A stretch of 64,000 nt of DNA from Thermoproteota archaeon (GTDB lineage: Archaea > Asgardarchaeota > Jordiarchaeia > Jordiarchaeales > Freyrarchaeaceae), in assembly GCA_029258835.1 (NCBI GenBank), contig JAPDJY010000039.1:99615-163614 (forward strand), given 5' to 3'. The notes under the pieces are model-generated. The model saw only the letters and a list, made by a program, of their open reading frames with translations. It was not told where the DNA came from and searched no databases. Of this stretch, positions 1-64,000 are shown piece after piece. The number at the start of each line of letters is the position of its first letter. Position 1 is the first letter of the stretch. Position numbers and translations under genes: made by a program.

Positions 1-2
1 AC

Positions 3-113
3 TTAATAGCAGAGGTCAGCAAGTCCAAGCTTGACGAGTTCTTAAGAAGAATATCCCAAATCCCAGGTGTTACACAGACCGAGGCACATGTCGTCCTTGA
101 ATCAATGTTCTGA
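3..113 (+). CDS. Lrp/AsnC ligand-binding domain protein, C-terminal part (truncated by window edge)
   Basis: Manual translation LIAEVSKSKLDEFLRRISQIPGVTQTEAHVVLESMF* resembles the AsnC C-terminal signature I..IPGV..TET.VV. Confidence 0.6.
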   Translation, partial: LIAEVSKSKLDEFLRRISQIPGVTQTEAHVVLESMF

Positions 114-118
114 GAGCT

Positions 119-1057
119 TCAATCTATTTTTAAGATATCAAGTATTTTACGGGCGATTTCAAGCGCATTTTTCATTTGGCACTCGTTAGTTGATGCACCT
201 ATGTGGGGAGTGCAGATTACATTGGGCAGAGAGATAAGTTTCTTGTTCTTTGGAGGTTCCTCTTGGAAAACGTCTAATGCGGCACCTGCTAGCCACCCAT
301 TTTTCAATGCTTGATAGAGGGCGTCTTCATCTATAACCTCGCCTCGTGAGGTATTAACTAGATATGCCCCTTGCTTCATAAGCCTCAATTCCTTAGAGCC
401 TATTAGCAATCGTGTCTTTTCCGTTAGTGGCACATGTATAGTTACAATATCTGACGTCTTTAAAAGTGATTCAAATGAGTTTCTAGAACTGCCTAAGAAG
501 ACAACCCCCAGTTTTTCAGCATCACTCCTTTTACTTTCGTCTATGTCGTGTGCAAGAACGGTTACTCCAAATGCTAAGGCGCGCTTCGCTACCTCTTGCC
601 CTATTCTTCCAAACCCTATTATGCCGAGAGTTTTCCCGTAAAACTGGCATCCTTCAAGCTCCCTTTTAAGCCACTTCCCTTCCTTCAATGAGCGATCCGC
701 TAGAGGGATACGCCTCAGTAATGCAAGTATCAACCCGATCGTTAACTCCGCCACAGAAATAGACGACGCCTCGGGGGAATTTAGCACCGTAATGCCACGT
801 TCCTCCGCTGCGCTTAAATCCACATTGTCAAGCCCAACCCCACACCTAGCGATAACTGATAGACGGGAGCCGACATTAATAAGCTCCTTAGTAACCTTAG
901 TTCGACTTCTAACAATTATAACGTCGGCGTTCTTTAATAGTTCCTTAAGCTCTTCACGTGACATATCATACGCTTCAACGACGTTTAAGCCGGCTCTTCG
1001 CATCAATTGAATACCACCAGGATGAATAGGGTCTAACACTAGAACCAAATGAGCCAT
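119..1057 (-). CDS. serA: D-3-phosphoglycerate dehydrogenase-like D-2-hydroxyacid dehydrogenase
   Basis: VRSRTKVT, RCGVGLDNVD, GIIGFGRIG Rossmann motif, NTSRGEVIDE, TPHIGAST. Confidence 0.85.
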   Translation of the reverse strand: MAHLVLVLDPIHPGGIQLMRRAGLNVVEAYDMSREELKELLKNADVIIVRSRTKVTKELINVGSRLSVIARCGVGLDNVDLSAAEERGITVLNSPEASSISVAELTIGLILALLRRIPLADRSLKEGKWLKRELEGCQFYGKTLGIIGFGRIGQEVAKRALAFGVTVLAHDIDESKRSDAEKLGVVFLGSSRNSFESLLKTSDIVTIHVPLTEKTRLLIGSKELRLMKQGAYLVNTSRGEVIDEDALYQALKNGWLAGAALDVFQEEPPKNKKLISLPNVICTPHIGASTNECQMKNALEIARKILDILKID

Positions 1058-1290
1058 CTAGCAAACCTCCAAAAATCACTTTCTTGGAAGTAGGCAGGAA
1101 TATTAGAACTACTATTAAAAAGCCAGAAGAGAATACTTTTAAAATTTCCCAAGGGAACCGAGAAAATGTATTTTTAGGATAAAATATTAAGGATATGGAA
1201 GTGGAAGTTAAGCTTGTTAAGTGAAAAAAGCGTACGGCAATTAGATGAAATAAGAGAGGCCGAAAAATGAAGGTAGTGCATGGTGGATCG

Positions 1291-1844
1291 TCAACCTAAC
1301 TTCCGCTTAATGATCTCTTTAACCAAAAGGTTAAATGCAGCTTCCACGTTTTCACCGTTCTTCGCAGAGGTTTCAAAAAAAGAAGCGTTTATTTCTTTCG
1401 CGTATCTTTTGCCGTCCTCTGTCCGCACCTCCCTAAGGTTAGAGAGGTCAACCTTATTTCCAATAACCACCGTGACAGGTTCCTCCTTAACATTCTTTAA
1501 CAATTCCTTACGCCAATTTTCAAGGTTGTCAAAGGTAGAGCGTCGTGTTATATCGTAAACTAGCATCGCCCCGACTGCACCTTGATAAAACGTACTACGT
1601 ACGTGTTTGAAGTGTGGCTGCCCACCTAAGTCCCAAAGCACCAACTTAGCAGTAAGATCGCCTAAGTTAATAATTTTTGAGAAGATATCTATACCTTTAA
1701 CCCGCTGAGTAGCACGAGCTACCAGCGTATAGTCTTCTTGTAGTCGGCCATAAACCTACCGCTAACATACTTTGATATTAAACTAGTTTTTCCCACGGCA
1801 CCATCACCTGCAAGGATCACCTTATAAACAAGTTCCCGTGACAA
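1291..1844 (-). CDS. Rab-like small GTPase, spliced: exon 1 1729-1844, exon 2 1291-1696, 173 aa
   Basis: Exon 1 starts at TTG 1844 and encodes YKVILAGDGAVGKTSLI (G1). Exon 2 encodes WDLGGQ (G3), NKVD (G4) and ETSAK (G5). Removing 1697-1728 restores YKKTIGIDIF (switch I). Confidence 0.9.
1697..1728 (-). other. Candidate BHB intron (32 nt) in the Rab-like GTPase mRNA
   Basis: Minus strand: GACT AT|A CGCTG-GTAGC-TCGT-GCTAC-T-CAGCG GGTT AA|A GGT. Central 4-bp helix GACT/GGTT, two 3-nt bulges, in-frame TAG inside. Confidence 0.85.
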
Positions 1845-1931
1845 CGATGAAACCCCCTTCTCTAACCGCTATTTCCATTTTTACAGATGAAAAACATTCG
1901 CTAAAAGTTTTAAGCATGTTGATTTCCTTAG

Positions 1932-3276
1932 GTGAACTACCACCCGTTAAAACGGGTGGCTTCCAACATTCGGGGCAGGCTTCTCGCCTATCCCCTCATC
2001 TGCTGGTTCGGGGGTTCACAGCTCTCCTCATCCCATGCCTCTCGTTAAGGCATGGGCTAGGTTAATTGCAGAATTTAAATCCCGATTATAGATTAAACTA
2101 CACTTAGGACATCTAAACTCTCTATCATTAACTTTGGGCAACATGCCCACACTATGACACCCCTTTGAGGTATTCTTTGGATTACTATACACTACAGAAA
2201 TTCCCTCTAAATTAGCTTTGTATTCGATGTATTGCTGTAATTTTCGAAAGCTCCAAGCATGCAACCTTCTGTTTAGCTTAGCAGAACTATTCATGTTCTC
2301 TCTAATTCCATCAAGCTTCTCCATTGCTATTACTGGCTTTTCGAACTGGCTTAGCGTAAGCAACGATTTAGTTGGTTATTATATGCAAATGTTAGTTTAC
2401 AATTTTCTTCTCCTTATGACCAAACCGCTTAACCAAAGTCCAGTCTTTTCTTTCTCTGCAAGTTTCTTCTGATGTGTGCGTATTTTCCTCTTATTTCTCT
2501 TATTCTTTGCTCCGTTCCAAAACTGACCCTTTGTAGGTTTTGGATTTTGCTTTGGTATAGCTACTGCAACAGCTACATTCCACTCCCCTAAATCTACTCC
2601 TATAACAGTTTCTGGCTCATCGATTAGTTCAACGTCTTTCTTAAGCGTGAAGTGTGCATACCACTCCCCGTTTCTCTTCACCATCTCAACCGTGCAAAAT
2701 TTCCACTCCCCTTGCAAAGCTTCTTCTATGAATTTTTGCTGTCTCTTCCCAAAGACTATCGGGAGTGTTATCCTCTCCTTGCAATTAAGGGTTAGAGTAG
2801 CCAGCAAGGAGTTAGTTCGTTGTTGTTTTGGCAAAAGAGTAACACCTTTTGTCAAATCTAATTGAAAGTCTCTTCAGCTTGGGTCGTTCTATTTTGACTT
2901 GCCTTTTTTCTTTTTTCATTGAAACTTTTTAGGATTTCCACTGCTTTATCCCTTGCTGTCTGGATTAAGGCGGTGTTCAGGTTGAATAGCTGTTTAGCTT
3001 TCTCATAGCCATTCTTGTGCAGAGAAGCCTTTGATGTAAAATTGAAGCCTTAGATACCAGTTCACAAGTGCATAATATTCTTCCAAACACTTATTCAGAA
3101 CTAAAACTTTCTTCTTGTTTGGTTTGAAAACCGTTCCTACCACAGTTAGCTGAACTTCTTTCCTCACGGGAACGTCCCTAAAGATTTTTTAACTCTCTAA
3201 GTATTTAATATTAACCTATCCACCTCCCCTAATTCATCCACCTTCACAGATAGGCGGTCTTCTTGCGACAAAAATT
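1932..3276 (-). mobile_element. IS200/IS605-family (IS1341-like, tnpB-only) element, decayed
   Basis: tnpB fragments inside. Right-end hairpin CCACCCGT-TAAA-ACGGGTGG (1940-1959) followed by GTTCAC on the minus strand. Imperfect left-end hairpin near 3235-3260 preceded by TTTAT. Exact ends are inferred. Confidence 0.75.
2028..3167 (-). pseudogene. tnpB: TnpB RNA-guided endonuclease pseudogene (several frameshifts and stops)
   Basis: N-terminus from GTG 3167 (RKEVQLTVVGTVFKPN); RuvC-I IGVDLG in 2397-2855; RuvC-II MEKL, W.FRKLQQYIEYKA, CPKC and RuvC-III NRDLNSAINL in 2028-2363. Confidence 0.88.
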
Positions 3277-3454
3277 ATAAATAAAGTATGACAGCAACTC
3301 TAACCACACCACACCGCTTCTTCTATTAGCTATCACATCCATAACAAAATTACTTTAAAGAAAGAAGCTTAAAAATCGTGAAGAATCTGAGAAGTAAACT
3401 TAACATGCTTAATAGATTTCTCCATCTAAAAGCCGCACATGGAACCTCTTATTG

Positions 3455-4288
3455 CTACAGGAACAACGATGCAATAAACCATAAACCAAGAAGAACTAAT
3501 GCGGCACCACATGAAAACATGATGCGCTGATACCATTTAACACTTATTAAGACTTTACCCTTAGCCACAGCAAATGAAATAGATGCATACCATGCAACAT
3601 CACTAAAAAAGTGGCCTATAACTATAGCCAGCCAGCCGGCAAGGGTGGAACCGAGAAAAACATAGTTAAAATCGAAGACACGTGAGAAGTACTGGAATGC
3701 GGCAGAGGATAAATTAGGGTACATTAACAATGAAAGGGAAGAGCCAAAATATTCTGCAAGAAAAACGAGAAAATTATGCCAGATAAGCAAGTACAAGGCA
3801 GGATCCACATTAGCAACAGCTATCAGAGGGGCATAAGTTAACATAGCCAACCCAACTGTCGCCCACCAGATCCAGTAGAAGGGGTTAGTAACGGTAGCAA
3901 CAACCCCAGAAAGCACAGAGTTCAACGAAGAGGACAAAGAAGGAGGCTGAGAAACAGCACCAGACTCGTCTACTAGCCTTAACTCAGCTCGCCTTGAAGA
4001 ATATGCGGTGTACCCTCCAAAAATTAAAAGAGCAATTCCTCCAGCAATAGTAATAGCCGCTTTAATTACATCATCACTTAAGATTACACCAACACCGTAA
4101 GCTAAGGCAACAATCAAAGGAGCCTCCACAAGAAAATGTCCGAAGACAGTAGCTACACCACCAAACCAACCCCTCCTTAAACTGGAATCAATAGTAACAA
4201 CCAAAAGAGGGCCAGGACTTAAAGCACCAGATAAACCAACAGTAAAACTCAACGCAAAAAGAAACACTAATAGTATTAGAGGACTCAA
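3455..4288 (-). CDS. LysE/RhtB family translocator
   Basis: GLSGALSPGPLL, GHFLVE, NPFYWIWWATVG, GHFFSDVAWY motifs; hydrophobic. Confidence 0.85.
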   Translation of the reverse strand: MSPLILLVFLFALSFTVGLSGALSPGPLLVVTIDSSLRRGWFGGVATVFGHFLVEAPLIVALAYGVGVILSDDVIKAAITIAGGIALLIFGGYTAYSSRRAELRLVDESGAVSQPPSLSSSLNSVLSGVVATVTNPFYWIWWATVGLAMLTYAPLIAVANVDPALYLLIWHNFLVFLAEYFGSSLSLLMYPNLSSAAFQYFSRVFDFNYVFLGSTLAGWLAIVIGHFFSDVAWYASISFAVAKGKVLISVKWYQRIMFSCGAALVLLGLWFIASLFL

Positions 4289-4352
4289 GGAAACACCCTC
4301 CGAACCAATAACGAAGCGAAGACGCTTAAAAAATTAACTTTTTTCTAAAAAA

Positions 4353-7061
4353 TTAATGGTAGAAGGAGAAACGTCGCACATCAACTCCGCATGACTTGCA
4401 GGTCCATTGTTCCGGGTCTTTAGAGTCAAATGGGATCTTGAACGATGCAGAACACTTAGGACATATCTGTGTGGCTTCAACCGCAGGGTAGCCCTCACCA
4501 TCCACGCGCTTCTGGATAGGGTGCAGAGGAGATTCGATAATCGGGGGGACATATCCTTGCTCCCTGTAAAGGTATTTACCGGTCTTTGAGTTAACAGTAG
4601 GAACGCCGAACGGGTAACGCCAGAAGGACCATCCCATGTTCGCAGCAACCCTAGCGCAAATTTTCCTTGCTCCGGGAGCAATGTCAATCAAATACTGGTT
4701 AACATACTCAACGCGCTTCTTAAGGGCATCACGCACACGCTTCTCTTCCTCTTTCTCAAACAAACGAGCCCTAACCGACGACAGAAGTTCCCGTATCCGC
4801 TTACCAAGCTTCCTTAAAGTATCAGCAATGAAAACGAAGATTACCTTAGAAGCTTCCGGAACTTGATATTTAGCCAGATCCTCTGGATGCACGGGATCCA
4901 TATCAGGCGTATGAAAGTTCGCGTTAAAATCTACTAGAACTTTGTGCTCCCGTCCGTCAGCAGGAACCCTATAGAAAAGCTCCCGCCAGTGATAATCGCT
5001 CACGATCCACTCTAACTCACCGGTCTCAGCGTTAACCCATAATTCAACTCGCTCGTAATCCTCGTGATATAAACTTCTAGTGGCGATTGTAAATTCCCCA
5101 GGCCACAGGTAAATGTAGCGTAATACCCAGTAATAGTTTCCTTCAAGCCATACTGGAGCATCATGCCTGTTTCTGTACGGGAAGAGAGATCCATGGTCAG
5201 CGTAGAAGTAGAGGTTGTATCGTTCTAGACCAATCACTTGGACTCCAGAAAGGCCTATGAGTAAAGCTGCTATTGCCAAGAATATTGCACCATACAGGCA
5301 TGCTGAGAACAAACGGTTATACGCGAAGAGTACGAGGTTGGCGTTGTACTCAAAGAATGAGAGCCAGTAGTTGAGCCATCGTTCTGGCGGGAGGCCGAGG
5401 AGGATCATGTAGGGAGATGCGATTATGTTTATGTTTAAGAATTCTGCTAGGCGGAGTATGAAGTATTCTAGGAAGACGAAGAGGCCTCCAGCTAAAAGGC
5501 CTATTGTGAAGACTGCTGGAGCTCCTTCTGGCCGTGTAGAAAGAGCTGGGAAGGATTTTATGGCCCAGTATGCTGAGAACAGGATAAGTGCTATTAGGAA
5601 GAGGAATGATGAACCTATTAATAACCATGTTTGCCCTGTCATGAAGAGGGGCCTGTAGGGACTTGCCCAGATGCTGATCCAAGGGGCAATGTTTACATAG
5701 AAGAATGCTGCTGCAGCAATTATGATTACAATTAGGAAGGGTATTAAGGCTTTGACTAAGGTTGCTTGGTATGAAAGGGCGAAGGGGTTCCATATGGGTT
5801 CGTATTTTTCCTCTAAGTAGTCTGGGTTGATGAAGGGCCCTAAGGTTTCCCCTGTTTCAATTACGCGGATGTTACATTTATTGTCTTCGAGAGGGATTAT
5901 TTCCAGTTCGGGTTCAGGCATCGGGGGAATTTCGTCTCTTGGTACGCGGTCCATTTTTTCATAGGTTATATACGTCTCCTTTTCGCCTAGTAGGGCTCTT
6001 ATCTTCGACGTGACTGTTTTTATCGTCTTTTCGAATTCTTTGACTTTATTCTTCCCTAATAGAAAGTAGTTAGACCACAAGTCTCTTAGAATATATGCTT
6101 TTCTGTGAGGCTCTGTTACTTCTGCTGGAGGAGTCGTGTATGTTGAGATTCTTCCTGAGGAGGCCCAGAAGCCGCCCCAGAAGAATGCAACGACTATGAA
6201 TAGGGCTGCCATGGCTGTTGTTGCTACGTAGTATTTTGTTATGCCGCCCTCTACACTGATATAGTAAGGGAGCCATATTAGGTCGTGAATTATCCTCTCT
6301 GATCCGCTTCCAAGGAAACCTATGAATGAAGCTGTGCTTATTGAACTTCCTATTATTGCCCCGCTCCAGAAGCGCTTACTGTAGAAGGAAGGTATTGATG
6401 ATAGAAGGAGAGTGTAAACGAACGCCATCACAAGAAGCTCATTTGTTAGGACGGACCAGTTGAAGAATGTTACTCGCATTGGTGATATGTAAACTATGTT
6501 GGCGAGTTTTCCTGTTATTAAAGGGATTGCTATGAAGAGGCCCCATGGGAGTACGACTTTGGGGTTTTTAAAGCTGTGTTTGAAGGCTTTCCACATAATA
6601 CTGTATATTTGGAATTGAGAGAATATTCCGCCTATGACTCCCGCGAGAACTAATGTTGCAACGATACCATATTCCCATCCAAACCGGTACCTGTACGATA
6701 GGCTGAGAAAGAGAACAAGAATCTGTGTTTGCTTACCGAACGTGAAGACTATGGAAGATAAAGCAGTTACCATTAGTCCGTCAAGTAACCCCTCGCCTAT
6801 TGACGCTATAAGAAACATTAACAATGGAATTACTCCTTGGAATATTTCCTGTATCATATGTGATGTGTAAAAGTCGCGTAAGTAAAAGTGGATGGCAGCA
6901 TTTAGCGGGCTTTCAAAGTAATATATTAAGAAGTAGTCGAGCCATGAAAGAGCTGCGAAGACTACCCCGAGGACTATCAGTAGTGATCGTTTAAGCGTGA
7001 AAAAGGAACGCAGTTTTGACAGTACAGCCGCTCTTACTGTTGTTCCTTTTTCAGTAGGCAA
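4353..7061 (-). CDS. Large multi-pass membrane protein of unknown function with a C-terminal soluble domain and Zn ribbon
   Basis: 902-aa ORF with many hydrophobic segments and C-terminal CPKC...CKSC; GAAGGTGA RBS upstream. Confidence 0.75.
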   Translation of the reverse strand: MPTEKGTTVRAAVLSKLRSFFTLKRSLLIVLGVVFAALSWLDYFLIYYFESPLNAAIHFYLRDFYTSHMIQEIFQGVIPLLMFLIASIGEGLLDGLMVTALSSIVFTFGKQTQILVLFLSLSYRYRFGWEYGIVATLVLAGVIGGIFSQFQIYSIMWKAFKHSFKNPKVVLPWGLFIAIPLITGKLANIVYISPMRVTFFNWSVLTNELLVMAFVYTLLLSSIPSFYSKRFWSGAIIGSSISTASFIGFLGSGSERIIHDLIWLPYYISVEGGITKYYVATTAMAALFIVVAFFWGGFWASSGRISTYTTPPAEVTEPHRKAYILRDLWSNYFLLGKNKVKEFEKTIKTVTSKIRALLGEKETYITYEKMDRVPRDEIPPMPEPELEIIPLEDNKCNIRVIETGETLGPFINPDYLEEKYEPIWNPFALSYQATLVKALIPFLIVIIIAAAAFFYVNIAPWISIWASPYRPLFMTGQTWLLIGSSFLFLIALILFSAYWAIKSFPALSTRPEGAPAVFTIGLLAGGLFVFLEYFILRLAEFLNINIIASPYMILLGLPPERWLNYWLSFFEYNANLVLFAYNRLFSACLYGAIFLAIAALLIGLSGVQVIGLERYNLYFYADHGSLFPYRNRHDAPVWLEGNYYWVLRYIYLWPGEFTIATRSLYHEDYERVELWVNAETGELEWIVSDYHWRELFYRVPADGREHKVLVDFNANFHTPDMDPVHPEDLAKYQVPEASKVIFVFIADTLRKLGKRIRELLSSVRARLFEKEEEKRVRDALKKRVEYVNQYLIDIAPGARKICARVAANMGWSFWRYPFGVPTVNSKTGKYLYREQGYVPPIIESPLHPIQKRVDGEGYPAVEATQICPKCSASFKIPFDSKDPEQWTCKSCGVDVRRFSFYH

Positions 7062-7155
7062 CCATCATTCACCTTCGAAAACTTTTTTGGTTTAAATGTT
7101 ACTACTGCTACAAGAAACTAAAAAATCTTCTCCTTACCAATGTGGGGGTTTACGT

Positions 7156-7878
7156 TTGAGGAAAACCAACGATGAAAAGATCGTTTTAAAGGTAGGTGGC
7201 TCTATCATTCAAAATAACCGGGGGGAGGTCCATGTTGATTTAGTGCGGGAATACGCACTTATGATTAAGGAGTTAAGGAAGGAAGGGTTTGATATTACAG
7301 CCGTGATTGTTGGTGGAGGAGCGGTCTCTAAGAGATTTGCTAGTTACGCCCGTAAACTCGGGGCTTCGGAGGGAGTGTGCGACGTTGTAGGTATTCAGGC
7401 GACGAGGCTAAACGCGTACTTGTTCATTGCAGCGATAGGAGACGACGCATATCAGGTTGTCCCACGGACATTGAATGAGGTGGCCCAGGCGTCAGCGACG
7501 GGAAAAGTCATCGTTGTTGGAGGGTTACAGCCAGGACAATCTACGAGTGCCGTTGCGGCACTTGTAGCTGAGCGGTTGAGGGCAAATAAGCTCATTAATG
7601 CAACCGACGTGAAAGGAGTCTTCACGTCTGACCCGAAAAGAAATCCTGAAGCAAAGATTATTCCTAAAATGACGACTAAAGAACTTCAAGACATTATTTT
7701 ATCTAGTGCTTATGTTGCAGGGGGCTATGAGCTCTTTGACTTGATTGCTTTAAAAGTGATCGAGAGAGCGAGGATACTGCTAGTCGTGTTAGACGGAAGG
7801 AATACCGACAACGTGAGATTAGCTGTTAAAGGAGAACATGTGGGCACATGGGTTTACCCGTGTCCCGGAGGAGATTGA
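7156..7878 (+). CDS. pyrH: UMP kinase
   Basis: IVLKVGGS, IVGGG, GIQATRLNA, GGLQPGQST, TDVKGVFTSDPK; start moved to TTG 7156. Confidence 0.92.
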   Translation: MRKTNDEKIVLKVGGSIIQNNRGEVHVDLVREYALMIKELRKEGFDITAVIVGGGAVSKRFASYARKLGASEGVCDVVGIQATRLNAYLFIAAIGDDAYQVVPRTLNEVAQASATGKVIVVGGLQPGQSTSAVAALVAERLRANKLINATDVKGVFTSDPKRNPEAKIIPKMTTKELQDIILSSAYVAGGYELFDLIALKVIERARILLVVLDGRNTDNVRLAVKGEHVGTWVYPCPGGD

Positions 7879-7879
7879 A

Positions 7880-8155
7880 GTGGGAGTACTTGAAAGAATT
7901 TTTGGAAGGCAGGCTCAGACACGGGTCTTACAGTTTTTGCTTGAAAACAGAGGGAAAATGTTTAATTTATCAGACATAGCAGAAAACGTAGGAGTTTCTC
8001 CTAGTACTGTAAGCAGAGTTATTGAGAAACTCATTGAAGCGGGGATCGTGGAGGAAGTAGCGAGGTGGAGGCAGATGAGAGTAGTTAAACTAAACGAAAA
8101 AAATGTGAGAACCAATGTTTTAATCAGGTTTCTTGAGGAGATAAAGAGAGTTTAA
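7880..8155 (+). CDS. Winged-HTH transcriptional regulator (ArsR/MarR-like)
   Basis: FNLSDIAENVGVSPSTVSRVIEKLIEAGIV; start moved to GTG 7880 after GGAGG. Confidence 0.8.
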   Translation: MGVLERIFGRQAQTRVLQFLLENRGKMFNLSDIAENVGVSPSTVSRVIEKLIEAGIVEEVARWRQMRVVKLNEKNVRTNVLIRFLEEIKRV

Positions 8156-8163
8156 GTAGGGAG

Positions 8164-8310
8164 TGGTGCGGGGGGAGGGAAACTCGGAGATGCATAATTT
8201 AGGGCACCCCTTTCGAACCCCCGAACCCATCCGCAACATCTGCGGGACCGGATCTTGAGTACGGCCGATGTAAGGTGTCCGGCGCCTTTGACCAACTCGG
8301 CAACCCCCGC
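8164..8310 (-). tRNA. tRNA-Leu(CAA) with three introns (about 8259-8276, 8229-8239, 8181-8211); CCA encoded; mature 87 nt
   Basis: Exons rebuild GCGGGGGTTGCCGAGTTGGTCAAAGGCGCCGGACTCAAGATCCGGTCCCGCAGGGGTTCGGGGGTTCGAATCCCTCCCCCCGCACCA; each insert forms a BHB/BHL motif. Confidence 0.92.
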
Positions 8311-8376
8311 ACCTGTAAATGAAGTTTAGCAGCTTTCTAAAAAATATTTTTCCCCTCTTCTTTGTTATGTTATCAA

Positions 8377-9099
8377 TTACCTCTTCAGGTTATACCTCTT
8401 CAGGTTATCTTTGTTTACAATGGAGAGGATTAGGTATTTGAATAAAACTTTTAACCATCTAATTGTGTCTTCAACGTTTCGCATCTTTGATTTCTCCTCA
8501 CCATAAATCGTCTTTATTTTCACTTCTCCTATTTTGAAGCCTTTTCTGTGCGCTTCAATCAGTATTTCCGTTTCTGCCGCGAATCGCGGATCTGAGAAGG
8601 TGACAACTTCTATTACTTTCCTTTTGAAAGCCCGGTAACCACTTTGACTATCTGTTATGGGTAACTTGAAAAAGAGACGTAAGAGACGTGAAGTGATCGT
8701 ATTACTTAGAATTCTGAGGGAAGGCATCCCCTCTATGCTTCCTAGAAACCTTGACCCAACTACTAGGTCGAAGCCGCCATGCATGAGTTTCTTTAGTAGT
8801 TTGGGTATTTCGTTCGGTTCGTGTTGACCATCTGCATCTATCGACACTATAATGTCTGCGTTACGCTTTAAAGCTAGGCTGAATCCGGTTTTTAATGCAG
8901 CACCCTTCCCCATGTTCCTAGGGTGGCGTATAACAATGGCCCCTGCTGCTAATGCCTTCTTAAAGGTGGCATCGGTGCTTCCGTCATCCACCACTATTAC
9001 TTCATCAACATGTTTTAGGGATTCTCTAACTATGCTTGAAACGGTTCGTTCTTCGTTGAAAGCAGGAGAGACGCAGACAATCTTAGCCAACGACACCAT
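8377..9099 (-). CDS. Glycosyltransferase family 2 (DPM1-like)
   Basis: PAFNEE, VVDDGSTD, NMGKGAAL, DADGQH, DSQSGYRA. Confidence 0.92.
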   Translation of the reverse strand: MVSLAKIVCVSPAFNEERTVSSIVRESLKHVDEVIVVDDGSTDATFKKALAAGAIVIRHPRNMGKGAALKTGFSLALKRNADIIVSIDADGQHEPNEIPKLLKKLMHGGFDLVVGSRFLGSIEGMPSLRILSNTITSRLLRLFFKLPITDSQSGYRAFKRKVIEVVTFSDPRFAAETEILIEAHRKGFKIGEVKIKTIYGEEKSKMRNVEDTIRWLKVLFKYLILSIVNKDNLKRYNLKR

Positions 9100-9418
9100 C
9101 CGCCTCTGGTTTTTCCTTAACTTATAAGAGTTTTCTTCTATTGCTTAGTGATTGCTTAGTGGAAGGACTATTATTTAATTTATGTTTTTAATTTTAAGAG
9201 GTAACGGAGGGTGTTAAGAGGAAGATTGTAAAAGACTGTTTGGTAGTTTGAGTAAAAAACATAAAAGCTATTCGGTTAAGTTGAAATAAAGGGGAAAAAT
9301 TCGTCAAATAACGATTTTTTATAGTTAACTTGGGGAAAAACTTTTATTTTAAAGGGCAGACCTTCCTTGCAAGATCTCAAAGTTGCTCTCCTAATTGTCA
9401 AAAGGAGAGAGGCAAAAC

Positions 9419-10351
9419 ATGATTAGCTTAGGTTCCTTATTTGGATTGCAAGTAGGGGAAATCACAAACATTGCTATTGGCTTTATCGTAGTCGGTGGGT
9501 TAGGTTTAGCTTCTGTTAAAGCGAAGGCAGTGGACGTTTCAGGTCTTCTTGCAGGTTTAGTTGTTGGACTGGCAATATGGGTTTTTACAAGCTGGACGTG
9601 GTTTATAATGGTGATGACTTTTCATATAGTTGCAGCTGTGTTTACAAAGTATAAATACGAAAGGAAGAGGAAGCAGGGGGTGGCTCAGGAGAAGGGAGGA
9701 GCACGTGCGTGGACTAATGTGTTTGCAAACGGGGGTGTTGCAGCGTTTTTAGCTGTAATGGAAGGATTATGTTTGCTTGCTATTCCGCTTGGAAACTTTG
9801 ACATGTTTCTGGCGGGTTTCCTTGGAGCGGTAGCTACCGGTACTGCCGACACGCTTGCAACAGAAATCGGGTTACTTTATCCTAAAGATCCAAGGTTGAT
9901 AATTAATCCACTCAAAAGGGTGCCTCCGGGAACTTCAGGGGGAGTTTCACCTCTAGGAGAAATGGCGATTCTTTTAAGCGGTTTAATAATAGGTGGAGTT
10001 GCGGCTTTATTATACCAGTTAAACTTGTTGGATGCTGTTGGAGGCATAAACGGCCTTATCATAAGAGTAATTGATTATCTGGGAATAGGAGTGCCTGTAT
10101 GGACAAAATTGCTCATGATTAGTGTCATGTCAGGGTTTATTGGGAGCACGGTGGATAGCGTAATAGGAGCAACAATTCAGTCACTTTTCAAATGCAATGT
10201 ATGCGGAAAGATAACTGAACGTGAAGAACACTGTGGACAAGTTACAAGGCAGTTAAAGGGATACCGGGTGATAGACAATAACATAGTTAATCTAGCGGCT
10301 ACAGCAGTAGGTGCACTAAGCGGGTTTGTATTTTACCTGTTGCTTTTCTAG
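9419..10351 (+). CDS. DUF92/TMEM19 family membrane protein
   Basis: GARAWTNVFANGG, ADTLATEIG, VPPGTSGGVSPLG, DSVIGATIQ, DNNIVN. Confidence 0.88.
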   Translation: MISLGSLFGLQVGEITNIAIGFIVVGGLGLASVKAKAVDVSGLLAGLVVGLAIWVFTSWTWFIMVMTFHIVAAVFTKYKYERKRKQGVAQEKGGARAWTNVFANGGVAAFLAVMEGLCLLAIPLGNFDMFLAGFLGAVATGTADTLATEIGLLYPKDPRLIINPLKRVPPGTSGGVSPLGEMAILLSGLIIGGVAALLYQLNLLDAVGGINGLIIRVIDYLGIGVPVWTKLLMISVMSGFIGSTVDSVIGATIQSLFKCNVCGKITEREEHCGQVTRQLKGYRVIDNNIVNLAATAVGALSGFVFYLLLF

Positions 10352-10562
10352 TGAAACTTAATGATGAACGCTAAATGGAAAGATGTTAATGTTTGCTCTC
10401 AATAAGTTTTCTTTTTGTTCCTTATTAGGTAAAACCTTACTTATTCCAATCTTTTGCTTAATGAACTAATATTTTGAGAGTTTTCAAAAGAAGAAAAATG
10501 AGAAGAATTTAAGAATTATGCAGCGAACACCTTATACTTTAGAATTTTAGGATTTTTAGCGA

Positions 10563-10793
10563 TTACTGATAGCACATGTCAACGAACGCACTGTAAGCGT
10601 CAACTGGCTCTGAGAGTTTATTAATTTTGACGACCTCCTTTCTTCCGCAACCACCACAACCCACAATTGCAACACCCTCATCCTTTTTCATTTCAACTGT
10701 GACGCTGTTCTCTCCGCAGATTGGACATGAAAAAACATTTGGAATCGTTTTCCTTGGACGCCTTACAACCTTTCTACTTTTTCTACGTCCCAA
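10563..10793 (-). CDS. elf1: Transcription elongation factor Elf1 homolog
   Basis: MGRRK...FSCPICG...CGGCG...LSEPVDAYSAFVD. Confidence 0.9.
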   Translation of the reverse strand: MGRRKSRKVVRRPRKTIPNVFSCPICGENSVTVEMKKDEGVAIVGCGGCGRKEVVKINKLSEPVDAYSAFVDMCYQ

Positions 10794-11098
10794 AACCCAT
10801 CACCTCAAAAAAGGCAATCTATAGGGAAACGCAAGACAAATTAAAATAAAGTGAGGCAAGTTTTAAACTGGAGCAAAGATTCACTTTAACTTACATTTTT
10901 AACATTTTAAAGTATTTCTGGTCAGATTTTAAATTTTAATTAGTTAGATTCAAGGGAGATAACAAAAATAAATTATAAATGTGTAAAGTACCGCAATGGG
11001 TAATTTTCCTTAAAAGATTTTGAAGTTTAAATTTTAAGGCTTTTAAAGCGATTAGAAGTAAGATATTTATAACGTTAAATATTAGATGAGGTTTGGGT

Positions 11099-11226
11099 GC
11101 GGGGGTAGCCAAGCGGACAAGGGTCCGCACAACGGCGCTGATCGGATCCTTTCCTCAGGATCCGAGTGGATGCCTTGAGAGCCAGTTCCCCGTTGGGGAG
11201 CGTGGGTTCGAATCCCACCCCCCGCG
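11099..11226 (+). tRNA. tRNA-Ser(TGA) with two introns (11119-11130, 11141-11171); CCA not encoded
   Basis: Exons rebuild GCGGGGGTAGCCAAGCGGACAACGGCGCTGGCCTTGAGAGCCAGTTCCCCGTTGGGGAGCGTGGGTTCGAATCCCACCCCCCGCG; long variable arm, G discriminator. Confidence 0.9.
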
Positions 11227-11261
11227 CTAATTTTAACTTTTGTTTTGAAAGAAAGGTTGGT

Positions 11262-11606
11262 TTAGTCATATATGTTTGCGAAACACCTCAAGGCCATCTC
11301 GATTATGATTATTATTGCATTAATAATTAAGATATTTCCGCTTAGTGGGTTTACTGTTGCATATCTAACTGTAATAGGTAATGTGAAGAGGAAAAGAGAA
11401 GAAGAAAGAAGAAGGGATACCCAATTAAATGAAAAAATAATAAAAAATGAAGTAAACAACCAAATGATCAAAATGAGAGTTAACTGATCGCCTGTTGAAA
11501 CGACATGAGCGACGTTAATGCTGTTAAGTACAATTGGAAGATGTATAAATAGAAAGAACAAAGTAAGTATTAAGGAGCTTAGGAGGCTCCAAGAAATTCT
11601 GTTCAT
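11262..11606 (-). CDS. Small hypothetical membrane protein
   Basis: Hydrophobic ORF filling an intergenic gap; ATG 11606 preceded by a GAGGGG RBS; AT-rich. Confidence 0.45.
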   Translation of the reverse strand: MNRISWSLLSSLILTLFFLFIHLPIVLNSINVAHVVSTGDQLTLILIIWLFTSFFIIFSFNWVSLLLSSSLFLFTLPITVRYATVNPLSGNILIINAIIIIIEMALRCFANIYD

Positions 11607-11686
11607 TATCAGCCCCTCTAAACATGGAATGCCTTTGAAAAATATAAAAAGGCAACAGGAGGAGACCACTTACGAAAACAGTTAAG

Positions 11687-12232
11687 TTGGTGACGATAAA
11701 AATACCTAATAGTTTAAGCGTTCTTATCACAGAGCTTGCTGACAGCTTATTAAGTATTTTTGCACCCTTAAATTGTGTGGTTGAGAAGGTAGAGGAAAAC
11801 ATTGAGTTTGCATATAACCCTGTAAGAAAGCAGTATGATGCCGAAAAAGTGTTAATACGACTGAAAAGGATTACACAAACAGAGTTTAGGGTATTAGGGA
11901 TAGTATTAGTAGATTTATACGTTCAAGGGTTAAATTTCGTCTTTGGATTAGCGGAGTGCCCAGGGAAAGCGGCATTAATTTCGCTTTACAGACTTAGACC
12001 CGAATTTTATGGCGAACCAAGAGACAAAAGGATACTTTTTGAAAGAATGATGAAGGAAGCCGTACACGAATTAGGACACACATTTGCCCTAAAACATTGC
12101 CCTGAGAAGAGTTGTGTAATGCACTTCTCTAATAGCATCCTTGATATAGACGTGAAGGAAAAAGAGTTCTGCCCGCTCTGTAAAGAAAAACTCAAAAGAA
12201 CATTGAAAAAACATAAAATGAAACTAATATAA
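11687..12232 (+). CDS. amzA: Archaemetzincin Zn metalloprotease
   Basis: AYNPVRKQY, LNFVFGLA, KEAVHELGHTFALKHC, CVMHFSNS, FCPLC. Confidence 0.92.
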   Translation: MVTIKIPNSLSVLITELADSLLSIFAPLNCVVEKVEENIEFAYNPVRKQYDAEKVLIRLKRITQTEFRVLGIVLVDLYVQGLNFVFGLAECPGKAALISLYRLRPEFYGEPRDKRILFERMMKEAVHELGHTFALKHCPEKSCVMHFSNSILDIDVKEKEFCPLCKEKLKRTLKKHKMKLI

Positions 12233-12408
12233 TTAAAAAACTAATAAATTAAATTTAAAATTGCATAGAAAAGTAGAGGAAATAAATTTTATAAATACCT
12301 TAAGGGTTGTATTCTACACTGTTGAAGCTTAAGTAAAGGAAAGCTGGCCAGAAGCACTTAAAATGCATGTTTAAGTGAAAAAAACCAATAGGGATGGAGG
12401 TATTCGAA

Positions 12409-13131
12409 ATGTTCGCTGCGCCTGGTCTAGGATATGATAGGGCAATTACGATTTTCTCTCCTGATGGTAGACTCTTTCAAGTTGAATACGCTATTGAAGC
12501 TGTTCGGAGAGGGACGACTGCAATAGGTGTTAGATGCAAAGACGGGGTAGTTTTAGCCGTTGAAAAAAGGATTCTTTCACTTCAAGACCCAGAAAGCGTA
12601 GAGAAAATATTCATAATAGATGATCATATAGGTGCTGCGATAGCGGGATTAACTGCAGATGCCCGTGTACTTGTAGACCAAGCCCGCGTCCAAGCGCAAG
12701 TTAACAAGTTAACTTATGATGAACCTATCAGTGTTGAAAGCTTAACTAAATACATTGGAGATTTAAAACAAGTTTACACACAACATGCGGGTGTTAGACC
12801 GTTTGGTGTGTCGTTCCTTATCGCTGGAGTTGACGATTCTGGACCACGGCTTTTCATGACAGACCCATCCGGAACATACTGGGGTTACTGGGCCACGGCT
12901 ATAGGGGCTGGGTCGCAGAAAGCTAAAGAGATCCTTGAAAAAGAATATAAAAAGGATTTAAGTTTGGAGGAGGGAATTAAGCTTTCATTAACGGCCCTCA
13001 AAGCCGTTCTCGAGGCGGACTTTGATTCAACTAGAGTAGAGATCGCTGTAGTTGACGTTGAAACAAGGAGGTTCCGTAAAATACCCGTAAGCGAAGTTCA
13101 GAGTTACATTGAAAAGTTAGATAAAAGTTAA
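12409..13131 (+). CDS. psmA: Proteasome subunit alpha
   Basis: GYDRAITIFSPDGRLFQVEYA, GVRPFGVSFL. Confidence 0.97.
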   Translation: MFAAPGLGYDRAITIFSPDGRLFQVEYAIEAVRRGTTAIGVRCKDGVVLAVEKRILSLQDPESVEKIFIIDDHIGAAIAGLTADARVLVDQARVQAQVNKLTYDEPISVESLTKYIGDLKQVYTQHAGVRPFGVSFLIAGVDDSGPRLFMTDPSGTYWGYWATAIGAGSQKAKEILEKEYKKDLSLEEGIKLSLTALKAVLEADFDSTRVEIAVVDVETRRFRKIPVSEVQSYIEKLDKS

Positions 13132-13170
13132 AGAAAATTAAATCATTAGAGAGGCGGGGAAAGGTGGCGA

Positions 13171-13899
13171 ATGTCTCAAATTAGAGGAGAAAAAAGAGTA
13201 GAGTTTGGAGAGAACATATCTATTGTGAAATATGAAAAGTATGGGTTATCCTTTGAAATAATAGTTGATGTCAAGAAAGCATGGGAGTACAAGACAGGTA
13301 AGGAAATCGATCCAACGGAAGTTCTTCAAACATTTGTTATTTACGAGAATGCTCGGCGAGGAGAAAAGGCATCTGAAGAGAACATGCAGAAGATTTTTGG
13401 GACAACAGACCCGCTTGAAATTGCAAAGGTTATTTTGAAGAAAGGAGAGCTACACCTTACAACAGAGCAGCGACGTGAGCTTCTAGAGCAGAAAAAGAAA
13501 AAAATAGTAAATATTTTAGCAAGAACCTGTGTAAATCCTCAAACAGGATTACCTCACCCACCCACGAGGATTGAAAACGCAATGGAAGAAGCAAAGGTCC
13601 AGGTGGATCTATGGAGAAGTGCGGAGGAGCAAGTGAAGGATGTACTTAAAAGGATTCAGAGTGTTATCCCCATAAAAATGGAGACGCTTAGAGTTGCCGT
13701 AAAATTTCCCCCAGAATATGCTGGAAAGGGCTACAATATATTAGAAAGGTTTGGAAGAATAATTAGGGAGGAATGGCAATCGGATGGCTCGTGGATCGCT
13801 ATGATTGAAATACCAGGAGGAGTAAAAGGACAATTATTGAATGTAATTAATACTGCAACTAAGGGTAAAGCGCAGATTAAGTTTCTTCAAAAAACATAG
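13171..13899 (+). CDS. Ribosome maturation factor SBDS/Sdo1
   Basis: IFGTTDPLEIA, LTTEQRRE, NPQTGLPHPPTRIENAM; superoperon position. Confidence 0.95.
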   Translation: MSQIRGEKRVEFGENISIVKYEKYGLSFEIIVDVKKAWEYKTGKEIDPTEVLQTFVIYENARRGEKASEENMQKIFGTTDPLEIAKVILKKGELHLTTEQRRELLEQKKKKIVNILARTCVNPQTGLPHPPTRIENAMEEAKVQVDLWRSAEEQVKDVLKRIQSVIPIKMETLRVAVKFPPEYAGKGYNILERFGRIIREEWQSDGSWIAMIEIPGGVKGQLLNVINTATKGKAQIKFLQKT

Positions 13900-13931
13900 A
13901 AGGCTCTTAAAGGCGCTGAGGAGGAAAAAAT

Positions 13932-14645
13932 TTGACTATTTATTTCAGAAAAAGGCAGATAGTGTTGCCGGGAGAGGTACTGGCTGAAGGTAACAGGATT
14001 AAGCCGGGTGAAGGAACATTTAAGGAAGCAAACAAAATCTTATCAGCCGTTGTCGGGCTGGCTGAAGTTAAAGGTGACACCGTCTTCGTCGTCCCTCTAG
14101 AGGGAGTTTACATTCCTAGACCAGGGGATGTGGTTATAGGTAAAATAGTTAACGTTAAGTTAACATCTTGGGATGTGGATATATTAGCTCCTTACCTAGC
14201 CACCCTTAACCCCGTAAATGCTTTAGGAAAACAATTTGATCCTATTAAAAATGACCTGAGGCGAATATATGATGTAGGAGACATTATAGTCGCCAAAATT
14301 TTAGCTTTTGACAGAACTCAGCCTCCCATACTCACTACAAAAGAAAGAGGACTAGGAAAGCTTCAGGGTGGACGGCTTGTTAGGATGATGCCTACAAGGA
14401 TACCTCGACTCATTGGTAGAAGAGGATCTATGATAAACATGATCAAGAAAAGAACAGGATGCCAAATAGTGATAGGGCAGAACGGGTTAATCTGGATATC
14501 TGGGAAAAACATAGAGGATGAAGAGTTGGTTGTTAGGGCAATAAGGCAAATAGAACGGGAGGCGCATACCTCCGGCCTTACCGACCGTATAAGGGCATTA
14601 ATTTACAGAAACGGAAAGAAAGAGGAGGATTTAAATGAGCATTAA
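13932..14645 (+). CDS. rrp4: Exosome RNA-binding cap subunit Rrp4
   Basis: [11 protein letters not shown] (S1), [12 protein letters not shown] (KH), [14 protein letters not shown]. Confidence 0.95.
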
Positions 14646-15396
14646 GAACTACTCCCAAGAGGAATTATTTAAAGATGGTGTTAGAATTGACGGGCGGGGA
14701 GCAAACGAACTTAGGTCAATAAAGCTCGAAGTGGGCGTTTTATCTCGAGCGGATGGATCAGCGTACATAGAGCAAGGAAACAACAAAATACTTGTAGCCG
14801 TTTATGGACCTAGGGAGCTCCATCCTAAGCATCTCGCAAGACCTGATGCCGCCATCTTACAATGCGTATATAGAATGGCTACGTTCTCCGTGGATGAAAG
14901 GAAAAGCCCTGCGCCTTCAAGAAGAGAACTTGAACTTTCGAAGGTAATTAGAGGGGCTTTAGCTCCTGCAATCTTCTTGAAAAATTTTCCAAGGTCTACG
15001 ATAGATGTTTACATTCAAGTTTTACAGGCTGACGGGGGTACACGGTGTGCAAGCATAACAGCAGCGTCCTTAGCATTAGCAGATGCAGGAGTTCCAATGC
15101 GCGACTTGGTCGCTGCTTGTGCAGTTGGTAAAGTTAATGGTACACTGGTTTTAGATCCCAATGACGTTGAAGATAAACTAGGAGAAGCAGACATGCCTTT
15201 AGCCCTCATGCCTAGGAAAAAGCTCATTACTCTTCTACAAATGGATGGACGAATGAGCAAAGAAGAATTTTTAGAGGCATGTAGGATGGCAATAAATGGA
15301 TGCATGGAAATTTACAGGCTTCAGAGGCAAGCATTAATTAAAAGGTACATGGTAATTAGAGAAGAGTATGAAGGAGGAGAGGAGGAGGATGCATGA
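14635..15396 (+). CDS. rrp41: Exosome core subunit Rrp41
   Basis: [29 protein letters not shown]. Confidence 0.96.
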
Positions 15397-16216
15397 CGTA
15401 CTTTCAGAGATAGAAAGAAGGTTCATAGTTTCACTTGCTAGCAAGGAAAGGCGAGTAGATGGCCGCATGTTAAAGGAGATGAGACCCGTCACAATAGAGA
15501 CCGGGCTGATCAAAAAGGCTGAGGGGTCAGCTAAAGTCTCCCTAGGAGAAACTAAGGTTATTGCGGGAGTTAAAGCAGAGCTAGGATCGCCTTTTCCAGA
15601 TGAGCCAAATAAGGGCGTAATTACATGTAACGCAGAGCTTATTCCATTAGCATCGCCTGTCTTCGAAGTAGGGCCGCCACAGGAAGACGCAATAGAGCTG
15701 GCCCGAGTAGTTGACCGGGGAATAAGAGAATCTGAAATGATTAATCTAGAAAAGCTCTGTGTAATACCAGGCGAGAAAGTCTGGGTGCTTTTTGTGGACC
15801 TTTACATTCTTGATGATAATGGAAACCTTTTTGACGCGTCGTCATATGCAGCTGTCGCAGCTCTTTTAACCACGAAAATACCGGAAGTTGAAGTAAACGG
15901 GGATAACGTGGTAATCCGAGATGAACGAATGCTATTACCTATAGACGAAGTTCCAGTCTCCATAACTTTCAGCCGTGTAGGAGGGCGCCTCCTTCTCGAC
16001 CCAACAATAGATGAGGAAAAAGCGATGGATTGCCGTTTCACAATAGTAACAGATAAAGAGGATAATGTTGTTGCCGTCCAGAAAAGTGGAGATGGAATAT
16101 TAAGTGAAAGAGACGTTAGTGAAGCGTTAGAGGTAGCAATCGAAAAGGGGAGAGAGATACGCGAGAAACACTTTTACCCGATTTTAAAAAGCAGGGAGGC
16201 TAAAGCACATGGGTAG
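15389..16216 (+). CDS. rrp42: Exosome core subunit Rrp42
   Basis: [35 protein letters not shown]. Confidence 0.96.
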
Positions 16217-16472
16217 AACCAAGAAAGTAGGAATTGCTGGTAGATTTGGCGCAAGATATGGTGTACGTGTAAGGGACAGGGTTAAAAAAATAGAGACGCA
16301 GATGAAACAGAAGCATAAATGCCCTAAATGCACTACTAAAGCCGTTAAACGTGTCTCCGTGGGAATATGGACTTGTAGGAAGTGCGGGTACACGTTCGCT
16401 GGTGGAGCGTACATACCGGTGACTGGAGCAGGAAAAGAGAAAGGAAGAGTTGTAGAGTCGCTTGAAAGATGA
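16209..16472 (+). CDS. rpl37ae: Ribosomal protein eL43 (L37Ae)
   Basis: [26 protein letters not shown]. Confidence 0.97.
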
Positions 16473-17002
16473 TATTAATAACGACTTCTAGGCGGCCAAC
16501 AAGGCGTGTAAGGAGTTTTTGCAAGGATTTAGCATTAGTAATACCAAATTCCACTAAAGTTAACAGAGGGAAAAAAAGCCTTCATGATGTTTTAATCGAA
16601 GCCGTCCAGAGAAGACATCCATATTTTCTTATTGTTGAAGCATGGAAAGGAAACCCGGGAAACATGCTATTCTACTCCACAAGTAATCTGCAACTTGAAG
16701 AACCAATAGCCGTCTTCCGGGTTAAAGGCGTTAAACTTCAAAGGGAAATTCAGAGAAGAACGAAGTGGAAGAAAGTAGGAAGCATAGCTGTAATTAAAAA
16801 CCCCACTAACCCTGAGTTAAGCGAGTTTTTTGTAAGGGTTTTCGGTGGAAAATTACGGGAAAAAACCGGGCAAGTGAAAGAGGACGTAACATTAGAAATA
16901 AAGGGAAACGATGAAAATATTTTAAAATTTAAAGATGGAGAAACAGGCATGGAAGTGGGACCACGTGTAAGATTTAAAGTGGTAAAGTTGGGGCTACCTT
17001 GA
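16469..17002 (+). CDS. Brix-domain (Imp4-like) ribosome biogenesis protein
   Basis: [28 protein letters not shown]. Confidence 0.9.
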
Positions 17003-17259
17003 AAGTTAAAGAGGTCAAGGCGGTTATAGAGCTAAAGGTACCATGTCCTGAAGTAGTCTTCAGCTCTATTAACCCTGAGATTAGGGAGCCGCCGACGGAT
17101 AGATATACAGGAAAATTAAAAAAGGATAAAGGTAAAGTAACCTTCGAATTTAAAGCCAAGGATCTCGTTGCATTTAGAGCAGCAATTAATGCTTACATTA
17201 GATGGGTAAGAAGCATATGTGAAATATATGATATATATTTGAAGGAGGGATTAAAATAG
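16999..17259 (+). CDS. pcc1: KEOPS complex subunit Pcc1
   Basis: SINPE...AKDLVAFRAAINAYIRW. Confidence 0.88.
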   Translation: MKVKEVKAVIELKVPCPEVVFSSINPEIREPPTDRYTGKLKKDKGKVTFEFKAKDLVAFRAAINAYIRWVRSICEIYDIYLKEGLK

Positions 17260-17621
17260 CGTCAAGTGAGATACCACCCCAAATTCAACAACAAATACTA
17301 CGAATGCAACAACTTCAGCAGAGCCTAGAACTATTAATATCTCAGCGTACTCAACTTGAACTCCAGTTGAGAGAGACGGAGCATGCTTTAAAGGAGTTGG
17401 AAAACGTACAATCTGGTGAAGCAGTCTACAAGATAGTTGGACCACTACTAGTTAAGGCAGATCCAAACAAAGTAAAGGAAGAGCTGGAAGATTTAAAGGT
17501 GAGCATAGATACTAGGATAAAAACCCTCAAAAGGCAGGAGGAGCGTTCAAGGAAGCAGTTAGAGGAAATGCGAGCGAAGGTCCAAGCAGCACTTCAAGGG
17601 GGAGGAGCCACCGCTGGTTAA
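17256..17621 (+). CDS. pfdB: Prefoldin subunit beta (start probably ATA at 17256; first ATG at 17304)
   Basis: EIPPQIQQQILRMQQLQQ, VYKIVGPLLVK. The conserved N-terminus lies upstream of the first ATG. Confidence 0.9.
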   Translation: MASSEIPPQIQQQILRMQQLQQSLELLISQRTQLELQLRETEHALKELENVQSGEAVYKIVGPLLVKADPNKVKEELEDLKVSIDTRIKTLKRQEERSRKQLEEMRAKVQAALQGGGATAG

Positions 17622-17624
17622 AAA

Positions 17625-17921
17625 ATACAGGAGGAAAGGAAGTTTTTCTCTGTAAGTGAGGAGGAAATAGAGGAAATTTGTAATTTAGCAGAGAAAGCTG
17701 CTCGCAGGTATGTTTTATCTCGTTGCAGAAAACGTGATGTAATAGACTTAAAAATAGTTGTCTCCTCTGAGATTAAGGATGAAATAACATTCAATGTTGA
17801 CCTAGAAGTGCAACTATCACCTTTAGCTAAAGTTGAACCTGAAGAACTAGCTCAAAGAGCCGCAGAGAAAGCTATCGAGAAAATAGAGGAATGGCTGAGG
17901 GACATTGCGGAGCGCACTTAG
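17625..17921 (+). CDS. DUF3194-like protein, missed by the ORF track (no canonical start)
   Basis: Open frame reading SEEEIEEICNLAEKAARRYVLSRCRKRDVIDLKIVV...FNVDLEVQLSPL...; expected position between pfdB and the DHH gene. Confidence 0.7.
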   Translation: MQEERKFFSVSEEEIEEICNLAEKAARRYVLSRCRKRDVIDLKIVVSSEIKDEITFNVDLEVQLSPLAKVEPEELAQRAAEKAIEKIEEWLRDIAERT

Positions 17922-18909
17922 AAAACTGCAAAAATTTTTGAGTGAAGGAGAAGGCGCAAACATGGCTATAATATGTCATCAAAATGCAGATCCTGATGCA
18001 CTTTGCAGTGCATACGCATTAAAGCATTTAATTGGCATACTTGGGTATAAAGGAGAAATATCGGTGCTGTCTGATGAAGTAAGCATTCTTGCATCAAACA
18101 TAGCGGGGATGTTAAATATCGAGTATTCAACCAGTGGAAACTTAAATGCTTTTAACTTGTTTATCGTTGTTGATACGTGCAACCCAGAACAGTTAGGGAA
18201 GTTCCATCAGGCACCGCTCATTAAGCCGACGTTAACTATAGATCATCATTCTCCCAAACCTGAAAAGGGCGTTTTTAAAGAATCTATAGTAGATCCTAAA
18301 GCTACATCTACGTCAGAGATCATTGCTGAACTGTTTAAAAAGTCAGGAAAAGAAATATCCAGAGAGGTCTGCACGGCACTCTTAATAGGAATACTTTATG
18401 ACAGTAGAAGCTTATATTTGGCAACGCCTAGAACGTTAAAGACAGCGGCATTCCTCCTCGAGAAAGGAGGAGACTACACGTTTGCCCACAGAGTGTTAAA
18501 GGGCATCATGGATAGAGCGGAAAAAATAGCACGGTTAAAAGCGGCTAAAAGAGCGGAGATAACGGATGTTAACGGATGGATCATTGTTTTTACACGGGTT
18601 GGATCATATGAGGCAAGTGCATGTAGAGGCCTTATAGAGTTGGGTGCTGATGTGGCCATAGTAGGGACAGAGCGGAAAGACGAGATTAGGATAAGCGCTA
18701 GAGCGACTAAGGAATTTTATGAGAGGACAAGGGTTCACCTCGGAAAGGTAATGAATAAGCTAGGAAAAACGATTGGGGGAAGTGGAGGAGGACACACGTT
18801 AGCTGCAGGGTTTAACGCCACTTCAGGCGACCTTGAGGATGCATTTCAAACACTTCAAACACTTTTAAGAAATGTTATAACAAGGGAAAAGAGGGAAAAT
18901 GATAAATGA
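17905..18909 (+). CDS. DHH/DHHA1 family phosphoesterase
   Basis: HQNADPDA, IDHH, GILYDS, GGGHTLAAG. Confidence 0.92.
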   Translation: MRSALRKLQKFLSEGEGANMAIICHQNADPDALCSAYALKHLIGILGYKGEISVLSDEVSILASNIAGMLNIEYSTSGNLNAFNLFIVVDTCNPEQLGKFHQAPLIKPTLTIDHHSPKPEKGVFKESIVDPKATSTSEIIAELFKKSGKEISREVCTALLIGILYDSRSLYLATPRTLKTAAFLLEKGGDYTFAHRVLKGIMDRAEKIARLKAAKRAEITDVNGWIIVFTRVGSYEASACRGLIELGADVAIVGTERKDEIRISARATKEFYERTRVHLGKVMNKLGKTIGGSGGGHTLAAGFNATSGDLEDAFQTLQTLLRNVITREKRENDK

Positions 18910-19766
18910 TAGTTGTTAAGGACTTAACGTTTACTTATAGTAGTGCAAAAGAGCCAGCGGTTAAAGACGTTAACCTTAAAATAGAAGAAGGCGAGTTCGT
19001 CCTGTTTTTAGGTCCAACGGGATGCGGGAAAACGACATTATGCCGATGCCTAAATGGGCTTATACCGCATTTCTATAGAGGGCACATGATGGGATATGTT
19101 AAAATTGATGGGCTAGACACAAGGAAACACCCGGTTCATTCTTTAGCGTTAAAGGTCGGGTTGGTGTTCCAGAACCCTGAAGAGCAGATGGTAGCTTTAA
19201 CGGTTGAAAGAGAAATAGCCTTTGGGCTTGAAAACTTAGCTGTCCCGCGAAGAGAAATGATAAAGAAATTGGAAGAAATAAGCAGCATTCTTGAAATAGA
19301 ACATTTAATGAAGAGGAGAACGGATGACCTTTCAGGAGGGGAAGTGCAAAAAGTTGCTATAGGGGCAATCCTAGTAACAGAACCAAGCGTCCTTATATTA
19401 GATGAACCAACTGCAAACTTAGATCCTCAAAGCGTTGAGATACTAGCGGGCACTATTAAACGCATAAACCGAAAAGAAGGTATCACGGTTATTTTAACCG
19501 AACACAGGTTGGACCACATAATTCCATATGTTGGTAGGGTGGTTTTAATGAATAAGGGACGTGTATTGATGGATGGGGAGCCAAGAGAGGTCCTTTCGTC
19601 GATTAATGCGGAGGAGACAGGGATATATCTGCCTAGAATTATAGAACTGTACAAGAAGCTCAAAAAGAAAGGTGTTGTACTGGCTCAGCCGCCGATTTCT
19701 ATAGAGGAGTTCTATGAGTTTATGCGAGGGTACATTTATGATTCAAGTGGAGAACGTATGGTATAG
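18906..19766 (+). CDS. ECF transporter ATPase subunit A
   Basis: GPTGCGKTT, VFQNPEEQ, LSGGE, LDEPT, EH. Confidence 0.92.
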   Translation: MIVVKDLTFTYSSAKEPAVKDVNLKIEEGEFVLFLGPTGCGKTTLCRCLNGLIPHFYRGHMMGYVKIDGLDTRKHPVHSLALKVGLVFQNPEEQMVALTVEREIAFGLENLAVPRREMIKKLEEISSILEIEHLMKRRTDDLSGGEVQKVAIGAILVTEPSVLILDEPTANLDPQSVEILAGTIKRINRKEGITVILTEHRLDHIIPYVGRVVLMNKGRVLMDGEPREVLSSINAEETGIYLPRIIELYKKLKKKGVVLAQPPISIEEFYEFMRGYIYDSSGERMV

Positions 19767-20574
19767 TTATGTTGAGGGCCATTACGTTTTGAAGGAAATT
19801 TCCTTTTCAATAAGTAAAGGGGAACTGGTATGTATAATGGGCGCTAATGGTGCGGGGAAAACTACGCTTATAAAGATAATTAGTGGTCTTCTAAAGCCGA
19901 CAAGGGGGAAAGTTTTCTTAGATGGAGTCGACGTGGGGCGCATCCCTCGAGAAGCTATTGTAAGAAAGATTGGAGTGGTTTTTCAGAACCCAGACCATCA
20001 GATTTTCTCTGAAACCGTTGAGGGAGAGGTCTCTTTCGCCCTTAAAAACGTTAGACTTGACGAGAGAGAGATTAAAGAAAAGGTTAAGGAAGCACTATAT
20101 GAACTTGGTATAGAGAAATACAGGTTTACATCACCTTTAACGTTAAGTGAAGGTGAAAGAAAGCTTGTTACCTTAGCATCGGTCATCGCCTTAGACCCTG
20201 AAATAATTATGTTAGATGAACCGACCGCCGGCCAGGATGGAGCGAATAAAAGAAAAATACAAGGTATTATAAGAAAAATGGTCGCTGAAGGAAGAACAGT
20301 AATCGTAGTCACACATGATGTTGAGTTCTGTGCGGAGCTATTACCTAGAGTAATGGTTATGGCTAAAGGGAGGTTAGTGGCTGACGGAGACGCCAGGGAC
20401 ATACTAACAAATTTTGAAATCCTAAGGGAAGCGCGTTTGAAACCTCCTGTAATGGTGGAGCTAGCAAAGAAGCTAGATGGAATGATCCGATTTGAAAAAA
20501 AACCTATTACGGTAGATGAGGCAGCAGAGTTAATTGCTGAAAAATTAGGGTGGCCACATTGCTGCAAGCCTTAG
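19738..20574 (+). CDS. ECF transporter ATPase subunit A'
   Basis: GANGAGKTT, VFQNPDHQ, LSEGE, LDEPTAGQD, THD. Confidence 0.92.
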   Translation: MIQVENVWYSYVEGHYVLKEISFSISKGELVCIMGANGAGKTTLIKIISGLLKPTRGKVFLDGVDVGRIPREAIVRKIGVVFQNPDHQIFSETVEGEVSFALKNVRLDEREIKEKVKEALYELGIEKYRFTSPLTLSEGERKLVTLASVIALDPEIIMLDEPTAGQDGANKRKIQGIIRKMVAEGRTVIVVTHDVEFCAELLPRVMVMAKGRLVADGDARDILTNFEILREARLKPPVMVELAKKLDGMIRFEKKPITVDEAAELIAEKLGWPHCCKP

Positions 20575-21311
20575 AGTACAAAACGAGGGAGAGTAGAATA
20601 CACGACCTTGATCCTCGAACGAAGATATGTTTCTCAGCAATGATCACTTTTTCCTCAATAATTTCGAAAGATCTTACTTTATTGATCGTTTTACAGGCGA
20701 TATCACTTATTCTGGCATGGTACGCTGGGGTTCTAAAGGCTATTTTAAAAGGCATAAAAAATTTCATTTACTTTTTAGTACTAATAGCGGTCATTAATAT
20801 CATGTTATTTTCGCTAGGCTTTTCATTGATAATGTTAATTAAGTTCCTTGTTATAATATCGGTGTTTTCGCTTTTCCTCATGGTTACACCTTCGGATCAG
20901 ATACTCCAAGTAATGGAATGGATGAAATTGCCTGTAGAAATCGTGATAGGGTTTTCCATAGCGTTTCGCTATGTTTCGATCATGGTTAGAGAGGCTAGGT
21001 TGATCCTTGATGCGCAAATGGCTAGGGGTCTTGATTTTCAAAAGGGAAGTATTATCAAGAAGATTAAAGGCTACGTGTACTTGTTGATCCCGTTGGTTGT
21101 ACTCTCTACTAGGAGGGCTGTTCGAATAGCGGAAAGCATGGAGGCTCGAGGGTTTGGTGCGAGAAAGAAGAGAACTCAACTCTACGAGCTTAAAATGAGA
21201 AGAAGAGACTACATGATAATAGCTTTGGTATGCTTGCTCTCTTCTTTAATCTTCTTGTTAGAGTTCAGCTTTGGCTTACCTCCATGGATGACAATTAACG
21301 TTCCACCATAA
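20550..21311 (+). CDS. ECF transporter transmembrane subunit T
   Basis: LDPRTK, AQMARG, AESMEARGF. Confidence 0.92.
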   Translation: MATLLQALEYKTRESRIHDLDPRTKICFSAMITFSSIISKDLTLLIVLQAISLILAWYAGVLKAILKGIKNFIYFLVLIAVINIMLFSLGFSLIMLIKFLVIISVFSLFLMVTPSDQILQVMEWMKLPVEIVIGFSIAFRYVSIMVREARLILDAQMARGLDFQKGSIIKKIKGYVYLLIPLVVLSTRRAVRIAESMEARGFGARKKRTQLYELKMRRRDYMIIALVCLLSSLIFLLEFSFGLPPWMTINVPP

Positions 21312-21335
21312 ATAAATATAAATAAATGAAATGGT

Positions 21336-22034
21336 TTAGAAGAAGGATAATTTGATAGTTTTCGTTTTTCTATCTGCCCACCTAGCCTTTCCAGCCTTAA
21401 CTAAGCTCTTAATTATCGTCTCCAATTCCTCCTGTGGAAGCGTACTGAAGTCCTCTTTAACATTAACTAAATCCGTAAGGCTTAAGTATTCGATTCCCAA
21501 GCTGACAGCCCACTTCCACACTATATCTTGCCATTCTTTAAGAGTTCTCCAGTATATCCGGATTAAAGTTTTTTCTTTATCCCACCATTTACACCACTTC
21601 TTAACACACATGTAATTGAGGATATCTCTTAAATCATCCTCAGAAAGCTTTCTGAACGGATTCTTGGAGATGAGATCATTAACCCCTATGAGGTGTATCA
21701 CCATAGCCTTCGCCCATTGGAGGGTGTATTTAGCCCAATCCTCCCTCCAAGACTGAAGAAAACGCTCATCCGATGGTTTAACGAACATCCATGGACGGTT
21801 AATCCACTCTGGAAGAGGGGGCTCACGTGATTTTTCTTCAGCACGTACAATAGGTTTACCTAGCAGGCTAGACTCCACTTCGGATATTCGCTGCATAATT
21901 ACTTCGATTTCATCTGCAGGGGGCGATTTCTCAGCATACTCTACGCTTCCTTCGGGTATAGCGGGTATATCCTCTTCTTTCTCCTTTGTTTTCTGTAATG
22001 ACTTCTTTTTTAAGCTCTTCTCCAAGGAGTACAC
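21336..22034 (-). CDS. ESCRT-II Vps25-like tandem winged-helix protein with a charged N-terminal extension
   Basis: EWINRPWMFVKP (cf. Vps25 PPFFTLQP), W...W helix, IYWRTLKEWQDIVWKW (cf. IYWRRPEEW..LIY.W), LVKAGKA; directly downstream of Vps4. Confidence 0.75.
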   Translation of the reverse strand: MYSLEKSLKKKSLQKTKEKEEDIPAIPEGSVEYAEKSPPADEIEVIMQRISEVESSLLGKPIVRAEEKSREPPLPEWINRPWMFVKPSDERFLQSWREDWAKYTLQWAKAMVIHLIGVNDLISKNPFRKLSEDDLRDILNYMCVKKWCKWWDKEKTLIRIYWRTLKEWQDIVWKWAVSLGIEYLSLTDLVNVKEDFSTLPQEELETIIKSLVKAGKARWADRKTKTIKLSFF

Positions 22035-22051
22035 GCTCCAAAAACACTCTT

Positions 22052-23218
22052 TTAGTCCACAGCAAATTCTTCAGCCCACTCTTTGAAGCGTGTTATTTCA
22101 GAGGGAGATACTGAGGGCTTAACGATCTTCATTGCTTTAAGAAAGTCATCACGCATAACCGGGCGAATTTTCACGTCGTTCTTTGTTAGCATGCCCGCCT
22201 CATCAAGTTCTCTTATGGGCATCATGAGAGCCTCACGGCATAAAACAGCTATGTCTGCTCCAGAGTAGCCCTCGGTAAGCTTTGCTAACTCGTCGAAATC
22301 CACGTCTTCAGCTAGCTCGACCCCTCTAGTGTGGATCTTAAAGATTTCACGTCGAGCGTCCAGCTCAGGCAAGCCAACATAAATACGTTTTTCAAACCGT
22401 CTACGTACTGCCGGGTCAAGCTCCCAGGGAACGTTGGTGGCACCTAACACTACAACGCGATCTTTATCAGAGGACTTTACACCGTCCATTTCCTGCATAA
22501 ATTGAGTTTTAAGGCGCCGTTCACCGCCGACCTCGTCGCGATCTCTGGCGGTAGCGATGCTGTCAACTTCATCTATGAAAACGATGGCGGGCTGGTTGTT
22601 TCGTGCAGCCTTAAAAAGCTCTCTAACCAGTTTTTCGGACTCACCAAGCCACTTACTAACTAAAGTTGCCGCGGAAACGTTAAAGAAAGCCGCATTAACT
22701 TCTGAGGCAACAGCTTTTGCAAGGAGAGTTTTTCCACATCCAGGAGGGCCGAAGAGGAGGATGCCCTTCCACGGCCTCCTAGCACCCTTGAAAAGGTCGG
22801 GGCGCAACATAGGAAGGATTATGGCTTCCCGCAATGCTTTCTTTGCAGCATCGAGATTAGCCACATCACTCCATTTTACGTTGGGTTTTTCGATAACGAC
22901 CGTGTCTGCGATAGCATCAGCTAATTCTCCACCTTCAACGCTGCCAGCCATCTTGCTTTCGCTTACTCTTGGAGTTAAACGGGAACGTTGCGGTTTAGCA
23001 AGTGCTGCCTTGATCTGTTTGCATCGGTTAACGTATTTTCGCGCCCTTTCAAAGTAGGTCTCCTTAAGCTGAGGGTTCTTAGTTAACTGAATGCATTTGT
23101 AAAGGATTTCAGCTGCTTGTAGGTACTGCTGATATGCTTGCCTGTAGTTTCCCCGCCGGTCATTTTTCGTTGCTTCCGTAGCTATTTCTATGGCAATTCT
23201 GAAAAGCTTTTCAGCCAT
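22052..23218 (-). CDS. vps4: Vps4/CdvC-like AAA+ ATPase with an N-terminal MIT domain
   Basis: MIT (ATKNDRRGNYRQAYQQY), EKPNVKWSDVA, RRPWKGILLFGPPGCGKT, SKWLGESEKLV, RRRFEKRIY, PSVS. Confidence 0.92.
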   Translation of the reverse strand: MAEKLFRIAIEIATEATKNDRRGNYRQAYQQYLQAAEILYKCIQLTKNPQLKETYFERARKYVNRCKQIKAALAKPQRSRLTPRVSESKMAGSVEGGELADAIADTVVIEKPNVKWSDVANLDAAKKALREAIILPMLRPDLFKGARRPWKGILLFGPPGCGKTLLAKAVASEVNAAFFNVSAATLVSKWLGESEKLVRELFKAARNNQPAIVFIDEVDSIATARDRDEVGGERRLKTQFMQEMDGVKSSDKDRVVVLGATNVPWELDPAVRRRFEKRIYVGLPELDARREIFKIHTRGVELAEDVDFDELAKLTEGYSGADIAVLCREALMMPIRELDEAGMLTKNDVKIRPVMRDDFLKAMKIVKPSVSPSEITRFKEWAEEFAVD

Positions 23219-23387
23219 TAATCCACAACTCCTTTAGATGAGACAGGAAAGAAACGCTCTTCCACCATCTTACGTATAGAGAGAAAAGATATATTTACTT
23301 TTGTTAGTGCAAAAGCTCTTTTTAAAAAGAGGGGGAAAGTGAATGTGGAAATGTTTTCTCGATCTCCCCTTTTCGAGGAAGCTTTAG

Positions 23388-24041
23388 TTAGGAGCGATGT
23401 TTTTCTGTCAGGTGCCGCCACGCGTAATATCCTCTCTGGAGAACAGTTAGATGTGATATGACAGCTATAAGAATTACTGCGAAATCGATCAGAGGCAAAG
23501 TTATAGCGTTGTTGAAGAGCGCTCCTTGTAGGAATGTTGCGCCTCCTAAGATAAGTAAGCGTTCTGGCCTTTCAGCGATCCCTATCCCCATTTTACTTAC
23601 TCCTGCAGCTTCGCCTCTAGCTCTAGCATAACTCACCAGTAAAGAGCCTGAGAGAGCTATTACCCCCCAGAGAAGGGAGCAGTAACCCATACATATAAGA
23701 GATATAAGGAAGATAACTTCAGCGTAACGATCTAGTACCGAGTCGAAGAAGCCTCCAAAAGCGGTTACTAGCCCGCCCAGCCTTGCAACTAAGCCGTCTA
23801 AAAGGTCGCATAAGCCAGAGGCTAATATTAAGATGCTTGCAGTTATGAGACGGTTGCCTTCACCGAGGAGAACCAGAAGGTCTAAACGTCCTCCAACGAT
23901 GAACATGGCTGAGAGGATGGAAGCAATAAAACCGGTAATGGTTATGTGATTTGGAGTTACACCGAAGCGAAGTAACATTCCTGCTACAGGCTTAAAAAAT
24001 GAAGATAAGGCTTCTTTGAACTTGCTCAGCATAGCCGGCAC
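23388..24041 (-). CDS. CDP-alcohol phosphatidyltransferase (archaetidylinositol phosphate synthase-like)
   Basis: TPNHIT, DLLDGLVAR...GGFFDSVLDRYAE, SYARARGE, ERPER. Confidence 0.92.
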   Translation of the reverse strand: MPAMLSKFKEALSSFFKPVAGMLLRFGVTPNHITITGFIASILSAMFIVGGRLDLLVLLGEGNRLITASILILASGLCDLLDGLVARLGGLVTAFGGFFDSVLDRYAEVIFLISLICMGYCSLLWGVIALSGSLLVSYARARGEAAGVSKMGIGIAERPERLLILGGATFLQGALFNNAITLPLIDFAVILIAVISHLTVLQRGYYAWRHLTEKHRS

Positions 24042-24094
24042 CTCATCCTTCTTTAATAAAAAGAGGCGTTTTAAAAGCTATGGTAGAACATTCT

Positions 24095-25729
24095 TTATTC
24101 CGCAGCATCCTTAAGTCGCTGTACAAGCCAATCTTTGTCTAGTAATGTGATAAACGACGCAAGCCGAGGGCCATACCTTCTGCCAAGAAGGACTAAGTAA
24201 ATGGTTTCAAAAAATAAACGTGAACCTAAACCGCTTTCCTCCTTAGCAAGCTTATAAAGCTCCTGCTCCAGCTCGCTTTCGGTGAACGACTTGGAGCTGA
24301 GACGTTGAGCTAAAAGCTTGAGAGCGTGCTTCTGCCCGTCTGTCAAGTTCTTCTTAATATCTTCGGGAAGCGTAGTAAGAACACGGATTTTCACCCTTTC
24401 AGGGGCATACTTTTTGAGCCAATTTTCCGCCCTTCTAAGCCGCCCTTCGATCCTCCTCAATTCAAAATCATTTAGATCTCTAACAAGCAAACCCGTGTTT
24501 TTAAGGCGTTCAATAGCCGTCTGGAGAAGGAAGTCCTTCGGTAGCACCTGGACTAAAGTTACAGCATGACTATATTTAAGCTGAAACGGCATGATCTCTG
24601 GGATCTCGCCCATCTGAGCTAGTTCGTAGCTTCTCACTATTTCAAAACGCTCTTTGTCCTGCTCTACGTCTTCTACTCCATAAAAAACGCGTTCTGCATG
24701 ATCATAAATGTCAGAGTAGTCAGGTATCTTAAGAGGGTCAATTATTATGCGTTTCATCGGTTTATTTTTCAAGCAGAGATACCTAAAAACTTCCGGCTCA
24801 GCCACAGACACCCAATCCTCAGGGGTAATCCCTTTAAAGTCACTGGAACCCATGTCGCCTAACTCTTTTCCGCCGTAAGCTAAGGCAACCCATTCGTAGG
24901 GAAGCCCATAGGGAGGCTTACCATTAAAGAATTCTCGCATGAGTTCAACGCAGCTATCCCTAGAGCCGCCAGGAGTTGCATGGTCTTTCCCGTAGGGTTC
25001 AAACTTAACATTCAAGGCAACCCATAAGGCAGCCCATTCCACCCTCCAGTTAAGCTTTCCCAACTCTATCCTTGACCAGCCGTGATCTCCGCAAGCGCCA
25101 CACACGTATTCGACTCTATACGAATTAAGGTCAACGTTCAAGATGCGATGTGAACCAATAACCTTACACTTGTTACAGAGGGGTTCAAATGGAACCCATC
25201 CTTCAGGGTGGGGTTTCCTCCCGCGATACTTGTTAATAATTCTTCTGACATCATCTGACCGCAGAAACACTTCCTTAACGATTGCTCTCATGGATTCTCT
25301 TCTATAAAGCTCCGTCGTAGTGACAACGTGGACGTCTAATGCAAAATCATCGAGATAAGCGCCAAACGGCTCCCAGAAGTGGGTAACCCAATCATCATGA
25401 CATCCAAAGGGATCAGGTATATCTATTAAGCGGTGACCAACCAGCGACTTAGCAAACTCTTTATCGGGAAAAATTTCAACTTGGGGAGGTTTGCCCTTCC
25501 ATTGATCTTGCGTGTAAAGGACCAGTACATGTTCAGCGTTCACTCCCTTCTTTAGCAGCTCTTCCTTAACGGTATTAGTAAGAATTATTTCGCCGCGGAG
25601 GCGGCCTATGTGCTGGAGGCCGGATACTGAAAGGCCACAGCTGCAAACATAATTTTCTACTTTACCCCAGTAATTGAGTAGTTCTTCAACAGCATCATCA
25701 ACCCAATGATGGAAGACCTTCTTAGTCAA
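24095..25729 (-). CDS. lysS: Lysyl-tRNA synthetase, class I
   Basis: HHW, SGLQHIG, GKLNWRVEW, EPYGKDH, MGSS, GPRLA. Confidence 0.95.
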   Translation of the reverse strand: MTKKVFHHWVDDAVEELLNYWGKVENYVCSCGLSVSGLQHIGRLRGEIILTNTVKEELLKKGVNAEHVLVLYTQDQWKGKPPQVEIFPDKEFAKSLVGHRLIDIPDPFGCHDDWVTHFWEPFGAYLDDFALDVHVVTTTELYRRESMRAIVKEVFLRSDDVRRIINKYRGRKPHPEGWVPFEPLCNKCKVIGSHRILNVDLNSYRVEYVCGACGDHGWSRIELGKLNWRVEWAALWVALNVKFEPYGKDHATPGGSRDSCVELMREFFNGKPPYGLPYEWVALAYGGKELGDMGSSDFKGITPEDWVSVAEPEVFRYLCLKNKPMKRIIIDPLKIPDYSDIYDHAERVFYGVEDVEQDKERFEIVRSYELAQMGEIPEIMPFQLKYSHAVTLVQVLPKDFLLQTAIERLKNTGLLVRDLNDFELRRIEGRLRRAENWLKKYAPERVKIRVLTTLPEDIKKNLTDGQKHALKLLAQRLSSKSFTESELEQELYKLAKEESGLGSRLFFETIYLVLLGRRYGPRLASFITLLDKDWLVQRLKDAAE

Positions 25730-25994
25730 CTAAGCTCTCCTCCCAGAGAATTTAAAGGGAACTTTAAGAGGAAGGCAAGACTCGCCGATTAACTGAGGGA
25801 TTTGCTAAGCCATAAAAGAAAAGAAACTTAAATAAATGTATATCTCATTTTACCCCAAATTAACTTCATGAGGCATAAAAATCGGCCTTCAGCAAGCTTT
25901 TTCTAAGACATAACGGGAGCTTATTCAACGTACATACTCCTTTAATTTAATTTAGATGGCTTAAGCGCTCCTGTGAATGGCCGTATTTATCATA

Positions 25995-27173
25995 TCACCG
26001 AATATAGGGAGCACCTTCTAAGGAGTGAGCAACCCTTAACTCATGTAACTTCTCTTCAATAATCGAAAGAAGCGAGGATACGTCTTTTTTCTTAGCAGAG
26101 GTAAACGTCCATTTGAAATGGTTTAGTAAAGGAGACAGGAGGAAAGTTAACTGTAGCTTTCCATTGCTATCAAGCAAATCAGCTTTGTTCAGCGCAACTA
26201 CCATCCGAGATTCGCTCACACCTATCTCTTTAAGAATGGCAAGCGACTCCTTAAGTTTAAGGTAAACGATGTCTGAGGGGTTGTCCAATCCGACAACTAG
26301 AACAACTAGATCCGCGGTTTTTAAATCCAGCAGGTTTAATTTAAACGAATCGATGAGCATAGGGTCCAAGTCAAGTACAAAACCAATTGTATCCACAAAG
26401 AAGATCTTCTGACTTGACAAGCCGTTAAGTTGATATTTGCTTGAAAGTGTTGTGAAGGGAAAATCACATACAGGCCTATTTTCACCACAAAGTACGTTAA
26501 AGAGAGAGGACTTACCTGCATTGTACATTCCACTCAGCACAACGGTAGGAATACCAAGCTTCGAACGCCTCTTAATCTGCTGCAATTTCTCCCATGCAAG
26601 TCGGTCTATCTCTTGCCTAATGCGTTTCTCTCTCTTTTTGATCGCGTTAAGTTCACTATGAAATGCATACTCCCCCATAGATCGGAAGAATGGGTGTTCA
26701 CGCCTGTACTTAAGTGAAGCTTGAAGTTTAAGAAACGGAGCAAGTTTCCTAAGCCGTGCATATTCAATTTGTAACTTAGAAACTTTATCCCCTGCGGATG
26801 CATCAAAAATTAGAAGGGTAAGCTCGTACCTATCAAGCACGTCACATTCTAAGACATTCGAAATTGCCAATTTCTGGCGGCTAGAAAGAGAATTGTAAAA
26901 AATTACATGACCAGCCCGGTGGAGCTTCACAAGTTTCTTAAGCTCCTCAACCTTGCCTCTACCAATTAAAAAATTAGATTTAGGCTTAAGCCTGGTCTGA
27001 ACAATGCGATCGACTATTTCAAAACCAGCAGCTACAGCCAGCCTTTCAAGCTCATCCAAATAGACCTTAAACAGGAAGTGGTCATGTGGATTGGTCTTCA
27101 ACATGCAAAGGATGGCACGCTGACTTCTACCATGCGTAATCCCTTCACACCAAGGCATAGCCACACCATCCAT
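25995..27173 (-). CDS. hflX: HflX-like GTPase (divergent; start uncertain)
   Basis: IGRGKVEE, KLQIEYARL, GMYNAGKSSL, FTTL, DTIGF, NKAD. Confidence 0.85.
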   Translation of the reverse strand: MDGVAMPWCEGITHGRSQRAILCMLKTNPHDHFLFKVYLDELERLAVAAGFEIVDRIVQTRLKPKSNFLIGRGKVEELKKLVKLHRAGHVIFYNSLSSRQKLAISNVLECDVLDRYELTLLIFDASAGDKVSKLQIEYARLRKLAPFLKLQASLKYRREHPFFRSMGEYAFHSELNAIKKREKRIRQEIDRLAWEKLQQIKRRSKLGIPTVVLSGMYNAGKSSLFNVLCGENRPVCDFPFTTLSSKYQLNGLSSQKIFFVDTIGFVLDLDPMLIDSFKLNLLDLKTADLVVLVVGLDNPSDIVYLKLKESLAILKEIGVSESRMVVALNKADLLDSNGKLQLTFLLSPLLNHFKWTFTSAKKKDVSSLLSIIEEKLHELRVAHSLEGAPYIR

Positions 27174-27430
27174 AAATACACAGAAAAATTAAGAAAATAA
27201 AAACATGCCGAGTCATAAGCCCCGCAAAGGTAAAAAACGATAACAAGCATCTAAAAATGAACAACCTTAACATTTTGTTAAAAAAGGAAAATAGCCAACA
27301 TAGGCCAACCCTCACGAAAACGAAGGGCCACCACCTAAAACTTAACAAGTAAACTTTAAAGGTAGAACCGCCTTATTTAAAAACAAGAATGCTAACGATC
27401 ATTTGTAAAGAACATCAAGAGGCAAACTAA

Positions 27431-27844
27431 ATGAACAAGGAAGTTTTAGAAGAGTTCAAAGAAACGCTTGATGAATTAAAAGAATACTCGAAGATGGGGA
27501 TACCGATAATAGTCGAAGGGCAAAAGGACGAAGCAAGCCTTAGGGAGATAGGGATCACCGGGCCAATAATAACGATTTCAGGGATGAAATTATTGGAAAT
27601 AGCAGAAATGCTTGAAAAAGAGGAAATCATAGTCCTCACAGACTTCGACAGAAGAGGAGATAAAATGGCATTAACAATCCTCTCCTACAGGGTAGGAGAC
27701 AGTACACTCACAAAGTACTTCAGAAGTAAAATAAGAAAGTTAAAAGCACACATAACACCATGCGTGGAGGGGTTCGCTAAAACATACCTCAAAGCATGTA
27801 GAATGGAAAAAACATACAAGAACCCGTTTAGAAGGTTAAATTAG
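27431..27844 (+). CDS. Stand-alone Toprim domain protein
   Basis: IIVEGQKD, IVLTDFDRRG. Confidence 0.9.
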   Translation: MNKEVLEEFKETLDELKEYSKMGIPIIVEGQKDEASLREIGITGPIITISGMKLLEIAEMLEKEEIIVLTDFDRRGDKMALTILSYRVGDSTLTKYFRSKIRKLKAHITPCVEGFAKTYLKACRMEKTYKNPFRRLN

Positions 27845-27957
27845 GAACAAAAAATAGGAGGCTTTCATCTAAAAGAGAGTTAAGAGCACTAGTTAGTTAC
27901 CGTCCACTCAATCATTTCCCAATAGGGTTATGTGTTAAATTGGGAGGTGAAGTTCAC

Positions 27958-29176
27958 ATGGCTAATCGAAATGAAGTTGGAACAATAAAGTACATTATAA
28001 AGGCGAAGATAGAAGTAAACGGGGTGGTCGAGAAGCCTGACGTTATAGGCGCGATTTTTGGTCAAGTACGTTGAGCTCACCGCTCACGTAGACCAATTAG
28101 AGGGGCTTCTCGGCTCTGAATTAGACCTTCGAGAGTTGCAACGTACGGGTAGGATAGGTAGGATAAGAGCGAACATTGAGACGCACGGTGGGAAATCTGT
28201 AGGTGAGATTATTATTCCATCAAGTTTGGATAAGGTTGAAACAGCCATCCTTGCTGCGGCGCTTGAAACTATTGATAGAATTGGGCCGTGTAGTGCGAAG
28301 GTAAGTTTTGAGGCAATTGAAGACGTGAGGGAGAGTAAACGCAAGAAGATTATTGAGAGAGCGGTAGAAATTCTTAGGAGGTGGCCTGAGGAGGTTGCCC
28401 CTGAAACGGAGCAAATAATGAATAAGGTAATTGAGGCTGTGCGCGTTGAGGAAATTTGTAAGTATGGTAAGGAAGGGTTGCCGGCTGGGCCTGAAATAGA
28501 TTCTGCTGATGAGGTTATAGTAGTCGAGGGAAGGGCAGACGTGTTAAACATGTTGAAGTATGGTTTTAAAAATGTCATTGCAGTGGAGGGAACCAGCATA
28601 CCGAGAACTATAGTGGAACTTAGTAAAAGAAAAACTATTACAGCATTTCTTGATGGGGATAGGGGCGGGGATTTGATTTTGAAGGAGCTTCTTCAGGTTG
28701 CAGAGGTCGATTATGTTGCTAGGGCTCCACTGGGGAGGGAGGTGGAGGATCTTAGTTTTAAGGAGATTATGAAGGCGTTGAATAACAAGCTTCCCGTTGA
28801 GCAGGCGGTGGAACATGAGGCAGTAAAAAGGAGAGAGGAGAGGAAGCCTTTAATGGTAAGAAGGGGCATTAGACAGGTTCCCCATGAGATCTTGGAGCAC
28901 GCTAGGCGGATTTTTGGTTCAGGTAAGGCGGTTATTTTGGGAGAGCAGTTTAATGTTGTTGCGGAGGTCGACGTATCAGAGCTTGCAGAATACCTTAAGA
29001 GCATGGATGGGAGAGCTGAAGCAGTTATTCTTGATGGAATAGCAACCCAGAGGCTTGTTGACATCTCTCAGGAGAGGGGAATACAGTGGCTCGTCAGCGT
29101 CAGACAGGAAAACATCGTTAAAAAGCCCCCCGACCTTAAAATATTAGAGTTTAACGAAATATTAGGGCATGATTGA
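27958..29176 (+). CDS. dnaG: Archaeal DnaG (primase-like, exosome-associated), spliced: exon 1 27958-28065, exon 2 28097-29176, 395 aa
   Basis: ATG 27958 after GGAGGTGA. Exon 1 encodes KYIIKAKIEVNGVVEKPDVIGAIFGQ; exon 2 encodes LEGLLGSELDLRELQRTGRIGRI, VEGRADV and DGDRGG. Confidence 0.93.
28066..28096 (+). other. Candidate BHB intron (31 nt) in dnaG mRNA
   Basis: GGTC AA|G TACG-T-TGAGC-TCACC-GCTCA-CGTA GACC AA|T; perfect GGTC/GACC central helix; in-frame TGA inside. Confidence 0.9.
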
Positions 29177-29194
29177 AGGGAGTGTAGATGGAAA

Positions 29195-30325
29195 GTGGTT
29201 AGCGGAGAGCTGGGAAAAGGAAGCGTAGGATATAGAAGAGAGGAGGTCTCCAAGAGGAGGAAGGGCGGACGAAGACGTTGGAAAGCTGTGAGTATGATAG
29301 AGCTGGAGCCGTTAGGATACCCTCTCAGAGCTGCAGGGGAGGAGGGGGAAACTGTTTTAACTACCGATAATCCCGAGATATTTCAGGCATATGCCAGAGA
29401 GCAGTGGGGAGGCTTATATGTTAAGAAAGGAGACTTACTTTTTGACCGGTCTCTTTTTCCAGACTTCGCTTTTAAAATAGTCGAAATGGCGCCAAGTGAG
29501 GGGCAGATAACCAATAGAACAGTGTTTAAGCTTAGCAGGAGAAGAAGGCCGGAAGTTCACGGGTTGGCTAAAATTAGTTTTTCAGACGTAGTAGGACAGG
29601 AGAGGGCGAAAAGAAAGTGTATGATAATAAAAAGGTACTTGGAAGAGCCAGAGTTCTTTAAGGAGTGGGCGCCCAAAGCGGTTCTTTTTTACGGCCCTCC
29701 CGGGACAGGGAAAACGATGATGGCGCAAGCTTTAGCTAATGAGGCGAAAGCGTCCTTTTTCTTCGTTAAGTCACCAGAGCTTATAGGCACCCATGTCGGT
29801 GACGCAGCCAATAGGATACATAGACTTTTCAAAAGGGCAAGAGATGGATCACCCAGTATTGTATATATAGATGAAATAGATGCTGTAGGTTTAGATAGGA
29901 GGTTTCAGAGTGTTCGAGGCGACGTGACGGAAGTTGTTAACGCCCTCCTTGCTGAAATGGACGCACTAGAAGGTGAGAGAGGCGTGGTATGTATTGGGGC
30001 AACAAACAACATTATGCTTCTCGACGCTTCCCTAAGAAGCAGGTTTGAAGAGGAAATAGAATTTACATTACCCAACCTAGAGGAAAGAAAGAGGATACTT
30101 GAAATGTATGCAGCGAAAATTCCTTTAAGGGTTGAAGCAGATTTCAATAAAATAGCTAGGATAACGGAGGGGTTCTCTGGGAGAGACCTTAAGGAAAAGG
30201 TGCTTAAGGCGGTATTCCATCAAGCGATAGCTGAGGGTGTGGATGTTATAACACACCAGATGATTGAAGAATCTGTAAGGGGATTGATTAGGAAGGATAA
30301 GGGTACCGAGAGACTTTTTATTTAA
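29195..30325 (+). CDS. AAA family ATPase (COG1223-like)
   Basis: PLGYPL, FQAYAREQW, WAPKAVLFYGPPGTGKT, IDEIDA, RGDVTEVVNALL. Confidence 0.9.
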   Translation: MVSGELGKGSVGYRREEVSKRRKGGRRRWKAVSMIELEPLGYPLRAAGEEGETVLTTDNPEIFQAYAREQWGGLYVKKGDLLFDRSLFPDFAFKIVEMAPSEGQITNRTVFKLSRRRRPEVHGLAKISFSDVVGQERAKRKCMIIKRYLEEPEFFKEWAPKAVLFYGPPGTGKTMMAQALANEAKASFFFVKSPELIGTHVGDAANRIHRLFKRARDGSPSIVYIDEIDAVGLDRRFQSVRGDVTEVVNALLAEMDALEGERGVVCIGATNNIMLLDASLRSRFEEEIEFTLPNLEERKRILEMYAAKIPLRVEADFNKIARITEGFSGRDLKEKVLKAVFHQAIAEGVDVITHQMIEESVRGLIRKDKGTERLFI

Positions 30326-30348
30326 TGCGTGCCTGCTGAGGGGTCGAG

Positions 30349-30939
30349 TTGAAGAAGGTTATTGCAATAGTAGGCATGCCTGGAAGTGGGAAGAGTGTTG
30401 CTACAGGCGTAGCTGCAAGAGAGGGGTTCCCGGTAATTTCAATGGGCGACGTAATACGTGAAGAGGCAATGTTAAGAGGGTTAAACCCTTCTCCAGAAAA
30501 CATAGGTAGGATCATGTTGGAGCTTAGAGATGAAGAGGGAGATGACGCCGTAGCGAGGCGATGCATCCCTAGGATAGAAGCAGAAAAGTCTAATGTTGTT
30601 ATTGTTGAAGGAATAAGAAGCATGGCGGAGGTTGAGGCATTTAAAAGAAAATATCCAGATTTCATTCTTATCGGAGTGCATGCGTCCCCAGAGACGCGAC
30701 TAAGGAGATTAGTAGCAAGAGGGAGAGAAGACGATCCTAGGACATTAAGTCATTTTAGGGAAAGAGACAAACGCGAGTTACAAGTGGGGATAGGGAATGC
30801 TATAGCGATGGCAGACTATATGCTGGTAAACGAGGGAGACATAGAAGAATTCAAAGAAAAGGTGAGGAAACTTCTTAGGAGGGTAATAGATGAGAATAAG
30901 GGTGGAGACCCCTCTAAACCCGACAGAAGATTTAAGTAA
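30349..30939 (+). CDS. UPF0200 nucleotide-kinase-like P-loop protein
   Basis: IVGMPGSGKS, SMGDVIR, EGIRS, RGREDD. Confidence 0.88.
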   Translation: MKKVIAIVGMPGSGKSVATGVAAREGFPVISMGDVIREEAMLRGLNPSPENIGRIMLELRDEEGDDAVARRCIPRIEAEKSNVVIVEGIRSMAEVEAFKRKYPDFILIGVHASPETRLRRLVARGREDDPRTLSHFRERDKRELQVGIGNAIAMADYMLVNEGDIEEFKEKVRKLLRRVIDENKGGDPSKPDRRFK

Positions 30940-31318
30940 AGTTATAAAGGCACTTAAAACTGTTTTGGAAACCGAATACTCCGTACAGGAAGAGGAAGAT
31001 ACTAGGAAAGTGGTGGGAGAGGCTGAAGGCATAGATAGGTTGCAACAGTTTTACAATAGGTTACGTGAACAGTACATTGTAGAGGCCGCCAGAGGACTGC
31101 TTAAGAAGAGAGCCAGAGAAAGGGAGGTTATCTTCTTTTTAAATAAGCAAGCAGCCTATGTGGGTAAAATAAGTTTTTGCGCTCCTGAAAAAGAATCACC
31201 TATGGGAGCAATAAAGGTGACAATAACTAGCGATAAGATAGAAGAGGTTATTGATTGGCTTTGCCCAAAAACGGTTAAGGGAAAACCTCAGGAGGTTGAA
31301 CCTCCAATTGATGCTTGA
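30890..31318 (+). CDS. UPF0201 (COG1931) putative RNA-binding protein
   Basis: PTEDLSKV, LNKQAAYVG, IDWLCPKT. Confidence 0.88.
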   Translation: MRIRVETPLNPTEDLSKVIKALKTVLETEYSVQEEEDTRKVVGEAEGIDRLQQFYNRLREQYIVEAARGLLKKRAREREVIFFLNKQAAYVGKISFCAPEKESPMGAIKVTITSDKIEEVIDWLCPKTVKGKPQEVEPPIDA

Positions 31319-32140
31319 ACATGGTAGAAAGCGAATTGAAGATGAAGCTAAGCATTTCGACGCTTATCCATTTGAAAGACCCTTTTGAGAAGATATTTGA
31401 AACAATCGAGAAAGTGGCACAGACAGATGTTGGCGTATATGTTAAATTATTGGAATTGATCGAAGACGGTTTTCACATGCCGACTAAGGAGAGGATAAAG
31501 CGGTTGAATGAGTTGCTGAAGGCTCCAACATAACAAAGTTTACCGTTCACGTATCATTTCTGATATAAACATAGCAGCTAATTTCGCCTTCTCATCAAAA
31601 GGGTTTTAGGGTTTTTATTGGAAGCTCTGGAAGGAGCTGTGAAAACTAATGCGAAAGTATGGTTTCTTCATCCAGGGTGGCCGTCACCATTCTCCGTAAA
31701 CTTTCCCGAGAAAGCATGAGAAAAACAGAGAGGAACAGTGAAGTGCTTGTAGAGCAGGTGGGGAAACTGGGAGAAGTGAAGGGTGGTCGTGGAAAAATAT
31801 GGCGCCACCTTACCGTTTCTTATTAAGGAGCCACGGGTAATAATCAAGTTTTTCAAGGAAGTGAAAGGGGGCTGGCTTAAGTTTCGATATGGGGTACGCC
31901 TCAAAGACGGGAAGAATAGGGGGAACAGTGAAAAAGGTTAGGCAGCATATAGCCCATGTTCATATTCATGGCAATACACGGGGCGAGAGCAGCATTTACC
32001 TATTGGTAAAGGGAGCATGAATTGGAAAGCGGTCACATTGGAAGTAGCCTAGAGGAGGATCTAAAGGAATGCTTTATAGCTGAAAATTATTAGGTTAAAG
32101 GACGCATTAGAAACCATAGAGAAATGGGGAAATTCCTAAC
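31315..32140 (+). pseudogene. Sugar phosphate isomerase/epimerase (TIM barrel) pseudogene
   Basis: Motif remnants in shifting frames (TVH, DINIA, FLHPG, FDMG, HVHIHGN, HLPIGKG) with several stops and frameshifts; end approximate. Confidence 0.7.
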
Positions 32141-32191
32141 AAAAAAGAGAGGTTCTAAGCGGGGGAATGCCTGACTGAGAGTGGTGGACGC

Positions 32192-33139
32192 TTAGGGTGA
32201 TGGAGGAAGTACGGTAAAGGACCCTTTAAGATCTAGGAGAACCCGCATGAAGTCTTGGGCAACGACCGTGTTTGGAAAAATGTTCTTTGCTTGCTGAAGT
32301 AGCAGGTCTGCATTAGAGTACCTAGAGCTGATATGCGTGAGAACCAATAGTTTAACTTCTGCTTTATGGGCGATGTGGGCAGCTTGAACGCTTGTCGAAT
32401 GCTTTGTCTCTATAGCTTTTTTTTCAAGGGTATGGTCGAAGGTGCTTTCATGAATTAAAACATCTGCGGATTTGCTTAGCTCTAGAAGATGCTGGCACGG
32501 GGTGGTATCTCCTGAGTATACGATTTTACGGCCACTTTGGGGGGGGTCCACGACGGCTTCCGGCTTTATGACACGACCATTTTTTAATGTTACTGGTTCT
32601 CCCAACTGAAGCCTTTTCCAAAGAGGCCCCATCGGAACACCTAGTTCAATAGCCTTTTCAGGATGAAATTTTCCCGGCCGAGGTTTTTCTTCAAATGAAT
32701 AAGCGTATGCATCGATAGAGCCGTGATTCACCCTGCAACATTTAACGTAATAGTAGGGAGACTCGCAAATAACTCCGGGATGTACTGGGTGGACGTATAA
32801 ATCGAAGGACAAGCCAAACTCTAGATTTTCTATAAGAGCTCTAATAAATTCTGCGAGAGAGGGGGGGCCATAAACATGAAGTGGAGTTTCCCTTTCCATC
32901 AAGGAAAGGGTTTGCAAAAGCCCTGGAAGACCCATAACGTGATCGCCATGAAGATGGGAAATAAATATTTTTGAGATGCGGGCCACGCTCATTTTTGCCT
33001 TAAGCATTTGCCTTTGGGTTCCCTCGGCACAATCAAAGAGGACTATTTCCCTGCCTCTAGCCAAAGCGATCGCCGGCAGGTTTCTCTCGGGGGTCGGCAC
33101 GCTTCCTGAGGTACCTAAGAAGACGATTTTAATCATCAA
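32192..33139 (-). CDS. rnz: Ribonuclease Z
   Basis: FLGTSGSVP, DCAEGTQRQ, SHLHGDH, YSGDT, HEST, HST, THISSRY. Confidence 0.96.
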   Translation of the reverse strand: MMIKIVFLGTSGSVPTPERNLPAIALARGREIVLFDCAEGTQRQMLKAKMSVARISKIFISHLHGDHVMGLPGLLQTLSLMERETPLHVYGPPSLAEFIRALIENLEFGLSFDLYVHPVHPGVICESPYYYVKCCRVNHGSIDAYAYSFEEKPRPGKFHPEKAIELGVPMGPLWKRLQLGEPVTLKNGRVIKPEAVVDPPQSGRKIVYSGDTTPCQHLLELSKSADVLIHESTFDHTLEKKAIETKHSTSVQAAHIAHKAEVKLLVLTHISSRYSNADLLLQQAKNIFPNTVVAQDFMRVLLDLKGSFTVLPPSP

Positions 33140-33169
33140 AGAAGTGCACTCCCCGTTCTTTGCTTAATT

Positions 33170-34198
33170 CTAGAAACGTGAAACAATTATCTTTCGAGTC
33201 AAACTTTTATGAACTCTGATATAATATATTTCAACTATCCGGAGGCCATGTGAAGCCATAACGTCCTCTATGTTTATTACTGAAGGGGAAGCTATGCAGA
33301 ACCATCCGTCTTTCCTTAGAAAGGAAACAGCGGAGGAGAGGAAGTCCCGTATAAGCACGTCAGGTGGAGATCCCTTAGTTGACGAGGCGCGGCCGTAAGG
33401 GGGGTCTGTTACCACACGGTCTACACGGGATAAAAAGGGATCACGCGCATCCGCTAAAACTAATTCGCTAGGAACGCCATAATACTTGAGGTTTCTTTTA
33501 GCTCCGAGGAGAACATTCCGGTCTAGGTCACACCCCACAACTCGGCATCCTATGAGAGCGGCTTCGATCAGTATGCTTCCAGCACCACAAAAGGGGTCTA
33601 ATAGAATATGGTGACGAGATGCCCGAGCCAAGTTAACCATTGCCCTAGCAAGGTAGGGATTCATGGATGATGGTGTGAAAAAGGGGCGAAACCTAGGTAG
33701 ACGTGCTCTAAGCGTTCTTCTAATAGAACTGCCAATGTATAAGCCAAGGAGGAAGCATCCCTCTGAGAGTACTCCCAACAGCAACTTATTCGGGGATTTT
33801 AGGTCCACCTTTGCCCCAGTGACTTCTCTCACATGCCTGCCTATGACACGCTCAAGCATTAGCCTGTTAATACTGAGAGAGTGCTGCTTAACACGTTTTA
33901 CCCTCACAGCGAAGGTATCGGATGCAGAAATGAACATGGGTAGGTTAGAAATGTGAATGCTTTCAATTATTTCATCGATGCAGGCTGGCGACTTTGCTAG
34001 GAGCAAGCAGCCACAATGACACAAAGCTGCACGTTTTAAAATTAGATTGGCAGCGGCGTAGTCCGTTTTCACTATAAAAACTTGGTCCAACACCGAGTAG
34101 TTAAAAGTAAAGCTGCCGCTTTCAAGAATGGCCTTGCATTCAGCAGAAGGTAGTAAGGAATGCTCACCTGATAGTAGAAAGAAAAACGATGCCTTCAA
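33170..34198 (-). CDS. tRNA m2G10 methyltransferase (THUMP + MTase, Trm11/TrmG10)
   Basis: LLSGEH, RPFFTPSSM, LDPFCGAGS, TDPPYGR. Confidence 0.9.
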   Translation of the reverse strand: MKASFFFLLSGEHSLLPSAECKAILESGSFTFNYSVLDQVFIVKTDYAAANLILKRAALCHCGCLLLAKSPACIDEIIESIHISNLPMFISASDTFAVRVKRVKQHSLSINRLMLERVIGRHVREVTGAKVDLKSPNKLLLGVLSEGCFLLGLYIGSSIRRTLRARLPRFRPFFTPSSMNPYLARAMVNLARASRHHILLDPFCGAGSILIEAALIGCRVVGCDLDRNVLLGAKRNLKYYGVPSELVLADARDPFLSRVDRVVTDPPYGRASSTKGSPPDVLIRDFLSSAVSFLRKDGWFCIASPSVINIEDVMASHGLRIVEIYYIRVHKSLTRKIIVSRF

Positions 34199-35100
34199 CT
34201 TTCCAATGCCCCAGCAATAAGAGGTGCTAGGGATATTAGACTGACATCACTGGGTACGCTATCTGTTCCCACGAGGCTCCTTGCACCGGCGTTAAATATT
34301 TTGAGGCGGGCGTCGCCTATCAGAAGTGGATGAACGCATGCGACGTGAACAGCCCTTGCCCCCTGTTTAACAGCCATTGAAATGGCGTTCACCACCGTGC
34401 CACCAGTACTTATTATGTCATCTACTATGATCACATCGCTTCCAGACACGTCTATATGCTTTTCCTTAGTGACGATCTCTCCAGTATACTTGTCTCTGTG
34501 CTTCTCAAGGAACACGAAGTTGCAGTCTAAAATCCTTGCAACAGCCTCCCCCTCTTTACAGGCTCCTTCATCGGGTGCTAAAACTATTGGGTTCTTCAGA
34601 GAAAAAGACTTAAAATGCTCTCCAATTAAAGGAGCTGCATTTAAATCAACAAATGGAACATTCAATCCATCGAAAACACGCGTATTATGAATGTTAACGG
34701 TTATCACCTTATTTACACCGCAATCACATAGCATACGGCAGATATATCTTCCACTAACAGCTTCTCCAGGCAAAAACGCTTTATCTTGGCGAGCATAAGC
34801 AAGGTAAGGAATAACGGCGGTAACACTATTAGCTCCCTGATCAATCACTCCGTTGACTAATAGGAAGAGTTCGATTAGATTTGAGTCCTGAGGAGGAGGC
34901 GTTGACTGAACAACGATCACATCGCAGCCCTCCACCGAGTCAAGTAACCTAACATAAAGTTCGCCATCAGGGAATCTCTTAAAGGATACAGGTACAAGTT
35001 TTAACCCGAGAAGACGGGAGATCTTAACCGTTAAAAGCTGGGAAGCTGAGCCAGCTACAAGCACCATATTGTCCAAGTTACTCATAGAAAAACCCTCCAT
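34195..35100 (-). CDS. prs: Ribose-phosphate pyrophosphokinase
   Basis: RFPDGE, PYLAYARQD, APDEG, IVDDIISTGGT. Confidence 0.95.
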   Translation of the reverse strand: MEGFSMSNLDNMVLVAGSASQLLTVKISRLLGLKLVPVSFKRFPDGELYVRLLDSVEGCDVIVVQSTPPPQDSNLIELFLLVNGVIDQGANSVTAVIPYLAYARQDKAFLPGEAVSGRYICRMLCDCGVNKVITVNIHNTRVFDGLNVPFVDLNAAPLIGEHFKSFSLKNPIVLAPDEGACKEGEAVARILDCNFVFLEKHRDKYTGEIVTKEKHIDVSGSDVIIVDDIISTGGTVVNAISMAVKQGARAVHVACVHPLLIGDARLKIFNAGARSLVGTDSVPSDVSLISLAPLIAGALES

Positions 35101-35315
35101 CCTCTCTTTAAGGAAAAAATGAAGACAATACCTAGTAAAACCTTTCCCACCAGAAACCTTTCAGGTTTAAGCGGCGCTGCAAAGGCTTCGCAAAATAATA
35201 AAGATTCCCTTCTAATAGGCACCGGGTTAAAGCGTTAACGAGGAGAGCGAAATTAAGAAATAAGGTAGGAGTCTAAGTTTAAAGAAGCTGACTTCACACT
35301 AATAGAGGTGAAGAA

Positions 35316-36344
35316 ATGATAAGAGAGGCGCGTTTTTACGAGGTTAAAGGCGAGGGGGACGTCGTCTGTCTCTTATGCCCTAACAAATGTTTTATTAAAA
35401 ATGGGAAGCGGGGGAGCTGTGGTGTTAGGGAAAACAGGGAGGGAACGCTTTACACGTTAATTTATGGATCAGTGTCCTCGATGGCGGTTGACCCGATAGA
35501 GAAAAAGCCGCTTTTCCATTTCTGGCCAGGAAGCGACATATTTTCGATAGCTACTGTTGGGTGCAATCTTCATTGCATGCACTGCCAGAACTGGCACATA
35601 TCTCAAGTGTCTATTGAAAGCGGGTTAACGAGAGATATATTACCGGAGGAGATAATTAAGGCCGTCGAGGAAAGCGGCAGTAAGTCTATTGCATACACTT
35701 ATAACGAACCTTTCATATGGTATGAGTACGTTTACGATGTCGCAAAGCTAGCTCATAAGAAAGGGATACTAAACGTGCTGGTTACTAACGGTTATATTCT
35801 AGAGGAGCCATTAAGAGAAATAGCACCTTACATTGACGCTGCAAACGTCGATGTGAAGGCTATGCGTGACGAATTTTATAAAAAAATATGTAAAGTTTCA
35901 AGTGTGAAGCCAGTCCTAGAAACAGTAGTTATAATGAAGGAGTTGGGTATTCACGTCGAATTAACGTACCTAGTGATACCGACCCTCAATGATGATGAAG
36001 ATGAAATAAGAAAATTTGTAAGGTGGGTTAAAGAGGATGTAGACAGCGACACGCCAGTACACTTCTCAAGGTTTTACCCACATTATAAGTTAAGCGAGCT
36101 ACCCCCGACACCAGTTTCAACCATTATGAAAGCTCAGAAGATAGCGTTAGATGAGGGGCTTCATTATGTTTACGCAGGTAACGTTCCAGGGTACGGGGAA
36201 GACACGTACTGTCCACGGTGCGGCGAGAAGGTAGTTGAAAGGTACGGGTTTACTGTGAGAAAATGCAACCTAAGAGGCGGGAAGTGTCCTAAATGCGGAG
36301 AGACAATAGCGATAGTTGGAGAATGTAAGGAAACAGTATGGTAA
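35316..36344 (+). CDS. AmmeMemoRadiSam system radical SAM enzyme
   Basis: CLLCP, DPIEKKPLFHF, GCNLHCMHCQNW, AYTYNEP, HFSRFYP, YVYAGNV. Confidence 0.92.
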   Translation: MIREARFYEVKGEGDVVCLLCPNKCFIKNGKRGSCGVRENREGTLYTLIYGSVSSMAVDPIEKKPLFHFWPGSDIFSIATVGCNLHCMHCQNWHISQVSIESGLTRDILPEEIIKAVEESGSKSIAYTYNEPFIWYEYVYDVAKLAHKKGILNVLVTNGYILEEPLREIAPYIDAANVDVKAMRDEFYKKICKVSSVKPVLETVVIMKELGIHVELTYLVIPTLNDDEDEIRKFVRWVKEDVDSDTPVHFSRFYPHYKLSELPPTPVSTIMKAQKIALDEGLHYVYAGNVPGYGEDTYCPRCGEKVVERYGFTVRKCNLRGGKCPKCGETIAIVGECKETVW

Positions 36345-36358
36345 GGCGGCAACGTCAT

Positions 36359-37504
36359 TTAGCTAACTGGGCGCCAGACTAAACCCAGTTCATCAGCAAG
36401 CTGATAGGCTTTTTGCATCTCCTCGGGTGAAACACGGCGATTTATATCACGATAATTTTTGCTTTTAGGCACAAGATGTGTTGGATAATACTGAGACATT
36501 ACATTTACCAATGCTTTAGGACAGTTTTCAGCGATCCATTCTAAGACGGGGCGGGTGCAGCACTCAACATGTCCTGGCAGAACAAGGTGGCGAATTATCA
36601 TTCCAGAGGAGCCGTTAGCGACTGTTTGCTCGTATGCTAGCTTATGGTTCCGCGAGACAACTTCCCAGTAGTTTTTAACCTTGCTTAGCTTTTCGGCACA
36701 TTCATTATTGCCATACTTAAAGTCAGGCAACCAGAAATCCATGACATCTAATAAAAGCATCATGCATTCCTTAGAGCAGTACATGTTTGAGTTCCAAAGC
36801 TGAGGTATATTAACTCTAAGTTGCCTAATGGCGTCGAGGATTATCCACGTGGATGGAGTAGGGTCTCCGCCAACATAATTTATGTTTCGTGCACCCTCAC
36901 GCTTCAACGTTCTAGCTATGCTGGCCAGGTCGGCGGCAGTTACCTCTGCACCGTTCAGAGGATCCGTGCTTATATCGTGATTCTGACAGAAAACACAGGA
37001 AAAAGTGCAACTAGTGAAGAAGAATGCACCGCTGGACGTTCATCCAGCGATTGTGCCTGAGGGCACTAGGGGTGCTTCCTCACCCATGTGCAGAAACGCT
37101 GTGGAAACGTAAGCTTTAGCACCAAGTTTGCAGAAGCCAAGCTTACCTTCTAAACGGTTTACACCACACCTTCTTTCGCAAAAATGGCAGTTAACAAGGA
37201 TTCGCTTGGCAAGCTCTGCCTTTAGGTCAAGATAGGATGTTTGAGGTGTGTCAAGCTCGCCTAGCTCCACAGATCCTTGATCCACTTTCGTAAGGAGTCT
37301 ACGGAATTGCTTACTGGCACGTTCATGAACATTCCAAAGCATCTCGGTAGGAGAATTAAGGGGTACATCAATGTTTACCTTACTAGCTATTAAAAACTTT
37401 GCAGGCCGCTTATCGTTGAAAACGTCATAGTACCTTTTAAGCCGTTCTAAAACTACGTTATCACTCCACACTTTAAGCGAATCAGGTCTTACCACACGCC
37501 ACAT
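36359..37504 (-). CDS. PflX-like radical SAM protein, spliced: exon 1 37051-37504, exon 2 36359-37023, 372 aa
   Basis: CHFCERRCGVNR, HMGEEAPLVPSGT|IFFTSCTFSCVFCQNHDIS, NINYVGGDPTP, DFKYGN, IIRHLVLPGH. Confidence 0.9.
37024..37050 (-). other. Candidate BHB intron (27 nt) in the PflX-like radical SAM mRNA
   Basis: Minus strand: AG GCAC AA|T CGCTGGA-TGAACG-TCCAGCG GTGC AT|T CT; perfect GCAC/GTGC helix; in-frame TGA. Confidence 0.9.
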
Positions 37505-37912
37505 AATAGATCTCCCTCAATTGAATTAAAAACGAAGTCTTATTAGATAACTTTTATCACATTTCCATTTTATCAAATATTTATCAAAAAGGGACTAAGG
37601 GGAAAATTAAGTGTCGATTCCGCACCCCATTTCATCTATTTCTGCAGTGAGGGGGAGGGGGGATAAACCACACAGAACAGAAATAGTTTTGGGGTTTTGC
37701 GTCGACACCATTCTCCCACCACTACACTGGTCTCTCAAGAAGCTTTTTCAATAAAAAGTTTTCGCCTTGGAGATAAATAAAGGTAATTTTCTGAGGTATT
37801 CTGCCATATTTCATTAGAAGTTTTAAAATGAAGATACGGTGAGCGCCGAAGGCAATGGAGCGTAAGCGGAAGAGCGGCAGGACACCGCCATCATTTAGTG
37901 TGCAGCGAGAAA

Positions 37913-38461
37913 TTATAAAGTAGCGAGTACACTGTCTAGCGGAAGCACTTCAAGTTTAAGCACGTTTTCCATTTGACGGAGAGCCCATTCATGATCTTCA
38001 TCACTTATTGAGGCGACGCAATCCTTTGGAATAACTACCTTATAGCCGAGCATAGCTGCGGTTGCAGCCGTGTAAAGTACACAGATATTTGTTAGAACGC
38101 CAGTTATAATTAATGTATTTATTCCTCTACTTCTTAAGACAAGGTCTAGCATCGTCCCTAAGAAGCCATCATACTTAAGCTTCTTAACTATAACATCGTT
38201 TTTTTGCGGCTTAAGGGGATCTATAACTTCTGCACCCTCCGTTCCCTCTACGGCGTGAGGGGGCCATACCGCAAACTCAGGGTCATCTGAAGTATGGCTA
38301 TCACACACGTACACCACTAAAATACCTTTATTTCTAGCATTATCAATTAACCGTTTTATGTTTGGAGCGATCTCTCTTCCCTTTGGAACCTCCAAGACGG
38401 CGCCTTCCTCTATAAAATCTTTTAACATATCAACTACTAAAACGGCTTTTCCAGACGACAT
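37913..38461 (-). CDS. Isochorismatase/nicotinamidase family cysteine hydrolase
   Basis: VVDMLKDF, DSH, WPPHA, GVLTNICV. Confidence 0.92.
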   Translation of the reverse strand: MSSGKAVLVVDMLKDFIEEGAVLEVPKGREIAPNIKRLIDNARNKGILVVYVCDSHTSDDPEFAVWPPHAVEGTEGAEVIDPLKPQKNDVIVKKLKYDGFLGTMLDLVLRSRGINTLIITGVLTNICVLYTAATAAMLGYKVVIPKDCVASISDEDHEWALRQMENVLKLEVLPLDSVLATL

Positions 38462-38463
38462 TT

Positions 38464-40125
38464 TCAGCTCCTCCCTTCCAGCAAAAACTGGAGAGTATAT
38501 TCAAATGCAGCTACAGGATACTCCAGTTTAAAATTATTTAATACTTCTGGATGAATTTCTCCAACCACGCCTATTACATTCCCATTCACGTCAACTTCAG
38601 CGCATCTTCCAGGAGTAAAACTAGGATGATCTGCCGCCTTAAAAACGTAACCGCGAACGTTAAGCTCCCTTAACACGCCTTCTGCAATAGATTTGATCTC
38701 CGTGAAATTTGCCTCTACGTGGGTTACTGCCCCAGCAAGGTGCAGCTCGCGGCTAGCTCCGGTTTCAGCCCTATCATCCAAAACAGCCACGTCGCCAACC
38801 TCAAAGATCATTTGAGGAAAAGGTTCATGTTTGTTAGTACTTATAACCTTTAGGAGGCAGGGTAAAAGATGTGAACGCATTATGTCGTATTCCGCGCTTA
38901 TCGGGTTAAGCAGCCGCACAGGGTCCCCGTGAAGCCTCATGTACTCATAGTGCTCCTTATAGTTTGCAAGCGTAAAATTAACAACCTCCATGAAGCCAAA
39001 GCCAACCATTATTAAGCGTACTTTATTTGAAATTTTCTGGACTGGATTTTGACTGGCAACAGTGACAGTACGTGGAACAGTTGGCTCAAGGTTGAAGTAT
39101 CCGTACCCTATAGCAACCTCTTCAACTAGGTCGACTTCATGCATTATGTCATACCTGTAAGCAGGAACCAGAACCGATAATGTTTTACCTATTCGTTCAA
39201 CACCAAGTCGAGCCTTTTCTAAGCATTTAGCTATGGTTTTAGGTTTCAACTTTAACCCAAGTAGCTTGTTAACATAATCCACACTTAAGGACCAGCGAGA
39301 AGGCGTTAAATCAGGCGTGATGAGTGTTTTATCAGGGTAGTTGACGGTCACATGTTCTAGATGGCCTCCCATTTCAGCAAAGGCGGTGACTAGGATGCTT
39401 AAGGTTGCCATGACAGCGTTTAAACTCGTACCTGTTACGTCTATGAAGAGGTTTCTTGTCTCTTCAGTTACCCGTGTTAAAACGCCGTTTATAATTGGAG
39501 GAAAGGAAAGGACATTTCCCTCACTATCGGTGATTAGAGGGTACTTGTCTGCGTCCTTAAGGATGTGTGCATACATTACCCCTTTAGGATGTTTAGCTAA
39601 GATCTCACGTGGAGTCATCTCTATATCCATATCTAAAGGAACGAAGCGGACTTCGTTGGGGTCTACGGCATGGTAGGTGAAAGGAGGCTTAACGGCGTCA
39701 AGGTTGTGCAAGCCTATCGATGACTTAGCCCTGTTCCTGCCTATGGCCCAGTCAAGGTCCTCCTGCATTCCTATAATTTCCAATATTCGCTCTTCGTCAA
39801 GCCTAATTCCTCTAACTACGCCGCAAACAATCCATGGTCGTACAGGTAAAACAGACGGGTCAGCGTTTAACACTATGCTCCCTCGCTCAACAGAGTAGCT
39901 GGGAAGCCCTGTTTCAATTTCCATGAAGCCTCTTAGGGCTCGTGCTATGCCTTCTTGGCTTGAAAAATCAGGCCGGTTAGGATTATATTCTATTTTAACA
40001 TAATCTTCGCCTGTTTCCTCTATGTCTACCCCGAGCCAAGGAACTAGACGTTCAAGCTCAGCAACGGATAGTTTACGTCCTAGGAGCTCGCTCATCCTTT
40101 GAGTTTTAAGAACAACCGTCGGCAT
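38464..40125 (-). CDS. pheT: Phenylalanyl-tRNA synthetase beta subunit
   Basis: PNRPD, SFPPIIN, DLVEEVAIGYG, GEIHPEVL. Confidence 0.96.
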   Translation of the reverse strand: MPTVVLKTQRMSELLGRKLSVAELERLVPWLGVDIEETGEDYVKIEYNPNRPDFSSQEGIARALRGFMEIETGLPSYSVERGSIVLNADPSVLPVRPWIVCGVVRGIRLDEERILEIIGMQEDLDWAIGRNRAKSSIGLHNLDAVKPPFTYHAVDPNEVRFVPLDMDIEMTPREILAKHPKGVMYAHILKDADKYPLITDSEGNVLSFPPIINGVLTRVTEETRNLFIDVTGTSLNAVMATLSILVTAFAEMGGHLEHVTVNYPDKTLITPDLTPSRWSLSVDYVNKLLGLKLKPKTIAKCLEKARLGVERIGKTLSVLVPAYRYDIMHEVDLVEEVAIGYGYFNLEPTVPRTVTVASQNPVQKISNKVRLIMVGFGFMEVVNFTLANYKEHYEYMRLHGDPVRLLNPISAEYDIMRSHLLPCLLKVISTNKHEPFPQMIFEVGDVAVLDDRAETGASRELHLAGAVTHVEANFTEIKSIAEGVLRELNVRGYVFKAADHPSFTPGRCAEVDVNGNVIGVVGEIHPEVLNNFKLEYPVAAFEYTLQFLLEGRS

Positions 40126-40139
40126 TATATCACCTCAGG

Positions 40140-41678
40140 CTAGAATAGCACGGGTGTTTTCCTAAGCCACCCTAAAGAGTTACGGTAAAGGTCTCTAATA
40201 TCTTCTAGGCCTAGCCTGAGCATGGCGATCCTTTCAAACCCGCCTCCCCATGCTAGGACGGGTGATTTAACTCCGAGAGGCAAGGTGACTTCAGGCCTGA
40301 AGATCCCGGCTCCGCACAGTTCCACCCAAGACCTGTACTCTTCAACGTAGACGGTAGATTGAACGGATGGCTCCGTGTAAGGGAAGAAACTCGGCCAGAA
40401 CTGAACTTTCTTAAATCCTAATTTCCAATAGAACTCCTTTAAAACACCCATTAAATCCCGTAAAGTAGCATTATCATCAACTATTATCCCTTCAATTTGA
40501 TGGAATTCCGCGAGGTGCTTATAGTCTAGCTTTTCATTCCTATAAACGCGATCCACCGAAAAAACCTTTACTGGAGGGTCTCTATGCTCAGCAAGATAAC
40601 GTATGGTGGTAGCAGTGGTATGAGTCCTCAGGATCGCTTGTTGAGCATTTTCAATGTTCCAAGCGTACCCCCAACCCCTTGAGCCAGTCTCCCATCCGTC
40701 CTCGTGCGTCCTCGCCACCCTATGTACTAGATCTTCACTTGGCAGTTGCGTCTTAGATGGTCTTTTTAGGTAAAATGTGTCATGCATTTCCCGGGCTGGA
40801 TGATCCTGTGGGGTAAATAGAACGTCAAAGTTCCAGAAGGAGGATTCAACCAATGGCCCCCTGATCTCCTCGAAACCCATACTTAGAAAGATCTCTCTTA
40901 TCTCATTTATAAGCTGGATGACCGGATGTATTTTTCCAGGGTAAACAGCTTTAACAGGAGCTTCGACGTTGAACCTCCGTAATTTAACCTTTCTCCAAGC
41001 CCTGGTTCTTATTAATTCAGGAGTAAGGAGGCTAACCCCCTCCTCAACTTCTACACCTTTTTTCAGGGCGTTAATTCCGGCATTGGTTACCCACGCAAAA
41101 GTTAGCGTCTCCGTATCTTTCTTTACTAGGTTCCGTCTACGAAGAACATCGGCTACACGCCTTAAGTTCTTGGGAATATCAGAGAGGCTGGCTTCCCCCT
41201 TCTGCATCCATAAAAGCTCTATGAGAAGTTCATCTTCTCCTTTAGGAGGGGAGGGGGTGAGGGCTTTAAGCGTAAGCTTACCGTCTGCCTTTGAGACTTG
41301 CACCCATCCTTTACGACGAGCCCACCCAACTGAGATATTAACCAAGGAAGCAGGGAGGATGTTAGCGTTTAAAACATCATCTAAAAGTGCTTCGCCTCCC
41401 TGCTCTACAATGAAATTTAGAAGAGTTCGTTCAGGCAACATTGTAGAAGCATATTCTTTACCTTCCTCGGTGAGGGAGATGCGTTCAATAAGCTTTGATT
41501 CCGTGGAGATTAAGCCTTTCTCTTCAAGCCATGCTAAAGACTTTACTAAAGTAGCATAATCATAACCTGTCCCAGCGATGAGCTCATCGAGTGATGCCTT
41601 ATCACGCTTATTAGCGAGAAAACGAAGGACCCTGACTTCAACTTCACGAAGAGATGCAGCGGACGCAGCCAAACGCAA
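40140..41678 (-). CDS. pheS: Phenylalanyl-tRNA synthetase alpha subunit
   Basis: FWNFDVLFTPQDHPAREMHDTF, LRTHTT, EFHQIEG, FPYTEPS, GIFRPEV. Confidence 0.97.
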   Translation of the reverse strand: MRLAASAASLREVEVRVLRFLANKRDKASLDELIAGTGYDYATLVKSLAWLEEKGLISTESKLIERISLTEEGKEYASTMLPERTLLNFIVEQGGEALLDDVLNANILPASLVNISVGWARRKGWVQVSKADGKLTLKALTPSPPKGEDELLIELLWMQKGEASLSDIPKNLRRVADVLRRRNLVKKDTETLTFAWVTNAGINALKKGVEVEEGVSLLTPELIRTRAWRKVKLRRFNVEAPVKAVYPGKIHPVIQLINEIREIFLSMGFEEIRGPLVESSFWNFDVLFTPQDHPAREMHDTFYLKRPSKTQLPSEDLVHRVARTHEDGWETGSRGWGYAWNIENAQQAILRTHTTATTIRYLAEHRDPPVKVFSVDRVYRNEKLDYKHLAEFHQIEGIIVDDNATLRDLMGVLKEFYWKLGFKKVQFWPSFFPYTEPSVQSTVYVEEYRSWVELCGAGIFRPEVTLPLGVKSPVLAWGGGFERIAMLRLGLEDIRDLYRNSLGWLRKTPVLF

Positions 41679-41848
41679 CAGCCTCCCTACATGCTTTCGT
41701 TAAAGGAGTAGAACCAAAAAGAATATTAAAAACATTATGGCAAGAAAGCAGAGCAGCTTTTTGGAAGAGGAATCCAAGAGGCACTTACAGGCTGATAAAC
41801 TATAGGAGTAAGCAACTGGAAAAGTAAGAAAAGTAAGTTTTGACGGTT

Positions 41849-42334
41849 TCACAAGGGTGCCCCTTTAAGGGGGCGGCCATCCTCGTCTATTTCTCCCTTT
41901 CTGATACGTGTACTGCTTATTCGCTCGCCGTTTTCAGCTTTAACTAATGGCACCACCACTAGTTCTAGTGGCTTTAATCCTTTCTCTACTCTAATCTTAT
42001 TTATTTCATCCACTCTCCAAGCAACATCCTCACCAGCAACGATAGCTTCAAGTCCAACGTCCTCGATTGCGGGGCCATAAGGATCATTAAGTTTTATAAT
42101 TTCGACTCTTGGAAGGGCGCTTACTTCCTCGAAAAAGCGCATCAAACGAGCACGCCTAACAGAAAATGGATCTATTCGCTCAGATAAACTCTTCCTTGAA
42201 CACATTTCATCAGACGTAAGGCCGACCATTACCTTCTCACCGATTTCCAGCGCCTTACTCAGCAAAACCCGATGTCCTTTATGGAGTTTGTCAAAAGTCC
42301 CAGAGACGCCTACAAGTTTAAACCTGTAAGTCAA
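41849..42334 (-). CDS. coaD: Phosphopantetheine adenylyltransferase (archaeal type)
   Basis: GTFDKLHKGH, DPYGPA, RISSTRIR.GEID. Confidence 0.9.
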   Translation of the reverse strand: MTYRFKLVGVSGTFDKLHKGHRVLLSKALEIGEKVMVGLTSDEMCSRKSLSERIDPFSVRRARLMRFFEEVSALPRVEIIKLNDPYGPAIEDVGLEAIVAGEDVAWRVDEINKIRVEKGLKPLELVVVPLVKAENGERISSTRIRKGEIDEDGRPLKGAPL

Positions 42335-42472
42335 AAAACCCCTCCGGCCTTTTGCTAGAAGACACCCTCTAACATTAAATATTTAAAAAATTAACGAGAA
42401 AGCAGCATCCGTTACTTAAGGAGGGTTTGCTACTTTATAAAGGCACTTTAACATGAAGTAGAGGAGGGTGAC

Positions 42473-42655
42473 ATGAAGGGGGGGAAGAAAAGAGAATTAC
42501 CCTTAGAAAAACGTAGGAGGCGCTTTAAGAATATTAAGAATATAAAGCGACTTTTCTCCACCTTTCCCGAATGGTATGAAAGGGAAGTGTTAAAGCAGGA
42601 ATCCTTACTTGCAGGTAATGGAGGGAACGAAAGCTTTATGAAGGGAGCTAGTTGA
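42473..42655 (+). CDS. Possible small basic protein
   Basis: 60-aa ORF with strong GGAGGGTGA RBS; no recognised family. Confidence 0.35.
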   Translation: MKGGKKRELPLEKRRRRFKNIKNIKRLFSTFPEWYEREVLKQESLLAGNGGNESFMKGAS

Positions 42656-42709
42656 GTAAGGGATCGCAACAGAAATTAGAGTACGTAAAAAATAAGGAGG
42701 GCTTAGAAA

Positions 42710-43123
42710 ATGGTTAAAGTAGATGACATCCAGATACCGGATGATTTACTTTATAACGAAACGCATCAATGGGCTAAAATTGAGGACGGGAAAGTCCGCG
42801 TAGGAATTACCGATTACGCACAGAAGGCATTAAGAGAAGTTGTTTACGTTGAGCTTCCTGAGGTAGGCGACGAGGTCAGTCAGGGAGATGAGTTTGGCAC
42901 TATAGAATCTGTGAAAGCGGTCTCGGAGCTATATGCTCCGGTAAGTGGGAAAATTGTAGAAGTTAACAGCGCCCTAGAGGATTCGCCCGAATTAGTTAAC
43001 AGTGATCCCTATGGTGAAGGTTGGATGATTGTGATTGAAGCGTCAAATCTTGACGAGGAAAAGGAGGGCCTATTGTCGGCTGAAGATTACGCGGAAATCG
43101 TGGAAAAGGAGATGGAAAAGTAA
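42710..43123 (+). CDS. gcvH: Glycine cleavage system H protein (lipoyl carrier)
   Basis: GITDYAQ, IESVKAVSE, APVSG, NSDPYGEGW. Confidence 0.96.
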   Translation: MVKVDDIQIPDDLLYNETHQWAKIEDGKVRVGITDYAQKALREVVYVELPEVGDEVSQGDEFGTIESVKAVSELYAPVSGKIVEVNSALEDSPELVNSDPYGEGWMIVIEASNLDEEKEGLLSAEDYAEIVEKEMEK

Positions 43124-43214
43124 GCTTTCGTTAGGTTTTTACTTTCTTCTTTTTTGAAAAATTACTTTTTTATCAACTAACTAGTTTTGTTAATGGCGGG
43201 TTGGGTGGTGAAGT

Positions 43215-45101
43215 TTGGGTCTTTACTTAGGAGCGGTTAAGCTTTTCTGGTGTGAGACGTGCAATGTCCCGCTCCTAGATGAGAAATGCTCTCTCTGCGG
43301 GGGGGTAGGGACTAAAGTTAATATTTCTCCTCCAGGAGACGCACGCCCAGCATTTAGAGGCGAAATCGAGATCTTACAAAAGGCCGTGATGAAGCAGTTT
43401 GGAGTTCGCCTACCCCACGGTTGTATAGTCCTGAATAAAGTCCCCTACCTAGACCATATGGATGAGGTTATTATTAATGGAGTGATTCTAGGTGCATTAA
43501 GGTTTAACATTTTCAAATTTGACTGGGAATTCGTTCCGAGGCTTGCAGGAGGATGCAAAATTTGGCAGTTTGGAGGGAAAAAATGGGTTTGTGTGGATGA
43601 AGGAGCTGTAAATGCGATCCTAAAAGGAAGTGCGAACCTTCTTGGCCCAGGAGTGGTGGACTGCGACCCCGAAATCAATGTTGATGACCAAGTTATCCTC
43701 GTAACACGTGAAGGAGATGTTTTCGGTGTCGGCGTTGCTAAGAAGTCAGGAGAAGGGATGCTAAGAAGAGAAAAAGGAGTGGCTGTTAAGGTGAGGGAAA
43801 AAGGAGTATGGAGAGAGAAGGAGGGAAAAGAGGGAGGGACATGGGAGAATGCTGTTAAAGCAAATGAGGAAGCACTAGCCGAGTTTGAAAGAAAAGCAAT
43901 ACGTTTCATTAGAAACGTAGCGAGAAATTATGGAAGACCTGTGACCGTGGCGTTTTCTGGTGGAAAAGACTCTTTAGTAACCCTTCTACTTGCTGTAAAG
44001 GCACTTGGATTAGAAAATCTTAAAGTGTTATTCATAGATACGGGGGTGGAGTTTCCAGAAACTGTCAAGTACACGTATGAGATCGTTGAAAAGTTAGGAG
44101 TTAATCTTTTGACAGCTGAGGTTGGGGAGGAGGCATTCTGGGAGCTTGTTGAAATGTTTGGTCCTCCAGGAAGAGATTATAGGATATGCTGTAAACGATG
44201 CAAGCTAGGGCCACTAACAAAGCTTATCGAGGAAAACTTTCCAGAAGGATGTGTTACATTTATAGGTCGGAGAAGCTACGAGTCTGAGGCAAGGTTTAGA
44301 GAGCCTAAGGTCAGCGTGAACCCCTGGGTTCCAAAGCAAATTTCCGCGTACCCCATAAAGGACTGGACTGCCCTCCACGTCTGGCTCTACATTTTCAGGG
44401 AAAAGGCAGATTATAATCCTCTATACGAGATCGGGTTTAACAGGATCGGCTGTTGGCCTTGCCCAGCTAGTAAGGTTTCTGAAATTAGGCTGCTTAAGGA
44501 GCGCCATAGAGAACTTTACGATAAGTTAATGTCGGTGCTTGAAACATGGCGGGAAAGGTATGGCTACCCTAAAGAATGGATAAAATACGGTTTTTGGAGG
44601 TGGAAGAGGCTACCGAGAGGGCATATTAAGCTGGCGGAGCGGTTAGGGGTGAATGTTCCTGCCGAGAGGCCGGCAGGAGGGGAAAAGATATCTTACAGCG
44701 TCGAGGAAGAACGGTGGAATGTGACAGGGGTGCTTAGGGGAAGATTTAACTGTAGCATGGACATGCCCCGAATTAAGAACATTGCGAATGTAATCGGGAA
44801 GGTTACCGAGGATAAAAGTGAAATAATAGTGGAAGGAAGGGAAGGGGTTTGCCGCCTCTCTGTAGACGGAACATTTGAAATTCTAGGAGAAAGTAGAGGT
44901 AAACTGAAAAGATTAGAGAAGCTTATGTTTCACGTAGTTGTGAGGGCTATGAGGTGTGTGGGTTGCGGTGAGTGCACCTCAGCCTGTAAGAAGGAGGCTA
45001 TTTTAATTAAATGGGGACTTGCATGGATTATGGAAGATAGGTGTATTCACTGCTCCAAGTGTTTAAAGTCAAGGTGTACGGCGTTTTATGCTAACGCGTA
45101 A
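43215..45101 (+). CDS. PAPS reductase family protein with PUA and C-terminal 4Fe-4S domains
   Basis: WCETCNVPL, PUA domain, FSGGKDS, CCKRCK, RIGCWPCP, CVGCGEC. Confidence 0.9.
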   Translation: MGLYLGAVKLFWCETCNVPLLDEKCSLCGGVGTKVNISPPGDARPAFRGEIEILQKAVMKQFGVRLPHGCIVLNKVPYLDHMDEVIINGVILGALRFNIFKFDWEFVPRLAGGCKIWQFGGKKWVCVDEGAVNAILKGSANLLGPGVVDCDPEINVDDQVILVTREGDVFGVGVAKKSGEGMLRREKGVAVKVREKGVWREKEGKEGGTWENAVKANEEALAEFERKAIRFIRNVARNYGRPVTVAFSGGKDSLVTLLLAVKALGLENLKVLFIDTGVEFPETVKYTYEIVEKLGVNLLTAEVGEEAFWELVEMFGPPGRDYRICCKRCKLGPLTKLIEENFPEGCVTFIGRRSYESEARFREPKVSVNPWVPKQISAYPIKDWTALHVWLYIFREKADYNPLYEIGFNRIGCWPCPASKVSEIRLLKERHRELYDKLMSVLETWRERYGYPKEWIKYGFWRWKRLPRGHIKLAERLGVNVPAERPAGGEKISYSVEEERWNVTGVLRGRFNCSMDMPRIKNIANVIGKVTEDKSEIIVEGREGVCRLSVDGTFEILGESRGKLKRLEKLMFHVVVRAMRCVGCGECTSACKKEAILIKWGLAWIMEDRCIHCSKCLKSRCTAFYANA

Positions 45102-45108
45102 GCTGGCC

Positions 45109-45468
45109 TTAGGTTATGTTTGAAACCATTGTTCTTATCTCTTCTATGAGTTCCTTCCTTAATTTCTGGGCGTCCCTTATTTCTAGGGGCTCAGCCTCCT
45201 TCGCCACGTTTTTCAACTGAACCACACTTCCCACAGCGCTCACATTGGAAACATCAACCGAGAACTCCACCTCTAACCCCTTAACTACTATTTCAACTTT
45301 TGCAGGAGGAAGCGTCAACTTAACGCTTCTTACAATCCCAACTATCCTTGCTGCACCATCAATTACTAATTTCCCTGTAAGTTCTCCTGGAACCATAAGC
45401 TCATAAAGCTCAGATTGAATGCCTGAAAGCCCTTCTTGACCAAGGGCTGCAAGTTCCATTTCAATCAC
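45109..45468 (-). CDS. PRC-barrel-like domain protein
   Basis: LTGKLVIDGAARIVGIV...V.AVG.VV pattern. Confidence 0.6.
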   Translation of the reverse strand: MIEMELAALGQEGLSGIQSELYELMVPGELTGKLVIDGAARIVGIVRSVKLTLPPAKVEIVVKGLEVEFSVDVSNVSAVGSVVQLKNVAKEAEPLEIRDAQKLRKELIEEIRTMVSNIT

Positions 45469-45583
45469 CTTTCACCCATTGTGCTGCTTTTTACAGGTAG
45501 TGTGGAAATATATAATATTAGATAAGACGGAGGGAACATTGAAGTGTTTTAGTGGAAGAGCCACTAAATAATAATTATAATCA

Positions 45584-47869
45584 ATGTTGAAAAAGGGAAG
45601 AAAGAGAATGAGAGATGCTGCTTCAGAAGAGAAATATGTTTTGCACCCTTTAGTTAAGGAGGGGGTTGTTGAGCGTAGAGCCTATCAGGAGGCAATAGTT
45701 GCTAAGGCTCTAGAGGGGAACACGCTTGTAATATTACCTACTGGTTTAGGGAAAACCATTATCGCAGCTCTAGTTATTGCACATAGGCTAAGCATGTTTA
45801 AGAGTGGAGTGGGTGTGGTTCTAGCTCCTACTAGGCCTCTTGTGAGTCAGCATGCAGAAACACTTAGAGGCGTGTTAAACCTACCTGACAGATACATAAG
45901 AGTGTGTACTGGAGATGTAACGCCGAGTGAAAGGGAGACCATGTGGAAGGGGAAAGGAGTCGTGGTGGCGACGCCTCAAGTGGTTGAAAATGACGTGATT
46001 TCGGGGAGAGCTGACCCTTCAAAGTGGGTTGTCATGGTTTTCGATGAGGCTCACAGGGCTGTAGGCAGGTATCCTTACGTTTTCATAGCAGAGGAATATA
46101 TGAGGAGAACTGCAAACCCGCTTATTTTAGCCCTCACAGCATCTCCCGGTTCTCAAAAAGAGAAAGTTCTGGAGATATGCAAGAATTTACACATAGTTAA
46201 TGTTGAGGTTAGAAGTGAACGTAGTCCAGATGTAACCCCTTACATTAAAGGCATTAGAATGGAATGGGTTAATGTTAACCTTCCCATGGAGGTTAAAGGG
46301 GTTAGAGAAGTGCTTGAGGAAGCCATTCAGAAACATTTGAATGTGTTAAGAGAGGCAGGCTACGTTCAACGGAGAAAAAAGTGGAGAAGAAAGGATCTTT
46401 TGGAGGTTCAAGAGAGACTCTTAAGGATGGAAGAAAAGGGGGAGAAAGAATATGAGTGTATGTCCTCTGTAGCTGCAGCTATACGCTTAAGCTATGCACA
46501 TGAAATATTAGAGACGCAGGGAATTAGGGCTTTAAAGAAGTATTTTGATTCTTTAGAGGAAAAGTTGAGGATGCGAGGAGGGAGAGGGTTAAAGGCACTC
46601 TTAGAGGACCCTCTTATTTGTACTATAAGAGAGAAAATAGCAGAGATGGTTGAGAGGCAGGCTACCCACCCTAAGATTAATACGCTCATTGATGTTCTTA
46701 AGAAGCAGCTAAAAGCAAAACCTTTGTCACGGGTGATAGTTTTCACTCAATTTAGAAGTACAGTTGAAGAGATTTTGGACGCATTAAAGCAGCATGACGT
46801 TAACGCTGAAAGGTTTGTTGGGCAGTCTAGTAGGGGCGGTGATCCAGGTCTAACACAAAAAATGCAAAAAGAAATCATTGACAGGTTTAGGAGGGGGGAA
46901 GTTAATGTCCTAATCGCCACTAGTGTGGCGGAGGAGGGACTTGATGTAAGCGAATGTGACTTGGTTGTATTCTATGACATTGCACCCAGTGCCATAAGAT
47001 TTGTTCAGAGAAAAGGACGGACAGGCAGGCGTAGACCCGGAAGAGTTGTCTTCCTTATTACTCGGGGGACAAGGGATGAGGCATATTATTGGTCGGTAAG
47101 ACGGAGAGAAGGAGAGATGCGGGAAGCAATAGGGAACCTTGAAAAAGAGAAGAGAAAGCTGCAGAGAGAAAGGGACCAGCAAGTAACTTTAGAAGAGTAC
47201 TTCGCTGAAAAAGAAAAACTGACTATTTACGCGGATGTTAGAGAAGGGAGCTCTCCTGTAATTCAGGAGTTAGCTAGGATGGAAATTGAAGTCGTTTTAA
47301 CAAGGCTGGACATAGGAGACTACATTGTCTCAGACAGGGTAGGAATAGAGCGCAAAACAGTAGATGATTTCCTTCGGTCAATAATTGATCAACGCATTTT
47401 CAGACAGCTTACAGAATTGTCGAAAGTTTACGAAATACCTATTTTAATAATAGAAGGAGAGGGGCTTTACGAAAGGAGAGGAATAAGGCCTGAAGCGATC
47501 GGAGGGGCTTTAGCAAGTATAGCGCTGGACTTTAAAACACCTGTACTTTGGACGAAGAACGCAAAGGAGACTGCAGAGATAATTAAGGCCTTAGCTCGGA
47601 GGGAAAGGGAGGCAGGCAGGCGAAGGATCCGTCTTGGAGTCAAGAAGCCAAGTACAATTAAGGAATTACAAGAATACTTGGTGGCTGCTTTGCCCGGGGT
47701 CGACCATGTGCTAGCTAGAAGGCTTCTTCAAAAATTTAGAACCGTTGAAAGGGTGTTTACTGCCAGTGAGAAGGAACTAATTGAGGTCTATGGCGTGGGG
47801 GAGAAAAAGGCTAAGAAAATAAGGGAGGTTCTAGAGGCAGAATATACAAAGGAAAAAGATTTAGGTTAA
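45584..47869 (+). CDS. hef: Hef helicase/nuclease (SF2 helicase + ERCC4 + HhH; FANCM-like)
   Basis: LPTGLGKT, DEAH, TASPG, QRKGRTGR, GDY..ERKT..DF, LPGV/GVG HhH motifs. Confidence 0.95.
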   Translation: MLKKGRKRMRDAASEEKYVLHPLVKEGVVERRAYQEAIVAKALEGNTLVILPTGLGKTIIAALVIAHRLSMFKSGVGVVLAPTRPLVSQHAETLRGVLNLPDRYIRVCTGDVTPSERETMWKGKGVVVATPQVVENDVISGRADPSKWVVMVFDEAHRAVGRYPYVFIAEEYMRRTANPLILALTASPGSQKEKVLEICKNLHIVNVEVRSERSPDVTPYIKGIRMEWVNVNLPMEVKGVREVLEEAIQKHLNVLREAGYVQRRKKWRRKDLLEVQERLLRMEEKGEKEYECMSSVAAAIRLSYAHEILETQGIRALKKYFDSLEEKLRMRGGRGLKALLEDPLICTIREKIAEMVERQATHPKINTLIDVLKKQLKAKPLSRVIVFTQFRSTVEEILDALKQHDVNAERFVGQSSRGGDPGLTQKMQKEIIDRFRRGEVNVLIATSVAEEGLDVSECDLVVFYDIAPSAIRFVQRKGRTGRRRPGRVVFLITRGTRDEAYYWSVRRREGEMREAIGNLEKEKRKLQRERDQQVTLEEYFAEKEKLTIYADVREGSSPVIQELARMEIEVVLTRLDIGDYIVSDRVGIERKTVDDFLRSIIDQRIFRQLTELSKVYEIPILIIEGEGLYERRGIRPEAIGGALASIALDFKTPVLWTKNAKETAEIIKALARREREAGRRRIRLGVKKPSTIKELQEYLVAALPGVDHVLARRLLQKFRTVERVFTASEKELIEVYGVGEKKAKKIREVLEAEYTKEKDLG

Positions 47870-48202
47870 CCGTTTTATACGCTCTAGCACTTCCAGCAGG
47901 CCAACAGCTACTCTTAATGCTTCCTGTAAGCGATCCATATCTCTTGCACTTCTAATTTCTTCTTCTATTTCTTTTAATTTATCGTAAATAGTGTTGGCTA
48001 AACTAGAGAGCATTAAGCTGCTTAGCTCCGGTGGAGGAGGCTCTCCTTCCCGAACTACAACCACTTGCTTCTCGCAGGTGGGACACCAGATCTTGTCTCC
48101 TATCTTAAAGAGAGGTGAACTGCAGACAGGACAAGATTTGGAAAGTAATGTTGCACCACGCCTAAGCATGTCAACCATTTTTTGTAGGTTCTCGGATTCC
48201 AA
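47861..48202 (-). CDS. UPF0148 / Sjogren autoantigen-1 family Zn-ribbon protein
   Basis: LRRGATLLSKSCPVCSSPLF, CPTC. Confidence 0.9.
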   Translation of the reverse strand: MESENLQKMVDMLRRGATLLSKSCPVCSSPLFKIGDKIWCPTCEKQVVVVREGEPPPPELSSLMLSSLANTIYDKLKEIEEEIRSARDMDRLQEALRVAVGLLEVLERIKRLT

Positions 48203-48481
48203 GGCAATTCACCTAAGGGAAATAGACCCCCTAAAGGAGCCTTGAGGAGAAAAAAGATAGGGCTGTAAATAAACGTTTCCAGTAAAGGTGACAGCTCAGC
48301 GTTTCTGTTTGATAGCATAGAGCGGTTGAGGGATTAAGTCTTAGTTTTTAGCTAGTGCCGGCGTAAGGTAAAAATAGGCTGATAGATCAACATTAGAATG
48401 ACTACGTTCAAATGCTTAAGTAATTATTTTTAAAAGGATATGTTTTGAGAATTTAAGAGAAAAAACGTGGAGGTTTAGTAG

Positions 48482-48745
48482 ATGAGTGATGCTGCTGAAA
48501 AAATGGAACAGGCGATAGCGATACTAAAGCAAATATCAGAAGATAACGCCACGCCAAGAAACATAAGGAGGGCCGCTAACGAGGCAATAGAAGCACTTAA
48601 GGAAGACAAGTATACGCCTGCTGTTAAGGCGTCAAACGCCATATCGATCTTAGAAGAGGTGTCACAAGACCCTAATTGCCCCTTGCATAGTAGAACGAAG
48701 ATATGGAACGCAGTTTCTATTTTGGAAACCGTAAGAGATGAGTAG
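48482..48745 (+). CDS. UPF0147 family protein
   Basis: TPRNIRRAA, AISILEEVSQDPNCPLHSRT. Confidence 0.92.
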   Translation: MSDAAEKMEQAIAILKQISEDNATPRNIRRAANEAIEALKEDKYTPAVKASNAISILEEVSQDPNCPLHSRTKIWNAVSILETVRDE

Positions 48746-48833
48746 CATTTCTCGAAGCCGACAGGCGAATCTTCCTTATTTATTAATTCCCTTCCTCTAA
48801 GGGAAGGGTCCGAGAAGGTTAGAGGTGGCATAA

Positions 48834-50249
48834 GTGAAAGAGAACGTGATCCAAGTAAGGGTTCGAGGGATATATTCGACTGCACTCTGTAAGCTTTTTC
48901 TAGATCATGGATTCACAATAACTCAAGCATCATCGGTTCTAGCTGAAAGATTAAACATTGAAAAGACCATGTACCCTCCAAACGTTGAAGTCTATGATAC
49001 TAAGAACAGGCAAGGGGTCGTGGTAGTTGGAGAAAGGGAGCCGCTAGAAAAAACACTTAATGCCATTAGAGAAGAAGTAGAGGATGTGGTGACAAGGAGG
49101 CCAAGCGTTAACCTTAATGCAATATACATGGGTCGCATAATAAGGAAGTTTAACGGAAAAGCGATTGCAGATATTGGACACATGAGGATCATTGTAACTC
49201 CACCATTTGCAGATGAAGGAAAAGTACAACTCTTAAGAATATCTGAAGTGGATCCTAAACCTATTGCATCCGGGAAGATATCCATCGCTGGAAAGTACGT
49301 AGTTCTAACCACCAACAACCAAATTGGTGTAAGCAATAAGATTAAAAGCAAGGATGTAAGGAAGATCCTGTACCACTTTGGAGAAAAAATGAAGCCGGTA
49401 AACATGGGCATTATTTTCAGAACCGCAGCAGGAAGCGTCGACCTCGCCCTGGTCTCCGAAGAAATAGAAAAAATAAGTAAAGAAATGGAGGAAGTTATTA
49501 ATATCTCAGCAAGTTTGGAGGAGCCAACCTTAGTTAGGGAAGGAGAGGCTGTTGTCGTCACCGAGTTCCCTGCAAGCGCCAAGAGAGCCCTCGATGACGT
49601 AAGAAAGAGCGTGGTTCCAACCGTTAAAGGACACCACTTTTACAAGGCTTCAGGGGATAACATAGCCTGTCTTGTTGACTTTGCAGAAGAGATTTTATCG
49701 AGGCATCCGGAGCTACACGGTGAAATCAGTAGCACTCTAGAAAGGAAGGTGCTAGAAAAGAACATTAGAAACGGAAACGAAGTTAAAATTGAGCATGTTA
49801 AACCTAATGGTAAAATAATTTACCTTTACGGGAGGGTTGCTCAAGCAAAACTTCCCCAAGGCGAGATAGTTATTAGGAGAACGTTTAGAGGTAAAGGTTA
49901 CTATGATGGGTTAAACGTACCGAAGGATCCAGGAGACCATGGAGTTACAATAATAATGCCAGAAGAATGGTTCTTCAAAACAGAATACTATTCTAAGGAT
50001 GGAACGTTTAAGGGAGCATTCTATAATATTAACACGCCCATAGAAGTCTACCCTCACAAAATACGTTACATAGACTTGGAGATAGATGTGGTGGAGTGGC
50101 CTGACGGAACGGTGAGAGTTATAGATCAAAGCACCTTAGAGGAGGCATATATTAAGGGATACATACCCAGAAAACTTAAGGAAAAAGCAGAAAAAGTGGC
50201 AGAAAGGATAATGAATGAAATAGTAAATCGGAGACGTATGGAAAAATAA
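48834..50249 (+). CDS. FAU-1 AU-rich RNA-binding ribonuclease (RNase E/G-like + DUF402)
   Basis: RVRGIYSTAL, PTVKGHH, YDGL, YNINTPIE, YIDLEIDVV. Confidence 0.9.
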   Translation: MKENVIQVRVRGIYSTALCKLFLDHGFTITQASSVLAERLNIEKTMYPPNVEVYDTKNRQGVVVVGEREPLEKTLNAIREEVEDVVTRRPSVNLNAIYMGRIIRKFNGKAIADIGHMRIIVTPPFADEGKVQLLRISEVDPKPIASGKISIAGKYVVLTTNNQIGVSNKIKSKDVRKILYHFGEKMKPVNMGIIFRTAAGSVDLALVSEEIEKISKEMEEVINISASLEEPTLVREGEAVVVTEFPASAKRALDDVRKSVVPTVKGHHFYKASGDNIACLVDFAEEILSRHPELHGEISSTLERKVLEKNIRNGNEVKIEHVKPNGKIIYLYGRVAQAKLPQGEIVIRRTFRGKGYYDGLNVPKDPGDHGVTIIMPEEWFFKTEYYSKDGTFKGAFYNINTPIEVYPHKIRYIDLEIDVVEWPDGTVRVIDQSTLEEAYIKGYIPRKLKEKAEKVAERIMNEIVNRRRMEK

Positions 50250-50289
50250 AAAAATTTTTGAAGGGGTTGCTTCATGATAATTTTAGAGT

Positions 50290-50428
50290 GCGGGGGTGCC
50301 CGAGTCTGGTCAAAGCTATTCGAGAAGCGGCTTAAGGGGGCAGGCTCAGGACCTGCTGGCGTAGGCGCTTAGGCGGCGTATGCCTGCGTGGGTTCACTTC
50401 GGGCCCATAAATCCCATCCCCCGCACCA
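50290..50428 (+). tRNA. tRNA-Leu(CAG) with three introns (50314-50334, 50365-50381, 50396-50408); CCA encoded; mature 88 nt
   Basis: Exons rebuild GCGGGGGTGCCCGAGTCTGGTCAAAGGGGGCAGGCTCAGGACCTGCTGGCGTAGGCCTGCGTGGGTTCAAATCCCATCCCCCGCACCA; each insert forms a BHB. Confidence 0.93.
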
Positions 50429-50566
50429 AATTGATATGAAATTCTAAAAAATTCTAAAAAAGAAGGCGTGTATTGTCTAAAACATTCCTCTAATTTTTCT
50501 TATTTTTAAGAAATTTAGAAATTTTTTTAAGAGTCGTACAGGAGATACTTTAGAGAGGGGTTCCTG

Positions 50567-51457
50567 ATGAGGTTAGAGTACTTCAGGACGCTAATTGAGG
50601 TGGCGAGGCGAGGAGGATTTTTAAAGGCTGCTAGAGGACTTGGTGTAACGCAGGCTACTGTAAGTAATCACATAGCGGCTCTGGAGAAATTTTTCGGAGT
50701 TGAACTTTTCGATAGGACGAAGCGAACTGTTAGTCTAACTAAGGAAGGAGAGATCCTGCTGGAAAAAGCCAAAGAAATTCTGAGGATTGTGAATGAAGCC
50801 AAGGAGGAACTAAAAAAAGTAAGTGAGGAAGAAGAGGGGACCATAAGGGTAGCGGCAAGCACTATTCCAGGAGAACACGTCTTACCGGGATTAATAGCGC
50901 AGTTTAAGAGGGAACACCCAAAGGTAAGTTTTGAAGTAAAAATTATGGATACAGGCACTGCATTAGAAGCCTTACTCCAAGGTGAAGCAGACTTGGCTGC
51001 AGTGGGAAGTTTAATGGGAAGAAGTACTAGAGAATTAGACGCTCTTCCCATTGGAAAGGAAAAATTGATTTTCATCTGTCCTGTTGAACATGAGTTAACT
51101 AGAAAGGAGGTGGTGACCCTTGACGATTGCTTGGCGTTTCCGTTCGTTTTTAGAGGAGTTAACTCGGGAACGCGAGCAGAAGTGGAGAAAAAATTTAAAG
51201 AAATAGGGGCTCCAGTCGAGAAGGTTAACATTTCACTTGAAGTAGGTAGTACAGAGGCGGTTATGACGGCTGTGTCGGAGGGGTTAGGGATAAGCGTTGT
51301 TTCCGAGATTGCTGCAAGGAAGGCGGAGGCAGCAGGACTCATAAAAATCCTTAACGTCAAGGGATGGGATGCTGAACGTACGCTTTACCTTGTTAGAGAT
51401 AAAAGCAAAAGGCCAACGCGAGGAGTTAAACTATTCTGGAATTTCTTGTCAAAATAG
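50567..51457 (+). CDS. LysR family transcriptional regulator
   Basis: FLKAARGLGVTQATVSNHIAALE, LFDR, AASTIPGEH, SGTR, GSTEAV. Confidence 0.93.
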   Translation: MRLEYFRTLIEVARRGGFLKAARGLGVTQATVSNHIAALEKFFGVELFDRTKRTVSLTKEGEILLEKAKEILRIVNEAKEELKKVSEEEEGTIRVAASTIPGEHVLPGLIAQFKREHPKVSFEVKIMDTGTALEALLQGEADLAAVGSLMGRSTRELDALPIGKEKLIFICPVEHELTRKEVVTLDDCLAFPFVFRGVNSGTRAEVEKKFKEIGAPVEKVNISLEVGSTEAVMTAVSEGLGISVVSEIAARKAEAAGLIKILNVKGWDAERTLYLVRDKSKRPTRGVKLFWNFLSK

Positions 51458-51477
51458 CAGGGGGGAGTTGATAGAGG

Positions 51478-52446
51478 TTACGATAGGAGGAGCCTTATTA
51501 GCAGGCGGGGGATTTCTGAAAACTTTTTCACAACCACAAAGCGTCCTTTCCCAGCTTTTGCAATCTTCTTACATGCTTCTAATCCATACTTGGCAATTTT
51601 TCCCTTACTTGGAGTTGCTATCACATGTAAGAGGGGGAACTTGGCAGCTACCAGTGTTGGGTCGCCTCCCACGTTCCACTCCCCGTCGGTTATTAGAATG
51701 CCCCACCGTTTCCCGCTGCGCTTCACCTTAGAAAGCTCCTTTAACCCCTTAGATAATCCATCGCTCATATTCGAGTAACCAAGAGCTTTTATGTCTAAGA
51801 TCTCCTCCACCACTCTCCCAATATCCTTTCGTTCATTCATGGCTTTAAGTATGAATGCCCTCGTACTAAAACCTATCACAGCGTAATTTTCGCTTCGCAT
51901 GTGGTAGGCCAGAACAGCCGTTGAAAGTGCAGCGTTAAATAGCTTCTCCTCGGTCATGCTCCCACTAGAGTCGAAAATAAGCACTCCAGATTTCGCCTGC
52001 GAACGCCTTTCCAATCCTACAATGTCTTCATAGGAAACATACCCTTTCTCCAAAAGAAAGTCTATTGTTGCTTCCTCATCAAACTCCATTAAGCCAGGGT
52101 AGTAAGGCACTTTTTTACGGAGAGGCCCCTTAAGGCCACGGCCACTAATCCTTAGGGAGGATTTAAGAATAGCCATTTTCGCAAGCCTTTTAAAAATGCG
52201 TTTATATTTTGGATTAAGGTTTCCCCGTAATAGCAAGTATATTTCAACTGGACTCTGCACTTCACCGTAGGAGATGCGTCTAGCAACGAGGAGTGCGGCA
52301 TCGGGGCTAGAGAGAGCATCGGCCACGGCAACTTTGTTAACCCTTGACAGGCCCTTTATCGCAGTGAGGTTGCTGCATTTCAAAGCCAGCTCCGCAGCGT
52401 TTTTTATGGAAACGTAATCCATGTTCCTTGCTAAGTCAGTATACAC
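51478..52446 (-). CDS. vWA domain protein (frame open upstream to 52563; possibly expressed as a -1 frameshift fusion with the MoxR ATPase)
   Basis: MIDAS motif DSSGSM, GYSN, LITDG. Confidence 0.88.
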   Translation of the reverse strand: MYTDLARNMDYVSIKNAAELALKCSNLTAIKGLSRVNKVAVADALSSPDAALLVARRISYGEVQSPVEIYLLLRGNLNPKYKRIFKRLAKMAILKSSLRISGRGLKGPLRKKVPYYPGLMEFDEEATIDFLLEKGYVSYEDIVGLERRSQAKSGVLIFDSSGSMTEEKLFNAALSTAVLAYHMRSENYAVIGFSTRAFILKAMNERKDIGRVVEEILDIKALGYSNMSDGLSKGLKELSKVKRSGKRWGILITDGEWNVGGDPTLVAAKFPLLHVIATPSKGKIAKYGLEACKKIAKAGKGRFVVVKKFSEIPRLLIRLLLS

Positions 52447-52516
52447 GTAAAGGGGGGCTTCACCTAAGGAAATTTCTTCTAGGAGGAGGTCTAGACGTGA
52501 AGGAAGCGTTGCACGC

Positions 52517-52563
52517 GGAAGTTCATCGGAGGCGGCAGCCGCCCCCTCCCTTACATAAAACCC
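52517..52563 (-). promoter_or_regulatory. Candidate -1 programmed ribosomal frameshift signal
   Basis: G GGT TTT heptamer (52563-52557) in the MoxR frame, 6-nt spacer, then GC stem-loop GGGA-GGGGGCGG-CTG-CCGCCTCC-GATGAAC-TTCC; the -1 frame is the vWA frame. Confidence 0.7.
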
Positions 52564-53414
52564 TCAAAACATTCATCAACTATTTCCTTTATGACTTCCT
52601 CAACTGTTTTGTCAACTCCGTCCTCTAGCTCAACACGTGTTCCAAGGGACATTATGGCGACTTGAGTCCAGAGTTCACGTATGTTAGTCTTAGACCCATC
52701 ATAATGAGATATGAGACGCACCATGTCAATTGCTCCTCTAACCGATGCCCCCCTACGTAGGTCCTCGTGAATGCGCGTAGCCCTAACTATTTTCACAGCT
52801 AAGCTAATCTTCTCTGGATCAGAACATCCTGACTTAAGGGCTACGATCTTTCTCTCTTCCTCCTCGCTTTGATAATCGAGGCGTATCCAGCAAAACCTGT
52901 CTCTCAAAGCTTCTCCTAGAGCCGTTACTCCTACATGTTCAAGAGGATTTTGCGTGGCAATGATGAAGAAGCCGGGCTTAGCTACGATCTCGCCTATTTT
53001 AGGAATCCCCAGTCTACCTTCGTCCATAACCGGTAAAAGCACATTCTGAGTTGATTCGCTTAATCTATTTATCTCGTTTATGAATAAAATTCCCCCTTCA
53101 AGCATTGCAAGTGTGAGAGGGCCCGGAACAAAAGCATCCTTCGTATAGCCGTACTTTAGAACGGCAGGAGGATCAAACCACCCAGTTAGTTTTGCCTCTG
53201 TGTAGCGTTCGTCACCATCTACGCGGAAAATCGGCTGGTTAAAGTATTTTGCAATGGCATCCGCTAGGGTGGTCTTACCGACACCAACCTCCCCCTCTAT
53301 TAGCAGGTGGCGCTCCGCTAACTTCGCAGCTAAAGCTTTCTTTAACTCCTCTAACCTGCCGACGATGTTGAAACGAGACTGTATCTCGCGAGCCATTTCA
53401 TCTATGGACTTCAT
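52551..53414 (-). CDS. MoxR family AAA+ ATPase
   Basis: LLIEGEVGVGKT, FVPGPL, NEINR, ATQNP, EALRDRF, GASVRGAID. Confidence 0.92.
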   Translation of the reverse strand: MKSIDEMAREIQSRFNIVGRLEELKKALAAKLAERHLLIEGEVGVGKTTLADAIAKYFNQPIFRVDGDERYTEAKLTGWFDPPAVLKYGYTKDAFVPGPLTLAMLEGGILFINEINRLSESTQNVLLPVMDEGRLGIPKIGEIVAKPGFFIIATQNPLEHVGVTALGEALRDRFCWIRLDYQSEEEERKIVALKSGCSDPEKISLAVKIVRATRIHEDLRRGASVRGAIDMVRLISHYDGSKTNIRELWTQVAIMSLGTRVELEDGVDKTVEEVIKEIVDECFEGFM

Positions 53415-53482
53415 GGAAGACCCCCGTTTAACACATTTTGCAAGATGCTTTTCAACGTTTGCCTAACGCAATCAGAAGGAGG

Positions 53483-54457
53483 TTATGCTAAGTCGGCTAT
53501 ATCAACGCCGCACTCGCTTATCCTATCCAACATATCAACTACAGTACTCACTGGAAGCGAAATCTTTACAGGTTGCCCCACGAGGGTCTTATAGGCTTCT
53601 TCAACAGCCTGATCTCTCTTAGGCTTCATATTAATAGTCTTCGCAGCGAGCACGCTATCCTTTCTGACAAGTGCCTCGATAGCATTAGAGTGCATTTCAT
53701 GTGCTATACGATTTATACGGGTGATGCTATCTAAAACGCTTTCAGGTATGTCAACATCTAAAAGCAGTCTGGTTTGCTCTGCTATTTTAACGGCGTAATC
53801 AGCCATAGTCTCTATGCTCTTGACAGCAACCCGGTAGTCTAAGCATTCTATAGGGGTAACACCAATCTTCTCGGCTAAACGAGGATCCACTATTGCAGAA
53901 CGAAGCTGGCGTACAATTAAGAAGTATAACCTGTCAACGTCTTCATCCCGAACCACCACATTTTCAGCAAGGCTAAGATCCTTATCTTTGACCGCTGCCA
54001 CAGCGTCATCCTGCATCTTCGCCGCTATAAGATACGTCCGTTTTATTGTACGTCTCAGCGGAACAGCAGACGGTGAAAGAAGACATTGCAAGGTGATCTC
54101 TTTAGCGCTTTCCTCAACTATTTCAACACCTACAAGCTGCTGCAAGGACCGCTTAATAGCGTCCCTTTGATCGGGAGTAATACCCGTTTTCGACCTGATC
54201 CTTATTATATCATATCCGTAAAGGAAGTTGGCTGTTATTTCCCTCGTGAAGTTTTCACCTACATCTATGATAGCCGTTTTAAGCTCTTCCTTCTCAGAAT
54301 AGCGAGGGTCCACTATAAGAGAGCCGTCACCACGCTCTATAATGGCTACAAGGTCGCCCTGCTTCAAACCCAAACGCTTAATCCAGTTCTTAGGAAGACT
54401 AAGCAAGTACGTACTACCACCTGTTTTTTGAAGTTTTCGAATTTCTATTTTCGACAT
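53483..54457 (-). CDS. phoU: Archaeal phosphate uptake regulator (AbrB + PhoU domains)
   Basis: RKLQKTGGSTYLLSLPKNW, DEDVDRLYFLIVRQ. Confidence 0.9.
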   Translation of the reverse strand: MSKIEIRKLQKTGGSTYLLSLPKNWIKRLGLKQGDLVAIIERGDGSLIVDPRYSEKEELKTAIIDVGENFTREITANFLYGYDIIRIRSKTGITPDQRDAIKRSLQQLVGVEIVEESAKEITLQCLLSPSAVPLRRTIKRTYLIAAKMQDDAVAAVKDKDLSLAENVVVRDEDVDRLYFLIVRQLRSAIVDPRLAEKIGVTPIECLDYRVAVKSIETMADYAVKIAEQTRLLLDVDIPESVLDSITRINRIAHEMHSNAIEALVRKDSVLAAKTINMKPKRDQAVEEAYKTLVGQPVKISLPVSTVVDMLDRISECGVDIADLA

Positions 54458-54771
54458 AAAATAACCTCCTTTTTTTAGGATCATGAAAGCAACCTAAATA
54501 TCAGAAGGATAATGATTATAGACAATATATATTTTTTATGTATGACAAAAAACACGGTGTTTTCTCGGAACATATTGAAAAAAGAAAATTATTAAGAAGA
54601 AAACACCTAATTTCTTAACCTTTACTTGGAAATCGCCAAATCAATAAATTAGTAGGAAGTAAAAAGTAGCCAAGAGATACTTGTCAGTGAACTAGTTACG
54701 AAGAAGGAAATGCCTCTATAACACGTAAAAACTTAAAGATGAGGAAGAGTATAGGAACTTGAGGCGGGAAC

Positions 54772-56295
54772 TTGACAGAAGTAGCCTACACCGCGAAGAA
54801 GACAATTAAAGACATTTTAGCAGCAGGGGTGCAGCTCACTCCAGAAGCACTGAAAATAATTCTTTCGTTAAAAAACCCCGCCGTGGTATTAGAAATAGTG
54901 GAGGAGGCAAAAAAAGCTAGTGAGGCAGTTGTCCTAACAAGGAGAGACGTGGAGGAAATAATCAGGAATAAAAAAAGTAGTGTTGAAGGCTTTAATGTGC
55001 AAGTAGGCAGGAAGGAGAGGGGGGGCGTTGCATCCCCGGTGATCCAAAGCGTCCTTGAGTCAGAACCAAACATTACTGCTAAAGACGTAGAGGAGGACTT
55101 TCAAGTCATCTTAGATCCCACATCTAGGATAGGGTCGAACGGAACCTTAGACGATTTCATAAAGTATTTTAGAGATAGGTATATGCGCCTTTCAAACATT
55201 TTCTTAAGAAGGGGAGACATAAAAAGGTTCTACAAAATATCAGAAATAGACGGAATTAAAGAGGGGCAAATAATAGGGATGGTAAGGGAAATTTCAAAGA
55301 CGCGCAGCGGAGCAGTAATCTTAGAGTTAGAAGATTTAGAAGCATCCATCAAAGTGATGATTCCAGAAGATATTGCCGGTAAAGCCAGAAACCTGATGCT
55401 GGACCAAGTGGTCTGCATAGAGGGAAAAAGTAATGGAAACCTATTCATAGCGAATAACATTCTCTGGCCTGACGTGCCCTTTAACCATAAACCAAGGAGG
55501 GCAGAAGACCCTGTGCTGGCAGTTTTCATATCGGACACACACGTTGGAAGCAGAGAATTTCTGGAAAAACCATTCAGAAAGTTCCTAGAGTGGCTGCAAG
55601 GAGACAGAGGCGATGAAAAAACAAGAGAACTAGCCAAACGAGTTAAATACCTAATTATAGCAGGAGACATTGTCGACGGAGTCGGAGTATATCCTGGACA
55701 GGAGGAAGACCTCATCATCGACGAACTCTACACTCAGTACGAAGCCACAGCCAGGTATCTTGAAGATGTACCAGACTACATAAAAATAATAGCAATACCA
55801 GGAGGGCATGATGCAACAAGGCAAGCACTCCCCCAGCCGGCAATACCCAAAGAGTATGGTGAACCCCTATACGAGATAGGAGTAGAAATACTCGGAAACC
55901 CGGCGCACTTCAGGATCCATGGAGTAGAAGTCTTGGCTTTTCACGGAGATTCCTTAAACGACGTCCTAATAGCACTCTCAATAGAGCAGAGCCAACCCCA
56001 GAAAGCAATGGTAGAACTTCTCAGAGGAAGGCACCTAGCTCCAATCTACGGATCAACGCCAATAGCACCCGAACCAGTAGACTTCTTAGTAATAGAAAAA
56101 ATCCCCGACATACTTCACTGCGGGCACCTCCATGTTAACGGACAGGAAAACTACAGGGGAATAACGGTAATAAACTCAGGGACGTTCCAAGCACAAACGA
56201 GCTACCAGAAATCCATGGGGTTAACGCCGACGCCGGGTAAGCCATACATTGTAAACTTGCAAAACTTAAAAGTAACCCAGTTAGAGTTCGCCTAG
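54772..56295 (+). CDS. polB: DNA polymerase D small subunit DP1
   Basis: YFRDRY, ISDTHVGS, AGDIVDGVGVYPGQ, GGHD, FHG, HLAP, HCGHLH, NSGTFQ. Confidence 0.95.
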   Translation: MTEVAYTAKKTIKDILAAGVQLTPEALKIILSLKNPAVVLEIVEEAKKASEAVVLTRRDVEEIIRNKKSSVEGFNVQVGRKERGGVASPVIQSVLESEPNITAKDVEEDFQVILDPTSRIGSNGTLDDFIKYFRDRYMRLSNIFLRRGDIKRFYKISEIDGIKEGQIIGMVREISKTRSGAVILELEDLEASIKVMIPEDIAGKARNLMLDQVVCIEGKSNGNLFIANNILWPDVPFNHKPRRAEDPVLAVFISDTHVGSREFLEKPFRKFLEWLQGDRGDEKTRELAKRVKYLIIAGDIVDGVGVYPGQEEDLIIDELYTQYEATARYLEDVPDYIKIIAIPGGHDATRQALPQPAIPKEYGEPLYEIGVEILGNPAHFRIHGVEVLAFHGDSLNDVLIALSIEQSQPQKAMVELLRGRHLAPIYGSTPIAPEPVDFLVIEKIPDILHCGHLHVNGQENYRGITVINSGTFQAQTSYQKSMGLTPTPGKPYIVNLQNLKVTQLEFA

Positions 56296-57530
56296 AAGCG
56301 TAACCCATCATCTAGGGCAAGTTTCCTTATCATAGGATCCTCGTCCAGAACATCTCTAATTTGGCTTACAGGAACGTTAATCTTCACCTCCTTCGACAGG
56401 CCGTGCCGTCCCCTGCTCTTAAGATGGGCTGAAACCACACCAAGCATGTCAAGCTCGTTTATAAGCCCACTAATCCTCCTCTGGGTTAACGGCTCAACAT
56501 GAAGATACCTGCAAACATCCAAATAGTAATTGTAAATGTCCCCCGTCCTAGCGCGCCCTTTCCCCTGCTTAGTTAAGGCAAAAATGGTGTAAAGAACCAG
56601 CTTAGAATGCATGGGCAGCGTCCTCAAAGCCTCCGTCACATGGTCACGCTCAATCACTCGCTGGGCAGCTCTAACATGATCCTCCGTAACCTTCTCCGCT
56701 CCTTCACGCTCAGCAAGCTCCCCTGCAACCCTCAACAAGTCTAACGCCCGACGGGCGTCGCCATGCTCCTTAGCAGCTATAGCAGCGCAAAGATTTATAA
56801 CGCCATCCTCCAAGACTCTATCCCTGAAAGCCAGGCGGGCACGTTGCCAAAGAATGTCCTTAAGCTCAGATGCAGTATATGGAGGGAAAACCAGCTCTTC
56901 TTCTCCTAGGCTACTCAGCACCCTAGGATCAAGACTATCCTTAAACGTCAAGTCGTTAGTAATACCTATTATGCTAACACGTGCTTGCTTAAGCACGGTA
57001 TGATTCATCCTAGTAAGGTCGTAGAGCACGTTGCTGCCATCCCTCTCAACCAACCGCTCAACCTCGTCGAGAACTATAAACATTAACACGTCCCTGCTGT
57101 CAAGAGCACCCTTAAACCTGCTGTAAACTTCATCGGTGGGCAACCCAGTAAACGGAACCTCAACCCCCAGATACGAGCAAAGCCTAGCCAAAACACGGTA
57201 ATTAGTATTAACGATCCTACAGTTAAGGTAAGCAGGCACGGGCTCCGGCACCCCAAGTTCACGGCACTTCATAACTAAATGCTTAAGAACATACCTCACG
57301 ACGGCAGTTTTACCCGTACCCGTCTTCCCATAAATAAAAACGTTCGAAGGCGTACCTCCCTTAAGCGCAGACGCCAAAATGAGACCTACCTTCTCGATTT
57401 GCTCATCCCTATGAGGTAACTTGTCAGGAACATACGTGTGGCTCAAGACATCACGATTCTTGAAAATCTTGGTCGAAAGGAACCTCTCAAAAACAGCCTC
57501 AAGGGAACGGTCACTCAACTCAACCACCAC
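56292..57530 (-). CDS. cdc6: Orc1/Cdc6 replication initiator
   Basis: YVPDKLPHR, YGKTGTGKT, LDEVE, LDPRVLSSLGEEELVFPPY, HGDARRALDLL, wHTH. Confidence 0.97.
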   Translation of the reverse strand: MVVELSDRSLEAVFERFLSTKIFKNRDVLSHTYVPDKLPHRDEQIEKVGLILASALKGGTPSNVFIYGKTGTGKTAVVRYVLKHLVMKCRELGVPEPVPAYLNCRIVNTNYRVLARLCSYLGVEVPFTGLPTDEVYSRFKGALDSRDVLMFIVLDEVERLVERDGSNVLYDLTRMNHTVLKQARVSIIGITNDLTFKDSLDPRVLSSLGEEELVFPPYTASELKDILWQRARLAFRDRVLEDGVINLCAAIAAKEHGDARRALDLLRVAGELAEREGAEKVTEDHVRAAQRVIERDHVTEALRTLPMHSKLVLYTIFALTKQGKGRARTGDIYNYYLDVCRYLHVEPLTQRRISGLINELDMLGVVSAHLKSRGRHGLSKEVKINVPVSQIRDVLDEDPMIRKLALDDGLRF

Positions 57531-57626
57531 CCTCCCTTAGCTCCAGTGGAAACAGAGGTACATAAGCGTTACGGACGGGCAAATATATCCATTAGTATTA
57601 CAGCGAGAACATGGACCAGAGCGCAG

Positions 57627-58079
57627 CTACGGGAGAAGTTGAAGAAGCTCGCTAAACCTAGAGGTCTTAAACCGGGAGCTATCCTTAACCCGGTAATAAT
57701 ACTGTTTCTTCGTCCCCCTACGCTCCAAGCAACCCTCACCACTATAAAGCCTCGCCAAATAAGTGGAGATAACACTCAGAGAAGTATCCCCAAAAACCCG
57801 GGTGAACTGCTCATAAACATCATTAGAAGTAAACCACCCATACTGGAAGTACTTCAGCAAAATGAGCTCAACCTTATCCTTCATCGACAGATTGTCAGGG
57901 TCAGGATACAATTCAAGCTCAGAACCACCCTCTAACACCTTACCCTCAGACAGCTTCTCAGAAAGCTCCTCAACCAAGGACGCCGCCAGCTGGGGGGAAA
58001 CGTCGCCTTCAAGAGTCAGAACAGCCTTCCTATTACGTTCAGTATCGACTATCTCGATCTTGTAGCGTTTCGCCCCCAA
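57627..58079 (-). CDS. Winged-helix DNA-binding protein upstream of cdc6
   Basis: WFTSNDVYEQF...LSVISTYLARLY...LERRG...YYYRV; start moved to TTG 58079. Confidence 0.75.
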   Translation of the reverse strand: MGAKRYKIEIVDTERNRKAVLTLEGDVSPQLAASLVEELSEKLSEGKVLEGGSELELYPDPDNLSMKDKVELILLKYFQYGWFTSNDVYEQFTRVFGDTSLSVISTYLARLYSGEGCLERRGTKKQYYYRVKDSSRFKTSRFSELLQLLP

Positions 58080-58288
58080 CTGGCACACCATCCACTGGAA
58101 ATCAAGGTGAGTTAGATCTTCTATTTGGCAGTATATATGTTTATCTATTACTCCGAGAACGTGAAGCAAGAAAGGCAGGCAGAGAAGCGAACCACCAGCA
58201 AACCTAAGACAAAATGCAACACCCGTCAGCAACAACTCAAGACCCAAAACAACTCAAAGGCCTCCCAAAACAACCCAAACACTCAGAA

Positions 58289-58714
58289 AGTTAACGCAGA
58301 CCCCTTAAAAGAGAAAAAAAGAGAAAAAGACTGCCAAATGGAAGCAAGAAAACTATACTGCAAATGTAACATGAAACTGTGAACTTGTTAACCTAATAAC
58401 GTGCCTATCCAGCAAAGAAATAAAAGGAAAATAAAAGGTCTTATTTATGAAAAGAGGAAAATAAAAACATGTTAACAATAAAATAGGTTAAAAAATGGAA
58501 GTTTGACGAAAAAGAATAATTTTCTCCATTGATATTAAGAATAGACGTTAACAGAACGTGTTAACAACGGAAAGCAAGGAAAAGATCATCCAGATTTTAC
58601 CTCCACTTGAAGCAAAGGGGTTACATTTTAACTAGGAAAATCACCTTATAAACGGCAAAGAACTAGTGTTTTTTTGGGGGAAGGCGTTCTTCACATGATG
58701 TTAACGTGTTAACA
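58289..58714. repeat. Cluster of seven (T)GTTAAC(A) palindromes inside the origin region
   Basis: Copies at 58289, 58386, 58470, 58546, 58559, 58699, 58707. Confidence 0.6.
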
Positions 58715-58772
58715 TGTCGAGATGATTTTGAAAACACAAGTATACTTTAAAGAGAAAGTGGAAAGGGAACGG

Positions 58773-59078
58773 ATGGTGAAAACATTGAGAATATACGTTT
58801 ACGACGTTAGGCCTGGAATGGCTAATGACCCTCGAAGGGTGAAGTTTTCTAAGGAGCTCTTCGGGTACAGCTATAAGTGGAGAAAAGGGAAGGACAAGAG
58901 AACCGTGATGAAGTATAAGTCAGGTCTTATAGATCTAGACGGGTGTGAAAGAGCAGGGGATAGCGCTATACTGGTTCCCGATGAGCATGTTAAAGAGTTT
59001 AATAGTTTATTTAGAAAGTATAATGACGTGATTAGGTGTCGAGTTTTCGTAGTTGAGAGGGAGGAAGTGATTTATTAG
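58773..59078 (+). CDS. Cas2/VapD-like small protein
   Basis: IYVYDV...RRVKFSKELFGY...RAGDSAILVP pattern resembles the Cas2/VapD ferredoxin-like fold. Confidence 0.55.
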   Translation: MVKTLRIYVYDVRPGMANDPRRVKFSKELFGYSYKWRKGKDKRTVMKYKSGLIDLDGCERAGDSAILVPDEHVKEFNSLFRKYNDVIRCRVFVVEREEVIY

Positions 59079-59426
59079 AACTTGTGTTCTAATTTCCAGT
59101 ATCAATGAAAGGCAAGCAACTCAAACACCCCTCTATTTCAACTGGAAGAAGTAAACTCCTTTAGGAGTATAAATAATAAACTTTTAGAATAAAACTCCTT
59201 CCCCAATAATAAATGGAGGAAGAATTATATAAATTTTTGCTGTAAAAGATTACACTACGTTTTTTCTTTTACAAACTCCCATATTTTTTCCAGTTGAAAT
59301 GAGGGGGTCTTCGTTAGAACTGTGAATTCGCTTCTTGATGTCCGATATCAATGTCAGATGTCGCTATTCTAACATGATTTCAGGTAAAGGTTTATAGGTC
59401 TCTCCCTAGATATTCTAATTTGACAG

Positions 59427-59789
59427 GTGGTTGGAGTGAGTGAAATTGATGAACTCGCAAAGGCCCTTGTAGAGGGCAATCATAAAAGGGCTCTTAGTGT
59501 AATTAGGGCTGTCTTGGAGGAGTCTAAGTTTAAGGATGAATGGGTTAAGCTCGCCTGGCGTGGATGGCTAGTGGGGCTTGAAAAGTTTAATTCTCTTTCT
59601 TTGATTGTTAGGTTATTGAATGGTGTTTCACCTGAGGATGTTAAGCGTTACATTAGTTACTTCGAATCTCTGTCTCGTACTGTTGCTGGAAACGTTCCTT
59701 CTAAAGTTGGCTTTGCTAAAGGCTACTTGAAGGTTTGGATCAACCTTTTGAACTCTTATGTTTCTTTTAAGCGTGATAAGTCGTCTTAG
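59427..59789 (+). CDS. Hypothetical alpha-helical protein
   Basis: 120-aa ORF with protein-like composition and a TTTATA box upstream. Confidence 0.7.
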   Translation: MVGVSEIDELAKALVEGNHKRALSVIRAVLEESKFKDEWVKLAWRGWLVGLEKFNSLSLIVRLLNGVSPEDVKRYISYFESLSRTVAGNVPSKVGFAKGYLKVWINLLNSYVSFKRDKSS

Positions 59790-60159
59790 AACATATGTTC
59801 TAAAGACTGTCTCTTACATGGAATATTGTTTTGGGAATGCGGAGGTATGCTGCCTGTATTTCTTATATTTATCCTTTTCTCCTTCGTGGGTTTTTCCTTT
59901 CCTCTCTTTCAGGGTATACTTTTTTGTAAACCTTCCTTTCTTGCTGCTTTCTTCCCTTGGGTTTCTTGATGTTTTTGCTGGATCCTCCTTCCTCTGCTTA
60001 TGGCCACGTGCTGCCTGGTTGGTGTTGTCCTCGTGTTACATGTATATTACAATGCTTTTTCTTTTGGCTTTCTGTTTCTGATTTTTGAGTTTGATTTCAG
60101 GTATCTGGTATCTGTGTTGGGTATCCGTGTTAGATATCGTTTGCTGATATCGTTAGGAG

Positions 60160-61224
60160 GTGGTTGGGGTGGAGAATGTTGGTGCGGTGGGTCGACTTTA
60201 CCCTTCTGTGGCCGAGGTGCGTAACTCATACTATGCTCTTTTTGGATGGCGTTGGAATCCGTTTTCTAGTGTTCGGCTGAGTGACCCTGAGCTTTTCGTG
60301 GCGCCTTACGATGTTGTGCTGGAGATCGATGACTACATTAAGGCTAGGGAGCGGCATATTTTGATAACTAGCAAGTCTCCTGGAATGGGTAAGACTACTC
60401 TTTTGGAGTTGATTTATGGTGACCTTCTGGAGCTTTCTAGGCGAGGTGACCCTGAGTACATGTTTTTCCCTGTTATGGTGAGTCAGAGTAAGCTTTACGT
60501 TAGGCAGATGGCTGAGGTTTTGGCTAGGAAGCTGAGGGTTCCTTACCCGCGTTCAGCCAATGCGGAGGACATTTACACCTTGATAAAGTATGACATTATG
60601 CTTCGTTACCTTTTGAGCAGGCATTTGACTTTGATTTTCATAGATGACTTTGGGGAGAATGATGTTGAGGTTTTCATTAAGGTTAAGGAAGTTGGGGATT
60701 TGACGTTGAAGGATGCTAAAAGGTTTGTTTTGGAGGAAGAGGACGAGTTTAAACGTTTCCTTAAGCTTAAAGGCTTGAAGCTTAGCGGCGAGGAACTGGC
60801 TAAGGTGAGGCGGATTGCTGAGGAGGGTGACGAAGACCAGATGATTTGCATGCTTATTTTGACCGGCACTAAGACTCATGTTATTGGCCTGAGGGAAGGG
60901 GTCCCTCACTTGTATGACCGGTGCTGGGAGGTGGAGCTTGAACCGCTGAGCGATGAGGGTGTTCGGGAGTTCATTGGTAGGCGGCTTTATTGGGCAAGTG
61001 GCAGGCTTAAGGAGTTCGACGAGTCTAATTTTGAAATTTACCCTTTCAAGGATGATGCTGTGCCTCTCCTGAGACGCAAGTCTAAGGGTGTTGGGCGAAG
61101 CCTCCGATTACTTTGTAATCAAGCGGTCTTCGTAGCTGCAAACCGTTTCAAGGATGGTGGAAGCCCGGAGATTGGGCGGGGTATTGTGGAGGTACTTCCG
61201 GATATTGAGGACGTTTCGGAGTAA
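60160..61224 (+). CDS. P-loop AAA ATPase (ExeA/AAA_22-like)
   Basis: Y..FGWRWNPFS, SPGMGKTT, LIFIDD, LILTGT, LEPLS..GVREFIGRRL, SKGVGRSLRLLC. Confidence 0.85.
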   Translation: MVGVENVGAVGRLYPSVAEVRNSYYALFGWRWNPFSSVRLSDPELFVAPYDVVLEIDDYIKARERHILITSKSPGMGKTTLLELIYGDLLELSRRGDPEYMFFPVMVSQSKLYVRQMAEVLARKLRVPYPRSANAEDIYTLIKYDIMLRYLLSRHLTLIFIDDFGENDVEVFIKVKEVGDLTLKDAKRFVLEEEDEFKRFLKLKGLKLSGEELAKVRRIAEEGDEDQMICMLILTGTKTHVIGLREGVPHLYDRCWEVELEPLSDEGVREFIGRRLYWASGRLKEFDESNFEIYPFKDDAVPLLRRKSKGVGRSLRLLCNQAVFVAANRFKDGGSPEIGRGIVEVLPDIEDVSE

Positions 61225-61275
61225 TTTGAAATCGACATCTGATATCGAAATCTTGTGTTAAATGCTGGTGAGAGG

Positions 61276-61737
61276 ATGACGCGGCTGGTTAACATAGCAA
61301 AGAAGGTTAGGGAGCAAGAGCGTTCTAAGAATGATTTCTCCTCTCCTACTTCCTCCCTCTCTTCCTCTGAAGGCTTCAGAGTTGCGGCTGCCCCCTCTCT
61401 AAGCCATGAGGCCTCCTCTCTTCCCTCAGATTCCTCTCAGGATGCGGGTTTTACTCCTATTCAAACTCCGGTTCGCATCGTGGAAAAGATTGTTTATGTT
61501 AGAAAGGATCCGAAGACGCGGCTGGATCAGAACTTTAATGTTCGAATGCCTGGCAGCTTTCTCCTGCTTTTGAAGAGGCGGTTTGGTGAGAGAGGTGCTA
61601 CTGTTTTCTGTAGGCTTGCAATTTTAGAGAAAATGAGGGGTGTTTTTGATGAATCCGAGTTGAAGGACATCGGTTTCTTTCAGCTTTTAGAGGAGCAGTA
61701 TGCGTTGTTCGAGAAGGCTAAGAGTAGGAGAGGTTGA
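61276..61737 (+). CDS. Ribbon-helix-helix protein with a long Ser-rich disordered N-terminal tail
   Basis: QNFNVRMP (strand), GSFLLLLKRRF (helix), G, ATVFCRLAILEKM (helix). Confidence 0.65.
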   Translation: MTRLVNIAKKVREQERSKNDFSSPTSSLSSSEGFRVAAAPSLSHEASSLPSDSSQDAGFTPIQTPVRIVEKIVYVRKDPKTRLDQNFNVRMPGSFLLLLKRRFGERGATVFCRLAILEKMRGVFDESELKDIGFFQLLEEQYALFEKAKSRRG

Positions 61738-62246
61738 TGTTGAGGTGTCCGGAAGTCGAGTTGGACGGCATTAAAAGTGCATTGCAAAGCGTTTTTAGTG
61801 ACCCTGTGGTGTCGCGGCTGCTTGCATCATCTAACCTGACCAAGATTCAGTTTGAAACGTTAATGATACATTTCTTGCTTGACGAGAATGTTGGTAGGCG
61901 GGTACGCTACTCTCTTAAGGGGCTTATGAGGTCTTCTAGGTTTCCTAGAGGTGGGCGGAAGCCGAAGTTTTCTCGGGGTGTCAGTAAGGGGGCTTTTAGG
62001 CGTGTGCTGGGTCAGGCTTGCAGGAACGTTATCAAGTCGATTTACACGCTTGTTCTTTTAGGCTACGTGGGTCTTCTCGATACGCCGAACCTGTTTCCAT
62101 ACCTTGAACTTTCGAACATAGTTTCCAGTTACCGTGAGCAGTTGGAGCGTGGAGACTTGCCTTTACACTTGAGGAAGTTGGAGGAAAGTTTGGTTAAAAT
62201 GATTGAGCAGTACGCGGAGCCTTTCAGACTGGTGAGCGCCATCTAG
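61734..62246 (+). CDS. Hypothetical HTH-like protein
   Basis: SNLTKIQFETL...GVSKGAFRRVLGQA...SIYTLVLLGYVG; overlaps the stop of the previous gene. Confidence 0.7.
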   Translation: MMLRCPEVELDGIKSALQSVFSDPVVSRLLASSNLTKIQFETLMIHFLLDENVGRRVRYSLKGLMRSSRFPRGGRKPKFSRGVSKGAFRRVLGQACRNVIKSIYTLVLLGYVGLLDTPNLFPYLELSNIVSSYREQLERGDLPLHLRKLEESLVKMIEQYAEPFRLVSAI

Positions 62247-64000
62247 CTTTCCATTGTTTTGCATGCTGCTACTATGGCTTGTCCTATGCTTACTCCTGCG
62301 TCTCCTGGTGGTATTTCTGAGTGTTGAAGGAAAACTAGGTTGTTTTCCTCGACGTAACGTTTAATTGTTTTCGTTATGGCTTCATTGTATGCTACGCCTC
62401 CCGTGAACCCTACGTACTTCACCCCTCTTTCTTGAGCTGCTTCTACGGCCATTTGCGCTAGTCCTAACGCTACTGCATGCTGGGCTGACGCAGCTAAGTC
62501 TTCAACCTTATGGCTTCCTTTAGCGTTCAGGACTTCTAATAGTATCTGTGTAGTATCTAAAACCTGTCTTCCATTCATTACGTATACTTCGGGTTTTATC
62601 TTGAGGGCTGGCTTCCCTCTTGTGGCTGCTGCCTCCAGCCTCATCGCTGGCTCTCCCTGATACGTTTTTTCCATGCATATCTTTAGGAGGGCTGCTACGG
62701 CGTCTAAAACCCGTCCAGTACTTGTCGTCAGGGGTGCTCTTCCACTCCTGAGCGTTTTTAAGATTAGTTCTACCTCTGTTTCCCCATACTTGAACCCTTC
62801 GATGTACTCTGACGTCAACATGTTTCTTAACTCATCTTCTGAGAGTGCTCGACTGAGAATTGCCGCCATCATCCTAGCCGGGTACTTGACTGCTAGGTCT
62901 CCTCCTGGCATGAGCTGTGGCGCTAAGTGTCCAAGTCTTTCAATTGAATTATAGTCTACCAGCAGAACTTCCCCCCCCCAAACTGTTCCATCGGTACCAT
63001 AGCCTACACCATCGCCTGCGATACATATTATCTGTTCATGCACTTTGTTTTCAGCCATTAGGGCTGCTGCATGGGCGTGGTGATGCTGAACTTTTATGAC
63101 GGGAACCCTCCATTTTTCACCGTATTCTTCCGCTATCCTCGTGGTTATGAACTGAGGGTGAAGGTCGCATGCTACGGCTTCCGGCTTCACATTAAATATT
63201 TTCAATAGATGATTGATGGTGTTTTCATGGAACTCTACTACGTCGAGGTCTCCTGAGATGTCCCCTATGTGTTGGCTGGCGAAGCACCTGTTCCCTTTCA
63301 TGACTGTTACTGTTACCGATAGCTCCGGACCTACCGCTAGAATTCCTTTCCCCTTGTATGGGATCTCCGTATCTATGGGTTCTGGGACATATCCTCTTGA
63401 CCTGCGTATTATCTTGGTTTTTCCGTCGACGAATCTTACTACGGAGTCGTCGCACCTTTGATATATTCCTCGGTTGTGGATTAAGAGGTAGTCTGCCAGC
63501 CGGGTTAAATGTGAGAAAATTTCTTTGTTGCTTGCAGCTATCGGCTTCCCTGAAACGTTTCCACTTGTCATGATGACTGCAGGGTCCGATATTTGGCGTA
63601 AAAGCAGAATGTGGATACCTGAGTATGGCAGCATTACGCCTATGTTGTGCAGCCCGGGGCTGATCCACTTTGAGAGGGGGAACTCGTCCCTTTTCTTGAG
63701 GAGAACTATGGGTCTCCTGAAAGATGTTAAAAGCTTCTCCTCCTCTTTGGTGACTTCTGCGTACTCCTTAACTTTCTCAATGTTAGGAGACATGACCGCG
63801 AAGGGCTTATACCTCCTATCTCTTTTCCTTTGTCGTAGCCTTAAGATGCAGTCGTCATCTGTGGTGAGGGCTGCTAGGTGGCTTCCGCCAATACCCTTTA
63901 TCGCCACTATGAATCCTTCATTTATCAGTTTGGCTGCTTCTGCTATTGGGTCCTTACACTCTATGATTTCCCCATTTACATTATGAATGCTCATCGTAGG
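62243..64000 (-). CDS. hypF: [NiFe]-hydrogenase maturation carbamoyltransferase HypF (5' part beyond window)
   Basis: IKGIGGSHL, KPFAVM, GVMLPY, MTSGN, CDDSV, CDLHP, QHHHAH, DGVGYG, PPGDAGVSIGQ. Confidence 0.96.
   Translation of the reverse strand, partial: PTMSIHNVNGEIIECKDPIAEAAKLINEGFIVAIKGIGGSHLAALTTDDDCILRLRQRKRDRRYKPFAVMSPNIEKVKEYAEVTKEEEKLLTSFRRPIVLLKKRDEFPLSKWISPGLHNIGVMLPYSGIHILLLRQISDPAVIMTSGNVSGKPIAASNKEIFSHLTRLADYLLIHNRGIYQRCDDSVVRFVDGKTKIIRRSRGYVPEPIDTEIPYKGKGILAVGPELSVTVTVMKGNRCFASQHIGDISGDLDVVEFHENTINHLLKIFNVKPEAVACDLHPQFITTRIAEEYGEKWRVPVIKVQHHHAHAAALMAENKVHEQIICIAGDGVGYGTDGTVWGGEVLLVDYNSIERLGHLAPQLMPGGDLAVKYPARMMAAILSRALSEDELRNMLTSEYIEGFKYGETEVELILKTLRSGRAPLTTSTGRVLDAVAALLKICMEKTYQGEPAMRLEAAATRGKPALKIKPEVYVMNGRQVLDTTQILLEVLNAKGSHKVEDLAASAQHAVALGLAQMAVEAAQERGVKYVGFTGGVAYNEAITKTIKRYVEENNLVFLQHSEIPPGDAGVSIGQAIVAACKTMES

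Follow-up and report, generated by a model that had tools for sequence, protein, structure and literature searches.

A predicted -1 ribosomal frameshift, conserved across Asgard archaea, joining an AAA_5/NorQ-like ATPase to a vWA domain

In an Asgard archaeon the gene of an AAA+ ATPase is followed by a start-less vWA gene. The two very probably form one recoded gene, expressed by way of a -1 frameshift, and comparative analysis of their sequences extends this reading to 77 genomes. The pair lies on the minus strand of the window, the whole stretch of 64,000 nucleotides that was analysed, and its features are collected in Table 1. Most ribosomes would read the AAA+ frame and stop at its TAA, releasing a 287-aa AAA_5/MoxR-type ATPase, and a fraction would slip back one base on G GGU UUU, where the P site would be occupied by tRNA-Gly (by tRNA-Asp or tRNA-Asn in the majority of relatives) and the A site by tRNA-Phe, and then read the -1 frame. 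Two features would promote slippage, an RNA hairpin whose start lies about 7 nt downstream and the zero-frame stop next to the site, and the slippage product would be a fusion of about 645 aa comprising the AAA+ module, a linker of some 20 residues, a helical domain and a vWA/MIDAS domain. A -1 frameshift had already been proposed here in a sequence-only reading of the same DNA, and it is supported by the conserved phase, the slip site, the hairpin, collinear in-frame fusions and missing start codons described below.

Table 1. Positions of the features of the split AAA+/vWA locus, numbered from the first letter of the window
Feature	Position	Strand	Description
AAA+ ATPase ORF	53414..52551	-	zero frame; 287 aa; AAA_5/MoxR class
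Slippery heptamer	52557..52563	-	G GGU UUU; zero-frame phasing X XXY YYZ
Zero-frame stop	52551..52553	-	TAA, one codon past the Phe codon
Candidate stimulatory hairpin	52524..52553	-	downstream of the slip site
-1 frame ORF	51478..52563	-	361 codons plus stop; predicted fusion reads it from 52557 (TAT)
Linker	52498..52560	-	FYVREGAAAASDELPRATLPS; low model confidence
Alpha-helical domain	52144..52497	-	model residues 22-139; pLDDT mostly >90
GTG	52444..52446	-	first canonical start in the -1 frame, 39 codons in; gene callers' start
vWA domain	51526..52020	-	VWA Pfam matches
MIDAS motif	51958-51972	-	DSSGS (DxSxS type), within the vWA domain

Read on the minus strand, the AAA+ ORF ends ...TGT TTT GAG GGT TTT ATG TAA, as the sequence-only reading had described for its MoxR gene, and the heptamer that it had singled out, G GGT TTT, does stand in phase as X XXY YYZ at 52563..52557. 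In the -1 frame, a TGA lies immediately 5′ of GGG TTT TAT and the frame is open from 52563 to the stop at 51478, in agreement with the earlier observation that it opens at the heptamer behind a TGA and runs for 39 codons before reaching the GTG. The predicted AAA+-vWA fusion, previously estimated at about 645 aa, has a computed length of 645 aa and reads ...ECFEGF-YVREGAAAASDELPR across the junction. The AAA+ ORF carries a Walker A motif (GEVGVGKT), sensor 1 (ATQNP), an RDRF arginine and a variant Walker B, LFINE, whose conserved form is hhhNE, not hhhDE; tested for the MoxR class, its module is of the AAA_5/AAA_3 kind and has Walker A, sensor 1, an arginine finger and sensor 2. The top Pfam match is AAA_5 (PF07728; 4e-25), with Mg_chelatase at just 9e-5, and the closest solved relatives in a PDB search are NorQ and CbbQ, ranked after midasin. 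Judged on these matches, the AAA+ part is AAA_5/NorQ-like and distinct from the chlD family. A neighbourhood survey of 87 loci for clues to the substrate found that no neighbouring gene recurs at more than 18 of them.

The comparison set comprised 77 non-redundant split loci, from this Asgard archaeon and 76 related genomes, which span all major Asgard groups and include three from Hadarchaeota and one from Thermoproteota. MAGs L079 and L090 carry the locus in the genus Promethearchaeum and in Ca. Harpocratesius. In all 77 the vWA frame is -1 relative to the AAA frame (28/28 relatives' loci; 58/58 further named loci), a count that overstates independence since the loci are phylogenetically related; vWA identity among relatives is 35-77%. 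The conservation in orthologues to which the sequence-only reading had looked for support is thus present: all 77 non-redundant loci have the -1 phase, a U_UUY slip site beside the stop and, further downstream, a hairpin.

An in-frame NNU UUY site lies 0-2 codons 5′ of the stop at every one of these loci, as G GAU UUY (46), A AAU UUY (14), A GAU UUU (8), G GGU UUU (2) or other variants (7); perfect heptamers (A AAU UUY or G GGU UUU) account for 16 loci and near-perfect ones (G GAU UUY) for 46. The base preceding the P codon is G in 46 of 57 GAU cases, whereas third positions in these genes are G in just 15% of cases, and A in 14 of 15 AAU cases, a bias expected if the P-site tRNA re-pairs. On its own the heptamer is nevertheless weak evidence, as GAU UUU codons are found in in-frame fusions too, a consequence of the conserved D-F and of AT-rich genomes. 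X XXY is also imperfect at many P-site codons (GAU is preceded by A, U or C in 11 loci). Red clover necrotic mosaic virus RNA-1 has the -1 site GGAUUUU followed by UAG and a stem-loop. The commonest form in the family, G GAU UUY (46/77), resembles this arrangement of the non-canonical heptamer G GAU UUU with an adjacent zero-frame stop, a likeness that serves as a lead only, the virus being a plant virus served by eukaryotic ribosomes.

The sequence-only reading had also pointed to natural in-frame fusions as a check, and such genes exist and align straight across the junction. They were recovered by an exhaustive profile search, a word-indexed search for longer proteins having given none. Across the junction the in-frame AAA-vWA fusions (P0010, P0034, P0038, P0061, P0073 and others) keep collinearity, with (D/N)(F/Y) retained at the slip position. 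In a FastTree phylogeny the 77 frameshift loci form one clade (support 99), and in-frame fusions fall outside it as the outgroup state, with one in-frame gene, P0034, nested inside. This nested gene differs by a longer T-run.

The GC stem-loop that had been noted 6 nt past the heptamer is a real hairpin (-17.5 kcal/mol), but its spacing is 7 nt. Its minimum free energy stem pairs 52549-52545 with 52532-52528 plus an inner 3 bp, and an alternative register forms an 8-bp stem between 52546-52539 and 52535-52528 at -15.3 kcal/mol. The hairpin in the window has a z-score of -2.7 against dinucleotide shuffles, 1 of 200 of which folds as well, and over both genes it belongs to the top 0.4% of 34-nt windows. 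RNAalifold applied to a MAFFT alignment of all junctions returned no structure, since hairpins of differing length are misaligned there, and this approach was replaced by gap-free length classes and per-locus folding. Folded locus by locus, the hairpin falls within the most stable 10% of windows in 21 of 29 loci; ~82% of cells are paired, where slid controls reach 32-60%, and in two length classes the covariation is higher than in all or nearly all of the shuffles. Unrelated stem sequences keep pairing (GGAGG/CCUCC, GGGAAUUCG/CGAAUUCCC, AGGGAGCUG/CAGCUCUCU), a pattern from which we conclude that the hairpin is maintained via compensatory changes. Three in-frame fusions have no hairpin at this place (-0.5, -3.4 and -2.0 kcal/mol). 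In the Lokiarchaeial class the distance from the heptamer to the main stem is 15 nt; only by including a 4-bp mini-helix or the outer stem of a kink-turn does the structure begin closer to it.

In the alternative register a GA stands on either side of the 8-bp stem (52548-52547 and 52527-52526), and a 3-nt bulge and an outer stem of 2 bp complete an arrangement that is kink-turn-like. The pattern in the window reads UA/agg/GA-8 bp stem-GA/UG, with an outer stem of just 2 bp and the minimum free energy structure in another register. A GA-helix-GA, kink-turn-like pattern recurs at a fixed distance in 55 of 77 loci, the expectation being 0.036 per locus, and a search of Rfam gave no match at the junction. 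The GA dinucleotides of the pattern also open conserved codons for E and D, and the GA...GA of the RNA element falls where the linker has its conserved E and SD(D/E) residues. It is a tentative idea, and a somewhat doubtful one, that the stimulator is a kink-turn that needs, or is much improved by, binding of the archaeal ribosomal protein L7Ae, in which case the proportion of free ATPase to fusion would report the free L7Ae pool.

The best fold match of the vWA part is NorD's VWA domain within NorQD complexes (E 1e-7), to which its identity is ~17%, and the MIDAS domain of Rea1 ranks fifth. Conservation of the -1-frame protein starts exactly at the slip site, and the alpha-helical domain begins 5′ of the GTG at 52446; its first helix in the AF2 model spans residues 22-32 (pLDDT ~94). 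In public records the vWA products are annotated at 301-363 aa, and the called starts differ between close relatives.

These observations bear on the reading embodied in current annotation, in which gene callers have two ordinary neighbouring genes, perhaps translationally coupled, with the vWA gene starting at GTG 52446 or at some other codon, internal or non-canonical, and the -1 phase a by-product of overlap. The products of 301-363 aa in public records conform to it, and the distant AGGTGA that the sequence-only reading had offered as part of this alternative is present upstream of the GTG, with 13 nt between them (GGTGA likewise lying 13 nt 5′ of it). A few relatives (L011, L013, L017, L025, L028 and L095) have a TTG or ATG that coincides with the junction at the AAA stop or lies close to it, and there independent initiation is possible. 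A start at GTG 52446 (residue 39 of the -1-frame protein) would, however, lose the near-invariant E29, the invariant I30 and the first confidently modelled helix, and it would leave protein conservation beginning at the slip site rather than at a start codon. Moreover, at 44 of the 77 loci the first ATG, GTG or TTG comes at least 30 codons past the slip site, at locus L008 only at codon 204, past the MIDAS motif, and the called starts are inconsistent even between close relatives. On this evidence two separately initiated genes are an improbable account of the locus.

Programmed transcriptional slippage, whereby RNA polymerase would add one U within the U-run so that some mRNAs encode the fusion in a single frame, appears very improbable. 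The site is a T-run, 6-8 T long in some loci, and the poly-A sites of 7-11 A in chlD genes mix both mechanisms (PMC3711429). Slippage of the polymerase would, however, leave three features unexplained: the conserved hairpin at its constant spacing downstream, the zero-frame stop close by, and the bias in the base that precedes the P codon. Nor does the run length favour it: the U-run is 3-5 nt in 70 of 77 loci, just 4 nt in 46 (the window included) and 3 nt in five, and T-runs of 3-4 nt are shorter than those that support efficient transcriptional slippage. A broken gene, that is, an in-frame fusion hit by a one-base indel and either non-functional or a homopolymer artefact of assembly, would accord with the in-frame outgroup state and with the longer T-run by which P0034 differs, but it is already contradicted by the comparison and scarcely credible, as 77 independent assemblies, drawn from numerous studies and lineages, show the same phase and both frames are intact and conserved as protein, with the vWA identities given above.

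The ribosomal frameshifting predicted at the split locus invites comparison with the fs-chlD genes, which reportedly are also treated in Antonov 2020 MBE. In Mg/Co chelatases, fs-chlD genes give AAA+-only and AAA+-linker-vWA subunits from one locus (Antonov et al. 2013, PMC3711429; Kuznetsov et al. 2022, PMC9227772). As there, it is towards the end of the AAA+ module that the predicted -1 frameshift lies, in-frame fusions occur naturally, and the locus is annotated as two genes. The chlD parallel drawn by the sequence-only reading is therefore apt as an analogy, but the AAA+ family and the signals differ: the module is AAA_5/NorQ-like here and Mg_chelatase plus AAA_lid_2 in chlD (TIGR02442/TIGR02031), the site is N NNU UUY with a hairpin here and a poly-A run of 7-11 A in chlD (PMC3711429), and the split AAA_5-vWA locus is distributed Asgard-wide. 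Membership of the fs-chlD family was considered and rejected, TIGR02442 scoring 40 bits against a cut-off of 779 and the genome having its own 642-aa in-frame chlD-like gene elsewhere. No chelatase large subunit adjoins the locus, and cobN is found on another contig of the genome, unlinked to it.

In domain layout the locus resembles NorQ/NorD and CbbQ/CbbO, in which a MoxR-type AAA+ protein has a partner that runs from an N-terminal domain through a linker to a C-terminal vWA domain (PMC13036017, PMC9976466); unlike the split locus, NorD and CbbO are separately initiated, with no frameshift or covalent link to the ATPase reported, and there are no nor or cbb genes near the locus. Midasin/Rea1, of eukaryotic ribosome assembly, is likewise a single polypeptide in which AAA_5-type modules are followed by an acidic linker and, at the C terminus, by a MIDAS/vWA domain, and its MIDAS domain docks on its own ring (PMC13036017), but it differs from the predicted fusion in having six fused AAA modules over ~4700-4900 residues. 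As a specific relative midasin was rejected: each of its six modules scores ~29 bits or less against the AAA+ part, and its low overall E-value reflects the sum over the six. Much more speculatively, midasin could have a prokaryotic counterpart in the AAA_5-linker-MIDAS protein. In NorQ6-NorD and midasin alike, one vWA domain sits on an AAA+ ring, and these serve as models for the arrangement that we infer for the split locus, in which both products would share one ring, a minority of subunits would carry the vWA adaptor, and frameshift efficiency would set the ATPase:adaptor ratio.

Conserved cellular -1 frameshifting is almost undocumented in Archaea, where a 2021 review lists fucA1 at strain level, some viral cases and a suggestion for chlD (PMC8211752). 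In fucA1 of Saccharolobus solfataricus, a -1 frameshift in a cellular archaeal gene uses a heptamer and a putative stem-loop (PMC8211752); that gene is interrupted in two strains of one species, has the site A AAA AAU and only has one enzyme restored by the shift, whereas the split locus is conserved over a superphylum and is predicted to give two distinct products. We found no published report of an AAA_5-vWA frameshift in the searchable literature.

If the frameshift reading is true, the locus represents an old archaeal recoding event, retained in all 77 non-redundant split loci examined, with a clear logic at the protein level, two subunits of one AAA+ machine being made from one mRNA. Across public Asgard genomes, the vWA genes of the AAA_5-vWA family would then be mis-annotated as truncated, start-variable ORFs. 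The locus would be a natural setting in which to study how frameshifting works on archaeal ribosomes, as well as a possible protein-controlled (L7Ae/kink-turn) stimulator, and were the kink-turn reading also true, it would provide a protein-dependent cellular -1 frameshift conserved in the archaea closest to eukaryotes. The chlD solution would appear to have arisen a second time, in another AAA+/vWA family, which suggests that fixed-ratio co-translational assembly may be a recurrent design for AAA+/vWA machines.

The AAA+ ORF and the vWA ORF behind it lie in frames that differ by −1, and a slip back of one base on a heptamer at the end of the first would join them into a predicted fusion of 645 aa, matching the ~645 aa of the sequence-only reading that proposed programmed −1 frameshifting here. 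The landmarks of that proposal, namely the AAA+ 3′ end, the in-phase heptamer, the TGA immediately preceding GGG TTT TAT of the −1 frame, and the GTG 39 codons in, were all recovered on the minus strand. The stem-loop described after the heptamer is also present (MFE −17.5 kcal/mol, z = −2.7; 1/200 shuffles folds equally well), in the top 0.4% among 34-nt windows over both genes, but with a spacer of 7 nt instead of 6. A GAUGA adjoining its 3′ side is invariant across the window's length class, resembles a box C motif core, and contains an ATG that, in the AAA+ zero frame, starts an ORF of just 11 codons in the window.

Features of the AAA+-vWA locus in the window
Feature	Position	Strand	Remarks
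PhoU-domain protein, AbrB/MazE-type N-terminus	53483-54484	minus	directly upstream of AAA+ ORF
AAA+ ORF	53414..52551	minus	287 aa; 3′ end ...TGT TTT GAG GGT TTT ATG TAA
Walker B LFINEINR	53066-53089	minus	AAA+ residues 110-117
Heptamer G GGT TTT	52563..52557	minus	in phase with AAA+ frame
−1 frame	from 52563 to stop at 51478	minus	361 open codons
GAUGA	52523-52527	minus
GTG	52446	minus	first ATG/GTG/TTG of −1 frame, 39 codons in

Searching 61 related genomes turned up both genes at 28 loci, with the vWA frame −1 to the AAA frame in 28/28. Scanning species by species, with a single genome for each, added 58 further split loci with organism names, all in −1 phase; removal of duplicates left a non-redundant set of 77. 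The evidence is comparative throughout and, since the loci are related, the counts are not independent trials. The window's own host is a member of the Jordarchaeia, within Asgard. Hosts of the 58 include Jordarchaeum, Promethearchaeota/Lokiarchaeia, Hod-, Hermod-, Odin-, Heimdall-, Sif- and Borrarchaeota, Asgardarchaeum and Harpocratesius, with non-Asgard hosts in Hadarchaeota, another kingdom (three loci: L095, L097, L101), and Thermoproteota (one, L098). Heptamer and phase, whose conservation the sequence-only reading had suggested checking, persist in 77/77 loci as an in-frame N NNU UUY site and a −1 relation; the zero-frame stop follows the NNU UUY after 0 codons in 19, 1 in 56 and 2 in 2. 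The heptamers are G GAU UUY (46), A AAU UUY (14), A GAU UUU (8), G GGU UUU (2, window included) and others (7). U ends the P-site codon in all 77, while elsewhere in the genes GAU and AAU account for 72-75% of Asp and Asn codons. Where the P codon is GAU, G precedes it in 46/57 cases, although G makes up 15% of third positions overall; where it is AAU, A precedes it in 14/15. Such a bias at a synonymous position is predicted by P-site re-pairing.

Independent initiation at the GTG (residue 39), offered originally as the alternative to frameshifting, would omit the first modelled helix (residues 22-32, pLDDT ~94) along with the near-invariant E29 and the invariant I30, all upstream of it. The −1-frame protein is conserved starting at the slip site, and 44 of the 77 loci have no ATG, GTG or TTG within the first 30 codons past it; in locus L008 none comes until codon 204, past the MIDAS motif. 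Given these start-poor loci, and conserved residues and a helix before the GTG, independent initiation is not tenable as a general mechanism, and the spread of public gene calls in close relatives (301 to 363 aa) is a typical symptom of a start-less frame. Transcriptional slippage at the U-run could also yield the fusion, but the shortness of the run (4 nt in 46 of the 77 loci, 5 nt in 19) argues against it. These lengths also distinguish the frameshift family from chlD, which slips on runs of 7-11 A. The likeness to chlD claimed earlier is real as regards mechanism, ChlI-like and ChlD-like subunits being produced by −1 frameshifting, in Methanocaldococcus included (PMC3711429, PMC9227772), but the window locus is not itself chlD, its AAA+ module being AAA_5, not Mg_chelatase plus AAA_lid_2. 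The same genome carries a separate in-frame chlD-like gene of 642 aa (Mg_chelatase, AAA_lid_2, VWA_2; L033:148-2076, contig C52) and, on a different contig, a CobN of 1227 aa (L031:1024-4707, C37), with no obvious separate ChlI in a PF01078 search of this genome.

Conservation extends to the hairpin, which ranks in the top 10% of windows by stability in 21/29 loci and pairs in about 82% of cells in both gap-free length classes on which pairing was counted. The figure is 82.2% in 15 window-type loci, against 39-60% with partners slid, with four pairs changed on both sides and a covariation score reached by 0/500 shuffles; in 37 Lokiarchaeial-type loci it is 81.9% against 32-56%, the score being reached by 1/500. 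Other lineages have stems of unrelated sequence in the same place (GGGAAUUCG/CGAAUUCCC, AGGGAGCUG/CAGCUCUCU, GAGGACAUUU/AGAUGUCCUU), and Hadarchaeota loci a GC-rich version (−13 to −13.7 kcal/mol). Our kink-turn descriptor (outer stem of at least 2 bp, 3-nt bulge, GA, helix, then GA) is satisfied in 55/77 loci at a fixed 8 or 11 nt past the heptamer, whereas the remainder of these genes would predict 0.036 per locus. The window matches it with UA / agg / GA / 8-bp stem / GA / UG, in a register 2.2 kcal/mol above the MFE one. The outer stem of this putative kink-turn is short; Rfam gave no match at the junction, and a literature search found no paper tying kink-turns or L7Ae to frameshifting. 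Two L7Ae-family proteins are encoded in the window's genome. In the linker, modelled with low confidence, conserved E and S-D-D/E residues coincide with the GA dinucleotides; their conservation is absent in in-frame fusions, which argues that constraint here acts on RNA rather than peptide.

The upstream protein, as first proposed, is a MoxR-class (AAA_5/AAA_3) ATPase (PF07728, 4e-25; PF07726, 4.5e-17), with NorQ (60 bits) and CbbQ its closest solved relatives per domain; midasin was rejected as a specific relative, its very low E-value being a sum over six modules of ~29 bits or less each. Walker B has Asn in place of the canonical Asp (hhhNE) in nearly all frameshift-clade members, and EE occurs in some in-frame fusions. 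The downstream frame encodes a ~140-residue helical domain and then a vWA domain, whose MIDAS motif reads DSSGS. The AF2 model of this product has a mean pLDDT of 86.7 (residues 1-16 low), and its vWA part best matches the NorD VWA domain of NorQD complexes, then the Rea1 MIDAS domain.

Natural in-frame fusions, another suggested check, do exist: an exhaustive profile search found many AAA_5-then-vWA proteins of 585-711 aa, collinear with the hypothetical frameshift products and with (D/N)(F/Y) retained precisely where the slip would occur. Three with DNA examined keep GAT TTT and lack the hairpin (−0.5, −3.4 and −2.0 kcal/mol), so the D-F codons are older than the frameshift and the hairpin belongs to the split form alone. 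A FastTree phylogeny, rooted at the midpoint only, gathers 77/77 frameshift loci into a single clade (support 99) with in-frame fusions outside, as expected if the split form arose once from an in-frame ancestor and was then long retained. Hadarchaeota copies are nested among Asgard ones, which suggests that the recoded gene was transferred horizontally as a whole. One in-frame gene, P0034, is nested within the clade. Its T-run exceeds that of its neighbour by one base (GAT TTT TTT vs GAT TTT TTA TAA in locus L088), either because the gene reverted by gaining a T or because a homopolymer was misassembled; the gene encodes 711 aa (L042:1501-3636), and its surroundings are Asgard in character, an ESCRT-II EAP30 gene lying close by. 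The fused architecture also reaches beyond archaea: a bacterial MAG of Bacillota (L103) has an in-frame AAA_5-vWA fusion of ~630 open codons that clusters, outside the frameshift clade, with in-frame fusions from metagenomes.

No conserved neighbour gene emerged from 87 loci. The commonest, a Ras-family GTPase 3′ of the AAA-vWA unit on the same strand (18/87; for example L051:2781-3443, PF00071 1e-34), could be there by chance, given the many such GTPases in Asgard genomes. A PhoU/AbrB-like gene upstream recurs in each of the four Jordarchaeia relatives and in a few other lineages, among them another family with three such loci (L025, L028, L030). The remaining neighbours vary. A 2021 review of archaeal recoding has only fucA1, some viruses and a suggested chlD case (PMC8211752), and literature on frameshifting with Asgard, MoxR, VWA or Lokiarchaeota yielded no report of the present case. 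Both NorQ6-NorD and midasin place a single vWA domain on an AAA+ ring (PMC13036017); by analogy, we infer that the probable recoded gene may supply a ring of mostly short AAA+ subunits with a minority bearing vWA, in a ratio that frameshift efficiency would set.

Follow-up and report, generated by a model that had tools for sequence, protein, structure and literature searches.

Partition cassettes of type Ib and of the SegAB kind (ParF-ParG, delta-omega and SegA-SegB) consist of an NTPase gene followed by the gene for a small adaptor that binds DNA at specific sites and has a flexible tail at its N-terminus, as in ParG and omega. They are origin-proximal, and short iterated sites by the operon double as operators. 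Their NTPases are of the ParA/Walker type (SIMIBI), and we know of no AAA+ ATPase that drives partition. Among AAA+ proteins, TnsC, MuB and Orc/Cdc6 all assemble on DNA; TnsC, TniB and MuB themselves lack a domain that recognises particular DNA sequences, and partner proteins guide them to their targets. Our comparison with SegA and SegB draws on part of one published study (PMC8682754). For Asgard archaea, to which eukaryotes are more closely related than to any other known group, a review says no more than that ParA/ParB homologues are present and may be in use (PMC7617429).

Analysis of a window of 64,000 nucleotides (the whole stretch of DNA studied here) and of its relatives indicates that an AAA+ ATPase gene and the small adaptor gene behind it form a vertically inherited two-gene Asgard cassette within an origin-proximal gene cluster. 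Possibly this is a system for handling the chromosome, not described before, beside an Asgard origin, and as such it bears on how these archaea organise and segregate their chromosomes. No description of this ATPase-RHH cassette was found in the literature searched, and the terms "Cdc6", "origin of replication" and "partition" have zero occurrences in the text of the Freyarchaeia genome paper.

The initial annotation had placed these genes directly beside oriC, and this is borne out. The cdc6 gene (56292-57530; Pfam Cdc6_C, 4e-29) adjoins an inverted pair of ORB elements (span 59124..59311), the 30-nt arms of which (59124-59153 and 59282-59311) enclose a 128-nt AT-rich spacer. Inverted ORBs with an AT-rich stretch beside cdc6 mark an archaeal oriC. 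The ORB 19-mer matches the window only twice, both times in this pair (0.09 expected), and its core TCCAGTKGAAA, part of what we take to be the classical ORB consensus, matches 12 times (3.0 expected), a number reached in none of 100 shuffles. In relatives, pairs of TTCCAGTGGAAAyAAAGGGGT flank the homologous position. No Rfam family was identified between 50000 and 64000 of the window, and neither an Rfam family nor a tRNA in the 2.2-kb ORF-free stretch of locus L023.

The ATPase gene (60160..61224, plus strand) encodes 354 amino acids, although database records begin at residue 4 (position 60169). Walker A and B, the sensor-1 threonine, the box-VII arginine and the sensor-2 arginine are all intact, and G75, G77, K78, T237, R313 and R316 are invariant. 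As first proposed, the protein is not a ParA: its Walker A reads SPGMGKTT and not KGGxGKT or KGGxGK[ST], its fold is AAA+, and a Pfam scan gave no match to AAA_31 or CbiA. The label "ExeA-like" is likewise sound. AAA_22 matches 17 of the 18 family members (best 3.7e-17), the window's own protein scoring 14 bits against a cut-off of 27; a near relative carries the IMG name ExeA, and the structural neighbours in the Atlas are ExeA, GspA and MshM (TM 0.67-0.71), with one row named TniB. At E<=1e-10, 962 representatives of the ExeA type were found, their alignments beginning at residue 2. Orthologues proper make up a very small subfamily, with 9 representatives at E<=1e-30, which is restricted to Asgard archaea in the scans made here. 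Unlike the COG3267-type proteins ExeA, GspA and MshM, the ATPase has no peptidoglycan-binding C-terminal domain (no PG_binding match in the Pfam scan), and no conserved envelope, secretion or pilus genes were seen in the cassette neighbourhoods.

An AF2 model (pLDDT 87.9) shows the AAA+ base and lid known from initiators, and its best matches by VIA are Drosophila Cdc6 (7jgr_G, Z 19.2) and Sulfolobus Orc1 (2qby_A, 17.9), followed among the Orc/Cdc6 chains by 1w5s_A (17.7) and 1fnn_B (17.1), all over 250-261 residues. TnsC (17.2), MuB (16.6) and a further match of the TnsC/TniB/MuB group (15.9) score close to these, the next tier being at about 14. The top Foldseek match is Aeropyrum ORC2 (2.6e-9). 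A PDB sequence search with the ATPase profile gave P-loop-level matches only (best E 0.0045). The ATPase is a member of the ExeA/TniB (AAA_22) sequence family with a modelled fold closest to Orc/Cdc6, TnsC and MuB. Like Orc1/Cdc6 and eukaryotic ORC/Cdc6, it has a GxxRxxRxL-type sensor-2 and is encoded beside oriC. Unlike them, it is only marginally similar in sequence, carries in Jord- and Freyarchaeia a 45-residue helical insert after Walker B, and lacks a C-terminal winged helix: the model ends in lid helices, alignments stop at chain residues 277-293 of 366-390, and Pfam finds no Cdc6_C. With TnsC, TniB and MuB it shares the fold, the AAA_22 domain and the want of a DNA-binding domain of its own.

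Directly behind the ATPase gene lies the adaptor gene (61255..61737, plus strand; likely start ATG 61276, 153 amino acids), and a small ORF occupies this position in every lineage examined. The two genes remain neighbours even where the ATPases of different lineages are no more than 23-32% identical. As the initial annotation had described, the adaptor appears from its sequence to combine a conserved basic N-terminal peptide, a long, disordered linker of low complexity and an RHH-like C-terminal domain. Adaptors of different lineages share an N-terminal motif (hydrophobic-x-x-K/R-hydrophobic-K/R/A-K), a K/E/S-rich linker and a C-terminus of beta-alpha-alpha type. Matches to RHH models are sub-threshold: RHH_1 in 2 of 13 adaptors (best 0.0016), Arc in 2 of 13 (0.01), RHH_3 in 1 of 13, and Mnt at E 0.72. 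The window's own adaptor matches no RHH model, and a PDB search with one RHH domain from family f27 gave 0 matches. A small protein encoded directly after an NTPase gene, with a conserved and presumably flexible N-terminal tail, is the layout of type Ib and SegB adaptors.

Tandem repeats had been noted ahead of three of the genes, and hexamers at 7- or 13-bp spacing indeed precede those for hel120, the ATPase and the adaptor. The first cluster (GATGTC, GATATC and GATGTC at 59337, 59344 and 59357; 59337..59362) lies upstream of hel120, separated by 26 nt from the right arm of the ORB pair; the genome contains no second three-site cluster of its kind. The second, an array of six GRTATC hexamers at 60093, 60100, 60107, 60120, 60133 and 60146 (60093..60151; spacing 7, 7, 13, 13 and 13), runs up to the ribosome-binding site of the ATPase gene. 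The third (GAAATC, GACATC, GATATC and GAAATC at 61228, 61234, 61241 and 61247; 61228..61252) lies in the gap between the ATPase stop and the adaptor start. GATRTC is not enriched across the window as a whole (40 against 42 expected); 3 of the 13 GATRTC clusters in the genome fall inside these 2 kb (Monte Carlo P = 3.8e-4). By analogy with type Ib and SegAB systems they would be putative adaptor sites and operators; they differ from the sites of those systems in being palindromic hexamers 7 or 13 bp apart.

The clusters are kept ahead of the same genes in two relatives (G001 and G002), and ahead of the adaptor gene in the Freyarchaeia genomes G006 and G009. A genome-wide motif distribution, one of the checks proposed at the outset, places nearly all copies of the dyad GAYRTC-N7-GAYRTC in the neighbourhood of the origin in Freyarchaeia and most of them elsewhere: 8 of 9 occurrences lie within 11.5 kb at oriC in G006 (control, 2), 9 of 9 on the origin contig in G009 (control, 1), and 2 of 3 near the origin both in G001 and in the genome studied here. 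In Freyarchaeia, sites of the GATATC type occur in nearly every intergenic spacer over about 12 kb around oriC, with arrays on both sides of the ORBs. GATATC arrays are confined to the Jord/Frey order, where dyads occur at 8 of 8 loci as against 6 of 72 others, so they track the lineage-specific RHH protein and not the near-invariant HTH170 described below. A de novo search for periodic hexamers at the Odinarchaeia, Thorarchaeia and f20 loci revealed no origin-specific or equivalent array.

An orthologue of the ATPase is present in 96 of 301 Asgard genomes, as a rule in single copy (one copy in this genome). These genomes belong to Jord-, Frey-, Odin- and Thorarchaeia as well as to three other families, and the ATPase tree groups by lineage. 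Synteny with cdc6 had been put forward as a check, and it holds, for cdc6 or for ORBs, in the lineages checked apart from f27: the cassette lies within 10 kb of cdc6 or ORBs in Jord-, Frey- and Odinarchaeia and in families f20, f26 and f12. In Thorarchaeia the linkage is to ORBs only, which are about 10 kb off, the main cdc6 being 75 kb to 1 Mb away. In f27 the flanks of the cassette that could be inspected showed no cdc6 and no ORBs.

In Atabeyarchaeia the same slot is taken by a different system. At 3 of 3 loci a canonical ParA (AAA_31, 1.4e-53) and ParB (ParB_N, 1.8e-19, with HTH_ParB), which have no homology to the cassette, lie where the cassette would, between the ORBs and the HTH170/MBF1-like gene. 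Among 20 Asgard-titled HTH170 loci, 16 have the ATPase and RHH genes, 3 have ParA and ParB, and 1 is cut; at the f6 locus HTH170 lies by cdc6 with neither pair. No ParB_N match was found in the Jord-, Frey- and Odinarchaeia genomes searched, yet they have a conserved AAA+/RHH cassette at the origin side. By family, ParB_N is found in 0/4 f1, 0/6 f2, 0/4 f3, 0/19 f12 and 0/1 f26 genomes, compared with 27/29 in f5, where ParB is away from cdc6, and 3/3 in f13. No ParB was found in the genome studied here, and its best ParA-like match is, by eye, of the Mrp/NBP35 type. Eight Thorarchaeia genomes have ParB-like genes alongside the cassette. Families f9 (68 genomes) and f21 (21 genomes) have no ATPase orthologue and no conserved ParB; the complementarity between cassette and ParB is therefore partial, with few independent lineages behind it.

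We infer the following sequence of events. RHH dimers of the adaptor would bind GATATC-type hexamers 7 or 13 bp apart. Sites that precede the adaptor gene itself, as well as those of hel120 and the ATPase, could then provide autoregulation, and the sites in the intergenic spacers of some 12 kb around oriC in Freyarchaeia could let the adaptor mark the origin region. Its N-terminal peptide may contact the ATPase and recruit or regulate it, and the ATPase would assemble on origin-region DNA in an ATP-dependent manner. The likeliest output would be positioning or segregation of the origin region, by the logic of ParABS and SegAB with a motor of another class, and not initiation itself. That adaptor and ATPase together act on the origin-proximal arrays seems to us, on balance, probable. 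Recruitment of the ATPase to origin-proximal DNA by an array-bound adaptor, in a partition-like scheme with a different motor, we advance tentatively. The near-restriction of the dyads to the origin, the arrays outside promoter positions and the presence of ParAB in the same slot in Atabeyarchaeia speak for it. Against it stand the ExeA-like sequence family, in which the bacterial proteins of described function help to assemble secretins or pili and do not act on DNA, the limitation of the arrays to one order, the Thorarchaeia, f27 and f6 loci and the incomplete complementarity with ParB. Partition as the cellular output is rather doubtful. The boldest extension, which we regard as speculative and unlikely, is that an Orc/TnsC-like AAA+ motor, recruited by an RHH adaptor to origin-restricted GATATC arrays, positions or segregates the origin region in several lineages of Asgard archaea, a further class of partition NTPase beside the ParA, actin-like and tubulin-like ones, swapped with ParAB, in either direction, in Atabeyarchaeia. 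If the cassette does act on DNA, it adds a chromosomal role not seen before to ATPases of the Orc/TnsC type; otherwise it cautions once more that lying next to an origin is no guide to function. The near-confinement of the motif to the origin in Freyarchaeia supplies testable reagents, namely two small proteins and an array of 13-bp period.

A purely transcriptional role also fits, because most GATATC clusters are in intergenic, promoter-like positions, typically a short way 5' of a gene, with a TATA-like box on one side and the start codon on the other. RHH autorepressors are common, and the RHH protein might be one, or a local regulator of the origin-cluster genes, with the ATPase in a non-DNA assembly or chaperone role such as that of ExeA and MshM, its nearest families in sequence and structure. 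Proximity to the origin would then reflect an old syntenic block, and HTH170, orf206, cdc6 and DP1 do form an ancient one. There is a precedent in haloarchaea: OapA, named as "origin-associated", proved according to one report to be a vesicle GTPase (PMC10927574). However, arrays are also found where DP1 and cdc6 converge with their 3' ends, a site without promoter character, and the dyads are nearly missing elsewhere in three genomes. A plain repressor has no need of the adaptor's conserved N-terminal peptide and long linker, the gene pair persists at low ATPase identity, and in the neighbourhood envelope, secretion or pilus genes are not conserved. We consider this explanation improbable.

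Joint action of adaptor and ATPase on the arrays could alternatively serve the control of replication initiation: the RHH protein would bring a winged-helix-less Orc/Cdc6-like ATPase to origin-flanking sites, where as co-initiator, loader or brake it would modulate Orc1/Cdc6 binding, melting or MCM loading. Cdc6 and Orc1 are the best structural matches, by Foldseek also; hhalign against the alignment of the genome's own Cdc6 gives E 1.1e-4 over 107 columns, and the Pfam family ORC-CDC6-like (PF24389) matches 6 of the 18 family members (best 6.2e-4). The first cluster's closeness to the ORB arm and the Freyarchaeia arrays on either side of the ORBs also speak for it. But the Z scores of TnsC and MuB differ from those of Orc/Cdc6 by no more than about 2, hhalign assigns a probability of just 56.6%, and the protein is of the AAA_22/ExeA family, without the winged helix. 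Many Asgard families have the same Cdc6 and no cassette, and in Atabeyarchaeia the slot is filled by ParAB, not by an initiator. Control of initiation is in our view quite improbable.

The idea of a mobile-element remnant or defence module (a TniB/TnsC-like ATPase with its regulator) that landed by the origin is suggested by the TnsC/MuB-like fold, the TniB family domain and the Atlas TniB entry, but it is close to refuted and the cassette is no sporadic insertion, being single-copy, lineage-congruent and present in nearly a third of the genomes, with housekeeping-like conserved neighbours among which inspection by eye and targeted queries showed neither a transposase nor TniQ or an integrase. 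Viral contigs yielded no close relative, and there is no anomaly in composition.

Not all of the four genes first grouped as one module belong together. HTH170 (61734..62246, plus strand) encodes an all-helical protein with an invariant GVSRGAFxRxLxQAxxN motif and belongs with cdc6, orf206 and DP1 to a cluster older than the cassette, to which it is not tied: the cluster occurs without the ATPase or RHH genes at 55 of 60 loci of Bathyarchaeia type. Its start overlaps the adaptor stop here, but the supposed coupling is not conserved, the two genes being convergent in Freyarchaeia. HTH170 may contain a four-helix HTH domain of the LuxR/sigma-70 region 4 type: it matches 7vim_A, at rank 50 only (Z 5.7, rmsd 1.8, 61/64 aligned, model residues 32-114), and, faintly, HTH_10 (3/12, 0.24) and DUF134 (1/12, 7e-4) in Pfam; Foldseek gave nothing below E 1. 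The gene for hel120 (59427..59789, plus strand), a protein of 120 amino acids assigned to no family, is found in Jordarchaeales and f20 only. NCBIfam and PHROGs returned no useful match for the six proteins.

Two metatranscriptome runs of one sample, in whose libraries DNA may be present, yielded four short contigs from the region (59500-59695, 59807-60049, 60351-60609 and 61611-61826; depth 2-4), a weak hint of transcription. Between hel120 and the six-hexamer array lies a pyrimidine-rich spacer (59790..60092, plus strand) with conserved islands: a palindrome, GAACATATGTTC (59789-59800), a 19-mer that does not vary (59913-59931) and, around 60046, a box resembling GTATTAC. In the window GTATTAC itself occurs 8 times, which is no enrichment over the 5.7 expected. 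At the Thorarchaeia loci, GTATTA/TAATAC palindromes are scattered across the whole 20 kb.

The origin region of the Jordarchaeia genome studied here (G000, a 2.72-Mb MAG in 91 contigs; the window is the end of its contig C1) starts with DP1 (54772-56295, +), cdc6 (56292-57530, -) and two small ORFs, orf206 (57627-58247, -) and orf118 (58722-59078, +). An inverted pair of origin recognition-type repeats (ORBs, 59124-59311) follows, and then come the 120-aa protein hel120 (59427-59789, +), an AAA+ ATPase (60160-61224, +), a small RHH-like adaptor (61255/61276-61737, +), the separate helical protein HTH170 (61734-62246, +) and HypF (62243-63994, -). ATPase and adaptor together are referred to as the cassette. 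The initial annotation placed this module directly beside oriC, which is confirmed by the ORB pair: the arms of its 30-nt inverted repeat, 80% complementary, enclose a 128-nt AT-rich spacer. The ORB 19-mer matches twice in the whole window (0.09 expected), both times in this pair, and the core TCCAGTKGAAA matches 12 times vs 3.0 expected, once at 57542, just upstream of cdc6. Inverted pairs of the element TTCCAGTGGAAAyAAAGGGGT, which we take to be the classical archaeal ORB motif, adjoin orf118 in Jord-, Frey- and Odinarchaeia. The same elements adjoin orf118 in three Thorarchaeota loci and lie between orf206 and ParA in Atabeyarchaeia.

The two small ORFs are themselves recurrent. Asgard lineages, as well as 47 of 60 Bathyarchaeia-type loci, conserve orf206 immediately 5' of cdc6. 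Its translation probably begins around residue 50; inspected by eye, the C-terminus resembles a winged helix, and no Pfam family matches. orf118 always adjoins the ORB pair, is present in Jord-, Frey-, Odin- and Thorarchaeal loci and in those of families f20 (Promethearchaeota/Hodarchaeota-titled records) and f26, and has no family match.

The window ATPase gives only below-threshold P-loop matches in Pfam, and AAA_22 matches 17 of 18 members of its family (best 3.7e-17). When the family profile was run against 1.84 billion representatives, 9 proteins scored at E<=1e-30 and 962 at E<=1e-10; alignments in the larger set start at residue 2 of the protein, opposite position 24 of the profile. Close homologues carry names from Candidatus Freyarchaeota, and one near relative has the IMG name ExeA. 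AF2 models the protein with confidence (pLDDT 87.9, pTM 0.82), and the top match of this model in an all-against-all structural search is Drosophila Cdc6 (Z 19.2, rmsd 2.9, 250 residues aligned), followed by Sulfolobus Orc1 (Z 17.9), Aeropyrum ORC2 (17.7), TnsC (17.2), Pyrobaculum Cdc6 (17.1) and MuB (16.6); unrelated AAA+/STAND proteins rank below this group, at Z ~14. Its ESM Atlas neighbours are ExeA, GspA and MshM clusters (TM 0.67-0.71). The model and the structural alignments contain no winged helix, the chain stopping at the lid. Invariant residues in the family alignment include G75, G77 and K78 (Walker A), T237 (sensor 1), and R313 and R316 (sensor 2); by eye, every lineage also keeps two acidic Walker B residues and, ahead of strand 5, a D-R. 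With SPGMGKTT as its Walker A, the protein is, as had been claimed, not a ParA. A GTATTAC/GTAATAC box lies 50-110 nt 5' of the ATPase start in Thorarchaeal, Jordarchaeal and f20 loci (L025-L030; ~60046 in the window). GTATTA..TAATAC palindromes are frequent throughout the Thorarchaeal loci, with up to 12 in 20 kb; the window itself shows no enrichment of the motif.

All lineages examined have a small ORF downstream of the ATPase gene. Its product begins with a basic motif (MTRLVNIAKKVREQE in the window, MSLLGKYRKEE in Thorarchaeota, KPKNPFAERFKKIDGGKAS in Odinarchaeota), continues as a K/E/S/T-rich linker and ends in a strand-helix-helix pattern, the second helix starting with N/G-x-S in most. 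Among 13 adaptor sequences RHH_1 matches two (best 0.0016), Arc two and RHH_3 one; Arc matches two in a set of 10, a match to Mnt has E 0.72, and the window's own adaptor matches no RHH model. These sequence signals, weak but consistent, make the C-terminus a candidate RHH fold.

GATRTC sites are no commoner in the window than expected (40 vs 42.2) but are clustered. The genome holds 1239 sites and 13 clusters, three of which, including the sole 3-site cluster, fall in a single 2-kb stretch at the cassette (P = 3.8e-4 by simulation). Six G[AG]T[AT]TC units, spaced 7, 7, 13, 13 and 13, make up the array 5' of the ATPase gene, and four units the one 5' of the adaptor gene. Clusters recur upstream of hel120, ATPase and adaptor genes in genomes G001 and G002, and upstream of the adaptor gene in the Freyarchaeia G006 and G009. 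In the complete 3.58-Mb genome of G006, the dyad GAYRTC-N7-GAYRTC occurs at 9 places, 8 of them in an 11.5-kb stretch at oriC (control with the pattern reversed, 2); in G009 all 9 of 9 are on the origin contig (control, 1). Genome-wide, two of three dyads lie in the origin region in both G001 and G000, and in Atabeyarchaeal, Odinarchaeal and Thorarchaeal genomes they are absent or dispersed. Among 80 HTH170 loci, dyads are found in 8/8 from Jord- and Freyarchaeia vs 6/72 others; the motif thus goes with the adaptor, which is lineage-specific, rather than with the near-invariant HTH170, and so the GATATC-type sites are predicted to be sites of the RHH adaptor. Separately, G001 and G002 carry three GATATC sites at 15/13-bp spacing within the ATPase coding region (L021 9926-9954, L022 10037-10065); the window gene has none at the equivalent position.

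Like partition or segrosome cassettes, this one combines an NTPase, a tailed adaptor and iterated sites that would also serve as operators; unlike them, its NTPase is an AAA+ ATPase. Relatives in its class with solved structures, Orc, Cdc6, TnsC and MuB, assemble on DNA, steered by partner proteins. We tentatively propose that the adaptor would recruit the ATPase at origin-proximal arrays, with positioning or segregation of the origin as the likeliest output. A role in transcription only, the ATPase having an unrelated function, is a possible though somewhat doubtful reading. Most arrays do sit between genes in promoter-like positions; in two Freyarchaeia, site pairs or triples at a 13-bp period fill almost all spacers between origin-region genes, including the one where the 3' ends of DP1 and cdc6 converge.

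ATPase orthologues (E<1e-50) were found in 96 of 301 sampled Asgard genomes: Jordarchaeales (4/4, plus G000), Freyarchaeia (5/6), Odinarchaeota (4/4), Thorarchaeota (69/76), f20 (3/3), f26 (1/1), f27 (8/11) and one genome of f12. Families f5 (0/29) and f21 (0/21) had none, and f9 only weak partial matches. The f12 locus encodes a divergent 439-aa ATPase (ATPase_2 7e-8, AAA_22 3.9e-6) and a 126-aa basic protein at the equivalent position, between HTH170 and HypF near cdc6 (L036 11108-12821), probably a distant form of the cassette. The cassette lies <10 kb from cdc6 in Jordarchaeales, Freyarchaeia, Odinarchaeota, f20, f26 and f12. Thorarchaeota have orf206, orf118 and ORB elements ~10 kb from the ATPase, with the main cdc6 at a distance of 75 kb to 1 Mb; the f27 flanks examined contain neither cdc6 nor ORBs. 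Control of initiation by the cassette seems unlikely. The case of haloarchaeal OapA shows that origin adjacency can be misleading (PMC10927574). In the ATPase tree sequences cluster by lineage, with long branches between lineages, and a remnant of a mobile element is nearly excluded. No description of the cassette was found in the literature searches or in the main text of the Freyarchaeia genome paper. Three Thorarchaeota (G077, G127, G244) each encode another Cdc6 paralogue, divergent at 30-32% identity, ~35 kb away from the ATPase.

HTH170 has an all-helical AF2 model of moderate confidence (pLDDT 72.7), for which Foldseek found nothing. In a wide structural search most matches fall on the helical hairpin at its C-terminus; residues 32-114 match a DNA-binding domain of LuxR type (Z 5.7, rmsd 1.8, 61/64 residues), but only at rank 50. 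With faint Pfam matches to HTH_10 and DUF134, it is plausibly an HTH-like protein. Within the phylum its range takes in the ATPase families as well as f12, f13 (Atabeyarchaeia) and f6. In the 15 genomes compared on one contig, 0.1-4.0 kb separate it from the ATPase gene; five fragmented genomes have the genes on separate contigs. HTH170 is encoded at 229 loci in GTDB genomes, and Bathyarchaeia make up most of the best 80 of these. In 49 of 60 non-Asgard-titled loci cdc6 is 1.9-5.8 kb away (median 2.4 kb), and profile searches found ATPase, adaptor, ParA and ParB in 0/60. Of these 60 cassette-free loci 55 keep cdc6 or orf206, and in the other five the contig runs out. HTH170-orf206-cdc6-DP1 is therefore an old gene arrangement at the origin, within which the cassette is placed. 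The HTH170 gene of Odinarchaeota has one in-frame TAG in three of four genomes (G011, G022, G032) and none in the fourth. In a Bathyarchaeota chromosome the HTH170-orf206 interval (L085 10873-14164) encodes a coiled-coil protein whose end resembles a wHTH, together with an ATPase and a partner protein that by eye resemble HerA and NurA.

The place of the cassette in Jord- and Freyarchaeia is occupied in Atabeyarchaeia (3/3 loci) by canonical ParA (AAA_31 1.4e-53) and ParB (ParB_N 1.8e-19, HTH_ParB 1.1e-10), between the ORBs and HTH170. Among 20 Asgard-titled HTH170 loci, 16 have ATPase and adaptor, three ParA and ParB, and one is cut; the f6 locus has neither pair. ParB_N is conserved in f5 (27/29) and Atabeyarchaeia (3/3), sporadic in Thorarchaeota (8/76), f27 (1/11) and f20 (2/3), and without a match in the Jordarchaeales, Freyarchaeia, Odinarchaeota, f12 and f26 genomes searched. 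No ParB was found in G000, where the best ParA-like match has 25% identity and looks Mrp/NBP35-type by eye. Cassette and ParAB are partially complementary across Asgard lineages, in a comparison with few independent lineages. Complementarity is not full, however: f9 and f21 lack both the cassette and a conserved ParB, Thorarchaeal ParB-like genes co-occur with the cassette, and the f5 ParB is far from cdc6.

Further elements mark the intergenic spacers. The ~2.2-kb, ORF-poor stretch between ORB pair and ATPase gene in the Freyarchaeum G006 (L023 7300-9400) contains three GATATC clusters and no Rfam family or tRNA. The orf206-orf118 spacer of the window (58380-58720) has at least three direct and inverted copies of AACRTGTTAACA repeats with a GTTAAC core, distinct from both ORB and GATATC motifs. 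The palindrome GAACATATGTTC (59789-59800), immediately 3' of the hel120 stop, is kept as TTGGAACACATGTTCCAAAA in 5/5 Jordarchaeales loci, and a similar AGAAC..GTTCT palindrome lies 3' of orf118 (59078-59092) in the window and in Freyarchaeum; both may be terminators or sites of another protein. In the hel120-ATPase spacer, the 19-mer GGTATACTTTTTTGTAAAC (59913-59931) is invariant in 5/5 Jordarchaeales loci between variable flanks, and one metatranscriptome contig spans it (59807-60049).
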